IMG/VR virus record: IMGVR_UViG_2547132415_000019
Span: 1 to 18,947 of that record
Source of the DNA: a virus
Lineage: Duplodnaviria; Heunggongvirae; Uroviricota; Caudoviricetes
Length of the DNA stretch: 18,947 bases
Direction: 5' to 3' (one strand)
Shown: one piece after another, positions 1-18,947 of the stretch
How positions within the stretch are numbered: the stretch's first letter is position 1
Layout of the letters: the number at the start of each line of letters is the position of its first letter
The notes under the pieces: model-generated
What the model saw: only the letters and a program-made list of their open reading frames with translations
The model's database searches: none
Told to the model about the DNA's origin: nothing
Program-made: the position numbers and the translations under genes

Positions 1-1053
1 TTACGGGGTAATGCCAACCGCTGCCGCCACTTTGTCGCCACTTGGCAGCGTTGCCAGAGGGTTGAAACGGAGCGCCGTTTCCAGATGATCCGGTGCCAGA
101 TGTGCGTAACGCATCGTCATTTTTATATCGTGATGCCCGAGAATTTTTTGTAAGGCCAGGATGTTTCCACCCGACATCATAAAATGCGCCGCAAACGTAT
201 GACGCAGAACGTGTGTCAGTTGACCGCGAGGGAGCACGATAGACGTTTTTTCCATCACGGATAAAAATTGAAAATAGCAGTCTGTAAAGAAATTGAACCC
301 ATCAAGTGCCATAATCTCTTCGTAAAGCTCTTTACTGATGGGAATGCTTCTGTTTTTCTTCCCCTTCGTTCTGACAAAGGTAATTCGGTATTTAGTCACC
401 TGTGAACGGGTAAGATTTATTGCTTCTCGCCAGCGTGCGCCTGTGCTTAAGCATATCTTGACTACCAGTGCCAGAATTGGGTCCTGACGTTTGCAATCAG
501 CCAGCAATTCAACAATCTGTTCATGGGTAAGCCATGCCATCTCTTTTTCTGCGATGGTGAATTTTCGCATGTTCTCCAGTGGGTTCGGATACGACCATTC
601 GCCCAGGCGGGATAGTTCGCTAAAAACACTACTTAGATAGCTTTGCTCCAGGTTAACGGTGACCGGGCTTGCTCCTTTCTTCCATTTTTCGCTGAAGTAG
701 ATCTCTCCTGTCAGGCGTTTATCTCGATAGTGGGCAAACATTTTAGAGGTGAGATCGGTTGCAATGGGATTTCCCAGAGCGTCAACCATCAACAGCAATT
801 TGTCATAGACATGCTGCCCAGCCGTCAGAGATTTACCATGTAGTTTGAACCATAGCTCAACCACGTCTTTCAGTGTTCGACGATCCACTGATTCACCCAG
901 CCAGGGTTTTGCTTCGGTTTCTTCCATCGTGTGACGCTCAAAAGCCAATGCTTCACCCTTAGTTGCAAACTGCTTACGCACACGCCGCCCATTGCGCCCG
1001 GCGGGGTAGCATTCACAAATCCATTTACCTGTGTTGAGTTTTCGTACTGCCAT
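1..1053 (-). CDS. int: Tyrosine recombinase / phage integrase
   Basis: 350 aa ORF. C-terminal catalytic region has LTHVLRHTFA (His-x-x-Arg) and MRYAHL (catalytic Tyr). Sits at the prophage end next to the repressor. Confidence 0.9.
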   Translation of the reverse strand: MAVRKLNTGKWICECYPAGRNGRRVRKQFATKGEALAFERHTMEETEAKPWLGESVDRRTLKDVVELWFKLHGKSLTAGQHVYDKLLLMVDALGNPIATDLTSKMFAHYRDKRLTGEIYFSEKWKKGASPVTVNLEQSYLSSVFSELSRLGEWSYPNPLENMRKFTIAEKEMAWLTHEQIVELLADCKRQDPILALVVKICLSTGARWREAINLTRSQVTKYRITFVRTKGKKNRSIPISKELYEEIMALDGFNFFTDCYFQFLSVMEKTSIVLPRGQLTHVLRHTFAAHFMMSGGNILALQKILGHHDIKMTMRYAHLAPDHLETALRFNPLATLPSGDKVAAAVGITP

Positions 1054-1078
1054 AAAAAAGTCCTCATGTCTGAGGACT
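1054..1078 (-). terminator. Candidate intrinsic terminator/attenuator hairpin directly upstream of the int start codon
   Basis: Perfect 8-bp inverted repeat AGTCCTCA (1059-1066) / TGAGGACT (1071-1078) with loop TGTC. On the minus strand the stem is followed by T6 (plus-strand A6 at 1054-1059) and then immediately the int ATG. Confidence 0.5.
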
Positions 1079-1135
1079 AAATTTAACTGTATGTTTGAAC
1101 AGTGGTCAATGTTTAAAGATCTTCAATTAAACATT

Positions 1136-2476
1136 TCATTGGAGCAAGAAAACTTTTAAGGTGTTTTTGAATATTCTAACAGGGTCTTCTACACCTGCAT
1201 TTCCTTTTAAAATATGATAATCACTTATTTCAGCCCATCTGTTTTTTTCATCGTTTTCAGAAGGAAGTAAAGGAGAACCTTCTGGCATATATTTATAAGT
1301 TATACCAAATAATGCATAATAGTAGATGTTGATGTTATATTGATCTGTCTGATATGGGAGTCTATTAACACCGAAGAAATTGATTATTAATTGTGCATCT
1401 ATTTTATCTTCTACGTAGTTAAGGGCCAGTTCACGACCAAACGAATAAAGAATTACTGCAAGGGTTCGATAACAGCAATAGCCTGGTATAAATTTATTGC
1501 TGATTTCATTTTGAGATAAAATTTGATAAATTTCTAGATATCTTGATAAGGTTTCAACTTCCCGTAGCGACAAGCCTTTTAGTTCGATAAATTTTTGAAC
1601 TATATGAATACTACTTTCTCCAATTTCTTTTAGTCTTTCAGACTCGTTACATAGCATTCTAAAATGAGAGTTCGAAGCCAAAATTTTATCGTAATTGTTT
1701 TCAGTGAAAGTCACTGGCAGGCTGTAAGTGAATTTTATAAATTTATCAAGATATCTTTCTGAGTCAACACCTGCACCGTAAATATGATTTATTGATGCTT
1801 TCAATTGTGAGATGTTAGCAACTAACAAGAAGTTAAGATTTTCAGTGTCAAAAACATGTTTTATATTTTCGATGATAGAGATGGCAAAGCTTGGTTTACA
1901 ACGGTCAAGTTCGTCAATGATAATTGTTATTTTATTTTCGCTAGTTAGTTCAGCAAGTACTTCCTTGAGAGCAAGCAAATGTTTCTTTGCTTCAATATGA
2001 TCATCAAGCAGTGCTTCTACAGTACCATCTATAGCTGAGTTAGCCGCATCTTTAATAGCATCTTCGAATTCATCCGCAATATCATCTGCATTTTGTTTTA
2101 AAATCCACCCAGCGCCAGCTTTGAGTACAGTTTTAAGTCCAAATCTCAATGCTGGTAATGCCTTTGATATTAATTCCTTCTTTTCACTCTCTGGATATAA
2201 TGCAACTATTGCAGCCATTATAGTAAGTATGGGAGCATCATTATGATCTTCAGTAAATGCATCAATATATACTACTTTATGCCCAGATTCATTTTTTTCA
2301 ATCAATGCCGCTAATTTTTTTGAAAATTCGGTTTTACCGGTACCCCAGTCCCCATCGATAACAATAGGGGATATTTTTAAGGGGGACTCGAGTAAGCTTA
2401 TTATTTTTTCAGCAATGATTTTTCTATTATACTCATCTCTGTTTTCAAAAGTCATATCATTATTCATATGAAGCAA
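1136..2476 (-). CDS. KAP-family P-loop NTPase (cargo gene)
   Basis: 446 aa. Walker A GDWGTGKTEF; Walker B-like hydrophobic stretch ITIIIDELDRC; an Ala/Gly/Leu-rich segment between them (ALPALRFGLKTVLKAGAGWIL) as in KAP NTPases. Markedly AT-rich by eye compared with the phage core. Confidence 0.8.
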   Translation of the reverse strand: MLHMNNDMTFENRDEYNRKIIAEKIISLLESPLKISPIVIDGDWGTGKTEFSKKLAALIEKNESGHKVVYIDAFTEDHNDAPILTIMAAIVALYPESEKKELISKALPALRFGLKTVLKAGAGWILKQNADDIADEFEDAIKDAANSAIDGTVEALLDDHIEAKKHLLALKEVLAELTSENKITIIIDELDRCKPSFAISIIENIKHVFDTENLNFLLVANISQLKASINHIYGAGVDSERYLDKFIKFTYSLPVTFTENNYDKILASNSHFRMLCNESERLKEIGESSIHIVQKFIELKGLSLREVETLSRYLEIYQILSQNEISNKFIPGYCCYRTLAVILYSFGRELALNYVEDKIDAQLIINFFGVNRLPYQTDQYNINIYYYALFGITYKYMPEGSPLLPSENDEKNRWAEISDYHILKGNAGVEDPVRIFKNTLKVFLLQ

Positions 2477-2478
2477 CC

Positions 2479-2664
2479 TTAGTTTTTAGAACATATTTTC
2501 TTTGACTTGCTTGGCGTTCCATCATTGCAAACGAACTTCCCATCAGATGTACAATGTGAAACTCCCCCTTTCTTACCAGAACATGGATAATTTTTTGCAA
2601 AACTTGTAATAGGTAAAGTAATAAATAAACAAATAAGTAGGATATGTATAGATTTATAAAACAT
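2479..2664 (-). CDS. Small Cys-rich secreted peptide (signal peptide + ~38 aa Lys/Cys-rich mature part); alternative start at 2682
   Basis: Minus-strand AAGGAAA sits about 6 nt upstream of the second ATG (2664). Encodes [23 protein letters not shown] then [38 protein letters not shown] (4 Cys). Its stop lies 3 nt from the KAP NTPase start, so it is probably co-transcribed. Confidence 0.5.
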
Positions 2665-2687
2665 ATTTATTTCCTTATACATTAATT

Positions 2688-3257
2688 TTAATAATTGACG
2701 ATCGCGCTTCTAATTTTTCCTATGATATCAATTTCATCTATTTTGCATTCAAAGGAACTGCTGCCGCCATCGACATTTAGACGACGTCCCGGCAGTCTTG
2801 TCAGATTCCTGATAGCAACCTCGCCATCAATATCAACGATCCACTTACCATCACGTACATCCTCATAATCCGAATCACAGATAAACTCTGATGCGCCATC
2901 GATCACAACAAAAGGTTTTTTTAGTTTTTCAGGCAAAAAGTTGTTGTCGAAAATGTAGTAACCATCAGGAAGTAGTTTTCCGCTTGATAAAATCTTCCTT
3001 TCGATCTCTTTTGTGTTTTCTTTTTGTGAACTTTCTTTTGAACCTTGCCCAGTAGTTAGCCACTCTAGCGACGTGCCGGTTTCAAGTGCACATTGGATTA
3101 CCCATTCTGCCGGGAATGAATCACGCATATAGCGCGTGGCTAAGGTGCTTTTAGAAATGCCCAAATGATCACACAAAGCTTGTCTTGTCTTGAAACCATA
3201 GGCTTCAACCATGCGCTCTATGGCCCCACGACCGCCTTTTTCCAAATTCATGGTCAC
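2688..3257 (-). CDS. cI: CI-type immunity repressor (phage 186 CI-like)
   Basis: 189 aa, transcribed divergently from the lytic operon. N-terminal region ([28 protein letters not shown]...[16 protein letters not shown]) resembles the 186 CI N-terminal domain as I recall it. GGAG about 6 nt upstream of the ATG on the minus strand. Confidence 0.8.
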
Positions 3258-3275
3258 TCCAAGTGAACTTTTACC

Positions 3276-3304
3276 TTGACGATTTCATGATGTGATCGTA
3301 TGTT
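3276..3304 (+). promoter_or_regulatory. Candidate early lytic promoter (pR-like): -35 TTGACG, 17-nt spacer, -10 TATGTT
   Basis: TTGACG at 3276-3281 and TATGTT at 3299-3304, in the cI/apl divergent intergenic region and oriented towards the apl-cII operon. Confidence 0.4.
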
Positions 3305-3332
3305 TGCAGTGTTCACATAATACAAACGATCA
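3293..3332. promoter_or_regulatory. Candidate repressor operator dyad overlapping the putative -10
   Basis: TGATCG-TAT-GTTTG (3293-3306) ... CAAAC-GATCA (3323-3332), an extended imperfect inverted repeat centred near 3312. Confidence 0.35.
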
Positions 3333-3376
3333 GTATTCATCCTGATTAATCATTGCTAAAAGAGGAATGTTGCATC

Positions 3377-3598
3377 ATGAGACCTAACATTTCAATCACT
3401 CTCATCACCCCCCACGTTACTATAGAAAGATATAGTGAACTCACTGGCTTATCTATCGACACAATTAACGACATGCTTGCAGATGGGCGTTTGCCTCGTC
3501 ATCGCCTACGTAAGGATAAAAAGCGTGAAAAAGTGATGATTAACATTGCTGCGATGACGATCGATGCCCTCTCTGATTGCAACGTGACTATCAACTAG
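3377..3598 (+). CDS. Apl/Cox-like small DNA-binding regulator/excisionase (alternative TTG start at 3353)
   Basis: First gene of the rightward early operon, about 73 aa, basic. AGAGGA lies about 10 nt upstream of the ATG at 3377. Assignment is mainly positional. Confidence 0.55.
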   Translation: MRPNISITLITPHVTIERYSELTGLSIDTINDMLADGRLPRHRLRKDKKREKVMINIAAMTIDALSDCNVTIN

Positions 3599-3630
3599 TT
3601 CCATTTTGAGACTTCACGGAGCAACTGACT

Positions 3631-4140
3631 ATGTTTGACTATCGCATTTCAAAACATCCCCATTTCAATGAAGCCTGCCGGGCCTTCGCCCTACGACACA
3701 ACATGGCGAAGCTGGCAGAGCGCGCAGGTATGAACGTTCAAACCTTGCGTAACAAGCTCAACCCGGAACAACCACACCAACTTACTGCGTCAGATATCTG
3801 GCAGTTAACCGATCTCACTGAAGACCCAACACTGGTTGATGGATTTCTGGCTCAGATTCACTGCCTGCCATGTATACCGGTAAATGAGGTGGCAAAAGAG
3901 AGACTGCCACATTACGTCATGAGTGCAACCGCAGAGATCGGGCGTGTTGCTGCAGGTGCGGTTTCTGGCGATGTAAAAACCAGTGCAGGCCGTCGCGATG
4001 CGATCAGCAGCATTAATTCTGTAACACGACTGATGGCGCTGGCGGCTGTTTCATTGCAGGCCCGTTTACAGGCTAATCCTGCGATGGCGAGTGCAGTTGA
4101 TACCGTGACTGGCCTCGGTGCTTCATTCGGTTTGCTGTGA
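3631..4140 (+). CDS. cII: CII-like transcriptional activator (phage 186 CII family)
   Basis: 169 aa. Strongly resembles 186 CII as recalled (MFD..SKHPH..EACRAFA.RHNMAKLAERAGMNVQTLRNKLNPEQPHQ...LTDLTED.TLVDGFLAQIHCLPC...NPAM.S.VDT..G.GASFGL). Same length and position as in 186. Confidence 0.8.
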   Translation: MFDYRISKHPHFNEACRAFALRHNMAKLAERAGMNVQTLRNKLNPEQPHQLTASDIWQLTDLTEDPTLVDGFLAQIHCLPCIPVNEVAKERLPHYVMSATAEIGRVAAGAVSGDVKTSAGRRDAISSINSVTRLMALAAVSLQARLQANPAMASAVDTVTGLGASFGLL

Positions 4141-4147
4141 GGTGCTT

Positions 4148-4444
4148 ATGCTGACGAAAGAACCATCATTTGCATCGCTGCTGGTAAAACAAAGCCCGGC
4201 AATGCACTACGGTCACGGCTGGATCATGGGTGAGGATGGTAAACGCTGGCATCCATGTCATTCACAAGATGAATTGCTGTCTGAATTGACCACGAGGAAA
4301 CGGAGAAAGTCAAAATGTATGCAGCGGAAAGTGAAATGGTTTATCAGTTTCGTTACAGAGGGGAGAGTTATTCAGTACCTGAAGATGATTTGCTCTGTTG
4401 CTATCCGTCATTGTCGGGCGATGGCAGTTACTTTTTCGCGTTAA
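4148..4444 (+). CDS. Hypothetical early protein; 3' portion overlaps the next ORF and may be non-coding or frameshifted
   Basis: GAGGTG 5 nt upstream of the ATG at 4148. The 5' half reads like protein (MLTKEPSFASLLVKQSPAMHYGHGWIMGEDGKRWHPCHSQDELLSELTT); the 3' half is Cys/Arg-rich and overlaps 4315-4539 in another frame. Confidence 0.35.
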   Translation: MLTKEPSFASLLVKQSPAMHYGHGWIMGEDGKRWHPCHSQDELLSELTTRKRRKSKCMQRKVKWFISFVTEGRVIQYLKMICSVAIRHCRAMAVTFSR

Positions 4445-4539
4445 AGGATGGGACGTTTTTACGGGGAGAGCAGGTTAAAGAGACGATACGAAAAAATGTA
4501 TCTCCTCTTGAGCGTTACCGTAAGAACAAAGAACGATAG
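4315..4539 (+). CDS. Hypothetical early protein (74 aa)
   Basis: GGAGAAAG about 7 nt upstream of the ATG; sequence composition looks protein-like. Confidence 0.5.
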   Translation: MYAAESEMVYQFRYRGESYSVPEDDLLCCYPSLSGDGSYFFALKDGTFLRGEQVKETIRKNVSPLERYRKNKER

Positions 4540-4561
4540 CTGCGTTTGGGGGATATGAAGT

Positions 4562-4903
4562 ATGGCAATTAATGGCGCTGCAGCAACTGTTCCATTAAGC
4601 CCCGGTGAACGCCTGAATGGACTTAATCACATTGCGGAGTTAAGGGCGAAAGTTTTTGGCCTGAATATTGAGTCAGAGCTTGAGCGGTTTATTAAAGATA
4701 TGCGTGATCCACGGGATATCAATAATGAACAAAATAAACGGGCACTGGCTGCCATATTCTTTATGGCAAAAATTCCAGCTGAACGTCATAGCATCAGCAT
4801 TAATGAGCTGACCACTGACGAAAAGCGGGAGCTGATTAAAGCAATGAATCATTTTCGTGCAGTGGTGAGCTTATTTCCCAGACGGCTAACCATGCCGAAT
4901 TAA
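4562..4903 (+). CDS. Hypothetical early protein (113 aa)
   Basis: Intact ORF in the early operon; G-rich stretch upstream of the ATG. Confidence 0.55.
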   Translation: MAINGAAATVPLSPGERLNGLNHIAELRAKVFGLNIESELERFIKDMRDPRDINNEQNKRALAAIFFMAKIPAERHSISINELTTDEKRELIKAMNHFRAVVSLFPRRLTMPN

Positions 4904-4970
4904 CCAACTAATGAAATTAATGGCGTAAACCCGCCGGGCATCCCTTTATCTAAATTCAGGAGAATTGATT

Positions 4971-5204
4971 ATGCGTAATATTGAAACCCTCACGACTAAA
5001 ACCGGACCGGATGACGCAGGGCTTAATATTTTACTGACAGAGGCTCGTCTGGAAGAACGCCGGGCAAGGGCTGAAGCAATGGCAGCTCGCCTTGATAGCC
5101 TGGCGTGTCATATCTCATCCCGTCAGCTAAACCACGTGGAAGCGGCAGAACTGCTGCGTGTGACTGCTGAAGCAATCCAGAACGAAGCGCAGGAGATCCA
5201 CTAA
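4971..5204 (+). CDS. Hypothetical early protein (about 77 aa, predicted helical/coiled)
   Basis: CAGGAGAA about 7 nt upstream of the ATG at 4971. Its stop overlaps the next start (TAATG). Confidence 0.55.
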   Translation: MRNIETLTTKTGPDDAGLNILLTEARLEERRARAEAMAARLDSLACHISSRQLNHVEAAELLRVTAEAIQNEAQEIH

Positions 5205-5431
5205 TGGCTGATGCAATGGATCTCGTACAGCAGCGCGTTGAAGAAGAACGCCAGCGCCATATCCGTGCTGCCCGTGCCAAAACGCCGGGCGTGTCCCGCG
5301 TGCTTTGCGTTGAGTGTGAAGCGCCAATTCCGCCAGCACGCCGCCGTGCCATTCCGGGTGTGCAGCTTTGCATTACCTGTCAGGAAATCGCAGAGCTGAA
5401 AGGCAAACATTACAACGGGGGTGCTGTATGA
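5204..5431 (+). CDS. TraR/DksA-type C4 zinc-finger protein (P2 orf82-like)
   Basis: 75 aa with C-x2-C ... C-x2-C (CVECEAPIPPARRRAIPGVQLCITCQ), typical of phage TraR-like proteins at this position. Confidence 0.8.
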   Translation: MADAMDLVQQRVEEERQRHIRAARAKTPGVSRVLCVECEAPIPPARRRAIPGVQLCITCQEIAELKGKHYNGGAV

Positions 5432-6285
5432 GCACCATCCTGAAATGGGCGGGAAATAAAACCGCCGTAATGTCCGAACTGAAAAAACATCTTCCTGCTG
5501 GTCCGCGACTAGTTGAACCTTTCGCGGGTTCCTGTGCTGTGATGATGGAGACGGATTATCCCTGCTATCTGGTTGCGGATATTAATCCTGATTTAATCAA
5601 CCTCTATAAAAAGGTTGCCGCTGATTGTGAATCGTTTATATCTCGCGCCAAAGTTTTATTTGAGATCGCAAACAGGGAGGTGGCTTATTACAACATAAGG
5701 CAGGAGTTTAATTACTCAACTGAAATTACTGATTTCATGAAAGCGGTATATTTCCTGTATCTCAATCGTCACGGTTACCGTGGGTTATGTCGCTATAACA
5801 AGAGCGGGCATTTCAACATTCCCTACGGTAATTATAAAAATCCGTATTTCCCTGAAAAAGAAATTCGCGCTTTTGCAGAAAAAGCCCAGCGAGCAACGTT
5901 TATCTGCGCCAGCTTTGATGAAACGCTGGCGATGTTGAAGGCGGGGGATGTGGTGTATTGCGATCCGCCTTATGACGGTACGTTTTCCGGCTATCACGCT
6001 GACGGCTTTACTGAAGATGACCAGTATCACCTGGCATCCGTTCTTGAACATCGGTCATCAGAAGGACATCCGGCCATTGTTTCTAACAGTGACACATCCC
6101 TGATCCGTTCGCTGTATCGCAATTTTACTCACCACTATATCAAGGTAAAACGCAGCATCGGCGCAGCAGCTGGTGAGAGTAAATCAGCAACAGAAATCAT
6201 TGCTGTTTCCGGACCGCGCTGCTGGGTGGGATTTGATTATTCGCGTGGCGTGGATAGTTCTGCCGTGTACGGAGTACGTGCATGA
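5428..6285 (+). CDS. dam: DNA adenine (N6) methyltransferase, Dam-like
   Basis: N-terminal SAM-binding region (LKWAGNK ... [10 protein letters not shown]) and catalytic DPPY motif (VYCDPPYDG). ATG at 5428 overlaps the upstream stop (ATGA) and its own stop overlaps the A start. Confidence 0.85.
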
Positions 6286-8696
6286 GCCATGCCGATATGA
6301 GCAACTGCTGCGGCTTTAACGAGGCTGCCGCATCGTTCTCATGGAACAGCCCGAAAAAGGCCATTAACCCTTATCTGGACCCGGCGGAAGTTGCGCCGGT
6401 TTCTGCGCTTTCAAACCTGATCACTCTGTACGCTGCCGATAACGAGCAGGAACAACTGCGCCGCGAGGCACTGAGTGATCAGGTCTGGGAGCGTTATTTC
6501 TTTAATGAATCCCGTGATCCTGTCCAACGCGAAATAGAGCAGGATAAGCTCATTAGCCGGGCAAAGTTGGCGCATGAGCAGCAGCGTTTTAACCCGGACA
6601 TGGTCATTCTGGCAGACGTCAGCGCCCAGCCCTCCCATATCAGCAAGCCGCTGATGCAACGTATTGAATACTTCAGCAGCCTGGGCAGGCCAAAGGCTTA
6701 TTCCCGCTATTTACGTGAGACGATTAAGCCATGTCTGGAACGACTGGAGCATGTACGCGACAGCCAGCTATCTGCATCTTTTCGTTTTATGGCAAGCCAT
6801 GTAGGGCTGGACGGCCTGCTGATTCTGCCTGAAATGAGTCAGGATCAGGTGAAACGCCTGTCTACCCTTGTCGCTGCGCATATGAGCATGTGCCTTGATG
6901 CAGCTTGTGGTGATTTGTATGCCACCGATGACGTTAAGCCAGAAGAAATCCGCAAGACATGGGAAAAGGTGGCAGCGGAAACCCTGCGTCTGGATGTCAT
7001 CCCGCCTGCGTTTGAGCAACTCCGCCGGAAAAGAAACCGCCGTAAACCCGTGCCCTATGAACTCATTCCGGGTTCGCTGGCGCGTATGTTGTGCGCCGAC
7101 TGGTGGTACCGGAAATTATGGAAAATGCGTTGCGAATGGCGGGAAGAGCAGTTGCGTGCTATCTGCCTGGTCAGCAAAAAAGCATCTCCCTATGTCAGCT
7201 ATGAAGCCGTGATGCATAAACGTGAGCAGCGCCGCAAGTCACTGGAGTTTTTCCGTTCTCATGAACTGGTGAACGAAGAGGGCGACACGCTGGATATGGA
7301 AGACGTGGTAAACGCCAGCAGCAGCAACCCGGCGCACCGCCGCAATGAGATGATGGCCTGTGTTAAAGGTCTGGAGCTTATCGCGGAAATGCGCGGTGAC
7401 TGCGCCGTTTTCTACACCATTACCTGTCCGTCACGTTTCCATTCCACGCTCAATAACGGCAGACCAAACCCAACTTGGACAAATGCGACGGTAAGACAAA
7501 GCAGCGATTATCTGGTCGGCATGTTTGCTGCATTTCGTAAGGCGATGCACAAAGCCGGGTTGCGCTGGTATGGCGTGCGGGTGGCTGAGCCGCATCATGA
7601 CGGTACAGTTCACTGGCACCTGTTGTGTTTCATGCGCAAAAAAGACCGCCGCGCCATTACTGCATTGTTGCGTAAGTTTGCCATCCGTGAAGACCGCGAG
7701 GAACTGGGTAATAACACTGGTCCACGCTTTAAATCTGAGCTGATAAACCCGCGCAAAGGAACGCCGACAAGCTACATCGCGAAATACATCAGTAAGAACA
7801 TTGACGGGCGTGGTCTGGCTGGCGAGATCAGCAAGGAAACGGGTAAATCCCTGCGTGATAACGCTGAATACGTTAATGCCTGGGCGTCTCTGCATCGTGT
7901 TCAGCAATTCCGCTTCTTTGGTATTCCGGGACGTCAGGCTTACCGTGAACTTCGCTTGCTGGCTGGTCAGGCGGCAAGGCAACAGGGTGACAAAAAAGCA
8001 GGTGCGCCGGTACTGGATAACCCGCGCCTTGATGCCATTCTGGCTGCTGCTGATGCTGGTTGTTTTGCCACCTACATCATGAAGCAGGGCGGCGTACTGG
8101 TTCCCCGCAAATATCACCTCATCAGAACCGCTTATGAAATCAACGAAGAGCCAACCGCCTATGGCGATCACGGTATTCGTATTTATGGCATCTGGTCACC
8201 CATTGCAGAGGGCAAGATCTGCACTCATGCAGTGAAGTGGAAAATGGTTCGTAAGGCCGTTGACGTTCAGGAGGCGGCAGCCGACCAGGGCGCTTGCGCC
8301 CCTTGGACTCGTGGCAATAACTGTCCCCTTGCTGAAAATTTGAACCAACAAGGGAAAGACAAATCAGCTGATGGGGATACCAGAACGGACATTACCCACA
8401 TGGATGACAAGGAGTTGCACGATTACCTGCACAGTATGAACAAAAAAGAGCGCCGGGAACTGGCTGCAAGGTTACGCCTGGTGAAACCGAAACGGCGTAG
8501 AGACTACAAACAGCGAATTACAGACCATCAACGACAGCAGCTCGTCTATGAACTGAAGTCCAGAGGATTTGATGGCAGCGAGAAAGAGGTCGATTTACTC
8601 CTTCGCGGCGGCAGTATTCCGTCAGGAGCAGGCCTGCGTGTCTTCTATCGGAACCAGCGTTTGCAGGAAGATGATAAGTGGCGGAACCTGTATTAA
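6282..8696 (+). CDS. A: Replication initiation endonuclease (P2 gpA-like rolling-circle protein)
   Basis: 804 aa. [12 protein letters not shown]-type tyrosine motif and HWHLL His motif as in P2 A-family proteins; position after the early operon. Confidence 0.85.
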
Positions 8697-8790
8697 TTAC
8701 GCGGGTTAACAATTCGTGCTCTTAATAATACCAGGCATATCAGGCTGATGAACGTAAAAAAACGTTTTACATCAGTAAGATTATCATATA

Positions 8791-8806
8791 CTGTAAATAT
8801 AAACAG
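8791..8806. promoter_or_regulatory. LexA (SOS) box CTGTAAATATAAACAG overlapping a sigma70-like promoter
   Basis: Exact CTGT-N8-ACAG with an AT-rich core. Upstream TTTACA (8766-8771) and TATACT (8787-8792) could be -35/-10. A second degenerate half-site (ACAG at 8818-8821) follows. Confidence 0.7.
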
Positions 8807-8849
8807 TGGTTATCTATACAGTATTGTTTGCGGTGTCATAGGAGGAAAG

Positions 8850-9038
8850 ATGCAGGACTATTTTTTGGAGTCTTTGAAGCTCCAGCGCATTGATTTTTTT
8901 CTTAAGCTTGTAGCGGCTAGTGAGTGTAGTGATGAAGAGAAGGGGCTGGCCCTGCAGTGGGTTTCTGAATTGACTGATGAACTCATGGCAAAAATCAGAA
9001 GCCACGAATACAACCGCTCAATGGATGTCATCAGCTGA
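8850..9038 (+). CDS. Small hypothetical protein, first gene of the SOS-controlled module (possible Tum-like N-terminal part)
   Basis: GGAGG 4-5 nt upstream of the ATG at 8850; 62 aa. The ORF-track start at 8748 would read through the promoter and LexA box, so it is unlikely. Confidence 0.5.
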   Translation: MQDYFLESLKLQRIDFFLKLVAASECSDEEKGLALQWVSELTDELMAKIRSHEYNRSMDVIS

Positions 9039-9048
9039 GGTGACTTTT

Positions 9049-9282
9049 ATGCGCATTGAAATAATGATCGATAAAGAGCAGAAGATTAGCCAGTCTACCC
9101 TGGACGCTCTGGAGTCCGAGCTTTACCGCAACCTGCAACCCATCTATCCCAAGACCGCTATCCGCATCCGTAAAGGGTCGGCAAACGGCGTTGAGCTGAG
9201 TGGCTTAAAGCTTGATGAAGACAAAAAGCGGGTGATGGAAATTATGCAACAGGTTTGGGAAGACGACAGCTGGCTGCACTAA
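9049..9282 (+). CDS. DinI-family protein (phage Tum/MsgA-like, SOS-associated)
   Basis: 77 aa starting MRIEIMIDKEQKISQSTLDALESELYRNLQ ... EDDSWL, matching the DinI fold pattern (MRIEV...L...EL..R......WE..D.W). GAGGTG upstream of the ATG. Confidence 0.8.
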   Translation: MRIEIMIDKEQKISQSTLDALESELYRNLQPIYPKTAIRIRKGSANGVELSGLKLDEDKKRVMEIMQQVWEDDSWLH

Positions 9283-9400
9283 GGAACGTTCCTGATGTAA
9301 GAACTTGAATCTGACGTCAGCAAGGTTGAACAACGAGAGTAGCGAGGCGTTAGCCATGGGTAAAAAAGACAGTAATCACCAGATTATTTATCGGGGCTAG

Positions 9401-9616
9401 GTGCTGGAACGTTTAACCCTTGGCGACTGGGTCTTCTTTCAACGCCCAAAGGAGTGTGGCGGAGGTTTTTGGTTGGGCCGCATCTATGAAGACTGCTTCT
9501 GGCTTGAGCTGGAATTCCCCGTTTCGCTATATGACGGCCTGGGGTTTTTGATGGAAGTCACTAGGGTAGAGCAGAGAAGTGATGAGGTTGACGCGAATTA
9601 TCCCCTGTTTGATTAA
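9401..9616 (+). CDS. Hypothetical small protein (71 aa, GTG start)
   Basis: ORF only; no recognisable motif. Confidence 0.35.
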   Translation: MLERLTLGDWVFFQRPKECGGGFWLGRIYEDCFWLELEFPVSLYDGLGFLMEVTRVEQRSDEVDANYPLFD

Positions 9617-9664
9617 AAATGTATTAGCTTATAATGGAATACTATTTTTGCAGGTGGGGGCGCA

Positions 9665-10276
9665 ATGGATTTAGTCTTTAAAGTTCTGGCTTCGTTGGGT
9701 GGGGTGTCTTTTGTTGCATCTGGCATATTTGTTTGGATCGGGAAAGTTTATTTAGAAAGATATAAGTCGCGGCTAAACAAAGATATTGCTGAATTTCAAT
9801 CACAACTGAGTGCAACTAATGAAAGAATAAAGGCTAAGTTAGACAATTCTGTTTATGTAACGAAAGCGTATTTTGATAAGGAGTTATCAGCATATAGTCT
9901 CATTTGGAATTCGATGTTTGAAACCAGAGAAAGCGTGCTTAAGCTGAGGCCTGCGCTGGATCATGTTGACCCCAACGAACCATTTGAAGAGAGAAAATTT
10001 AGAAGGTTGAAAGTTTTTTCTGATGCATTTAACACTTTTGTTACAAGTGTTGAATCTAACAAACCGTTCATCTCACCAGAGGTTTATATAATCTTGGACC
10101 GTTTCCGGAAGGAATGCCTTTCAGAGTCAATATCGTTTAAGCATAGCGATCCAGAATTTGACGGGCAAAATTATTGGAAAGAGGCGGAGTTGAACCATAC
10201 AACCATCATCAAGCTTTTTGATGAGACGTGTGATGCAATTCGAGACAGGATGCACACATTAACTGTGGTTACGTAG
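9665..10276 (+). CDS. Single-pass membrane protein with N-terminal TM helix and coiled-coil-like region (cargo; function unknown)
   Basis: 203 aa. Residues about 5-27 are hydrophobic (VLASLGGVSFVASGIFVWIG). AT-rich. G-rich stretch upstream of the ATG. Confidence 0.65.
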   Translation: MDLVFKVLASLGGVSFVASGIFVWIGKVYLERYKSRLNKDIAEFQSQLSATNERIKAKLDNSVYVTKAYFDKELSAYSLIWNSMFETRESVLKLRPALDHVDPNEPFEERKFRRLKVFSDAFNTFVTSVESNKPFISPEVYIILDRFRKECLSESISFKHSDPEFDGQNYWKEAELNHTTIIKLFDETCDAIRDRMHTLTVVT

Positions 10277-10368
10277 GTTTCCAAAAAGTCTCGATGCCCG
10301 CTTTGGAGATTGTGCATGTCTATGCCGCATGAATCCGCATGATCGTTTGAGGATCGTTTTAGCTGAGG

Positions 10369-10392
10369 CCCGCCAGGAGTGGCGGGATTTTG
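10369..10392 (+). terminator. Candidate intrinsic terminator downstream of the membrane-protein gene
   Basis: CCCGCC (10369-10374) / GGCGGG (10381-10386) stem with 6-nt loop, followed by ATTTTG. Confidence 0.35.
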
Positions 10393-10585
10393 CTTATGTC
10401 ATGCAGGCGCATGAAAACCGCTACATAAAGCGGGCAGGCGTGGCGGGGATACGAGCGCGCGCTAACTCTTGGCTTTGTTTCATAATCAAAAATGTGATCA
10501 TTGAGATTATTCTGAATTTTATGTTTGTCTATGAAATATCATTTCGCTTAACATTGTTTGAGTTAGGACTACATGAGAATAAAGA

Positions 10586-11161
10586 ATGCTTTTACCCGTA
10601 AGTGTTACATCGTGTGGCTTGTATCACCCCTACTGGCATTTGGGAGAGCGCAACCCTCATAGCGATGAACTATCAAGGCAGATGATGGATTTTAAGGATG
10701 AAAATAATCGTAATCATCAAAGGGCTATTAACCGTTTTTCTCGATTAGCTATAGATAAGGTTGGGCGGTTAGTAATCAGAGGTGGCGGTGGGCGTTTTGT
10801 TGAGTCTCCTTTTTCGATAGCAGTCGTCCCATCTCACACTGAAGGCAGAATTTCACCGGCTTTGATTGAGGTCGCCGAGCGAATCGTAAATGTTCACCGT
10901 CGGGGCATTGTTGATTGCTGTTTGGAAAGAACACGCACTGTTCCTAGCGCACATCGTGAAGGAGGAGATCGCTCAATTACTGGTCACATGTCTAGTATCA
11001 GAGTTAGGGGTGGTAACCTCATGGGGCGAAATGTGTTACTACTAGATGATGTTAAAACAACAGGCGGTAGTTTGTCTGCGTGTTTTTATTTACTGGAGTC
11101 TGCAGGAGCTGGAGTTATAATGCCATTAGCTCTGCTAGAAACTGCAAACTATGAGGAGTAG
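10586..11161 (+). CDS. Phosphoribosyltransferase (PRTase)-domain protein, ComF-like (start uncertain)
   Basis: C-terminal type I PRTase PRPP-binding signature NVLLLDDVKTTGGSL. 191 aa. Stop overlaps the DprA-like start. AT-rich. Confidence 0.75.
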   Translation: MLLPVSVTSCGLYHPYWHLGERNPHSDELSRQMMDFKDENNRNHQRAINRFSRLAIDKVGRLVIRGGGGRFVESPFSIAVVPSHTEGRISPALIEVAERIVNVHRRGIVDCCLERTRTVPSAHREGGDRSITGHMSSIRVRGGNLMGRNVLLLDDVKTTGGSLSACFYLLESAGAGVIMPLALLETANYEE

Positions 11162-12125
11162 CAAAGTGCACTCAGAAGAATTAAAAAATACACTTGGATT
11201 AGCTATTCAAATCGGGAAGCTAGCATCTGATCAAAGTGTATTGAAATTCTTTGAGCTTATTGATTTTGATGTTATTCGTGATATACGCGACTTAACTGAG
11301 ATGGTTAATAGCCACGGGTTTCTAAAAGATAAAATATCTGAGACTGATTTTCTAATAGCGAATGCTGAATTGGAGAACCACCATGTTAATGGTGTGGAGC
11401 TAATACCATATGGGTCTGAATTCTATCCTCTTAGTTTAGCGTTTACTCCTAATCCACCATCAATTCTCTACATAAAAGGGGATAAAAGTATACTAAAAGA
11501 ATTGCCGGGTGTCGCAATTGTAGGATCCCGTGATACTTCCCCTGCAGGGGAAGAAATAACGAGGCGAATCACTAATCAGATAGTGTCTGCTGGGTATATT
11601 GTTGTAAGTGGGTTAGCAATAGGCACTGATGCGAATGCTCATAAGGCAACGTTACAAGCAAAAGGAAAAACCATTGCTGTCTTGGCGCATGGTCTTGAGG
11701 AGGCTAAGCCGAAGCAAAACAGTCGACTTGCTCAAGAGATTCTGGATAAAGGTGGTGCATGGATTTCTGAGTATCCTATGGGTCGACCGGCCCAGAAACA
11801 ATCATTTGTACAAAGAAATCGGATACAAGTTGGATTATCTGCAGGTTCAATTTTAATCGAGGCTGCGTTAAATAGCGGAACGATAACTCAAGCTGAGTTT
11901 GCAAATAAGGCGAAAAGACCAGTGTTTGCGGTTGTACCTCACCTACCTAATAATCCGCTTAATCTTAATTGTGAGGGAACAGTTGATTTAGTTAAGAGCA
12001 ACATGGCTAGAGCGTTAAAAACAAAACGGGATTATGATGATGTGATTATGATCATAAATGAGTCTCGGGAGTATTTGTTAGAGCTAAAATGGCCAGGGAA
12101 ACAGAGTACATTAGACTTGATTTAA
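11151..12125 (+). CDS. DprA/Smf-like (SLOG superfamily) Rossmann-fold protein (alternative GTG start at 11166)
   Basis: 324 aa. GVAIVGSRDTSPAGEE ... VVSGLAIGTDANAHKATL matches the DprA motif pattern (G.R......G ... SGLA.GID..AH). ATG overlaps the PRTase stop by 11 nt; GAGGAG precedes the GTG at 11166. Confidence 0.8.
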   Translation: MRSSKVHSEELKNTLGLAIQIGKLASDQSVLKFFELIDFDVIRDIRDLTEMVNSHGFLKDKISETDFLIANAELENHHVNGVELIPYGSEFYPLSLAFTPNPPSILYIKGDKSILKELPGVAIVGSRDTSPAGEEITRRITNQIVSAGYIVVSGLAIGTDANAHKATLQAKGKTIAVLAHGLEEAKPKQNSRLAQEILDKGGAWISEYPMGRPAQKQSFVQRNRIQVGLSAGSILIEAALNSGTITQAEFANKAKRPVFAVVPHLPNNPLNLNCEGTVDLVKSNMARALKTKRDYDDVIMIINESREYLLELKWPGKQSTLDLI

Positions 12126-12146
12126 AGCGCCTCTTTTAGAGGCACT
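12126..12146. terminator. Candidate bidirectional terminator between the convergent DprA-like and Q genes
   Basis: GCCTCT (12129-12134) / AGAGGC (12138-12143) hairpin flanked by T/A runs on both sides. Short stem. Confidence 0.35.
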
Positions 12147-12149
12147 TTG

Positions 12150-13178
12150 CTAAATTTGATATCTCTCGAATTTTATAATTTCTTCACCGCTCCAATGATT
12201 AAATTCTTTCATTCTTTTTTGTAATGGTAATAATTCATTTTTCACAAATACCTTACTAGCTTTTTCTACATCCCCAAATCCCCCAACATTATTAGGCATT
12301 ATCCCCATCATCTGTGGCGGAACGCGATGTGCTGCCATCATGTCATCCCGGCTCACGTTCTTGATATTTAGAAACTCATCCTTCGCCGCAACTTCTGACA
12401 AAGGGATGATCTGAAGGCCGTCCTTTTTGCCGTTAGGCGAGTACATAAACAGGTTGCGGAAGTTACCCGGACCTTTGGCACTTTTCATTGCATTGCGGAG
12501 GTTGTTCACGTCCTCCTGGTTCTGCGCAGCATCGGTCATGTACATGATGAAGCCTGCATGACTACCGTTAATGTAATACTTGCGGCGGAACAGCGTGGCG
12601 GACTCATTGAGCAGGGCGGACGGAATGGCAGAAAGATAGCCGGGCAGGCCGTAGATCTCCTGGTTAATGTCCGGTTCCATCAGATGAAAAATGCTGCCTT
12701 TCGTGAACTGATACGGCTGGGTTGTCATACCGTATTGCACAAACCAGTAGGTATCCAGGTCTAACCCGCGTCGGGTGTATTTTGCCAGAGCAGGCTCAAG
12801 GGCGATAACTTCACCGAAGCGGTTCGTGCGTTTCTCCAGGTAGGCGTTACCAAATACCAGATAGTCCTGCACAAAACGTGAAAAAGCCTGCTGGCTGAGC
12901 AGCGGGTGAGGGATGTAGGTACTGGTCAGAATGTTGCATTTTACTGCAATCGGTGAGCTGTGATGCACGGCAGCGCGGAAGGTTCGTGCCAGTCCGTCAA
13001 AGCTGACGGGCGGCTCATACCAGCGGTCCATCTGTACGCATTCCACATAGTCCAGCAGTTCACGGCGGTCCAGAACAGGAACGGGATCGCCAAAGCTGAA
13101 TGCTTCGGCTGAAGTCTGGCTTTTATGCTTGAGCTGATTCGTCGCCGCAGCGCGGTTTTTCTTACTCTTTCCCATCAA
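12150..13178 (-). CDS. Q: Portal protein (P2 gpQ-like)
   Basis: 342 aa. Position and orientation, with its start overlapping the stop of the upstream terminase gene, are as in P2; N-terminal region resembles gpQ as recalled. Confidence 0.85.
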   Translation of the reverse strand: MMGKSKKNRAAATNQLKHKSQTSAEAFSFGDPVPVLDRRELLDYVECVQMDRWYEPPVSFDGLARTFRAAVHHSSPIAVKCNILTSTYIPHPLLSQQAFSRFVQDYLVFGNAYLEKRTNRFGEVIALEPALAKYTRRGLDLDTYWFVQYGMTTQPYQFTKGSIFHLMEPDINQEIYGLPGYLSAIPSALLNESATLFRRKYYINGSHAGFIMYMTDAAQNQEDVNNLRNAMKSAKGPGNFRNLFMYSPNGKKDGLQIIPLSEVAAKDEFLNIKNVSRDDMMAAHRVPPQMMGIMPNNVGGFGDVEKASKVFVKNELLPLQKRMKEFNHWSGEEIIKFERYQI

Positions 13179-14941
13179 AAAATCTCCACAATATTGCTGG
13201 TATTGGCGGATTCGCCCTGCAGCGGTTCGTTAAACAGTGCGTGCATCGTTGCCCAGGCCAGATCGGCGTGGCTGGCTTCTTCGCTGCGGCTGGCTTCATA
13301 GGTCGGGCGGTTGCCGCTGGCGGTGGTGGCGCGACGGATTGCCATGAATGACTGCGCAATGTCGGTGTGCCCGGCGTCAAACTCCAGACGGCGGTGGCTG
13401 ATAATGTCGTAGGCCTTGAGTACCAGGGCGTTTTTAACATTGGGGTTGTAGACAAACTCCCGGACGGCAGGAAAGAACGCTTTCACGTTCTCATAAACCC
13501 CGTGACCAACGCCGGTTGAGTCGATACCGATATAGGTCACGTTGTACTGTTCGGTGAGTTTTTTGATGGCGTCAGCCTGGGCGCGGAAGTCCATCCCGCG
13601 CCACTGGTGACGCTCAAGAATGCGGAACTTACCACCCGGCACGGCTGGCGGAGCCACCACCACGCATCCGGCACTGTCGCCGTTCTGCGTACCTTTTGCC
13701 GGGTCATAACCGATCCACACTTCGCGCCAGCCAAACGGGCGCAGGGCCAGTGCATGAAAGTCGGTCCAGACTTCCCAGCTGTCCACCATGCACGCCTGCA
13801 GTTCGCTGAGCGGGAACACGGACGCGAGATCGTCCACGAACTCGCACATCAGCAGGTTCTGGTATTCGTCCGGGCTGTACTCCATGCGTAGCTGGTCGAG
13901 GTCGAACAGGTTACAGCCGCCGCGCACCGCATCTTCCACGGTGACTATCTGGCGGTATTGCCCGTCTGCGCACAGCAGGCCGGGGGCCAAATTGCTGTGG
14001 GACAGGTCGATGTCCACCTTGTCAGCTTTGTTGCGTCCACGGTTGAACAGCGCACCGGACCAGAACGGATAAGCACTGTGGGTCAGGCTGGATGGCGTGG
14101 AAAAATAGGTTTGTCGCCATTTTTTGTGAATAGCCATCCCGGAAGCCACTTTGCGCAGCTCCTGGAATTTCGGTATCCAGAAATATTCATCCAGATACAG
14201 GTTGCCGTGATAACTCTGGGCCGTGCGGGCATTGGTGCCGAGGAAGTAAAGCGTGGCTCCGTTAGGAAGCACCATCGGATCGCCTTTTAGCTCCACCTCG
14301 ACTTCTTTGGCGAAGTCGATGATGTATTGTTTAAAGACGTGGGCCTGAGCCTTACTGGCAGAAAGGAAAATCTGGTTACGTCCGGTAAGCAGGGCGTCAA
14401 TCAGGGCTTCACGGGCAAAATAGAAGGTCGCGCCGATCTGGCGTGACTTCAGCAGGTTGCGGATGCGGTTGGTTTTTCCGGCTTCCCACCAGTGGCGCTG
14501 GTAGTTGAACATGGAGGAATGGAAGATTTCTTCCAGCTTCTCAATCTGCTCATCGGTGAAAACATTCTTTTCCGGCTGACGGTGTGGGCCTTTATTGCGG
14601 TTGGCGACGTTAGGGTTTAAGTCGGCTTCGTTGCCGCCATTGTTAAACTTGCCGATCCGCGCGTGGCGCTCAGACTGGCGCGCCAGCAGGTCAATCTCTT
14701 TGAAATCTTTCCCTTCTTTGTGCTCCTTCATAATGAGCTGGCAGTAGCGTGCGGCGGTGGTGAGCTGCATCTGATCCAGCGGCCCATAGTCACCCCACTT
14801 GTCGCGTTTTTTCCAGCTGTGAACGGTTGCAACTTTCTCGCCCAGCATTTCAGCAATGCGGGCTACGCGGTATCCCTGAAAGTACAGCAGCATGGCCTGC
14901 CGACGGGGATCGAGATCTGCGGGTGTCAGTGTGGTGTTCAT
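13175..14941 (-). CDS. P: Terminase large (ATPase) subunit (P2 gpP-like)
   Basis: 588 aa, same size class as P2 P; divergent from O; overlaps the Q start (ATGA). Confidence 0.85.
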   Translation of the reverse strand: MNTTLTPADLDPRRQAMLLYFQGYRVARIAEMLGEKVATVHSWKKRDKWGDYGPLDQMQLTTAARYCQLIMKEHKEGKDFKEIDLLARQSERHARIGKFNNGGNEADLNPNVANRNKGPHRQPEKNVFTDEQIEKLEEIFHSSMFNYQRHWWEAGKTNRIRNLLKSRQIGATFYFAREALIDALLTGRNQIFLSASKAQAHVFKQYIIDFAKEVEVELKGDPMVLPNGATLYFLGTNARTAQSYHGNLYLDEYFWIPKFQELRKVASGMAIHKKWRQTYFSTPSSLTHSAYPFWSGALFNRGRNKADKVDIDLSHSNLAPGLLCADGQYRQIVTVEDAVRGGCNLFDLDQLRMEYSPDEYQNLLMCEFVDDLASVFPLSELQACMVDSWEVWTDFHALALRPFGWREVWIGYDPAKGTQNGDSAGCVVVAPPAVPGGKFRILERHQWRGMDFRAQADAIKKLTEQYNVTYIGIDSTGVGHGVYENVKAFFPAVREFVYNPNVKNALVLKAYDIISHRRLEFDAGHTDIAQSFMAIRRATTASGNRPTYEASRSEEASHADLAWATMHALFNEPLQGESANTSNIVEIF

Positions 14942-14987
14942 GGCACAAACCTACAGCCTTGAATGACGGCTTTCCCCGCCTGCGGTT

Positions 14988-15005
14988 TGTGTGGTTGTCG
15001 GTACA
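14988..15005. promoter_or_regulatory. TGT-N12-ACA dyad in the P/O divergent region, candidate Ogr/B-type late-activator binding site
   Basis: TGTGTGGTTGTCGGTACA. This is the element found upstream of P2 late promoters; it lies about 80-95 bp upstream of the O start. Confidence 0.5.
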
Positions 15006-15083
15006 AATACCGCGCATTGTTTCACTGCCCCCATCACCGCAACCATAAGGCTCCAGTAAGTTTTTTCTAACGGAGCACGGCTC

Positions 15084-15917
15084 ATGACAGTGAAAGCAAA
15101 GCGTTTTCGCATCGGGGTGGAAGGTGCCACCACCGACGGACGCGAAATCCAGCGTGAATGGCTGGAACAGATGGCAGCCAGCTACAACCCGGCGGTGTAT
15201 ACCGCGCTGATTAACCTTGAGCACATCAAGTCTTATCTGCCGGACAGCACCTTTAACCGCTACGGCAAGGTGACGGCGCTGTTTGCTGAAGAAATCATGG
15301 AAGGTCCGCTGGCAGGCAAGATGGCGCTGTATGCCGACGTTGAGCCAACGGAGTCCCTGGTGGAGCTGGTGAAAAAAGGCCAGAAATTATTCACCTCTAT
15401 GGAAGTCAGCCCGAAGTTCGCTGATACGGGCAAAGCCTACCTGGTCGGCCTGGCAGCCACTGATGACCCTGCCAGTCTGGGCACTGAAATGCTGACATTC
15501 AGCGCCAGTGCAGCCCATAACCCACTGGCAAACCGCAAGCAGAATCCTGCCAATCTCTTTACCGCTGCAGAGGAAACGGTGATCGAACTGGAAGAAATCC
15601 AGGACGACAAACCGTCCCTGTTTGCCCGTGTCACGGCGCTGTTTACCAAAAAAGAGCAGTCCGATGACGCCCGGTTCTCTGATGTGCATAAGGCCGTGGA
15701 GCTGGTCGCCACTGAGCAGCAGAACCTGAGCGCACGCACCGAAAAATCCCTGTCTGAGCAGGAAGAACGCCTGTCTGAGCTGGAGACTGCCCTGCAGGCA
15801 CAGCAAACCGCCTTTAACGAACTGGTGGACAAGCTGAGTCATGAAGACTGCCGCCAGGACTACCGCCAGCGTGCAACAGGCGGTAACGCCCCCGCTGACA
15901 CTCTGACCAATTGCTGA
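15084..15917 (+). CDS. O: Capsid scaffolding protein (P2 gpO-like)
   Basis: 277 aa; first gene of the rightward late operon; GGAG 8 nt upstream of the ATG. Confidence 0.8.
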   Translation: MTVKAKRFRIGVEGATTDGREIQREWLEQMAASYNPAVYTALINLEHIKSYLPDSTFNRYGKVTALFAEEIMEGPLAGKMALYADVEPTESLVELVKKGQKLFTSMEVSPKFADTGKAYLVGLAATDDPASLGTEMLTFSASAAHNPLANRKQNPANLFTAAEETVIELEEIQDDKPSLFARVTALFTKKEQSDDARFSDVHKAVELVATEQQNLSARTEKSLSEQEERLSELETALQAQQTAFNELVDKLSHEDCRQDYRQRATGGNAPADTLTNC

Positions 15918-15933
15918 TGGAGCACAAAACCCG

Positions 15934-16992
15934 ATGAAGAAGAATACCCGATTTGCTTTTAACGCTTACCTGCAGCAGCTGGCGCGTCTGAACGGTGTGG
16001 CAGTTGAAGAACTGTCCAGCAAGTTCACCGTGGAGCCGTCTGTACAGCAGACGCTGGAAGACCAGATCCAGCAGTCCGCCGCTTTCCTGACGCTGATTAA
16101 CGTCACGCCAGTGACTGAGCAGTCCGGTCAGCTGCTGGGGCTGGGAGTTGGCAGCACCATTGCCGGAACCACTGACACCACCGCGAAAGAGCGTGAACCT
16201 GTCGATCCGACGCTGATGGTCGATGTGGAATACAAATGCGAGCAGACCAACTTTGACACGGTGCTGACCTACGCGAAGCTGGACCTGTGGGCGAAGTTTC
16301 AGGATTTCCAGGTGCGCATCCGTGACGCCATCGTGAAACGTCAGGCACTGGACCGCATCATGATCGGCTTTAACGGCGTGAAGCGTGCGAAAACCTCCAA
16401 CCGTAGCGATAACCCGCTGCTGCAGGATGTGAACAAAGGCTGGCTGCAGAAAATCCGTGAAGATGCACCGGATCACGTCATGGGCAGCACCACCACGGGC
16501 GGTGAAACCACACCGGGTGCGGTGAAAGTCGGGAAAGGTGGCGAATATGCCAACCTGGACGCCGTGGTGATGGATGCCGTCAATGAGCTTATCGATGTGG
16601 TCTACCAGGACGATGACGATCTGGTGGTGATTTGCGGTCGTGAACTGCTGTCTGACAAGTATTTCCCGCTGGTCAACAAAGAGCAGGAAAACAGTGAAAA
16701 ACTGGCTGCCGATATAATCATCAGTCAGAAACGCATGGGTGGCCTGCAGGCCGTGCGTGCGCCGTTCTTCCCGCCGAATGCACTGCTGATCACCCGTCTG
16801 GATAACCTGTCCATCTACTGGCAGGAAGACACCCGCCGCCGCTCAGTTATCGACAACCCGAAACGTGACCGGATTGAAAACTTTGAATCCGTTAACGAAG
16901 CCTATGTGGTTGAGGACTACCGCTGCGCCGCACTGGTGGAAAACATCCAGATTGGCGACTTCAGCGCCGCAGCAGCAGAAACCGGAGCGTAA
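15934..16992 (+). CDS. N: Major capsid protein (P2 gpN-like)
   Basis: 352 aa; position between the scaffold and terminase small subunit genes. Confidence 0.85.
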   Translation: MKKNTRFAFNAYLQQLARLNGVAVEELSSKFTVEPSVQQTLEDQIQQSAAFLTLINVTPVTEQSGQLLGLGVGSTIAGTTDTTAKEREPVDPTLMVDVEYKCEQTNFDTVLTYAKLDLWAKFQDFQVRIRDAIVKRQALDRIMIGFNGVKRAKTSNRSDNPLLQDVNKGWLQKIREDAPDHVMGSTTTGGETTPGAVKVGKGGEYANLDAVVMDAVNELIDVVYQDDDDLVVICGRELLSDKYFPLVNKEQENSEKLAADIIISQKRMGGLQAVRAPFFPPNALLITRLDNLSIYWQEDTRRRSVIDNPKRDRIENFESVNEAYVVEDYRCAALVENIQIGDFSAAAAETGA

Positions 16993-16995
16993 TTC

Positions 16996-17646
16996 ATGAG
17001 CCTGAGTCCCGCACGGCAGCATCGCCTGCGCGTTCAGGCTGAACAGGCCGCCCGCGAGGGCGGCAGCGTTCGCCACGCGTCGGGCTATGACCTGATGCTG
17101 CTGCAACTGGCGGAAGACCGCCGCCGTCTCAAGGGCGTTCAGTCCACGGTCAAAAAAGCGGAAATCAAGGTGGAGCTGCTGCCGAAGTACGCCGCCTGGG
17201 CGGAGGGTGTCCTGGCTGCCGGAGGCGCTCAACAGGATGACGTGCTGATGTACGTGATGCTGTGGCGCATTGATGCCGGAGATTATGCCGGGGCGCTGGA
17301 GATCGGGCGTCACGCCCTGCGTCATGGCTGGGTGATGCCGTTAGGTAACCGCAACGTGCAGACCGTGCTGGCAGAGGAAATGGCAGATGCAGCCCAGAGC
17401 GCAATGCTTGCCGCCACCGGCTTTGATGCCGATCTGTTGCTGCAGACCCTGGAGCTGACAGACGGTATGGATATGCCGGACCAGTCACGGGCGCGTCTGC
17501 ATAAAGCGATTGGCGCTGTCCTGAGTGAAAGAAATCCGGCGTCTGCCCTTAATCATCTCAACCATGCGTTACAGCTCGATCCCCGCTGTGGCGTGAAAAA
17601 AGACAAACAGCAGCTGGAGCGCAGACTGCGCAATGACAGCCGCTGA
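16996..17646 (+). CDS. M: Terminase small/endonuclease subunit (P2 gpM-like)
   Basis: 216 aa; position after the capsid gene as in P2. Confidence 0.8.
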   Translation: MSLSPARQHRLRVQAEQAAREGGSVRHASGYDLMLLQLAEDRRRLKGVQSTVKKAEIKVELLPKYAAWAEGVLAAGGAQQDDVLMYVMLWRIDAGDYAGALEIGRHALRHGWVMPLGNRNVQTVLAEEMADAAQSAMLAATGFDADLLLQTLELTDGMDMPDQSRARLHKAIGAVLSERNPASALNHLNHALQLDPRCGVKKDKQQLERRLRNDSR

Positions 17647-17741
17647 CAGAACGTGCCCCCGCGCACGGGCGGCACGGGGTGGCGAAAGGCACTGCCACAT
17701 CAAAACCCCGTCCACCGCCCTCTATTTCAGGAGAAAGCAGC

Positions 17742-18206
17742 ATGAAGTTTGTTGCGCCAGAACAGGCACCGGAACAGGCGGAAATCATCAGGAATACGCC
17801 GTTCTGGCCTGATGTGGACCTGTCGGAGTTTCGCAGTGTGATGCGCACTGACGGCACGGTGACGCAGCCGCGTTTAAAACAGGTTGCCCTGTCGGCAATT
17901 TCGGAGGTCAACGCAGAGCTGTATGAGTTTCGCAGACGCCAGCAGATGCTGGGGTATGCCTCGCTGGCAGAAGTCCCGGCGGAACAACTGGACGGCAAAA
18001 GCGAGCGCATTCAGCACTATTTCAACGCGGTTTATTGCTGGGCACGCGCCATGCTCAACGAACGTTACCAGGACTATGACGCCACGGCATCCGGTGCGAA
18101 GCGAGGCGAGGAACTGGCGGAAGCAAGCGGTGATTTATGGCGTGACGCCCGCTGGGCCATCAGCCGGGTGCAGGATGCGCCGCACTGCACAGTGGAGCTT
18201 ATCTGA
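17742..18206 (+). CDS. L: Head completion/stabilisation protein (P2 gpL-like)
   Basis: AGGAGA about 6 nt upstream of the ATG at 17742; 154 aa; P2 order. The ORF-track start at 17679 lacks an RBS. Confidence 0.75.
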   Translation: MKFVAPEQAPEQAEIIRNTPFWPDVDLSEFRSVMRTDGTVTQPRLKQVALSAISEVNAELYEFRRRQQMLGYASLAEVPAEQLDGKSERIQHYFNAVYCWARAMLNERYQDYDATASGAKRGEELAEASGDLWRDARWAISRVQDAPHCTVELI

Positions 18207-18409
18207 TGAAAGTGCGTGCGCATCAGTATGACACGGTGGACGCACTTTGCTGGCGTCATTACGGGCGCACGCAGGGTGTCACGGAGCAGGTACTGAAGGC
18301 AAATCCGGGGCTTGCCGAATACGGCCCCTTTTTACCTCACGGGCTGCAGGTGGAGCTGCCGGACATTCCGACAACCACCACCGTGCAGACCGTCCAGCTA
18401 TGGGACTGA
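18206..18409 (+). CDS. X: Tail protein X (P2 gpX-like)
   Basis: 67 aa, the same length as P2 X; start overlaps the L stop (TGATG). Confidence 0.7.
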   Translation: MKVRAHQYDTVDALCWRHYGRTQGVTEQVLKANPGLAEYGPFLPHGLQVELPDIPTTTTVQTVQLWD

Positions 18410-18412
18410 ATT

Positions 18413-18628
18413 ATGACGCTTGAGCGAATCAGCGCCTTTATCACGTATTGCATCGCCGTCGTGCTGGCCTGGCTGGGCGATTTGTCCATCAAGGATGCCT
18501 CAACGCTGGGCGGCCTGATGATCGGTGTGCTGATGCTGGCTATCAACTGGTACTACAAACACAAAGCCTACCAGCTTCTGCGCGACGGGCAGATCTCGCG
18601 GGAGGACTATGAATCCATCAATCGTTAA
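18413..18628 (+). CDS. Putative holin (small membrane protein)
   Basis: 71 aa with hydrophobic segments (ISAFITYCIAVVLAWLG; LGGLMIGVLMLAINWYY) and a charged C-terminus, immediately upstream of and overlapping the endolysin gene. Confidence 0.55.
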   Translation: MTLERISAFITYCIAVVLAWLGDLSIKDASTLGGLMIGVLMLAINWYYKHKAYQLLRDGQISREDYESINR

Positions 18629-18947
18629 ACGCTGCCTTGTCGGGGCCGTGCTGGCTATTGCTGCCACGCTGCCGGGGTTTCAGCAGCTTCACACCTCCGA
18701 GGAGGGACTGAAACTGATCGCCGATTATGAAGGCTGTCGTCTGCAGCCGTATCAGTGCAGCGCGGGTGTCTGGACCGACGGCATTGGTAATACGTCGGGC
18801 GTCATTCCCGGCAAAATTATTACGGAACGACAGGCAGCTGAAGGGCTGATCTCCAACGTGCTACGAGTGGAGCGGGCGCTGGAAAGGTGTGTGAAGCAAC
18901 AGCCGCCGCAGAAGGTGTATGACGCTACGGTGTCGTTTGCCTTCAAC
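18609..18947 (+). CDS. Endolysin (phage lysozyme, T4-lysozyme-like fold) with N-terminal signal-anchor (SAR-like) segment; partial, continues past the window end
   Basis: MNPSIVKRCLVGAVLAIAATLPGF followed by the lysozyme catalytic pattern EEGLKLIADYEGCRLQPYQCSAGVWTDGIGNT. No stop codon before the window end. Confidence 0.8.
   Translation, partial: MNPSIVKRCLVGAVLAIAATLPGFQQLHTSEEGLKLIADYEGCRLQPYQCSAGVWTDGIGNTSGVIPGKIITERQAAEGLISNVLRVERALERCVKQQPPQKVYDATVSFAFN

What the first reader, a model, noticed from the sequence alone, without database searches (positions are those of the whole stretch)
1136..2682. KAP-family NTPase plus secreted Cys-rich mini-protein inserted inside the cI-int lysogenic operon
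Between the repressor and integrase genes, which are adjacent in P2/186, lies a strongly AT-rich two-gene insert on the same strand. It encodes a 61-67 aa signal-peptide-bearing peptide with four cysteines and a Lys-rich mature part, followed 3 nt later by a 446 aa KAP P-loop NTPase (Walker A GDWGTGKT; Walker B-like IIIDELD). The position means it should be expressed from the lysogenic promoter in every lysogen, the classic arrangement for lysogenic-conversion or defence genes. KAP NTPases are predicted membrane-associated signalling/conflict ATPases, and I know of no characterised pairing with a secreted Cys-rich peptide.
Basis: partly seen in the sequence, partly recalled or inferred. Interest (0 to 1): 0.75.

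Follow-up and report, generated by a model that had tools for sequence, protein, structure and literature searches.

The report
Prophage cargo: KAP ATPase plus YdcA peptide
Two real but separable cargo genes sit in a known type of variable slot behind the repressor gene of a 186-like E. coli prophage: a small exported YdcA-family peptide, and a soluble KAP-type ATPase from an already catalogued but untested candidate anti-phage family. They are not a dedicated two-gene system.

Summary
An AT-rich block (29-33% GC against 42-48% in cI and int) lies between cI and int of a 186-like prophage. It encodes a 61-aa signal-peptide protein with four invariant cysteines, then a 443-aa KAP P-loop NTPase.

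- The NTPase matches the PADLOC single-gene candidate family PDC-S20 over its full length (E 1e-171). It has no transmembrane segment.
- Relatives recur alone in two prophage cargo sites: the cI-int slot of 186-like phages and the Q-holin gap of lambdoid phages.
- The peptide belongs to the YdcA family (53% identical to E. coli K-12 YdcA).
- The peptide sits alone in the same slot in about 600 of 5426 complete E. coli genomes. The pair occurs in 9, and a related KAP without ydcA in 15.
- The same slot carries PD-Lambda-1, a named PADLOC defence system, in phage vB_EcoM-813R9.

The best reading is two independent genes riding the repressor transcript. The KAP is most likely a stand-alone, ATP-dependent anti-phage switch with a fast-evolving C-terminal sensor. 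The peptide is most likely a periplasmic lysogen-expressed factor of unknown role.

Neither function was tested here. Cooperation is not excluded, because the pair recurs in two KAP clades and at least six genera.

Verdict: a new member of a known kind, of moderate-to-low interest.

The parts
2688..3257 (-). cI immunity repressor of a 186-like prophage. The RefSeq start is probably ATG 3251. It heads the transcript that carries the cargo.
   Evidence: Pfam Phage_CI_repr 3.1e-33 and Phage_CI_C 6.2e-29. Annotated 'phage repressor protein CI' in 9 E. coli genomes.
2479..2664 (-). ydcA-family gene of 61 aa. The signal peptide is encoded at 2596..2664. The mature 38-aa Lys-rich peptide with four cysteines is encoded at 2482..2595.
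   Evidence: phrog_6000 6e-26. NCBIfam PRK10040 NF007463 5.9e-25 at 86.8 bits, below the 93-bit cutoff. The identical protein P0121 carries PF27300 YdcA. 53% identity to K-12 YdcA. Hydropathy, AAGGA Shine-Dalgarno and cleavage site. Invariant P, four C, GG, H, F, DG, S-x-SK.
1136..2467 (-). KAP-family P-loop NTPase of 443 aa (446 aa from the upstream TTG at 2476), soluble. Walker A 2330..2353, Walker B 1904..1924. Conserved helical insert between them at 1937..2191. Variable C-terminal helical domain at 1139..1501.
   Evidence: Pfam KAP_NTPase 3.8e-51. PADLOC PDC-S20 model PDLC04956 1.1e-171 over 4-444 of 446. phrog_8614 2e-96. No TM-like window. AF2 model pLDDT 80.2 with RdrA as best PDB fold match. 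Conservation is 0.36 in the C-terminus against 0.65-0.73 in the core.
1054..1125 (-). Conserved int leader that forms the right-hand border of the cargo slot. It holds a promoter-like TTGACC-18-TAAATT (1109..1080), a LexA-box palindrome (1086..1103) and a hairpin (1078..1059) holding the int Shine-Dalgarno, followed by a T-run.
   Evidence: Present with compensatory stem changes in every slot state, including the KAP-less L022. Homology between the KAP-less and KAP-bearing loci resumes at the last ~9 nt of the KAP ORF.
1..1053 (-). P2/186-type tyrosine integrase.
   Evidence: Pfam Int_N 1.7e-32 and Phage_integrase 7.2e-22.
3377..4140 (+). Divergent early lytic genes: an apl/cox-like gene (3377..3598) and cII (3631..4140). 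They fix the identity of the switch region.
   Evidence: ORFs. RefSeq annotation 'phage regulatory CII family protein' and neighbouring Fil, DUF2732, TraR/DksA, Dam and gpA genes. The layout matches phage 186.

Best explanation
The block is two separable accessory genes occupying a variable cargo slot. The slot lies between the cI stop codon and a conserved int leader in a lineage of 186-like (P2-family) prophages.

Shown:
- Both genes are real and conserved.
- Each occurs in the slot without the other.
- The slot holds other cargo in related phages, including the named PADLOC defence system PD-Lambda-1.
- The KAP is a full-length member of the single-gene candidate family PDC-S20. It has intact Walker motifs, no membrane segment, a conserved NTPase core and a poorly conserved C-terminal helical domain.

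Inferred:
- Both genes are co-transcribed with cI from the lysogenic promoter, so they are made in every lysogen.
- The KAP acts alone as an anti-phage switch. Its variable C-terminal domain recognises a component of an infecting phage. This drives nucleotide-dependent assembly, possibly into a ring as in its best fold match RdrA, with ATP turnover that blocks phage replication. Activity would depend on Walker A and B, as in the tested KAP defences EF_KAP and Tmn.
- The YdcA-type peptide is exported by Sec, cleaved after SFA and folded with two disulfides. It acts separately in the periplasm as a lysogen-expressed envelope factor. Superinfection exclusion or envelope fitness are the candidate roles.
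- What the KAP does downstream of sensing is unknown, because no recognisable effector domain is present.
For: KAP identity.

Stand-alone recurrence of the KAP:
- cI-KAP-int without ydcA in L010-12 and in 15 E. coli genomes.
- About 50 of 80 IMG/VR loci have the KAP alone between the Q antiterminator and the holin, on the opposite strand.

ydcA alone:
- L022-27.
- 669 E. coli genomes match the ydcA-only slot DNA, 590 of them over >=80% of the query.
- Haemophilus phage HP2 has a ydcA-like ORF right after cI.
- Moraxella and Acinetobacter phages, and the K-12 chromosome.

No enrichment: 9 of 24 KAP-bearing E. coli genomes also have ydcA, against a base rate of roughly 55-60%.

The slot is a hotspot:
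- PD-Lambda-1 at 3e-120 in vB_EcoM-813R9, and a 349-aa unknown in Klebsiella phage 4LV2017.
- Literature: PMC9122126 (cI-int hotspot in K139-like phages) and PMC13586616 (8% of P2 systems between int and the primase; the single-gene KAP system 'Reve' protects).

KAP defences are Walker-dependent: PMC13552941 and PMC12632615 (EF_KAP), and the Tmn preprint 10.1101/2022.08.21.504612.

Variable C-terminus. No TM segment. Operon layout and the single terminator-like site.
Against: - No experiment or transcript data exist for this family. The string 'PDC-S20' occurs in no held paper.
- The protein has no recognisable effector, so the protective step is a guess.
- The fold match to RdrA is weak (TM-score 0.35-0.45).
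- ydcA plus KAP recurs with an 11-13 nt spacer in two KAP clades and at least six genera.
- ydcA identity correlates with KAP identity (Spearman 0.50) more than with cI identity (0.27). That fits tight linkage but equally fits co-adaptation.
- Every member of KAP clade A that was examined had ydcA upstream.
Confidence: 0.55

Rival explanations
1. ydcA and the KAP form a functional two-gene module. For example, the exported peptide or its precursor conditions, triggers or restrains the cytoplasmic ATPase. Alternatively the two provide coupled periplasmic and cytoplasmic layers that need each other.
For: - The pair keeps the same order and an 11-13 nt spacer in E. coli, Enterobacter, Buttiauxella, Kosakonia, Klebsiella and Citrobacter prophages.
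- It occurs with two KAP clades only 53-56% identical to each other.
- ydcA identity tracks KAP identity (Spearman 0.50).
- This KAP lacks the TM helices of canonical KAPs, so a membrane or periplasmic partner supplied in trans is conceivable.
Against: - Each gene persists intact alone in the same slot: ydcA in about 600 E. coli genomes and the KAP in 15.
- About 50 lambdoid loci have the KAP with no ydcA.
- Yersinia loci replace ydcA with an unrelated soluble 160-aa protein.
- There is no enrichment over the ydcA base rate.
- After export the two products are in different compartments, and the KAP has no membrane span.
- The correlation is expected for genes 11 nt apart.
Confidence: 0.13
2. 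The KAP serves the prophage's own biology rather than defence against other phages. Candidate roles are control of lysogeny or induction, interference with P4-type satellites, or genome maintenance.
For: - It sits inside the immunity region next to cI and int.
- There is no effector domain.
- P2-like phages are parasitised by P4-like satellites, and their cargo is shaped by that conflict (PMC9122126, PMC13586616).
Against: - The same family sits in a completely different site and orientation in lambdoid prophages. That argues against a role tied to the 186 switch.
- Most 186-like prophages of this int family lack it: 24 of 1120 E. coli genomes carry one of the two slot KAP types searched. It is therefore dispensable.
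- The slot holds the defence system PD-Lambda-1 elsewhere.
- It matches a defence-candidate profile.
Confidence: 0.17
3. The AT-rich block is silenced or decaying horizontally acquired DNA with no current function.
For: GC of 29-33% is typical of H-NS-bound foreign DNA. The block is rare, in 9 of 5426 E. coli genomes.
Against: - ORFs stay intact from 100% down to about 40% identity. There are 47 invariant columns, including both Walker motifs and the YLDKF motif.
- The peptide has 16 invariant residues, including all four Cys.
- Tight operon spacing behind an essential prophage gene would drive transcription through any silencing.
Confidence: 0.05

Closest known systems
PADLOC candidate system PDC-S20 (single-gene 'phage defence candidate')
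   Same: Full-length profile match (PDLC04956, E 1.1e-171, residues 4-444 against profile positions 1-447 of 450). Three further PDC-S20 models match at 1e-60 to 3e-28. It behaves as a single gene in lambdoid contexts.
   Different: PDC-S20 is only a computational candidate. No paper in the held library names it, so membership says nothing about a proven function.
Experimentally tested KAP-type defence NTPases: EF_KAP and metagenomic KAPs (PMC13552941), Tmn (10.1101/2022.08.21.504612; PMC13001434), 'Reve' from P4 satellites (PMC13586616), and PifA of the F plasmid
   Same: KAP-family P-loop core carried on mobile elements as a single gene. The conserved NTPase is followed by a variable C-terminal region. 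The PADLOC PifA model matches residues 8-255 (2e-15).
   Different: EF_KAP and Tmn have transmembrane helices, and this protein has none. EF_KAP carries a 322-aa C-terminal region and the PifA profile is 720 positions long, against about 120-180 aa here. Homology to Reve could not be tested because no sequence was held.
RdrA, the ring-forming ATPase of the RADAR defence system (PDB 8hr8, 8fnu)
   Same: Best structural match of the AF2 model (Foldseek E 3e-5 to 1e-4). Both are defence-associated ATPases.
   Different: TM-scores are only 0.35-0.45 and identity is 11-16%. RdrA is about 800-850 aa and works with the RdrB deaminase, which is absent here.
YdcA of E. coli K-12 (b1419) and the YdcA family (PF27300, NCBIfam PRK10040)
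   Same: 53% identity over 53 aa (E 3e-18). Same architecture: a signal peptide plus a roughly 36-aa domain with the motif PCSGxKGG[VI]SHC...KFVCNDG.xS.SKK.C.
   Different: The K-12 gene is chromosomal and not in a prophage. The window protein scores below both equivalog cutoffs (86.8 against 93 bits, and 60 against 118 bits). No molecular function is established for the family. PMC7642389 reports only 3-hydroxypropionate sensitivity of a ydcA deletion and cites acid induction.
Prophage defence hotspots: cI-int of K139-like Vibrio phages, gpA-gpQ of P2, and psu-int of P4 (PMC9122126, PMC13586616)
   Same: Conserved flanks (the cI or ydcA 3' end, and the int leader) bracket interchangeable AT-rich cargo. 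That cargo includes PD-Lambda-1.
   Different: [quoted passage not shown] Its frequent resident ydcA gene is not discussed in the passages of the two hotspot papers that I searched.
Glo of Vibrio phage K139
   Same: PMC4870250 describes glo as encoding a periplasmic protein and calls it the K139 family immunity gene. This is a precedent for a lysogen-expressed periplasmic protein of a P2-related phage. From memory, not checked here, glo lies in the major control region with cI and int and contributes to exclusion.
   Different: No sequence comparison with Glo was made. From memory Glo is larger. The analogy concerns position and compartment only.
Dis2 (Lpg0823) of the Legionella Dot/Icm type IV secretion outer-membrane cap (PDB 7MUC, 7MUD; PMC8486379)
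   Same: It is the top PDB hit by both fold and profile. Foldseek gives 37-39% identity over 33-35 columns at rmsd 2.0-3.2 A. The profile gives E 1.6e-6 with the signal peptide and 0.011 with the mature part only. Dis2 is a disulfide-pinned mini-domain near the outer membrane, built of two lobes that each resemble YdcA.
   Different: The statistics are marginal (Foldseek E 0.9). YdcA is one lobe rather than two. No secretion system is nearby, and the function of Dis2 is itself unknown.

Membership tests
KAP family P-loop NTPase (Pfam PF07693) | Profile match above the Pfam gathering score | tested here: met
   174.5 bits against a cutoff of 20, E 3.8e-51, residues 19-318 against profile positions 2-290 of 293.
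KAP family P-loop NTPase (Pfam PF07693) | Walker A GxxxxGK[ST] and Walker B hhhhDExD, conserved in relatives | tested here: met
   GDWGTGKT and IIIDELD read from the sequence. G42, W44, G45, G47, K48 and D188, E189, L190, D191 are invariant in 31 sequences.
KAP family P-loop NTPase (Pfam PF07693) | Two or four transmembrane helices inserted in the P-loop domain, as the family is described in the Tmn preprint 10.1101/2022.08.21.504612 | tested here: not met
   The best 19-residue Kyte-Doolittle window is 1.10, below the 1.6 used here as a threshold. The Walker A-B insert (residues 96-180) is helical, charged or amphipathic, and conserved. This is a crude hydropathy test, not a dedicated predictor.
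PADLOC PDC-S20 | Full-length match to the family profile | tested here: met
   PDLC04956 E 1.1e-171, 570 bits, residues 4-444 against profile positions 1-447 of 450.
PADLOC PDC-S20 | Works as a single gene, with no obligate neighbour | tested here: met
   Relatives stand alone in the lambdoid Q-holin gap and directly after cI.
PADLOC PDC-S20 | Demonstrated anti-phage activity | not testable with these tools
   No paper in the held library names PDC-S20. This needs plaque assays.
PifA (F-plasmid T7 exclusion) | Full-length similarity to PifA, whose profile has 720 positions | tested here: not met
   Only the NTPase part matches: residues 8-255 against profile positions 11-255 of 720, E 2e-15.
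QatABCD (QatA) | QatA equivalog score, and QatB, QatC and QatD neighbours | tested here: not met
   NCBIfam QatA scores 42.9 bits against a cutoff of 600. The neighbours are ydcA and int.
RADAR (RdrA/RdrB) | An RdrA-like ATPase next to an RdrB adenosine deaminase | tested here: not met
   There is only a weak fold match (TM-score 0.35-0.45), and no deaminase gene is in the slot.
YdcA family (PF27300 / NCBIfam PRK10040) | Profile match | tested here: inconclusive
   The local Pfam copy gives no hit for this protein. PF27300 is recorded only as a precomputed domain for the identical protein P0121. NCBIfam hits at 5.9e-25 and 1.8e-16 are significant but below the equivalog cutoffs. RefSeq names it 'YdcA family protein' in 2 of the 9 genomes.
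YdcA family (PF27300 / NCBIfam PRK10040) | Signal peptide plus the four-Cys motif PCSGxKGGxSHC...FVCNDG..S.SK..C | tested here: met
Dedicated two-gene system (ydcA + KAP) | The partners co-occur across independent contexts more often than their base rates predict | tested here: not met
   71 of 80 IMG/VR KAP loci lack ydcA. In E. coli 9 of 24 KAP slots have ydcA against a base rate of roughly 55-60%. About 600 genomes have ydcA alone.
Prophage defence hotspot | Conserved flanking genes with interchangeable cargo that includes known defence systems | tested here: met
   The slot states seen are ydcA alone, KAP alone, ydcA plus KAP, a 160-aa protein plus KAP, PD-Lambda-1, and a 349-aa unknown. 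All lie between cI and a conserved int leader.
Dis2 (Lpg0823)-like disulfide mini-domain | Significant sequence or fold similarity to a Dis2 lobe | tested here: inconclusive
   It is the top hit in both searches but marginal. Foldseek gives E 0.9 at 37-39% identity. The profile gives 1.6e-6 with the signal peptide and 0.011 without it.

The most novel reading that the evidence does not exclude
The exported YdcA-type peptide and the TM-less KAP ATPase cooperate as a two-compartment immunity module of the lysogenic operon. In this reading the peptide is an outer-membrane-proximal, Dis2-lobe-like factor that excludes or senses incoming phage at the envelope. The cytoplasmic KAP is the back-up or responder. 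This would explain why the pair recurs with a fixed 11-13 nt spacer in two KAP clades and at least six genera.
Probability: 0.12. Interest if true: 0.6.

Novelty: new member of a known kind. Interest (0 to 1): 0.3.

Why it matters
If the KAP protects against phages, it would validate the PADLOC candidate family PDC-S20. It would also give a compact 443-aa, membrane-free KAP NTPase with no obvious effector. That is a convenient model for asking how such switches stop infection.

The analysis also defines the enterobacterial 186-like cI-int interval as a cargo slot with sharp borders. The left border is the ydcA or cI 3' end. The right border is a conserved, LexA-box-bearing int leader.

The more widespread and less studied element is the ydcA gene itself. 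It rides behind cI in about 11-12% of complete E. coli genomes and in Haemophilus phage HP2, yet has no known function.

None of this overturns current ideas. It adds members and a testable slot to an established picture.

Tried and rejected
- DNA search of the insert against deposited phage genomes found nothing. Only five distant protein-level KAP hits turned up.
The alignment-based scan worked.
- The profile of 31 KAPs found no PDB relative by sequence. Foldseek gave only weak ATPase-core matches.
- I tried to find the sequence of the validated KAP system 'Reve', but no supplement is held. One paper look-up failed on term length.
- I first concluded that ydcA follows the cI backbone rather than the KAP. 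A larger matrix contradicted this (Spearman: ydcA-KAP 0.50, ydcA-cI 0.27). I withdrew the claim and now say only that linkage and co-adaptation cannot be separated.
- I checked whether KAPs in the slot always have a secreted or membrane partner. They do not: the Yersinia companion is a soluble 160-aa protein, and the lambdoid copies have no partner.
- A lipoprotein reading of the peptide was rejected, because LLIC has Ile at the -1 position and that Cys is not conserved.
- The YdcA-Dis2 link was retested without the signal peptide and weakened from 1.6e-6 to 0.011. It is kept as a lead only.
- A literature search for an SOS-controlled int in P2-like phages found nothing relevant.
- Complex prediction of the pair was not possible with the tools.
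Full report
**1. What is there**

On the minus strand the window reads cI (2688..3257), a small ORF (2479..2682), a large ORF (1136..2476) and int (1..1053). The divergent apl/cox-like and cII genes follow on the plus strand.

- cI has the 186-type repressor domains, and int the P2-type integrase domains.
- The rest of the window is a P2/186-like genome: Dam methylase, gpA, portal, terminase, scaffold, capsid.
- The two-gene block has 29-33% GC, against 42% for cI, 48% for int and 49% for the window.
- In phage 186 itself cI and int overlap by one base, so this block is an insertion relative to 186.
- The same DNA is present at 99.8% identity in 9 of 5426 complete E. coli genomes. There it is annotated 'phage repressor protein CI | hypothetical or YdcA family protein | KAP family P-loop NTPase fold protein'.

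Two details need correcting.

- The supported starts are ATG 2664 (61 aa, preceded by AAGGA) and ATG 2467 (443 aa). The spacer is therefore 11 nt.
- The NTPase has no hydrophobic segment that could span a membrane. Its best 19-residue Kyte-Doolittle window is 1.10.

**2. The NTPase**

Family assignment:
- It matches Pfam KAP_NTPase (3.8e-51).
- It matches the PADLOC single-gene candidate family PDC-S20 over its full length (1.1e-171), and phrog_8614.
- Matches to PifA (2e-15) cover only the NTPase core. The QatA match (2.4e-10 in PADLOC; 42.9 bits against a 600-bit NCBIfam cutoff) is weak and well below the equivalog cutoff.

Conservation:
- A search returned 975 relatives at E<=1e-10.
- In an alignment of 31 sequences, both Walker motifs and a YLDKF motif are invariant.
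- Conservation is 0.65-0.73 in the NTPase core. It falls to 0.36 in the C-terminal 120 residues.

Structure:
- The AlphaFold2 model has mean pLDDT 80.2. It shows a P-loop core, a long helical insert between Walker A and B (where membrane-bound KAPs carry their TM hairpin), a helical lid and a C-terminal helical domain.
- The best solved-structure matches are RdrA rings of the RADAR system, but weakly (TM-score 0.35-0.45). No PDB relative is found by sequence.

**3. The peptide**

- It is a YdcA-family protein: phrog_6000 6e-26, NCBIfam PRK10040 models 5.9e-25 and 1.8e-16 (both below equivalog cutoffs), and PF27300 on the identical database protein.
- It is 53% identical to E. coli K-12 YdcA.
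- Across 23 homologues the signal peptide varies. The mature motif PCSG-KGG-SHC...FVCNDG--S-SK--C, with four Cys, is invariant or nearly so.
- The AF2 model is of moderate confidence (pLDDT 72.1) and shows a small beta-hairpin.
- The only PDB protein that stands out is Dis2 (Lpg0823), a disulfide-pinned two-lobed protein near the outer membrane in the Legionella Dot/Icm cap (PMC8486379).
- Dis2 is the top hit by Foldseek (E 0.9, 37-39% identity) and by profile. The profile gives 1.6e-6 with the signal peptide but only 0.011 for the mature part. I treat this as a lead, not a result.

**4. Is it a pair?**

Slot states found between cI and int of 186-like prophages:
- cI-ydcA-KAP-int in E. coli, Enterobacter, Buttiauxella (ydcA present but uncalled), Kosakonia, Klebsiella and Citrobacter.
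- cI-KAP-int with 31 nt between cI and the KAP, which leaves no room for ydcA.
- cI, then a soluble 160-aa unknown, then KAP-int in Yersinia.
- cI-ydcA-int with no KAP. This is very common.

Among 80 IMG/VR loci encoding KAP relatives:
- 27 are in the 186-like slot, and 9 of these have ydcA.
- About 50 are in lambdoid prophages between the Q antiterminator and the holin, on the opposite strand, and never with ydcA.

In 5426 complete E. coli genomes:
- 1120 carry this int family.
- 669 match the ydcA-only slot DNA, 590 of them over >=80% of the query.
- 9 carry the window's ydcA plus KAP.
- 15 carry a KAP without ydcA.

So ydcA accompanies the KAP no more often than its base rate predicts. ydcA-like genes also occur right after cI in Haemophilus phages HP2 and S2 (unannotated), among tail genes of Moraxella and Acinetobacter phages, and on the K-12 chromosome.

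The ydcA-only locus retains the last ~9 nt of the KAP ORF at its right junction. This suggests the KAP was lost or replaced there.

Against full independence:
- The pair occurs with two KAP clades only 53-56% identical to each other.
- ydcA identity correlates with KAP identity (Spearman 0.50) better than with cI identity (0.27).
- Genes 11 nt apart are expected to co-inherit, so this does not separate linkage from co-adaptation. I withdrew my earlier statement, based, that ydcA follows cI.
- After export the peptide and the TM-less ATPase would be in different compartments.

**5. The slot**

- A roughly 75-nt int leader is conserved in every slot state. It holds a promoter-like element, a perfect LexA-box palindrome and a hairpin containing the int ribosome-binding site. 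Compensatory stem changes occur between lineages.
- This leader forms the right border of the slot. The cI or ydcA 3' end forms the left border.
- The same slot holds PD-Lambda-1 (3e-120) in Escherichia phage vB_EcoM-813R9, and an unknown 349-aa protein in Klebsiella phage 4LV2017.
- A cI-int hotspot was described for K139-like Vibrio phages (PMC9122126). [quoted passage not shown]
- The window's prophage also carries a Shosta-like pair in the classical gpA-gpQ hotspot.

**6. Mechanism**

Shown:
- Family membership, intact catalytic motifs and absence of TM segments.
- A variable C-terminus and stand-alone recurrence in cargo sites.
- An operon-like layout, with no predicted terminator until the int leader.

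Inferred:
- Both genes are co-transcribed with cI.
- The KAP is a single-gene anti-phage switch. Its variable C-terminal domain senses a phage component, and its ATP-dependent assembly or turnover blocks replication.

The inference rests on analogy with tested KAP-type defences:
- EF_KAP requires Walker B and its C-terminal region, and is reported not to act by abortive infection (PMC13552941).
- Tmn depends on its P-loop (10.1101/2022.08.21.504612; PMC13001434).
- 'Reve' is a single-gene KAP system from P4 satellites that protects (PMC13586616).

What the protein does downstream of sensing is unknown, because it has no recognisable effector domain.

The peptide is most likely a Sec-exported, disulfide-bonded periplasmic factor made in lysogens. 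Superinfection exclusion is one candidate role. The positional precedent is the periplasmic Glo of K139, which PMC4870250 calls the K139 family immunity gene. An envelope-fitness role is the other candidate. A K-12 ydcA deletion is sensitive to 3-hydroxypropionate, and the gene is cited as acid-induced (PMC7642389).

**7. Verdict**

This is a real feature whose annotation and family are already in public databases. The KAP is a new, untested member of a catalogued candidate defence family, sitting in a known kind of prophage hotspot. The 'novel pairing' is best explained as two neighbouring cargo genes.

Interest is moderate to low (0.3). The residual novel reading, a cooperative periplasm-cytoplasm module, has a probability of roughly 0.12.

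Noticed in passing
window 1054-1125 (- strand); also L008-L060, about 75 nt upstream of int: A conserved int leader is present in all 186-like prophages that have a cI-int slot. It holds a TTGAC(C) -35-like box, a perfect LexA-box palindrome ACTGT-N8-ACAGT (1086-1103), and a hairpin (1059-1078) whose 3' arm holds the int Shine-Dalgarno. The stem shows compensatory changes between lineages (AGTCCTCA/TGAGGACT, AGCCCTCA/TGAGGGCT, ATGCTCTCC/GGAGGGCAT, CCCTT/AAGGG). This suggests SOS-controlled, structure-gated int expression. Phage 186 lacks the leader.
   Followed up: partly
window 10586-12125 (+ strand): A Shosta-like defence pair lies in the classical P2 gpA-gpQ hotspot. ShosT-like is at 10586..11161 (PADLOC 3.6e-14). 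ShosA/DprA-like is at 11151..12125 (PADLOC 2.8e-70; Pfam DNA_processg_A 1.4e-60). An unassigned 203-aa ORF lies upstream at 9665..10276.
   Followed up: partly
window 8790-8807: A second perfect LexA-box palindrome (ACTGTAAATATAAACAGT) lies just downstream of gpA. From my recollection of phage 186, this is the position of the SOS-controlled tum/p95 antirepressor promoter. Small ORFs follow at 8748..9038 and 8977..9282.
   Followed up: no
L001 (E. coli ST131 strain 4224, NZ_CP103592.1) 3870-6000: The int end of the identical prophage lies 74 bp from an ompF pseudogene annotated as missing its N-terminus. The prophage may therefore have integrated into, and disrupted, the OmpF porin gene in that strain. 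Other related prophages sit next to a TetR-family regulator and MFS transporter genes (rcdA in the vB_EcoM-813R9 record) instead.
   Followed up: no
L028 (Haemophilus phage HP2, NC_003315.1) 2601-2786; also phage S2, Z71579.1: An unannotated ydcA-like ORF (MKKLISTVLIASSFFMVANMADA|[37 protein letters not shown]) overlaps the cI stop. It precedes orf1(S), a 254-aa signal-peptide protein with a tRNA_anti-like OB domain, and then int.
   Followed up: partly
L115 (Moraxella phage Mcat13) 2992-3171; L116 (Acinetobacter phage Ab11510-phi) 3001-3102: ydcA-like genes also occur as small inserts elsewhere in unrelated temperate phages. In Mcat13 the gene lies among coat and tail genes. In Ab11510-phi the match falls in an unannotated gap between hypothetical genes. 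The family is therefore a promiscuous phage accessory gene.
   Followed up: partly
L032 (Escherichia phage vB_EcoM-813R9, ON470620.1) 4085-5761: The gene annotated 'chromosome segregation ATPase' in the cI-int slot is a PD-Lambda-1 homologue (PADLOC 3e-120). It has an N-terminal TM segment plus DUF4041 and T5orf172/MUG113 domains.
   Followed up: yes
window 1937-2191 (KAP residues 96-180): The helical insert between Walker A and B is well conserved (0.65) yet modelled with low confidence (pLDDT 31-50 over residues 114-154). It contains a cationic amphipathic stretch, ALPALRFGLKTVLKAGAGWILKQ, at the place where membrane-bound KAPs carry their TM hairpin. It may be a peripheral membrane-binding or oligomerisation element.
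   Followed up: no

Follow-up and report, generated by a model that had tools for sequence, protein, structure and literature searches.

Genes and features between gpA and gpQ

The window, by which we mean the entire stretch of 18,947 nucleotides analysed (IMG/VR record IMGVR_UViG_2547132415_000019, Caudoviricetes), belongs to the P2 family and is 186-like. The identity of its backbone is given by a 186-type CI, a CII (CP76), a Dam methylase, gpA and gpQ, all of which are present in the prophage. Positions 8697-12149 are exactly the interval between the stop of gpA (8696) and that of gpQ (12150). The gpA replication endonuclease (6282-8696, plus strand; Pfam Phage_GPA, 1.4e-127) and the gpQ portal (12150-13178, minus strand; Pfam Phage_portal, 4.6e-17) are the left and right conserved anchors, respectively. 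The genes of the original prediction are real: the interval holds a 62-aa ORF, a DinI-like ORF, a 71-aa ORF, a membrane protein, a PRTase and a DprA. For comparison, 120 related loci were used, each having A, a single cos motif and Q in this order.

The first element is a LexA-controlled operon. The LexA box (TACTGTAAATATAAACAGTG, 8789-8808, plus strand) lies in the AT-rich promoter region 5' of orf62 and contains CTGT-N8-ACAG at 8791-8806, a pattern with 2 matches in the entire window as compared with 0.20 expected. The box aligns with the part of phage 186 where the p95/LexA site is annotated, and in 112 of 115 loci a CTG-N10-CAG box precedes the orf62 homologue. The first gene, orf62 (8850-9038, plus strand; 62 aa; phrog_698, 5.9e-38), has a homologue in 110 of the 120 related loci and is a candidate for the antirepressor part; no similarity was detected between it and the N-terminal half of 186 Tum. 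The second gene (9049-9282, plus strand) encodes a DinI-like protein (Pfam DinI, 2e-24) homologous to the C-terminal half of 186 Tum (43% identity to residues 71-145, E 2e-25), and DinI was found in 81 of the 120 loci. The operon resembles p95-tum of 186 in its position directly 3' of gene A, in the overlap of promoter and LexA box and in the DinI-like/Tum homology, and it is accompanied by a 186-type CI repressor as in 186. Whereas Tum in 186 is a single 146-aa protein, two ORFs are found here, and the downstream 186 gene orf97 is replaced by hyp71 and TM203. Because of the frequency of orf62 and of the LexA box among relatives, the backbone-like GC3 described below and the correspondence to p95-tum, the LexA box/orf62/DinI operon is conserved backbone. 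The supposed tum/DinI module was thus correctly read as LexA-controlled but is not cargo. Repressed by LexA, the operon is probably what induces the prophage in the SOS response, in the manner of p95-tum.

Next to the operon lies hyp71 (9356-9616, plus strand), the relic of a gene of ~86 aa (phrog_2100; 1.4e-28, profile positions 17-84). An in-frame TAG at 9398-9400 precedes the open part of 71 aa (9401-9616); homologues read through this position as YRG-E/K/Q-..., and several of them are disrupted too. It is an old, decaying small gene, now amber-interrupted. Relatives from Enterobacter, Citrobacter and Pantoea have hyp71 directly adjoining the cos island, and in comparison with these hyp71-cos loci the TM203 cassette (9617-10305, plus strand; phrog_26391) is a ~690-bp AT-rich insertion between hyp71 and cos. 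The small hypothetical gene and the membrane protein do not, then, form the single module that had been proposed. The cassette holds a single gene (CDS 9665-10276), whose 203-aa product has a lone N-terminal hydrophobic helix at residues 7-25 (Kyte-Doolittle 19-residue maximum 2.0); the Kyte-Doolittle scan found no second hydrophobic helix outside these residues. The AF2 model (pLDDT 81) is all-helical and suggests an N-terminal membrane anchor followed by a four-helix bundle. A Foldseek search returned generic four-helix bundles only (E of at least 8.7e-3), with no informative homologue or fold match. Our best guess is that TM203 would work at the inner membrane, either by excluding superinfecting phages or through abortive infection.

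The cos island (10312-10464; 152 bp, spanning -125 to +27 as counted from the cohesive end) is a conserved packaging-site block. Among 126 unique contexts, conservation jumps from ~0.35 to 0.8-1.0 exactly across the island, and the flanks drop to background similarity directly outside it. The island aligns, flanks included, with the annotated cos regions of P2 and 186, and it occurs in 1,384 of 5,426 complete E. coli genomes, as compared with 1,311 that have the A/Q flanks. By homology to the 186/P2 cos, the 19-nt cohesive end is predicted to be GGCGTGGCGGGGATACGAG (10437-10455, plus strand), and cleavage would take place there. Of its 19 positions, 15 agree with the annotated 186 cos (GGCGTGGCGGGGAAAGCAT) and 14 with P2 cosL; the identical 19-mer is present in 92 of the 120 loci, and its conserved flanks are GCATnAAAACC...CATAAAGnGGGCA and GCGCGC. 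As in P2, 186 and P4, cos lies between the right-end genes and Q and has a 19-nt G-rich cohesive end that starts with GGCG(T/A)GGCGGGGA and is bordered by conserved flanks; the last six bases differ in this comparison (TACGAG versus AAGCAT or AAGCAC). Conservation of the island is strongly asymmetric: it reaches 125 bp towards A but only ~8 bp towards Q. On the plus strand, 10314-10413 holds GCATG(A) as a direct repeat four times (10314, 10327, 10337 and 10409), together with an inverted CATGC (10400), i.e. 5 motifs as compared with 0.22 expected (Poisson p=3.7e-6). None of the direct repeats is kept in fewer than 110 of the 125 unique islands, and we consider the motifs candidate terminase recognition repeats. 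A GC-rich hairpin, CCCGCCA-GGAG-TGGCGGG followed by ATTTTG (10369-10386, plus strand), was picked up as a terminator-like match; across genera its stem is invariant and its loop variable, and it may stop rightward transcription or serve in packaging. The island was correctly predicted to be GC-rich (GC 0.57) but had been taken for an ORF remnant. The ORF concerned (10329-10601) found no family match and was rejected as a remnant, being the cos site by alignment with the P2/186 cos.

On the Q side of cos lie a ShosT-like phosphoribosyltransferase, a predicted toxin (10586-11161, plus strand; PADLOC ShosT, 3.6e-14), and a ShosA-like DprA-family protein, a predicted antitoxin (11151-12125, plus strand; Pfam DNA_processg_A, 1.4e-60; PADLOC ShosA PDLC03961, 2.8e-70). 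The true start of DprA is probably the GTG at 11166: a Shine-Dalgarno sequence, GAGGAG, lies ahead of it at 11154-11159, and the phrog_4299 match begins at residue 7. Purifying selection acts on both genes; relative to the STEC1589 copy, the PRTase has 76 synonymous and 38 non-synonymous codon differences (first 33 codons included) and DprA has 125 and 54. The PRTase carries the PRPP-loop motif VLLLDDVKTTGGS, and its match to Pfam Pribosyltran (1.2e-3) is under the gathering score. In the PDB, DprA matches ShosA (9vzo) at 1.7e-29 and ordinary DprA at 2.2e-31 and is therefore no closer to the solved ShosA; the PRTase showed no detectable sequence similarity to the solved ShosT of APEC O1 (no PDB match below E=0.03). 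Because of this and the Pfam score below threshold, the published ShosTA mechanism (PMC11961720, PMC12961424) is transferred by family-level homology only. By that homology, the PRTase would be a toxin that depends on PRPP and disturbs nucleotide metabolism, and its DprA-like partner an ssDNA/RecA-binding antitoxin, the loss of which upon phage infection would result in abortive infection. The pair shares with E. coli APEC O1 ShosTA the adjacent, tightly coupled PRTase (PRPP loop) and DprA-like genes and the location in a P2-like hotspot. Relative to a P2-type cos, APEC O1 ShosTA is found on the A side, whereas the window pair, a putative defence subtype, is on the Q side.

Base composition and the two slots

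The base composition of the interval is heterogeneous (chi-square over five segments set by homology or annotation, p=2.8e-6). The backbone has a GC of 0.548 and a GC3 of 0.63, from which the GC3 values of orf62 (0.54), DinI (0.64) and hyp71 (0.57) are not distinguishable. The GC3 values of TM203, PRTase and DprA are 0.39, 0.35 and 0.31, respectively, with p from 1e-12 to 1e-32 against the backbone (2e-12 for TM203). Foreign composition is confined to TM203, ShosT and ShosA, and the predicted AT-rich stretch from about 9650 onward agrees with these values. The idea of several internal shifts in composition stands on the five-segment test but not on unsupervised segmentation, which placed change points solely at the interval borders (8660, 12143 and 12272), found no significant internal split and did not recover the internal boundaries. 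Terminator-like hairpins, thought to separate the modules, are not enriched (4 found versus 3.0 +/- 1.7 in shuffles). A short hairpin read off the sequence where DprA and Q meet, between their stop codons, GCCTCT-TTT-AGAGGC (12129-12143), failed the T-run criterion of the terminator scan; it occupies the tQ/tW position of P2 and 186, whose records annotate a terminator just 3' of Q/W. Beyond it the segment 12143-12271, which takes in the 3' end of gpQ, has a GC of 0.26. The C-terminal tails of gpQ are different in almost all loci, and its AT-rich final ~25 codons (12150 to ~12270) change along with the cassette.

Cargo is found on both sides of cos. With a slot counted as filled if longer than 450 bp, the slot between the SOS gene (DinI) and cos is filled in 77 of the 120 loci and the slot between cos and Q in 112 (median 1,716 bp); an empty right slot measures 207-208 bp. 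The distance from cos to Q/W is 167 bp in P2 and 176 bp in 186, both of which have the cos-Q slot empty. In the window, the right-end slot would hold hyp71 and the TM203 inserted between hyp71 and cos, and the left-end slot the ShosTA-type pair. The interval had been equated with the tin/old position of P2; this holds for the part left of cos but not for PRTase/DprA, which lie on the other side, where P2 and 186 have only ~170 bp. E. coli UMNF18 and the related locus L141 share 8000-10463 with the window at 99.6-100% identity and diverge beyond, their homology being resumed only at 12192/12198 inside gpQ; the final ~500 nt of gpA are 100% identical to L141. NCTC9041, E2348/69 and the loci L089 and L090 share 10312-12900 at 97.6-99.4%, and their upstream sequence differs. 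The whole interval occurs in none of the 5,426 complete E. coli genomes (best coverage 81%), and the exact cassette pairing of the window is likewise absent from them. These comparisons bear out two elements of the original prediction, that cargo varies between conserved A and Q and that its parts have different histories. We consider it highly probable that the gpA-gpQ interval is a cos-proximal accessory region made up of backbone and two distinct cargo slots with the packaging site between them.

Proposed reassortment at cos

Terminase is predicted to cut at cos, so that the two slots, adjacent in the prophage, would be at opposite ends of the packaged chromosome. One exchange anywhere in the shared backbone of two related phages would reassort the slots, and the apparent junction would be exactly cos. 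The flanks of cos in 135 loci fall into 80 sequence types on the left and 110 on the right, in 127 distinct combinations. Among these phylogenetically non-independent loci, island identity is 0.993 for pairs with the same left flank and different right flanks (178 pairs) and 0.871 for pairs with the same right flank and different left flanks (28 pairs), as compared with a background of 0.785; the medians by flank type are 0.992 (16 types) and 0.880 (11 types; Mann-Whitney p=4e-5). The window island is identical to the left-hand relatives up to +24, and differences from the right-hand relatives persist to -6 or -17, which places the exchange point within 10431-10461. Tracts of ~100% identity run from 8200 to 10461 with L141 (~2.3 kb) and from ~10456 to 15100 with L089 (~4.6 kb), and both end at cos. 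Because of these tracts, the cassettes probably came with flanking backbone through recombination between related phages, and not through the successive independent acquisitions that had been suggested. The window would then be a recombinant whose right end resembles L141/UMNF18 and whose left end resembles L089/NCTC9041.

The cos junctions might also have arisen from recombination or illegitimate insertion physically targeted to cos, e.g. at terminase double-strand breaks or by homologous exchange in the most conserved ~30 bp at the cohesive end, and not from reassortment of chromosome ends through crossovers elsewhere. The exchange point of the window coincides with the most conserved part of the island, the slight excess of 0.871 over background fits some exchanges within the island, and the short identical tracts need extra crossovers near cos on each side. 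However, end reassortment predicts the same break of linkage at cos, so that sequence data alone cannot separate the two, and it requires no special mechanism; targeting to cos is in our judgement rather unlikely.

That three independent cargo modules (tum/DinI; small ORF and membrane protein; PRTase/DprA), split by terminators and a decayed GC-rich ORF, replace tin/old is very improbable. The composition does shift, and the membrane-protein and PRTase/DprA parts differ in distribution and partners. Against it, tum/DinI and its LexA box are kept in ~90% of related loci with a backbone-like GC3, hyp71 and TM203 are unlike in composition and distribution, the GC-rich piece is a widespread cos site, the hairpins are at chance level, and PRTase/DprA lie across cos from the tin/old position.

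There is very little chance that TM203 and PRTase/DprA form one co-inherited functional three-gene unit straddling cos. With identity of at least 95% required, TM203 is present in 41 and this ShosTA allele in 23 of the 5,426 complete E. coli genomes, without a single co-occurrence, and each has many other partners: retron St85, SIR2/ParA, AIPR, DUF4145 or P-loop NTPase cargo for TM203, and DUF2971, KAP NTPase or small ORFs for the ShosTA allele. Among the 120 loci, L089 and L090 have ShosTA without TM203 and L141 has TM203 without ShosTA, and in published experiments ShosTA systems function as two genes (PMC11961720). A decayed remnant in 11 STEC genomes, isolated and adjacent to an integrase fragment, carries a TM203-like gene (90% identity), a degenerate cos and a ShosTA-like pair (76%) in the same order, which could hint at linkage and not free assortment; it would favour such a unit, but its two sides diverge unequally, the ShosTA side mostly at synonymous positions, and its TM203 is decayed while its ShosTA is intact.

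That the whole interval is ancestral core, with compositional differences due to gene-specific constraints, fits the closely packed genes on the same strand and the truly core SOS operon and cos, but it is practically dismissed by the many flank types, by flank similarity at background right outside the island, and by the presence of TM203, hyp71 and ShosTA in only 52, 41 and 34 of the 5,426 E. coli genomes, respectively, versus 1,384 with the cos island.

Relation to the known hotspot

The locus is already known biology. Rousset et al. 2022 (PMC9122126) describe the gpA-gpQ hotspot, defence by a DprA+PRTase pair from it and the TM203 cassette, which is system 39 ('1 TM', 103 occurrences) in Table S5B; an earlier description of the P2-family gpA-gpQ (cos-proximal, 'tin/old') hotspot, Odegrip 2006, is cited there. 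The window agrees with that account in its flanking genes, its adjacency to cos, its diverse and often multiple anti-phage cassettes and two of the cargo types, DprA+PRTase and the '1 TM' protein. Whereas gpA-gpQ is one hotspot in the text of PMC9122126 considered here, in the window it is resolved into a core SOS operon and two slots parted by cos. PMC5694545 on phiRSY1, citing Dodd & Egan 1996 and Nakayama 1999, reports extra ORFs between cosL and the Q homologue and proposes that foreign genes can be acquired at this position with no harm to other functions. The window PRTase/DprA pair lies exactly there. The insertions of the phiRSY1 type are from Ralstonia and Pseudomonas phages and carry other cargo, and the same slot, empty in P2 and 186, is filled in most loci of the window lineage.

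The gpA-gpQ interval and its cos island

Based on its gene content, the window is identified as a P2-family prophage of the 186 type. It carries an integrase gene on the minus strand (1-1053) and, upstream of gpA, genes for a 186-type CI repressor (2688-3257), CII/CP76 (3631-4140) and a Dam-type methylase (5368-6285). The gpA replication endonuclease gene (6282-8696; Pfam Phage_GPA, 1.4e-127) and the gpQ portal gene (12150-13178; Pfam Phage_portal, 4.6e-17) lie on opposite strands; terminase gpP and then the capsid genes are coded on the same strand as gpQ. The proposed cargo region, 8697-12149, coincides exactly with the interval from the gpA stop to the gpQ stop, and all ORFs named in the original prediction were found there in the ORF list and by Pfam, PADLOC and PHROG matches. 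The identity of the region as the P2 hotspot is seen in three features: gpA and gpQ of a P2-like phage bound it (Pfam), a cos site that aligns to the annotated 186 and P2 cos lies inside it, and its gene content varies between conserved flanks, with 127 flank combinations in 135 loci. An anti-phage role of its cargo is predicted from PADLOC homology to ShosT and ShosA.

The GC-rich segment originally read as an ORF remnant is the cos site. The comparison sequences were the joined ends of phages 186 and P2, in whose records the cohesive ends are annotated. Window positions 10437-10455 (GGCGTGGCGGGGATACGAG) align onto GGCGTGGCGGGGAAAGCAT of 186 and GGCGAGGCGGGGAAAGCAC of P2, with the flanks also conserved; by hand count the predicted cohesive end is identical to 186 at 15 of 19 positions and to P2 at 14 of 19. 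The motif occurs once per locus in nearly all relatives, and terminase presumably cuts here to form the virion ends. The ORF at 10329-10601 was rejected as a gene remnant, as it has no Pfam or PADLOC match and its 3' half is outside the conserved sequence. A known RNA was also ruled out for the island, since Rfam at E<=1 returned nothing in 8500-12400. Annotation pipelines and naive readers can take a cos island for a gene remnant.

The limits of the island were defined by two kinds of relatives. In blastn comparisons, UMNF18-type relatives match 8000-10463 at 99.6%, and E2348/69, NCTC9041 and TKEC21-59 match 10312-12900 at 97.6-99.4%; the sequence common to both kinds is only about 150 bp (10312-10463). 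This block is present in 1,384 of 5,426 complete E. coli genomes, similar to the number with the A/Q flanks (1,311). In a profile of 126 unique sequence contexts anchored on the cos motif, conservation leaps from about 0.35 to 0.8-1.0 exactly over -125 to +27 relative to the cohesive end (10312-10464) and drops at once outside. The island contains four conserved direct copies of GCATG, at -123, -110, -100 and -28, and one inverted copy (5 versus 0.22 expected, p=3.7e-6), each direct repeat being kept in at least 110 of 125 unique islands. It also contains a hairpin whose stem is invariant and whose loop varies. Conservation is strongly one-sided, reaching 125 bp from the cohesive end towards gpA and about 8 bp towards gpQ. 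Together with the placement of the GCATG repeats, this suggests that recognition elements sit at the right end of the packaged genome.

Two slots and their reassortment across cos

The cos site divides the interval into a right-end slot, from the DinI-like ORF to cos on the gpA side, and a left-end slot, from cos to Q. The portal protein served as query to retrieve 160 related loci, and in each of them we located gpA, orf62, the DinI gene, the cos motif and gpQ; the slot counts rest on the 120 that have every landmark, in order. Between cos and the Q stop, 112 of these have more than 450 bp (median 1,716 bp). Between the last SOS-operon gene and cos, 77 do, and a right slot that is "empty" is 207-208 bp long. 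Both slots are filled in 70 loci. From cos to Q/W there are only 167 bp in P2 and 176 bp in 186. The P2 record places tin/old on the A side of cos, so that of the interval proposed as the tin/old equivalent only the part left of cos corresponds to that position; the PRTase/DprA pair lies across cos and would occupy the physical left end of the packaged genome. For guilt-by-association searches, system boundaries become cleaner when the gpA-gpQ hotspot is divided at cos into two slots that assort independently; genes on either side of cos should be kept separate and not merged into one candidate system.

The window itself joins two histories. It is 100% identical to the left-hand relative L141 only over about 8200-10461 and about 100% identical to the right-hand relative L089 over about 10456-15100. 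Its island is identical to L141 and UMNF18 up to +24; in L089, NCTC9041, L090 and E2348/69 the last difference is at -6 or -17, after which they are identical. These limits place the exchange point within 10431-10461, and on this evidence we regard the window as a recombinant joined at cos. Since the identity tracts extend into the backbone, recombination between related phages brought in the cassettes along with the backbone next to them.

The pattern is general, and the cos island is linked only to the A side. Among locus pairs with the same left flank and different right flanks, island identity was 0.993 (178 pairs), versus 0.871 for the same right flank and different left flanks (28 pairs), against a background of 0.785. 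The corresponding flank-type medians were 0.992 (16 types) and 0.880 (11 types; Mann-Whitney p=4e-5). By established phage genetics, terminase cutting at cos generates a linear vegetative map, and the two slots therefore lie at opposite map ends. In the simplest reading, any single backbone crossover would reassort them: slots about 150 bp apart in the prophage would be at opposite ends of the packaged chromosome and would behave as genetically unlinked. Any single exchange between co-resident P2-like phages would then pair defence systems anew, the junction falling exactly at cos. We tentatively propose, with slightly less than even confidence, that defence cargo astride cos acts as a built-in shuffling device. 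As a second, independent lead, TM203, the membrane-protein gene of the right slot, may encode an unrecognised single-gene, membrane-anchored exclusion or defence protein. Recombination targeted to cos itself, instead of reassortment of ends, is the other reading of the junctions at cos and one that we consider less likely. The shuffling-device reading is fitted by the 127 distinct flank combinations in 135 loci and by the linkage of the island to the A side only.

The SOS operon, hyp71 and TM203

On its gpA side, the interval begins with an SOS operon. The proposed LexA control is borne out by a CTGT-N8-ACAG box at 8791-8806, upstream of orf62 (8850-9038; phrog_698) and the DinI-like ORF (9049-9282; Pfam DinI, 2e-24). 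Its assignment to cargo did not hold: of 120 loci, 110 carry a homologue of orf62 and 81 carry DinI, in 112 of 115 loci a CTG-N10-CAG box precedes the orf62 homologue by no more than 120 nt, and the LexA box immediately downstream of gene A aligns with the p95 region of 186. The operon is thus core and occupies the position of p95-tum in 186. The DinI-like protein matches the C-terminal half of 186 Tum (43% identical to residues 71-145, 2e-25). No similarity was found between orf62 and the N-terminal half of Tum, and for this reason we only infer that orf62 is the antirepressor part.

The shifts in base composition described by eye were supported in part. A chi-square test over five segments set by homology or annotation gave p=2.8e-6. 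GC3 was backbone-like in orf62, DinI and hyp71 (0.54-0.64 versus 0.63) and strongly deviant in TM203 (0.39), PRTase (0.35) and DprA (0.31), with p from 1e-12 to 1e-32. Segmentation without supervision, by four-letter Jensen-Shannon at 99% and by a permutation test for GC change points at p<0.01, recovered the outer borders at 8660, 12143 and 12272 without any internal boundary. The internal heterogeneity is visible only in GC3 and when the boundaries are taken from homology or annotation. Terminator-like hairpins were at chance level in the scan (4 versus 3.0 +/- 1.7 expected), and with terminator and promoter counts at or below chance, the description of the modules as separated by terminators was dropped.

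The small gene hyp71 (9401-9616; phrog_2100) is marked by its placement as an old resident of the right slot, its stop being followed by the cos island within about 10 bp in Enterobacter, Citrobacter and Pantoea relatives. An in-frame TAG (9398-9400) is present in the window and L141 where homologues read E, K or Q. The reading frame at 9356-9616 resembles a gene of about 86 aa cut by an amber codon, and the homologues in two other loci (L024, L038) are also disrupted. Decay of this gene thus seems to be under way in more than one lineage, several in all.

In comparison with the relatives from other genera, TM203 (9665-10276) is an AT-rich insertion of roughly 690 bp that separates hyp71 from the island. 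Among the 5,426 complete E. coli genomes, TM203 occurs in 52, hyp71 in 41 and the ShosTA cassette of the window in 34. TM203 is listed as system 39, "1 TM", with 103 occurrences (Rousset Table S5B, PMC9122126). The protein has a single hydrophobic helix (residues 7-25), and its predicted structure is a membrane anchor with a four-helix bundle (pLDDT 81). A profile search gave a family of 919 clusters at 50% identity, 385 of them at E<=1e-10, with lengths nearly all between 190 and 225 aa; this is far more than its close homologues would indicate. TM203 had no PADLOC match, and ten distant relatives had no meaningful Pfam or PADLOC match. Foldseek against PDB returned only generic four-helix bundles, such as the Tar ligand-binding domain and the FAT domain (E>=8.7e-3, TM-score about 0.45). 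The contexts of two relatives were uninformative, one adjoining a DUF4411 gene and the other near smpB. Our guess is that TM203 acts in exclusion or abortive infection at the membrane, and the family is a reasonable candidate for experimental testing.

The ShosTA-type pair and further cargo

By PADLOC models, the PRTase/DprA pair is assigned to the ShosTA, or DprA-PRTase, family. The PRTase-like ORF (10586-11161; PADLOC ShosT, 3.6e-14) carries the PRPP-binding loop motif VLLLDDVKTTGGS and adjoins the co-oriented DprA gene (11151-12125; Pfam DNA_processg_A, PF02481, 1.4e-60; PADLOC ShosA PDLC03961, 2.8e-70), with either 4 nt from stop to start or an 11-nt overlap. Its Pfam Pribosyltran score was only 18.6 bits, below the 26.3 cut-off. 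Against PDB, the PRTase gave no chain at E<0.03 and no match to ShosT of APEC O1 or any other solved ShosT; its best matches were generic PRTases, through the PRPP loop only. The DprA protein matches PDB ShosA 9vzo (1.7e-29) and is no nearer to solved ShosA than to ordinary DprA. The APEC O1 system lies, in the cloned fragment, on the A side of a P2-type cos, whereas the window pair lies across cos. By these comparisons we class the window pair as a subtype different from APEC O1 ShosTA. For E. coli APEC O1, ShosT is reported to be a PRTase toxin that depends on PRPP and disturbs purine metabolism, and ShosA a DprA-like antitoxin that binds ssDNA and RecA; the system defends against T7 by abortive infection (PMC11961720, PMC12961424). 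A DprA+PRTase pair from a P2 hotspot is reported to protect against T7 and lambda (PMC9122126). Toxin-antitoxin action and phage protection are predicted for the window pair.

The cassette in 34 complete E. coli genomes comprises 23 copies at >=95% identity and 11 at about 76%. Relative to the 76%-identical copy, PRTase shows 76 synonymous versus 38 non-synonymous codon differences and DprA 125 versus 54; both genes are under purifying selection. As the signal covers the first 33 PRTase codons, it supports the ATG start at 10586, which RefSeq and PHROG gene calls missed. The STEC1589 annotation has a shorter, 160-aa PRTase. In three further E. coli loci RefSeq annotates DprA and not the upstream ShosT-like PRTase gene (L001 3087-3935, L002 4148-5305, L003 2113-3205).

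In 11 STEC genomes an isolated remnant lies beside an integrase fragment, outside any prophage, in the order TM203-like gene (90%, decayed), degenerate cos (GGCGTGTCAGGGATAAGAG) and ShosTA-like pair (76%, intact). The pairing of TM203 with ShosTA thus arose or persisted elsewhere too. Divergence differs on the two sides and switches again at cos, and the ShosTA copy has diverged mostly at synonymous sites. An intact TA pair amid decayed neighbours is consistent with an addictive or useful module having been retained. The remnant had suggested TM203 and ShosTA as one unit, which was ruled out by distribution and divergence. Its coordinates are 2313-4857 in L169 and 3428-5972 in L170 (E. coli STEC1589 and 2015C-3121), and hypothetical genes also adjoin.

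Much of this biology has been described. The gpA-gpQ region is a published defence hotspot adjoining cos, often with more than one system, DprA+PRTase is an already validated defence system and TM203 is already catalogued (PMC9122126). The cosL-Q position was suggested long ago as a site for acquiring foreign genes (PMC5694545, citing Dodd & Egan 1996 and Nakayama 1999). The original prediction is therefore a rediscovery; it clearly misreads cos as an ORF remnant and mis-assigns the SOS operon to cargo. The locus is a textbook case of P2-family temperate phages carrying and exchanging anti-phage systems, and as such adds little that is new. What is added here is the precise anatomy and a quantitative demonstration of independent slot assortment, with junctions at cos.

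The left-slot cassette seems to include the C-terminal tail of the portal protein. The last 25 or so codons of gpQ are unlike in nearly every related locus, with the helical/hydrophobic residue pattern kept, and homology to UMNF18 and L141 restarts only at 12192 and 12198, so that the Q-side boundary lies inside the portal gene. This 3' end (12150-12271) is strongly AT-rich, with a GC of 0.26 over 12143-12271.

Between the integrase and CI repressor genes, the window has a further cargo region that is AT-rich, the second of its kind (GC about 0.30-0.37). It holds a minus-strand gene for a 446-aa KAP-family P-loop NTPase (1136-2476) that matches PADLOC candidate defence protein PDC-S20 at 1.1e-171; the 67-aa ORF beside it (2479-2682) had no match. 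The sole other perfect CTGT-N8-ACAG in the window (1087-1102), a LexA-box-like match, lies between the NTPase and integrase genes. The Dam-type N6-adenine methyltransferase (5368-6285) matches a PADLOC orphan methyltransferase model (7.9e-110), with no adjoining restriction gene, and GC drops to 0.39 around 5551-5850 within its gene.

Follow-up and report, generated by a model that had tools for sequence, protein, structure and literature searches.

Positions 8766-9282 of the viral DNA analyzed here most likely form the SOS operon of a Fels-2-like prophage of the P2/186 family, in which LexA controls a small antirepressor, TumA; we put the probability of this reading at about 90%. The DNA analyzed (hereafter, "the window") is 18,947 nucleotides long and covers part of the prophage only. 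In the undamaged lysogen, the operon would be off, its promoter, which resembles p95 of phage 186, being blocked by host LexA on two overlapping boxes that extend over the -10 hexamer and roughly the first 20 nt of the transcript. DNA damage would bring about RecA-stimulated self-cleavage of LexA and free the promoter, from which one transcript would yield two small proteins, TumA and TumB. TumA would bind the 186-type repressor CI, CI would no longer hold the lytic promoter, and the lytic operon (apl, cII and the replication genes) would come on, inducing the prophage without cleavage of CI. Such a switch is already known, and reading the window in this way is correct but not new: in biological terms the finding contributes nothing further, since others have worked out the mechanism for 186, PSP3 and Fels-2 and have confirmed it genetically for an identical protein in DuoHS, a prophage of E. 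coli HS. The features concerned are listed in Table 1.

Table 1. Predicted elements of the tum operon, and the cI gene, with their positions in the window
Feature	Position	Strand	Basis
cI: 186-type immunity repressor, presumed TumA target	2688..3257	-	Pfam, PDB match
-35 hexamer TTTACA, putative tum promoter	8766..8771	+	read from sequence; inferred
-10 hexamer TACTGT, putative (alternative TATACT, 8787-8792)	8789..8794	+	within LexA box 1
LexA box 1, TACTGTAAATATAAACAGTG	8789..8808 (core 8791-8806)	.	matrix score, conservation
LexA box 2, CAGTGGTTATCTATACAGTA	8804..8823 (core GTGG-N8-ACAG, 8806-8821)	.	matrix score, conservation
Shine-Dalgarno sequence AGGAGG of tumA	8840..8845	+	read from sequence
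tumA: 62-aa antirepressor (TumA type), predicted helical hairpin	8850..9038	+	homology, profiles, AlphaFold2
Shine-Dalgarno sequence GAGGTG of tumB, overlapping the tumA stop codon	9037..9042	+	read from sequence
tumB: 77-aa DinI-family protein	9049..9282	+	Pfam DinI
Conserved stem-loop and box GGTTGAACAACGAG-N6-CGAGGCGTTAG	9285..9353 (stem-loop 9285-9327, box 9324-9353)	+	alignment folding

Predicted promoter and double LexA operator

An earlier note on this DNA had pointed to an exact LexA consensus overlapping a plausible -10 hexamer, and the site holds up on reading, on matrix scoring, on conservation and by its agreement with the p95 hexamer of phage 186. The core of box 1, CTGTAAATATAAACAG, is an exact CTGT-N8-ACAG. 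TTTACA lies 17 nt upstream of TACTGT, which box 1 overlaps, and TACTGT is the very hexamer annotated as the -10 of p95 in the phage 186 record NC_001317, where it lies inside the annotated LexA site. The layout of p95 (TTCACA-18-TACTGT) is also that of the window's TTTACA-17-TACTGT. A strict sigma-70 consensus scan did not call the tum promoter, because TACTGT matches only three of the six consensus positions.

Could the LexA-like sequence be a palindrome that arose by chance in AT-rich intergenic DNA, with the operon expressed constitutively or from an upstream lytic transcript? The uncalled consensus promoter fits this alternative, and so does the one-mismatch form of CTGT-N8-ACAG, which is no commoner in the window than expected (6 found versus 6.5). 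Exact matches, on the other hand, number two in 18.9 kb against 0.20 expected from 200 dinucleotide-preserving shuffles, an excess of about 10-fold. The scoring with a LexA position weight matrix that the earlier note had proposed as a check was carried out and gave 23.6-24.1 bits for box 1, which exceeds the best score of every shuffle of the window (n = 200; median 10.0, 95th percentile 14.3, maximum 17.7); these bit values, from a matrix of 27-29 E. coli LexA sites, are approximate. The box is also kept in place across species. We compared 33 loci with a tumA homologue from different Enterobacterales species, and in 31 of them a LexA box scoring 18 bits or more lies no further than 100 nt upstream of that homologue; one of the other two is cut by a contig end and one is a decayed copy. 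Across the loci, CTGT and (A/C)CAG are constant while the 8-nt spacer varies. Together with the published lexA(Ind-) and lexA-null phenotypes of near-identical prophages, described below, these observations leave a chance palindrome with practically no credibility, and for the predicted box 1 we regard the question of chance as settled by conservation across species.

The operator as a whole differs from its earlier description: the box first described is real, but the operator appears to be double, not single. The core of the second box shares one base with that of the first, the two 20-mers lying 15 nt apart. Box 2 scores 14.9 bits with a matrix that leaves out colicin sites and 16.9 bits with one that includes them, against the shuffle maximum of 17.7, and its left half is poor, with GTGG in place of CTGT. 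In 21-22 of the 33 loci, or about two thirds of relatives, it follows box 1 at a distance of exactly 15 nt, and the same register is seen in DuoHS, Cartapus, RE-2010, SopEphi and Fels-2, all of which also keep the TTTACA -35. Substitutions in both boxes fall mostly within the 8-nt spacers across the 33 loci. Since about a third of relatives are without box 2, it is not essential.

The operator of the colicin E1 gene (cea) on ColE1 likewise consists of two LexA boxes that share one core base in the same register, and its box 2, like that of the window, joins a GTGG left half to a perfect ATACAGTA right half. It agrees with the window's operator at 29 of 35 bases and with that of Fels-2 at 31 of 35, and both the ColE1 and the window operators lie over, or just downstream of, the -10. 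Unlike the window's operator, that of ColE1 is plasmid-borne and drives a toxin and lysis operon; the likeness is one of architecture. In ColE1, both boxes are bound by LexA and induction is late. By analogy with the colicin operators, box 2 probably tightens repression and delays induction here, and LexA would be expected to occupy both predicted boxes.

A split Tum: tumA and tumB

Downstream of the operator come a 62-aa ORF (hereafter, ORF62 or tumA) and a DinI-family ORF, as the earlier note had described. The Shine-Dalgarno sequence of tumA is kept among relatives as AGGAGG or GGAGGG. A 96-aa ORF from 8748, called mechanically, was rejected as an overcall; its start would precede the promoter.

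TumA is 100% identical to ECHS_RS04495, the "tum" of the E. coli HS prophage DuoHS, and 97% identical to STM2728 of Fels-2. In DuoHS, deletion of ECHS_RS04495, or a lexA(Ind-) allele, abolishes induction by mitomycin C (PMC12055606). The relationship to phage 186 is far more distant, with an identity of about 20% between ORF62 and the N-terminal part of 186 Tum. Profiles were needed to detect this homology because pairwise BLASTP found no similarity of ORF62 to 186 Tum or to PSP3 TumA. In comparisons of PHROG profiles, ORF62 matches phrog_698 at 5.9e-38 and phrog_1993, the PSP3 TumA family, at 0.002 (residues 7-48), whereas residues 1-70 of 186 Tum match phrog_698 at 5.9e-6 (residues 6-44); phrog_8554 is matched by both. 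The cross-matches between ORF62 and the N-terminal half of Tum are thus reciprocal, and they are in register. An hhalign comparison of ORF62 with Tum 1-70 gives an E-value of 3e-4 and aligns columns 4-43 with 4-43, in register. At the level of these profiles, and with modest E-values, ORF62 is distantly homologous both to PSP3 TumA and to the N-terminal half of 186 Tum.

AlphaFold2 models TumA as two helices, 2-23 and 28-61, with a pLDDT of 89. Its predicted fold is uninformative on mechanism, because a Foldseek search with the model returned generic helical hairpins only (best E about 1). A PDB sequence search with ORF62 found no relative, and ORF62 has no family in Pfam or PADLOC. A phmmer search of TumA against 1.8 billion representative proteins returned 67 clusters at E <= 0.001, nearly all of them short stand-alone proteins, and recovered no fusion in the style of 186 Tum.

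TumB matches the whole of the Pfam DinI profile (PF06183), scoring 86.1 bits where the cut-off is 24.2 (E 2e-24), and the E. coli DinI structure 1ghh at 2e-9. It is 86% identical to the DinI-like protein of DuoHS and 43% identical to residues 71-145 of 186 Tum, in agreement with the statement in the earlier note that the C-terminus of Tum is DinI-like. The tumA stop codon at 9036-9038 and the new start at 9049 give two ORFs, rather than the single polypeptide of 186 Tum; the split form, as in PSP3 and Fels-2, is still counted as tum (PMC3121763). Only about half of the tumA loci have an intact tumB, the gene being frequently absent or disrupted. Comparison of the loci indicates that tumA is the conserved core of the module and that tumB is not needed for the switch. 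TumB is probably an accessory DinI homologue that tunes the activity of the RecA filament. The antirepressor role that had been suggested for the products of 8850-9282 stays with the 62-aa protein and does not extend to the DinI-like one.

The reverse emphasis, in which the operon is mainly a prophage DinI module tuning the host SOS response and ORF62 is unrelated or a non-functional leader peptide, draws on the annotation. The DinI ORF alone has a curated family match; ORF62 is a "hypothetical protein" in RefSeq, often with a false 5' extension, and of "unknown function" in PHROGs, and BLASTP is blind to its relationship with Tum. LexA-controlled dinI genes are, moreover, known in Gifsy prophages (PMC3121763). 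We nonetheless consider this emphasis very improbable, given that of the two genes it is ORF62 that is conserved and the DinI gene that tends to be absent or disrupted, that the in-register profile matches tie ORF62 to the N-terminal half of Tum, and that DuoHS is no longer induced when nothing but the identical gene is deleted.

A conserved stem-loop with an adjoining box is placed 3' of tumB, or 3' of tumA where tumB is absent. In an alignment of 14 loci the stem-loop has 17 pairs, six of them with compensatory changes, and it has no T-run. A strict terminator scan gave nothing beyond a weak hairpin spanning the tumA/tumB junction, one that we regard as chance, and Rfam at gathering thresholds had no match in the window.

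The CI repressor and the route of induction

CI belongs to the 186 type. It matches Pfam Phage_CI_repr (3e-33) and Phage_CI_C (6e-29), is 37% identical to 186 CI and matches the PDB structures 2fjr, at 9e-33, and 2fkd. Peptidase_S24, as in cleavable repressors of the lambda type, was not detected in CI at E-values up to 0.01. For a CI of the 186 type without S24, an antirepressor route is therefore to be expected, rather than repressor cleavage. Lambda-like, RecA-stimulated self-cleavage of the repressor, with the LexA operon as an accessory, is the default model for SOS-inducible phages and otherwise has nothing in its favor here; against the families and structures that CI matches, and the block to DuoHS induction by deletion of tum alone (PMC12055606), it is very improbable. 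The type of CI, the homology to Tum and the DuoHS genetics on an identical TumA instead support the proposal of the earlier note, that DNA damage induces the prophage through an antirepressor and not through RecA-mediated cleavage.

Work on other relatives is in keeping with an antirepressor route. For 186 Tum, binding to CI and the prevention of operator binding are known biochemically (Shearwin 1998, cited in PMC3121763). For Salmonella LT2, PMC8072944 and PMC3121763 report that a lexA null is lethal because of Fels-2. STM2727 is induced up to 14.8-fold by mutagen (PMC2225428); by numbering this is the DinI-like gene of Fels-2, which the phage record labels STM2726.1.

That TumA would bind the particular CI of this prophage is an extrapolation, because the C-terminal domain of CI is only ~55% identical to that of DuoHS CI, with the N-terminal domain identical. 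Across 28 loci, the mean pairwise identity is 0.83 for TumA, 0.66 for the N-terminal domain of CI and 0.40 for its C-terminal domain, and TumA divergence shows no correlation with that of either CI domain (Spearman -0.01 and -0.07). Co-variation of TumA with one CI domain, which would mark the binding site, was rejected, as neither domain correlates.

The same figures would suit a TumA that acts in trans over a broad range, with cross-induction of heteroimmune P2/186-like prophages or satellites as its main effect. A Pantoea locus pairs a TumA of this type (84% identical) with a 186-like CI, and the Gifsy and Fels-1 prophages are known to make antirepressors that act in trans (PMC3121763). However, TumA could be held constant for other reasons, for example because the CI surface that it contacts is itself conserved, and the N-terminal half of 186 Tum is very different, which implies some specificity in the wider family. 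We judge a broad range possible though on balance unlikely, and it extends the LexA-controlled antirepressor switch more than it replaces it.

Genomic setting, relatives and significance

The operon directly follows gpA (6282-8696; Pfam Phage_GPA 1e-127) in what is a Peduoviridae prophage. Gene A flanks it on one side and the cos/portal end on the other, its transcription runs away from A, and the order is that of 186, so the equivalence of position claimed earlier is borne out. The reverse-strand ORFs at 12150-14941 were assigned by place: they occupy the portal and terminase places of DuoHS and WP8-S17-ESBL-05. Among E. coli genomes, WP8-S17-ESBL-05 comes nearest to the window in the 586-bp module, although its cargo genes differ from those of the window.

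DuoHS and Fels-2 share with the window gpA, the double LexA box, the 62-aa gene and the DinI-like gene, as well as a nearly identical promoter and operator and the same type of CI; the cargo genes on both flanks differ, and are here a KAP NTPase and ShosTA. PSP3 has the same split arrangement of tumA (~60 aa) and a DinI-like tumB behind a perfect LexA box and after a gpA homologue, and the GenBank note on its tumA reads "UV induction of prophage". Unlike the window, PSP3 has a single LexA box, and its TumA, in phrog_1993, is tied to ORF62 at the profile level only. Phage 186 resembles the window in its LexA box over a TACTGT -10, in the place of the operon after gene A and in a 186-type CI that is not cleaved. 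Its Tum, like the window's pair of proteins, has an N-terminal antirepressor part and a DinI-like part, the latter also being made separately from internal starts; in 186, however, the two parts are fused (146 aa), the box is single, and a t95a terminator and orf97 lie downstream. Beyond this family, Gifsy-1/2/3, Fels-1 and AntC of N15 likewise set a small LexA-repressed antirepressor against a non-cleavable repressor, in an operon that also contains a dinI homologue (PMC3121763). The Gifsy and Fels-1 prophages differ from the window in that dinI comes first, in being lambdoid and in using other families of repressor and antirepressor.

A third LexA box, at 1085-1104, lies inside a predicted promoter directly upstream of int. 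The predicted start of this promoter falls inside a putative terminator hairpin, which would shield int from transcription coming from cI and the cargo genes. A degenerate DNA pattern for the int-side box proved too loose in a scan of IMG/VR and returned unrelated contigs, and the searchable literature yielded no account of an int promoter under SOS control in P2-like phages. We tentatively suggest, while leaning slightly against it, that the prophage carries its own SOS regulon of two nodes: the tumA operon, in which a high damage threshold may result from the double operator and a broad-range TumA may switch on heteroimmune relatives, and a LexA-repressed int promoter. Synthesis of Int would then be confined to the times when the prophage has to excise.

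Of 5426 complete E. coli genomes, 1126, or about one fifth, carry the module. It sets when very common prophages of E. coli, Salmonella and Klebsiella leave the chromosome, yet the SOS inducibility of such prophages is invisible in annotation, because TumA is labelled hypothetical or of unknown function. The practical value of the analysis is thus the annotation of the 62-aa antirepressor. The double operator, the constancy of TumA against a diverging CI, and the LexA box at int could in turn refine the view of induction thresholds and excision.

The LexA operator of the tum promoter

The earlier note had read 8760-9282 as an SOS-inducible antirepressor switch and placed an exact LexA consensus match at 8791-8806. 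That match, the core of what we call box 1, is confirmed: the window holds two exact CTGT-N8-ACAG sequences, where shuffles that preserve dinucleotides predict 0.20. With a single mismatch tolerated, no enrichment is seen in the window, and the bare pattern is therefore only moderately informative. Scored with a weight matrix, the check that the earlier note had proposed, box 1 reaches 23.6-24.1 bits, versus a median of 10.0 and a maximum of 17.7 for the best site per shuffle (n = 200), these absolute values being approximate; the matrix was built from 27-29 E. coli LexA sites of published compilations. Beside these scores, a chance palindrome is a weak explanation of box 1.

The box also lies over a plausible -10, as had been claimed. 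TACTGT (8789-8794) stands 17 nt past TTTACA (8766-8771), the same layout as the 186 SOS promoter p95, annotated in GenBank as TTCACA-18 nt-TACTGT with the LexA site beginning on that TACTGT, though a strict consensus promoter scan makes no call for TTTACA-17-TACTGT. A second box (box 2), overlooked in the earlier note, begins 15 nt past box 1, so that the two 16-bp cores have one base in common. Its score is 14.9 bits when colicin sites are left out of the matrix and 16.9 bits when they are included, and between them the boxes span the -10 and roughly 20 bases at the start of the transcript. The colicin E1 operator of ColE1 has the same double-box register; we found it at 5061-5095 of ColE1, 45 nt 5' of an ORF starting METAVAYYKDG, which we take to be the start of colicin E1, and it is identical to the window at 29 of 35 bases and to the Salmonella prophage Fels-2 at 31 of 35. 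At the colicin double operator, LexA occupies both boxes and induction is late.

Conservation was assessed in 33 loci encoding a TumA relative, with one genome per species searched, spanning Escherichia, Citrobacter, Klebsiella, Enterobacter, Serratia, Pantoea, Erwinia, Tatumella, and others. In 31 of the 33, a LexA box scoring 18 bits or more is present no further than 100 nt 5' of the tumA start codon; one of the remaining two ends at a contig edge, and the other has neither a box nor an intact tumA ORF. CTGT and (A/C)CAG are conserved across the loci and the spacers are variable. In 21-22 loci box 2 keeps the exact +15 nt offset, with a single box in the other 10: the double form occurs in DuoHS (the E. 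coli HS prophage), Cartapus, RE-2010, SopEphi, and Fels-2, and the single form in phages 186 and PSP3. We found no description of a double box at tum promoters in the searchable literature, a scope that does not include Bunny et al. 2002.

The tum genes and the elements 3' of them

The 62-aa ORF (ORF62, the tumA product) and the DinI-family gene (tumB) are present downstream of the operator as described earlier. TumB is 43% identical to 186 Tum residues 71-145 and matches the E. coli DinI structure 1ghh, bearing out the earlier note's statement that the Tum C-terminus is DinI-like. BLASTP detects no similarity of ORF62 to 186 Tum or PSP3 TumA. In profile searches, ORF62 matches phrog_698 (5.9e-38), phrog_8554 (1e-8), and, at residues 7-48, the PSP3 TumA family phrog_1993 (0.002), and the same families are matched by 186 Tum 1-70 (phrog_1993, 1.5e-23; phrog_8554, 3e-12; phrog_698, 5.9e-6, residues 6-44). 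An hhalign comparison of 29 TumA sequences with Tum 1-70 gives an E of 3e-4 and pairs columns 4-43 with 4-43. At the level of profiles, ORF62 is thus connected in register with 186 Tum and PSP3 TumA, and the PSP3 record has the same split into tumA ("similar to 5' end 186 tum; UV induction of prophage") and tumB. An AlphaFold2 model of ORF62 is a helical hairpin (pLDDT 89), for which we found no informative structural neighbour and no solved relative.

In a survey of 32 tumA loci (from the set L007-L039, with tumA at ~10001-10186 in each), about half have an intact tumB, 4-5 a disrupted or truncated one (remnants with a stop or frameshift in L010, L024, L038, and L030; a truncated copy in L021), and about 11 none. 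As tumB is so often lost or broken, tumA is the core and tumB is accessory; the rival reading of the operon as a DinI-only module is weak. The 67 clusters (50% identity) returned by an exhaustive phmmer search for TumA relatives are almost all stand-alone proteins of 50-100 aa.

Many database entries lengthen tumA at its 5' end to 84-101 aa, so that the gene call crosses its own promoter, and in the window we rejected a mechanical 96-aa ORF from 8748 as an overcall whose start would precede the promoter. For ORF62-type antirepressors RefSeq gives "hypothetical protein", PHROGs lists phrog_698 under "unknown function", and one UniRef entry reads "Levan regulatory protein". A Pantoea stewartii prophage carries this TumA type together with a 186-like CI.

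Directly 3' of tumB, or of tumA where tumB is missing, is a conserved stem-loop of 17 pairs, 6 of which show compensatory changes (14 loci), with variable cargo genes 3' of it. The element has no Rfam match; it may be the left boundary of a cargo hot spot or regulate read-through by the SOS transcript. The phrog_2100 gene beyond it has an in-frame amber at codon 15 in the window (TAG 9398-9400; Gln in Cartapus), leaving open only a 71-aa GTG-started remnant.

Prophage layout and a LexA box upstream of int

The window contains a P2/186-family (Peduoviridae) prophage with its genes in prophage order (see table). Among phage records, Escherichia phage Cartapus is the closest (97.6%). Of 5426 complete E. 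coli genomes, 1126 carry the 586-bp tum module.

Features of the window
Feature	Position	Strand	Remarks
int	1-1053	-	
int-side LexA-like box	1085-1104		AACTGTATGTTTGAACAGTG; exact CTGT-N8-ACAG at 1087-1102
KAP-family P-loop NTPase	1136-2476	-	cargo gene between cI and int; matches PADLOC candidate defence family PDC-S20, 1e-171
cI	2688-3257	-	
CII (CP76) homologue and other early genes	between cI and gene A	rightward	
Replication gene A	6282-8696	rightward	
Box 1	8789-8808		TACTGTAAATATAAACAGTG; core 8791-8806, CTGTAAATATAAACAG
Box 2	8804-8823		CAGTGGTTATCTATACAGTA
tumA (ORF62)	8850-9038	+	62 aa; AGGAGG at 8840-8845
tumB	9049-9282	+	Pfam DinI 2e-24
Stem-loop and invariant box	9285-9353	+	GGTTGAACAACGAG-N6-CGAGGCGTTAG; without T-run
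phrog_2100 small conserved gene	9356-9616	+	86 aa in phage Cartapus
203-aa protein gene	9665-10276	+	phrog_26391 match, family of unknown function
Cargo region	after tum operon, before two reverse-strand ORFs		
ShosTA (Shosta) two-gene anti-phage system	10586-12125	+	in cargo region between tum operon and portal gene
Two ORFs	12150-14941	-	in portal/terminase slots of DuoHS and strain WP8-S17-ESBL-05; placed by position only
Rightward ORFs	past the 12150-14941 pair	+	in head-gene slots of DuoHS and WP8-S17-ESBL-05; placed by position only

The ShosTA components are a phosphoribosyltransferase-like ShosT (3.6e-14) and a DprA-like ShosA (2.8e-70). The 203-aa protein has a sub-threshold Pfam match to the tRNA-binding arm (E 0.009); in WP8-S17-ESBL-05, a 612-nt gene, equated with it by position, is called "valyl-tRNA synthetase" in RefSeq, probably a misannotation. 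In relatives, the slot of the KAP NTPase is taken by a DUF4041 protein, by a 63-aa signal-peptide protein, or by other genes (123-589 aa), and this variability marks the cI-int slot as a cargo hot spot.

A third LexA-like box (~20 bits), holding the only exact CTGT-N8-ACAG in the window besides box 1, makes up the 17 nt between the hexamers of a near-consensus minus-strand promoter (TTGACC, 1109-1104; TTAAAT, 1086-1081). Next on that strand come a hairpin (1078-1059), a T-run, and, at 1053, the int ATG, with the int Shine-Dalgarno within the hairpin's 3' arm. Every one of the 80 IMG/VR contigs encoding this Int type has the box at the same place (15.7-26.2 bits; 25 distinct upstream variants); in these contigs the spacers vary, the hairpin shows compensatory changes, and the gene upstream of the hairpin is freely variable. 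DuoHS has the same box, promoter, and hairpin layout; in prophages with other Int types, int abuts cI and we found no LexA box. Because the predicted transcription start falls within the hairpin's 5' arm, we infer that int transcripts made from it would escape a terminator that would stop the cI-cargo transcript. The layout suggests an SOS-controlled int promoter with its start point inside a terminator, of which we found no description in searchable papers.

CI and the probable induction pathway

The HTH and C-terminal domains of CI, the immunity repressor and presumed TumA target, are of the 186 type; the protein shows 37% identity to 186 CI and matches 186 CI structures, and a domain search found no S24 peptidase domain in it. 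In E. coli HS, mitomycin C no longer induces after deletion of "tum" or in a lexA(Ind-) background (the Phollow study, PMC12055606). That "tum" is ECHS_RS04495, a 62-aa gene adjoining a DinI-like gene, and its product is 100% identical to ORF62. Induction through repressor cleavage is a weak alternative to the antirepressor switch. In Fels-2, STM2728 is 97% identical to ORF62, and a mutagen induces STM2727 up to 14.8-fold, placing it among the LexA-regulon genes with the strongest response (PMC2225428). By numbering, STM2727 is the Fels-2 DinI-like gene, which the phage record labels STM2726.1.

LexA on box 1, and probably on box 2, would block the tum promoter, as sequence and conservation indicate and published lexA genetics support. 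DNA damage would lead to LexA self-cleavage and tumA-tumB transcription, a step shown for the Fels-2 operon. TumA would then bind and inactivate CI; biochemistry for this exists only for 186 Tum and genetics for the identical DuoHS protein, and we infer the same for the window's CI. The lytic operon would switch on, following established 186 biology, and TumB would tune RecA activity, as its DinI homology and the 186 record's note "modulates SOS induction" suggest.

The reading as an SOS antirepressor switch is correct and already known. Modest novelty may lie in the conservation of the double operator, the frequent loss of tumB, and the constancy of TumA while CI diverges. Across 28 loci, mean pairwise identity is 83% for TumA, 66% for the CI N-terminal domain, and 40% for the CI C-terminal domain, and TumA divergence shows no correlation with that of the CI domains (Spearman -0.01 and -0.07). 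These comparisons suggest that TumA recognises a conserved feature of the 186-type CI family, and it may act across immunity types.

Follow-up and report, generated by a model that had tools for sequence, protein, structure and literature searches.

ORF203, a 203-amino-acid open reading frame of a 186/P2-like Escherichia coli prophage, is a stand-alone, swappable accessory gene adjoining the cos site, and it is a real, functional gene under purifying selection. We count it as more than a chance reading frame because all 31 related loci carry an intact copy, because its dN/dS is about 0.1 (range, 0.07 to 0.13), and because a profile search recovered 919 representatives of related protein clusters. 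The gene is independent of the Shosta defense pair that follows it in the prophage. [quoted passage not shown] The hotspot and Shosta were already known; new here is a candidate cargo gene with a sizeable dark family behind it, which makes ORF203 a reasonable candidate rather than a surprise.

Prophage context and gene order

The window, by which we mean the whole stretch of 18,947 nucleotides that was analyzed, is a 186/P2-like E. coli prophage, and identical DNA is present in complete E. coli chromosomes. It was read through the RefSeq annotation of one such chromosome (Table 1). After the integrase come a cargo gene, then CI, CII, and Fil, then Dam, and then gpA. The lysis cassette has its own HP1-type holin, and ORF203, being located outside that cassette, was rejected as a holin.

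Table 1. Features of the window in order of position
Feature	Position	Strand	Remarks
Integrase	1-1053	-	RefSeq annotation of identical DNA
KAP NTPase	1136-2476		
Replication endonuclease gpA	6282-8696		RefSeq annotation of identical DNA
LexA-box-like site	8791-8806	+	Perfect CTGT-N8-ACAG; precedes the 62-aa/DinI operon
62-aa gene	8850-9038	+	RefSeq annotation of identical DNA
DinI-family gene	9049-9282	+	DinI Pfam, 3.8e-24
Remains of an 86-aa phage gene, now a pseudogene (PHROG 2100)	9356-9616	+	ATG at 9356; amber codon at 9398-9400
Promoter-like element TTGATT-N15-TATAAT	9609-9635	+	Just 5' of ORF203; overlaps the final codons of the decayed 86-aa ORF
ORF203	9665-10276	+	ATG ORF, 203 aa, 612 bp; PHROG 26391
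cos region (by alignment)	10312-10466		Aligns with the cosR end of P2; following bases align with the P2 left end
"ORF90" (probably not a gene)	10329-10601	+	First ~45 codons are conserved cos DNA; the rest is cargo specific
Terminator-like hairpin	10369-10386		7 bp, 6 of them GC, then ATTTTGCTT; inside the cos region
ShosT (PRTase)	10586-11161	+	PADLOC ShosT, 3.6e-14
ShosA (DprA-like)	11151-12125	+	PADLOC ShosA, 2.8e-70; Pfam DNA_processg_A, 1.4e-60
Portal Q	12150-13178	-	Followed by terminase, capsid, and lysis genes

ORF203 is a conserved gene

The start codon of ORF203 is preceded, at 5 to 12 nt, by the Shine-Dalgarno-like sequence GGTGGGGG. A preliminary description of this DNA had placed the gene in an AT-rich cassette, and the GC content is indeed 0.38 to 0.39 over positions 9601 to 10200, compared with 0.51 to 0.56 in the upstream gpA gene and 0.52 to 0.55 in nearby sequence. 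Both this deviating base composition and the insertion between the conserved DinI gene and cos are what characterizes a moron.

The same description had named a lack of conservation in related cassettes as what would speak against its view of the gene, and the intact copies in all of the related loci answer that point. Between the window and Enterobacter, dN/dS is 0.11, and between the Enterobacter P2-like prophages and an Enterobacter cloacae island it is 0.07. Purifying selection is strong across all 203 residues, with the conserved positions clustering in the soluble domain and not in the transmembrane (TM) helix.

This pattern bears on the idea that ORF203 is an addiction-type membrane toxin, or else decaying junk hitchhiking beside cos. 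The single TM helix is rich in small residues, as in pore-forming peptides, and the neighboring small ORF has decayed, as happens in broken toxin-antitoxin pairs. Against this, selection acts over the entire protein and conservation lies in the soluble part, none of the contexts compared holds a conserved antitoxin partner, and 203 residues are far above the size of a type I toxin. We regard this explanation as very improbable.

The promoter-like element just upstream of the gene is retained in the Enterobacter P2-like loci, in the non-P2 E. cloacae island, and in an E. coli remnant, with two of the retained copies differing by one change in the -10 hexamer. Our consensus promoter scan requires a spacer of 16 to 18 nt, and the element is thus absent from the scan output. 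It is a consensus match only and may serve as ORF203's own promoter. The 62-aa gene and the DinI-family gene lie upstream on the same strand as ORF203, and a LexA-box-like site precedes their operon; therefore, SOS-induced expression of ORF203 by read-through from this operon is possible as well.

The small upstream ORF is a decaying neighbor

The 71-aa upstream ORF that the preliminary description had grouped with ORF203 does exist, as a GTG ORF at 9401 to 9616 on the plus strand, but it is not part of a unit with ORF203: an amber codon splits an 86-aa ORF, and the 71-aa frame is the 3' part of that ORF. In the alignment, phage Cartapus has CAG where the window has the amber TAG. Twelve E. 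coli copies, that of the window included, carry the amber codon; seven Cartapus-like copies are intact, and one further copy is without a start codon. In all Enterobacter copies, the ATG has been lost and a frameshift plus stop codons have accumulated. Only the last ~25 codons are left in the non-P2 island, and the gene is absent from locus L012. The family of the intact 86-aa gene occurs in P22-like, SSU5-like, and Klebsiella phages that are without any ORF203 relative. Since the upstream ORF has decayed and belongs to a separate phage family, it is, as judged from these alignments, a neighbor rather than a partner of ORF203. A role for the 71-aa ORF as partner or antitoxin was accordingly rejected, as it is amber cut, frameshifted, or absent in most loci and comes from an unrelated gene family.

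The cos site divides the hotspot into two slots

By alignment, positions 10312 to 10466 are the cos packaging site. The window aligns with the right end of P2 through the annotated 19-nt cosR (P2, GGCGAGGCGGGGAAAGCAC; window, GGCGTGGCGGGGATACGAG, at 10437 to 10455), and the bases that follow match the left end of P2 (TGCGCGCTGAC against CGCGCGCTAAC). The conserved segment of ~152 bp is unannotated and is found in 1,268 of 5,426 complete E. coli genomes. The terminator-like hairpin of the preliminary description is present, but its assignment to the ORF203 cassette did not hold: it lies 93 nt past the ORF203 stop codon and is common to prophages without ORF203, and on this comparison it is part of the conserved cos region. 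The sole downstream hairpin plus T-run after ORF203 belongs to cos.

The reading frame labeled "ORF90" overlaps the same region. Its conservation across loci covers the first ~135 to 140 nt only, with similarity ending at the cos boundary; its conserved part is cos DNA, and we rejected it as a gene, which it probably is not. One PHROG family (28685) appears to be an artefact, as does a RefSeq product name given to ORF203 (see below).

With cos identified by the P2 alignment, ORF203 occupies the tin/old position of P2, being the last gene before cosR. The gpA-gpQ, cos-proximal hotspot of P2-like phages has been described earlier (PMC9122126), and ORF203 lies where cargo of that hotspot is found, between gpA and gpQ beside cos (Rousset et al. 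2022). We observe that cos splits this hotspot into two independently variable slots. Slot A, from DinI to cosR, holds ORF203 in the window and tin plus old in P2; other E. coli P2-like prophages either have nothing in this slot or fill it with a GNAT acetyltransferase, a DUF6236 protein, an HsdR-N protein of 883 aa, or further hypothetical proteins. This variability bears out the preliminary view of a prophage cargo slot. Slot B, from cosL to Q, holds Shosta in the window. The cos site separates ORF203, at the right end of virion DNA, from Shosta, at the left end. ORF203 occurs in 41 of the 5,426 E. coli genomes, which is ~3% of the 1,268 with the same cos, and among similar prophages it is polymorphic both for presence or absence and for replacement, as hotspot cargo is. 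This two-slot reading sharpens the map of the hotspot.

Genes of unknown function in the cos-proximal hotspot have shown a high hit rate when tested, and several new defense systems have been found in this way (PMC9122126; PMC13586616). The hotspot also carries nondefense cargo, for example, partition systems and toxins (PMC9122126), and the GNAT and DUF6236 genes of slot A are not known defense genes. Such slot mates and cargo count against an exclusion role.

ORF203 is not a component of Shosta

The Shosta pair sits between cosL and the portal gene Q. The preliminary description had suggested that ORF203 might be a sensor or effector partner of the neighboring PRTase/DprA pair, that is, a third, membrane-bound component of the Shosta system. 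The two are adjacent in the prophage, and a second block with the same ORF203-cos-ShosTA order, ~80% identical, exists in a prophage remnant (L056), where it is fused to an integrase fragment. We compared the cargo in 28 P2-like loci of E. coli and Enterobacter with ORF203. The block formed by the 86-aa ORF remnant, ORF203, and cos is constant in these loci, and the cargo that follows varies, with at least 14 types. They include DUF4145 (PD-T7-4-like), a KAP NTPase (PDC-S49), AAA_22 (PDC-S59), RelA_SpoT (PDC-S33), AbiU/AIPR, PDC-M03, a retron (STM3845 plus reverse transcriptase), an OLD-like ATPase, AAA_21 plus RloB, a Schlafen/AlbA_2 protein, and unknowns. Identical ORF203 alleles are flanked by 14 or more other cargo sets, or by no cargo; six Enterobacter loci encode an identical 203-aa protein beside five different cargos, and phage Cartapus has no cargo after cos. 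Shosta follows ORF203 in just 1 of the 28 loci, that of the window. In the remnant, ORF203 is broken by frameshifts and stop codons, whereas ShosT (79%) and ShosA (83%) are full length. ORF203 therefore does not show the co-occurrence and co-inheritance with Shosta that a partner would.

Taken with the position of cos, which puts the two at opposite ends of the packaged genome, and with the finding that a clone of just two genes, a DprA-plus-PRTase pair of this hotspot, was protective (PMC9122126), these observations largely refute the suggested partnership, to which we now give hardly any weight. Varied cargo beside identical alleles and the decay of ORF203 beside an intact ShosTA establish that ORF203 is independent of Shosta.

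The same comparison touches on a further explanation, in which ORF203 is a counterdefense or self-protection factor by which the P2-like phage or its lysogen would withstand defense systems of the host or of co-resident elements, for example, by restraining the toxicity of hotspot cargo in general. Phage accessory regions mix defense and antidefense genes, and ORF203 is the fixed left-hand neighbor of many defense cargos in E. coli and Enterobacter prophages. Nevertheless, phage Cartapus has ORF203 without any cargo to restrain, most P2-like prophages hold similar cargo without ORF203, the gene is also found outside P2-like prophages in contexts that have no recognizable defense neighbors, and Shosta stays intact where ORF203 has decayed. 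We consider this explanation improbable.

A large, unannotated family on mobile elements

The preliminary description had recognized no motif in the protein, and searches of Pfam, NCBIfam, and PADLOC gave no match above threshold. At an E value of up to 1, these three collections returned coiled-coil noise only, with no match to a SieA, SieB, Imm, or Abi family. The lone named match is PHROG 26391, "unknown function." In many genomes, the protein carries the RefSeq product name "valyl-tRNA synthetase" (WP_020218871/WP_000366630). The one resemblance behind this name is to Val_tRNA-synt_C over residues 31 to 68, at 16.7 bits against a cutoff of 25.9 (E value, 0.009); we rejected such an identity, and by this reading of the profile score the name is a misannotation traced to a subthreshold coiled-coil resemblance. 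A PDB sequence search with ORF203 gave no match. Its accessions were not found in the text form of the supplements to the DefensePredictor and PD-system papers, and it is entered merely as "hypothetical" in Table S5A of the hotspot study (PMC9122126). Homology searches, PADLOC included, gave no link from ORF203 to any defense protein.

A word-indexed search found enterobacterial relatives only, at 66% identity or more; the relatives recovered in this way had neither precomputed Pfam domains nor informative names. A search with a profile, run against 1.84 billion representatives, reached much further, with 919 at an E value of ≤1e-3 and 385 at ≤1e-10, nearly all of them 190 to 225 aa long and aligned end to end; a profile scan of contigs with a narrower alignment found 5 loci only. 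The remote-homology check proposed in the preliminary description yielded many relatives and no link to a defense protein. By these profile matches, ORF203 belongs to a large unannotated family with hundreds of relatives on mobile elements, and the family extends over Proteobacteria, Firmicutes, Bacteroidota, and peat Acidobacteria-like lineages.

The relatives are mostly found in mobile elements, including phages and satellites, in lysogeny or accessory positions and often beside integrases. Kosakonia and related satellite-like elements have the order P4-type integrase, AlpA, homolog, and, further on, AAA_25, and a PICI-like circular element of L. plantarum has integrase, hypothetical gene, and homolog. 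In other contexts, a relative is found with HigB/HTH, HNH-WYL, and integrase genes, adjoins an integrase fragment, or, in E. cloacae, lies in the non-P2 island beside smpB. Phage relatives occur in Pseudomonas phage Riah, near its CI region, and in Clostridium phage Maintenon. There are exceptions: in two diverged peat-metagenome lineages, a homolog is tightly packed between cysD and cysN, and in one lineage a homolog lies between Rv0078B and a radical-SAM HemN gene. Relatives in such housekeeping operons, as well as the generic four-helix fold described below, count against an exclusion role. The family is very rare in isolated phages (3 of 50,697 records) and in plasmids (1 of 72,556).

These contexts are the point at which our main alternative has to be weighed, namely, that ORF203 is nondefense accessory cargo, either a lysogenic conversion or life cycle helper at the membrane (modulation of envelope or membrane physiology would be an example) or a gene with a role in the SOS-induced state. 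The gene lies directly 3' of the LexA-box-controlled operon on the same strand, with a weak hairpin between; the hotspot is known to carry nondefense genes; relatives sit between cysD and cysN and upstream of a radical-SAM HemN gene; and ORF203 matches no defense family. On the other side, ORF203 has a promoter-like element of its own, the presence of the gene in so few of the genomes with this cos indicates that it is dispensable for the phage cycle, the family is scarce among isolated phage records, and most contexts are integrase-proximal accessory slots. We consider this alternative unlikely, yet the most serious of those discussed here.

Predicted topology and structure

The earlier prediction of a single N-terminal TM helix is borne out by one hydrophobic segment at residues 7 to 25 (mean Kyte-Doolittle value, 2.01), with values never exceeding 0.3 elsewhere in the protein. 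An N-terminal hydrophobic helix is present in 133 of 145 full-length relatives. In 87% of the family members, lysine and arginine are richer after this helix than before it, and the topology is therefore predicted to be N-out/C-in, a prediction based on hydropathy and the positive-inside rule only. In the predicted layout, the TM helix (residues ~7 to 26) is followed by a basic juxtamembrane stretch, a helical stalk (~27 to 64), and a cytoplasmic four-helix bundle (~65 to 200). About six residues would face the periplasm, and the juxtamembrane stretch, stalk, and bundle would face the cytoplasm. So small a periplasmic portion makes it unlikely that ORF203 blocks DNA injection from outside in the classical manner.

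AlphaFold2 (AF2) modeled the remainder of the protein as all helical, in line with the helical soluble domain expected earlier, with a pLDDT of 81 from 10 sequences and of 92.3 from 108 sequences (pTM, 0.71); the fold is thus predicted with high confidence. In the model, a continuous helix of residues 2 to 92 comprises the anchor, the stalk, and the first bundle helix, and the later helices (107 to 131, 138 to 160, and 168 to 200) complete an up-down four-helix bundle.

Among 108 diverse family members, E73 and P134 are invariant. Nearly invariant are W81, L94-R95-P96, F135, E154, I192-R193, and R195, and D99, R114, Y170/W171, N177, and C189 are frequent. From the order of the helices, and not from measurements on coordinates, we infer one conserved polar group at the membrane-distal tip of the bundle (R95-P96, D99, E154, and Y170-W171) and another at its membrane-proximal end (E73, P134-F135, and R193/R195).

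A structure search of BFVD gave weak matches to uncharacterized phage proteins and no informative structural neighbor for this generic bundle. We also considered a HEPN-like bundle, prompted by the motif IRDRMH, and rejected it: the histidine is not conserved, the family consensus is IRxRI, and there is no profile match. Neither the domain order nor the topology of ORF203 suits an anti-sigma-factor-like or chemoreceptor-like sensor.

A tentative model for ORF203 function

Our guess that ORF203 is an exclusion factor derives from its locus, from the bias of its family toward mobile elements, from its autonomy as a single gene, and from its architecture. The preliminary description had likewise pointed to superinfection exclusion or abortive infection, a putative role with which position and predicted architecture agree. 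[quoted passage not shown] Two outcomes may be envisaged: phage development could be blocked at the site of entry, or oligomerization of the anchor could lead to a loss of membrane integrity and hence to abortive infection.

A bolder and doubtful extension of the exclusion guess is that ORF203 founds an unannotated family, comprising 919 or more clusters at 50% identity, of single-gene, membrane-tethered sensor-effectors that represent a minimal, one-protein abortive infection device. The Glu/Arg/aromatic site of the bundle would then recognize either a component of the phage or a small metabolite carrying a phosphate or sulfate group, and recognition would convert the glycine/serine-rich anchor into an oligomer that disrupts the membrane. 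The metabolite option is hinted at by the recurring placement of homologs between cysD and cysN and by the Arg-rich conserved positions. Such a device might further be akin to a broader group of gut-phage proteins that have in common an N-terminal module consisting of a TM helix and KGKNLATKEDI.

ORF203 is a clean candidate: one gene of 612 bp with strong selection, a confidently predicted fold, and hundreds of unannotated relatives on mobile elements. If it does protect against phages, a new family could be named, and a very small membrane-anchored system would be available for dissection.

Comparison with known systems

The closest positional counterpart of ORF203 is the tin/old pair of P2, which lies at the same place in the genome, with the replication gene A region on one side and cosR on the other, in a slot of the cos-proximal hotspot that is nonessential and variable among P2-like phages (PMC9122126). 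There is no relation in sequence or domains, Old being an ABC-ATPase/TOPRIM protein and Tin being soluble. Moreover, transcription of tin and old runs leftwards from a promoter that belongs to them, whereas ORF203 is read rightwards after the DinI operon, and exclusion activity is established for tin and old but putative for ORF203.

Small prophage inner-membrane proteins that act as single-gene exclusion factors and are expressed from lysogens are known from P22 SieA, HK97 gp15, and Tuc2009 Sie2009 (PMC10883804). ORF203 has no sequence similarity to them, and Pfam gave it no match, to SieB or otherwise. SieA crosses the membrane with three TM helices, whereas ORF203 has one and leaves hardly any of its length in the periplasm, the compartment in which injection conduits assemble.

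In its predicted architecture, ORF203 is more reminiscent of SNIPE/PD-lambda-1, a membrane-bound nuclease with DUF4041 and GIY-YIG domains that provides experimental precedent for an N-out, single-pass, cytoplasm-facing defense protein (PMC13190303). In both, a short periplasmic N terminus would lead into a single TM helix, beyond which a long helical portion lies in the cytoplasm, and SNIPE/PD-lambda-1 is likewise found in accessory slots of P2-like prophages; the prophage of NZ_AP022215 has a DUF4041 protein between int and CI and ORF203 as well. ORF203 differs in having no DUF4041 or nuclease domain, no PADLOC match, and no recognizable catalytic module.

Four-helix bundles of the 4HB_MCP type (Tar/Tsr, TorS, and Adeh_2942) and FAT domains resemble ORF203 in fold only, at 3 to 13% identity and with no profile match, and so widespread a fold does not by itself indicate homology with either. 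The 4HB_MCP sensors are periplasmic, between two TM helices, whereas in ORF203 the bundle comes after one N-terminal anchor and would lie in the cytoplasm. Finally, Shosta is the immediate neighbor of ORF203 and shares its hotspot, but its two genes suffice as a system by themselves, and cos lies between them and ORF203.

Two cargo slots around cos

The gpA-gpQ cargo hotspot of P2-like phages is cut by cos into two slots, DinI to cosR and cosL to Q, each of which varies independently of the other (window 9283-12150; loci L054, L055 and L152-L155). Cargos of the DinI-to-cosR slot, which lies downstream of the DinI gene, and those of the cosL-to-Q slot, which ends at the portal gene, therefore come to lie at opposite ends of the packaged genome. 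In BL21(DE3), a St85-family retron occupies the cosL-Q slot, adjoining the same cos segment as in the window. The cos site itself overlaps 'ORF90' (10329-10601), probably no gene, which matches PHROG 28685 (E 3e-25); this PHROG may be a family built out of translated noncoding cos DNA.

A prophage remnant of E. coli 2015C-3121 (L056, 3651-6545), which recurs in about 10 further genomes, carries a P2-type integrase fragment fused directly to a pseudogene of ORF203, the 203-aa membrane protein gene, followed by cos, intact copies of both genes of the Shosta defense pair, ShosT and ShosA, and then host genes. This remnant looks like a domesticated Shosta.

A further cargo slot is the int-CI interval (window 1136-2682, minus strand), whose genes are included in the feature table. 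In an NZ_AP022215 prophage otherwise near-identical to the window, this slot is occupied by a DUF4041 (SNIPE-like) gene instead.

Features of the window outside ORF203
Feature	Position	Strand	Remarks
LexA-box-like site	1087-1102		perfect CTGT-N8-ACAG; between integrase start and KAP NTPase gene
KAP-family P-loop NTPase	within 1136-2682	-	PADLOC PDC-S20, 1.1e-171; also PifA-like
67-aa Cys-rich ORF	within 1136-2682	-	precedes KAP NTPase gene; N terminus signal-peptide-like
LexA-box-like site	8791-8806		perfect CTGT-N8-ACAG; immediately 5' of 62-aa/DinI operon
cos site	10312-10466		conserved segment 3' of ORF203; cohesive-end homologue at 10437-10455

Annotation and distant relatives of ORF203

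ORF203 (9665-10276; WP_020218871/WP_000366630) bears the RefSeq name "valyl-tRNA synthetase," which has spread over many E. coli genomes. We reject this name for a 203-aa membrane protein, as its sole basis is a subthreshold coiled-coil match.

Distant family members (~30% identity) are tightly packed between cysD and cysN in sulfate assimilation operons, on peat metagenome contigs representing two diverged lineages (L014-L017, 7001-7588; L020-L022). A PAPS-reductase-family gene lies directly 5' of gpA in Enterobacter P2-like prophages (L007-L009, 3883-4929), and another lies ~3 kb from the distant ORF203 relative of Pseudomonas phage Riah; its presence in both is possibly a coincidence.

One family subgroup shares an N-terminal module, a TM helix plus (E)KGKNLATKEDIxEIT, with many unannotated phage proteins of 200 to 300 aa (L079-L150; IMG/VR, mostly human gut contigs). 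The likeness is confined to this module, the C-terminal parts being helical but different. When 10 proteins were scanned against Pfam and PHROG, the 8 of the module class, 7 of which share the N-terminal module only, gave no matches; the other 2, ordinary family members, matched PHROG 26391.

LexA-box-like sites

Two perfect LexA-box-like sites are present in the window. The tum operon of phage 186 is SOS controlled, and the 62-aa/DinI operon, together with the site preceding it, has some likeness to that operon.

What the first reader, a model, noticed from the sequence alone, without database searches (positions are those of the whole stretch)
10586..12125. Translationally coupled PRTase + DprA/Smf-like pair in the P2 A-Q cargo hotspot: candidate anti-phage system
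Two overlapping AT-rich genes encode a protein with a type I phosphoribosyltransferase PRPP-binding signature (VLLLDDVKTTGGSL) and a DprA/SLOG-type Rossmann protein (SGLAIGTDANAHKATL). They occupy the slot between the replication gene A and the portal gene Q where P2 carries tin/old, a position known to hold interchangeable defence cargo in P2-like prophages. SLOG domains are proposed nucleotide sensors (ThsA of Thoeris has one) and PRTase domains occur as effectors in some retron and other defence operons. From memory, a DprA-like + PRTase pair was among the hotspot systems tested by Rousset and colleagues (2022), so this is probably a variant of a barely characterised system rather than a new one; I cannot verify that here. 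The mechanism is unknown as far as I know.
Basis: partly seen in the sequence, partly recalled or inferred. Interest (0 to 1): 0.8.

Follow-up and report, generated by a model that had tools for sequence, protein, structure and literature searches.

The report
Short-toxin ShosTA-like phage defence pair
This P2-like prophage carries a two-gene toxin-antitoxin module (a small PRPP-binding enzyme plus a DprA-like DNA-binding protein) that is an untested, stripped-down relative of ShosTA, an anti-phage system whose mechanism has already been partly worked out.

Summary
Two co-oriented genes sit at 10586-11161 (191 aa, type I PRTase fold) and 11151/11166-12125 (324/319 aa, DprA-like). They are AT-rich and lie between replication gene A and portal gene Q of a P2-like prophage.

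PADLOC profiles call them ShosT (3.6e-14) and ShosA (2.8e-70). ShosTA is a known type IV toxin-antitoxin abortive-infection system. Rousset 2022 validated it from this same P2 hotspot, and the 2025 and 2026 papers give structures and a partial mechanism.

This pair is not the characterised form:
- The toxin lacks the N-terminal HAD/pyrophosphatase domain (191 vs 424 aa).
- It shares only the PRPP loop with ShosT in sequence.
- Gene order is reversed (toxin first).
- The module lies on the Q side of cos rather than the A side.

The same pair recurs in P2-like, Mu-like and lambdoid prophages and in a P4-like satellite, never in competence loci. Both genes are under strong purifying selection. 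RefSeq usually leaves the toxin ORF unannotated.

Verdict: an untested minimal-toxin variant of a known defence family. It is a real feature of modest novelty.

The parts
6282..8696 (+). Replication gene A (gpA). Left boundary of the P2 cargo hotspot.
   Evidence: Pfam Phage_GPA 1.4e-127
10369..10386 (+). Terminator-like GC-rich hairpin followed by a T-run. It probably ends transcription from the upstream cargo genes, so the pair would need its own promoter.
   Evidence: Consensus scan; sequence. Function is inferred.
10437..10455 (.). cos core (GGCGTGGCGGGGATACGAG), homologous to the P2 cos GGCGAGGCGGGGAAAGCAC
   Evidence: Alignment with the APEC O1 cos region, E. coli LP50-1 and Pectobacterium. 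A pattern scan shows the same core about 150 nt upstream of the pair in L001, L003-5 and SopEPhi L014.
10456..10585 (+). AT-rich leader between cos and the toxin gene. Presumed to hold the module's own promoter.
   Evidence: No + strand sigma-70 consensus was found by the simple scan. Inference only. The 90-aa ORF at 10329-10601 that spans this stretch also crosses the terminator-like hairpin and cos and has no family hits, so it is judged non-coding.
10586..11161 (+). Short ShosT-like / ComFC-like PRTase, the putative toxin (191 aa). PRPP loop is 149-VLLLDDVKTTGGS-161 with D154/D155. Flexible-loop motif GDRS(x3)H at 127-134 is invariant.
11153..11158 (+). GAGGAG Shine-Dalgarno inside the 3' end of the toxin gene, 7 nt upstream of GTG 11166. 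Supports translational coupling.
   Evidence: Sequence. Homologue N-termini align to residue 6 of the ATG-started ORF.
11151..12125 (+). ShosA-like / DprA-like protein, the putative antitoxin (324 aa from ATG 11151, or 319 aa from GTG 11166). It has an N-terminal helical domain, a Rossmann DprA core, ssDNA-binding arginines R127 and R222, and a disordered C-terminal tail at 311-324.
   Evidence: Pfam DNA_processg_A 1.4e-60. PADLOC ShosA PDLC03961 2.8e-70. 36% identity to APEC O1 ShosA, E 6e-35. AF2 pLDDT 92.1. Foldseek DprA 3maj and ShosA 8zva, TM 0.70-0.74.
12150..13178 (-). Portal gene Q. Right boundary of the hotspot. Its stop codon lies 24 nt from the stop of the DprA-like gene (convergent).
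   Evidence: Pfam Phage_portal; ORF list.

Best explanation
The pair is a minimal-toxin relative of the ShosTA type IV toxin-antitoxin abortive-infection system, carried as cargo next to cos in a P2-like prophage.

Proposed working, by analogy with the characterised system:
1. ORF1 is a stand-alone PRPP-binding phosphoribosyltransferase.
2. Its PRPP-dependent activity perturbs nucleotide metabolism and DNA replication and is toxic to the cell.
3. ORF2 is a dimeric DprA-like ssDNA-binding protein made from the same transcript by coupled translation.
4. ORF2 neutralises the damage indirectly, through ssDNA binding and RecA-linked recombination and repair.
5. When an infecting phage shuts off host gene expression, or floods the cell with ssDNA replication intermediates, the labile antitoxin is lost or titrated.
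6. The toxin then stops replication of both cell and phage.

What is shown here: the gene pair, the two folds, the conserved PRPP-loop DD and ssDNA-binding arginines, obligate co-occurrence of the two genes, a cargo location in mobile elements, and purifying selection.

What is inferred by homology: toxicity, antitoxin action, the trigger, and the anti-phage phenotype.
For: Profile and sequence evidence.
- PADLOC ShosT and ShosA profiles hit the two proteins at 3.6e-14 and 2.8e-70. PsyrT/PsyrA score lower.
- ORF2 is 36% identical to APEC O1 ShosA over 198 aa (6e-35).
- ORF2 keeps ShosA's two essential ssDNA arginines (R139 maps to R127, R234 to R222) and the RecA-contact K200 (maps to K188).

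Structural evidence.
- The ORF2 model has the ShosA layout: an N-terminal helical domain, a DprA Rossmann core, an extra C-terminal helix and a disordered tail at 311-324. In ShosA the disordered C-terminus confers instability.
- The PRPP-loop DD (D154/D155) corresponds to ShosT D331/D332, whose mutation abolishes toxicity.
- In ShosT the PRTase domain is the dominant toxic activity. The PPase mutant only marginally reduces toxicity. A PRTase-only toxin is therefore plausible.

Family and context evidence.
- A profile of the ORF1 family also retrieves HAD+PRTase and PsyrT-like fusions, and all of these hit the same ShosT profile.
- The two genes are adjacent in every locus where the PRTase is at least 40% identical.
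- Those loci are P2-like prophages of E. coli, Salmonella (SopEPhi orf14/15) and Pectobacterium, a Mu-like prophage of Shewanella, a P4-like satellite of Hafnia, and the end of a lambdoid prophage in Atlantibacter.
- The characterised ShosTA itself came from this P2 hotspot and protects against T7 and lambda.
Against: - No experiment exists for this short form. Every published assay found here used the 424-aa ShosT from APEC O1 or KTE181.
- Sequence similarity of ORF1 to ShosT is confined to the generic PRPP loop, and the long-ShosT profile PDLC03012 does not hit it.
- ShosA residues for dimerisation (L181/F182) and one RecA contact (R206) are not conserved.
- Gene order is reversed relative to APEC O1.
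- The acceptor substrate of even the characterised ShosT is unknown, so the chemistry of toxicity is not established for any member.
Confidence: 0.7

Rival explanations
1. The pair is a phage-borne ComFC-DprA-like DNA-handling module. The two proteins would bind each other and ssDNA, as ComFC and DprA do in natural transformation. They would serve the prophage directly, for example by protecting or recombining its own ssDNA intermediates or by diverting incoming foreign DNA. There would be no toxin-antitoxin relationship.
Against: The 4-Cys zinc finger that defines ComFC is absent. No comFA, comEC or other competence gene is nearby in any of the loci examined. The module sits in variable cargo slots of four kinds of mobile element, where defence genes cluster. 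The closest characterised PRTase + DprA-like pairs (ShosTA, PsyrTA/RqlHI) are all toxin-antitoxin pairs.
Confidence: 0.12
2. The pair is purely an addiction module. It stabilises the prophage or satellite in the lineage by post-segregational killing and has no role in excluding other phages.
For: The toxin-antitoxin logic is the same as in the best explanation. The module travels with mobile elements. A copy also persists in a degraded island in 11 E. coli genomes.
Against: Integrated prophages do not segregate as plasmids do. The homologous ShosTA from the same hotspot gives 10^6-fold protection against T7. This role is not exclusive of defence.
Confidence: 0.08
3. One reading: ORF2 is a SLOG-type nucleotide sensor (as in Thoeris ThsA) that detects a signalling nucleotide and activates the PRTase effector.
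For: Weak Pfam hit to SLOG cluster4 (22.7 bits, below the cut-off). DprA belongs to the SLOG superfamily. Rousset 2022 speculated that DprA senses phage DNA and activates the PRTase.
Against: The ORF2 fold matches DprA and ShosA at TM 0.70-0.74 but ThsA at only 0.35. The ssDNA-binding arginines are conserved. In ShosTA the DprA-like protein is the antitoxin, not an activator, and the toxin is toxic on its own. No signal-generating enzyme is encoded nearby.
Confidence: 0.07

Closest known systems
ShosTA (E. coli APEC O1 / KTE181): Kimelman 2012; Rousset 2022 'DprA + PRTase' pFR105; Millman 2022; Pu 2025 (PDB 8ZVA-D); Yang 2026
   Same: A two-gene operon of a PRTase-domain protein and a DprA-like protein. 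Carried in the P2 gpA-gpQ hotspot next to cos. PRPP-loop DD conserved. The ShosA-like protein is 36% identical, keeps R139/R234/K200 equivalents, and has the same domain layout and a disordered C-terminal tail. PADLOC ShosT/ShosA profiles hit both proteins.
   Different: The toxin is 191 aa rather than 424 aa, with no N-terminal HAD/pyrophosphatase domain. Sequence similarity to ShosT is limited to 44 residues around the PRPP loop. The long-ShosT profile PDLC03012 does not hit it. Gene order is T then A instead of A then T. The module is on the Q side of cos and co-oriented with gpA, instead of on the A side and convergent with gpA. ShosA dimer-interface residues L181/F182 and RecA contact R206 are not conserved. 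This form has not been tested.
ComFC + DprA of natural transformation (H. pylori ComFC, PDB 7P0H)
   Different: No 4-Cys zinc finger. The comF profile scores 25.5 bits against a cut-off of 233.55. There is never a competence gene neighbourhood. The pair sits in prophage and satellite cargo slots.
PsyrTA / RqlHI (RecQ-like helicase-PRTase toxin + DprA-like antitoxin)
   Same: The same pairing of a PRTase-domain toxin with a DprA-like antitoxin. PsyrT and PsyrA profiles give secondary hits (4.9e-06 and 1e-30). A 708-aa PsyrT-like protein is retrieved by the ORF1 family profile.
   Different: No helicase domain. Only the C-terminal PRTase part of the 689-position PsyrT profile is matched. ShosA scores well above PsyrA (235 vs 105 bits).
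[quoted passage not shown]
   Same: A short (~193 aa) stand-alone PRTase paired with a SLOG/DprA-superfamily protein in the same hotspot.
   Different: Its partner there is a 185-aa minimal SLOG protein, not a 320-aa DprA with an N-terminal domain. Its PRTase matches ORF1 only in the PRPP loop and scores 33 bits on the ShosT profile.

Membership tests
ShosTA | Adjacent, co-oriented genes for a PRTase-domain protein and a DprA-like protein | tested here: met
   ORFs 10586-11161 and 11151/11166-12125. Folds confirmed. The two genes are adjacent in all 11 related contexts.
ShosTA | Match to ShosT and ShosA profile HMMs used by defence-finding tools | tested here: met
   PDLC03962 ShosT 3.6e-14 (51 bits, profile positions 62-211 of 237). 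PDLC03961 ShosA 2.8e-70. The profile specific to the characterised long ShosT (PDLC03012, which APEC O1 ShosT hits at 914 bits) gives no hit at E<=0.1.
ShosTA | ShosT architecture: N-terminal HAD-like pyrophosphatase domain (1-164) fused to the PRTase domain (165-424) | tested here: not met
   ORF1 is 191 aa and the length is conserved across the family. There is no HAD/PPase hit. The upstream 90-aa ORF has no family hit and spans cos.
ShosTA | PRPP-loop acidic pair needed for toxicity (ShosT D331/D332) | tested here: met
   D154/D155 align to D331/D332. D155 is invariant and D154 is at least 90% conserved.
ShosTA | ShosA ssDNA-binding arginines essential for antitoxin activity (R139, R234) | tested here: met
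   R127 and R222 align to them and are invariant in 28 homologues. R261 maps to E249 and is not conserved, but R261E is tolerated in ShosA.
ShosTA | ShosA RecA-contact residues (K200, R206) and dimer interface (L181/F182) | tested here: inconclusive
   K200 maps to K188 (conserved). R206 maps to A194 and L181/F182 map to Q169/A170 (not conserved).
ShosTA | Intrinsically unstable antitoxin, through a disordered C-terminal tail | tested here: inconclusive
   The AF2 model has a low-confidence tail at 311-324, with pLDDT <50 for 319-324. This resembles the disordered 316-328 of ShosA. Protein stability cannot be computed.
ShosTA | T is toxic, A neutralises it without stable binding, and the pair protects against phage | not testable with these tools
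   Needs expression and plaque assays. Only the long form has been tested.
ComFC/DprA competence proteins | ComFC N-terminal 4-Cys zinc finger | tested here: not met
   There is a single cysteine (C10) in the first 100 residues of ORF1. It is invariant among the 16 closer homologues but not across the wider family. No CxxC pairs are present.
ComFC/DprA competence proteins | Curated equivalog scores (TIGR00201 comF; TIGR00732 dprA) | tested here: not met
   comF 25.5 bits against a cut-off of 233.55. dprA 186.4 bits against a cut-off of 191.15.
ComFC/DprA competence proteins | Chromosomal competence-gene context | tested here: not met
   All contexts examined are prophage, satellite or islet cargo positions.
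PsyrTA/RqlHI | Toxin is a RecQ-like SF2 helicase fused to a C-terminal PRTase (~690 aa) | tested here: not met
   ORF1 matches only positions 577-686 of the 689-position PsyrT profile. No helicase domain is present.
Thoeris-type SLOG sensor + effector | SLOG domain acting as a nucleotide-signal receptor, with a signal-producing partner | tested here: not met
   ThsA matches at TM 0.35, against 0.70-0.74 for DprA and ShosA. No TIR or cyclase gene is nearby.

The most novel reading that the evidence does not exclude
The short PRTase + DprA-like module may not be just 'ShosTA minus a domain'. It could be a separately domesticated ComFC-DprA competence pair. In that case the ComFC-like protein would act on, or together with, ssDNA and the DprA-like partner through direct contact, as ComFC and DprA do in transformation. 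It would not poison purine metabolism. Under this reading, phage ssDNA replication intermediates would be the direct trigger, and the whole ShosTA/PsyrTA clade would descend from the DNA-uptake machinery.
Probability: 0.2. Interest if true: 0.55.

Novelty: new variant of a known kind. Interest (0 to 1): 0.32.

Why it matters
ShosTA is one of the few defence systems in which a DNA-repair-type protein acts as the antitoxin. The substrate of its PRTase toxin is still unknown.

A natural minimal version, with only the ~190-aa PRTase domain, offers a simpler handle on two questions:
- which part of ShosT is sufficient for toxicity;
- whether the pyrophosphatase domain is dispensable.

Its closeness to ComFC also gives a concrete evolutionary hypothesis: that a competence ComFC-DprA pair was recruited for defence.

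There is a practical point as well. The module is present in 34 of 5426 complete E. coli genomes, including the reference EPEC strain E2348/69, and in Salmonella phage SopEPhi. Yet the toxin ORF is usually missing from RefSeq annotation. Protein-based defence finders run on those annotations would see only an orphan 'DprA' and would under-count the system.

Tried and rejected
1. Is ORF1 a truncated or frameshifted long ShosT whose N-terminus lies in the upstream 90-aa ORF (10329-10601)? Rejected. That ORF has no family hit, spans the terminator-like hairpin and the cos core, and its sequence is conserved as cos-flanking DNA in phages that lack the pair. The ~190-aa length is conserved family-wide.

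2. A sequence route from ORF1 to ShosT. phmmer against PDB found nothing at E<=0.01. A profile search against PDB and hhalign found only the PRPP loop. Residue mapping of ShosT H240/K280/R285 onto ORF1 was therefore not possible.

3. Rousset's supplementary tables were searched for the exact window peptides. Nothing was found, and the hotspot table is truncated in the stored copy.

4. The Kimelman 2012 paper is not held, so the architecture of the original Shewanella ShosT could not be checked.

5. The genome-contig scan failed with the wide alignment. With a narrower alignment it returned only four loci, two of them informative.

6. Promoter scan: no + strand sigma-70 consensus lies between cos and ORF1.

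7. Rfam and tRNA scans of the window found nothing.

It was redone with database homologues.
Full report
**Observation.** The region is AT-rich, with GC 0.38-0.44 against 0.53-0.64 in the structural genes to the right.

The surroundings are a P2-like prophage:

| Coordinates | Strand | Gene |
|---|---|---|
| 1-1053 | - | integrase |
| 2688-3257 | - | CI-type repressor |
| 3631-4140 | + | CII-like regulator |
| 5368-6285 | + | Dam-type methylase |
| 6282-8696 | + | gpA |
| 8977-9282 | + | DinI-like |
| 12150-13178 | - | portal Q |
| 13175-14941 | - | terminase P |

So the pair is in the gpA-gpQ cargo region.

**What the proteins are: ORF2.**
- It is an unambiguous DprA-family protein: Pfam DNA_processg_A 1.4e-60, and TIGR00732 at 186.4 bits, just under its cut-off.
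- Its AlphaFold model is confident (pLDDT 92.1). It shows an N-terminal helical domain (4-79), the DprA Rossmann core, an extra C-terminal helix (292-310) and a disordered tail (311-324).
- The best PDB matches are R. palustris DprA (TM 0.74) and ShosA from E. coli APEC O1 (TM 0.70). Thoeris ThsA reaches only 0.35.

**What the proteins are: ORF1.**
- It falls below Pfam's Pribosyltran threshold (18.6 vs 26.3 bits) but is clearly a type I PRTase.
- The PRPP loop VLLLDDVKTTGGS is conserved across a family of ~190-aa proteins.
- The model is confident (pLDDT 90.4).
- Foldseek puts ShosT (8ZVC/8ZVD/8ZVB) and H. pylori ComFC at the top (TM 0.50-0.54), ahead of housekeeping PRTases at about 0.4.

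**Assignment to a known system.** PADLOC's profiles name the two proteins ShosT (PDLC03962, 3.6e-14) and ShosA (PDLC03961, 2.8e-70). PsyrT and PsyrA are weaker second hits.

What is published on ShosTA:
- It was first seen as a toxin-antitoxin pair.
- Rousset et al. then validated it as an anti-phage system. They cloned 'DprA + PRTase' (pFR105) from the P2 hotspot of E. coli APEC O1 and found protection against T7 and lambda.
- Pu et al. 2025 showed that ShosT (424 aa) has an N-terminal pyrophosphatase domain and a C-terminal PRTase domain. D331A/D332A abolishes toxicity, while the pyrophosphatase mutant barely matters.
- The same paper showed that ShosT disturbs purine metabolism and causes DNA duplications and filamentation. 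ShosA binds ssDNA, is unstable through its C-terminus, and does not bind ShosT. T7 Gp0.7 host shut-off triggers the system.
- Yang et al. 2026 added that ShosA is a dimer, that R139 and R234 are essential for ssDNA binding and antitoxin activity, and that it binds RecA through K200 and R206.

**How the window pair differs from the characterised ShosTA.** I retrieved the APEC O1 locus and compared the two.
- *Toxin.* The window toxin is 191 aa and has no HAD/pyrophosphatase domain. BLASTP and hhalign align only 43-44 residues around the PRPP loop. PDB sequence searches put ShosT no higher than ordinary PRTases. The PADLOC profile built on the long ShosT (PDLC03012, which APEC O1 ShosT hits at 914 bits) does not hit ORF1.
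- *Antitoxin.* The antitoxin-like proteins are 36% identical over the DprA core. ShosA R139, R234 and K200 are conserved as R127, R222 and K188. R206, R261 and the dimer residues L181/F182 are not.
- *Gene order.* It is toxin then antitoxin here, and antitoxin then toxin in APEC O1.
- *Position relative to cos.* The cos core is GGCGTGGCGGGGATACGAG at 10437-10455, which aligns with the P2-type cos of APEC O1. The window pair begins about 150 nt to the right of cos and ends 24 nt from the stop codon of Q. APEC O1 ShosTA lies on the other, gpA-proximal side of cos and is transcribed towards gpA.

**Start codon of ORF2.** The 11-nt overlap depends on ATG 11151. Homologues mostly begin at the equivalent of GTG 11166, which is preceded by GAGGAG at 11153-11158 inside the end of ORF1. 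Either way the two genes are translationally coupled.

**Is the short form a real, conserved module?** Yes.
- Homologues of ORF1 at 40-99% identity are all ~190 aa.
- A profile search of 1.84 billion representatives finds 201 clusters at E<1e-30 and 1269 at E<1e-10. Most are 178-195 aa stand-alone proteins.
- A minority are fused to HAD (P0116), TPR (P0155) or a PsyrT-like N-terminal region (P0061). All of them hit the same ShosT profile.
- In every locus with an ORF1 homologue of at least 40% identity, a ~320-aa DprA-like gene follows immediately.
- dN/dS between the window and the 76%-identical E. coli copy is 0.07 (toxin) and 0.06 (antitoxin).
- PHROGs holds both proteins as families of unknown function, phrog_7188 and phrog_4299.

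The contexts where the pair was found:

| Context | Organism / locus |
|---|---|
| P2-like prophage | E. coli |
| P2-like prophage | Pectobacterium |
| P2-like prophage | metagenomic contig L012 |
| P2-like phage | Salmonella SopEPhi, orf14/orf15, annotated 'unknown' |
| Mu-like prophage, between mor and the lysis genes | Shewanella algae |
| P4-like satellite, next to its cos | Hafnia |
| Distal end of a lambdoid prophage | Atlantibacter |
| Small chromosomal islet | Pseudidiomarina |
| Degraded island | E. coli |

None of these is a competence locus.

**Prevalence and annotation.**
- The pair occurs in 34 of 5426 complete E. coli genomes: 12 at 99% identity or more, 11 at about 98.9% and 11 at about 76%. 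The ~98.9% group includes EPEC E2348/69.
- In 21 of the 22 full-length near-identical copies, RefSeq annotates only 'DNA-processing protein DprA'. The intact toxin ORF is left out. In E2348/69 that ORF is 191 aa with one substitution.

**Mechanism.** I commit to a ShosTA-like type IV toxin-antitoxin abortive-infection mechanism (confidence about 0.7).
- The stand-alone PRTase binds PRPP through D154/D155 and the invariant GDRS...H loop. It is toxic by disturbing nucleotide metabolism and replication.
- The DprA-like protein counteracts the damage through ssDNA binding and RecA-linked repair.
- Phage-induced shut-off, or phage ssDNA, removes or titrates the labile antitoxin.
- A PRTase-only toxin is credible because the PRTase, not the pyrophosphatase, is the dominant toxic activity in ShosT.
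- All functional steps are inferred by homology. The folds, key residues, gene linkage, mobile-element cargo context and selection are shown here.

**Rivals.**
- *A pure addiction module (0.08).* This is not exclusive of defence.

**Novelty and score.** This is a variant of a known, mechanistically studied defence family. It is already captured by the broad ShosTA profiles of defence-finding tools.

It differs from everything tested so far in four ways:
- its architecture (no pyrophosphatase domain);
- its sequence (under 20% identity to ShosT in structural alignment);
- its gene order;
- its insertion site.

I rate it 'new variant of a known kind', interest 0.32.

The most novel reading not excluded is that it is an independently domesticated ComFC-DprA pair that works through direct ssDNA and partner contacts rather than metabolic poisoning (probability about 0.2).

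Noticed in passing
window 1136-2476 (-): A 446-aa KAP-family P-loop NTPase sits in a very AT-rich stretch (GC 0.31-0.35) between the integrase (1-1053) and the CI repressor (2688-3257). It matches the PADLOC candidate defence family PDC-S20 at 1.1e-171, with weaker hits to PifA and QatA. This is a second likely defence cargo gene in the same prophage, in a different slot.
   Followed up: partly
window 10586-11161; L001 5275-5850; L019 3001-3576: The intact 191-aa PRTase (toxin) ORF is not annotated by RefSeq/PGAP in 21 of the 22 full-length near-identical E. coli copies, including E2348/69. Only the DprA-like gene is called. Protein-based defence finders run on these annotations would miss the system.
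   Followed up: partly
window 10437-10455, and L003/L014/L008/L010: The cos core lies about 150 nt upstream of the pair in E. coli, SopEPhi and Pectobacterium P2-like phages. In packaged DNA the module would therefore sit at the extreme left end, between cos and Q. The characterised APEC O1 ShosTA is on the opposite side of cos. In a Hafnia P4-like satellite the order is cos, then an FRG-domain gene, then the pair.
   Followed up: yes
window 9665-10276 (+): A 203-aa ORF with a predicted N-terminal hydrophobic helix, and no Pfam, NCBIfam or PADLOC hit. It matches phrog_26391 (unknown function) at 1.6e-140. It is 97.6% identical at DNA level in Escherichia phage Cartapus, and an 80% copy lies upstream of the pair in the degraded island L002. 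It is absent from the 99% copies of the pair, so it is probably independent cargo.
   Followed up: partly
window 8748-9616 (+): Further small cargo genes lie between gpA and cos: a phrog_698 ORF (8748-9038), a DinI-like protein (8977-9282, Pfam 3.8e-24) and a 71-aa phrog_2100 ORF (9401-9616). The DinI-like protein is 96% identical to SopEPhi orf11.
   Followed up: no
window 5368-6285 (+): A D12-class N6-adenine (Dam-type) orphan methyltransferase lies immediately upstream of gpA and overlaps it (Pfam 3.8e-74; PADLOC orphan MTase 7.9e-110). It is probably a phage anti-restriction or replication-timing function.
   Followed up: no
L011 (cyanobacterial contig, Symplocastrum), 5001-5885: A more distant 294-aa homologue of the PRTase has no adjacent DprA-like gene. 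It sits among small unknown genes near an 'NTase-conflict' gene and a Hypoth_Ymh gene. The PRTase domain is therefore also used with other partners.
   Followed up: no
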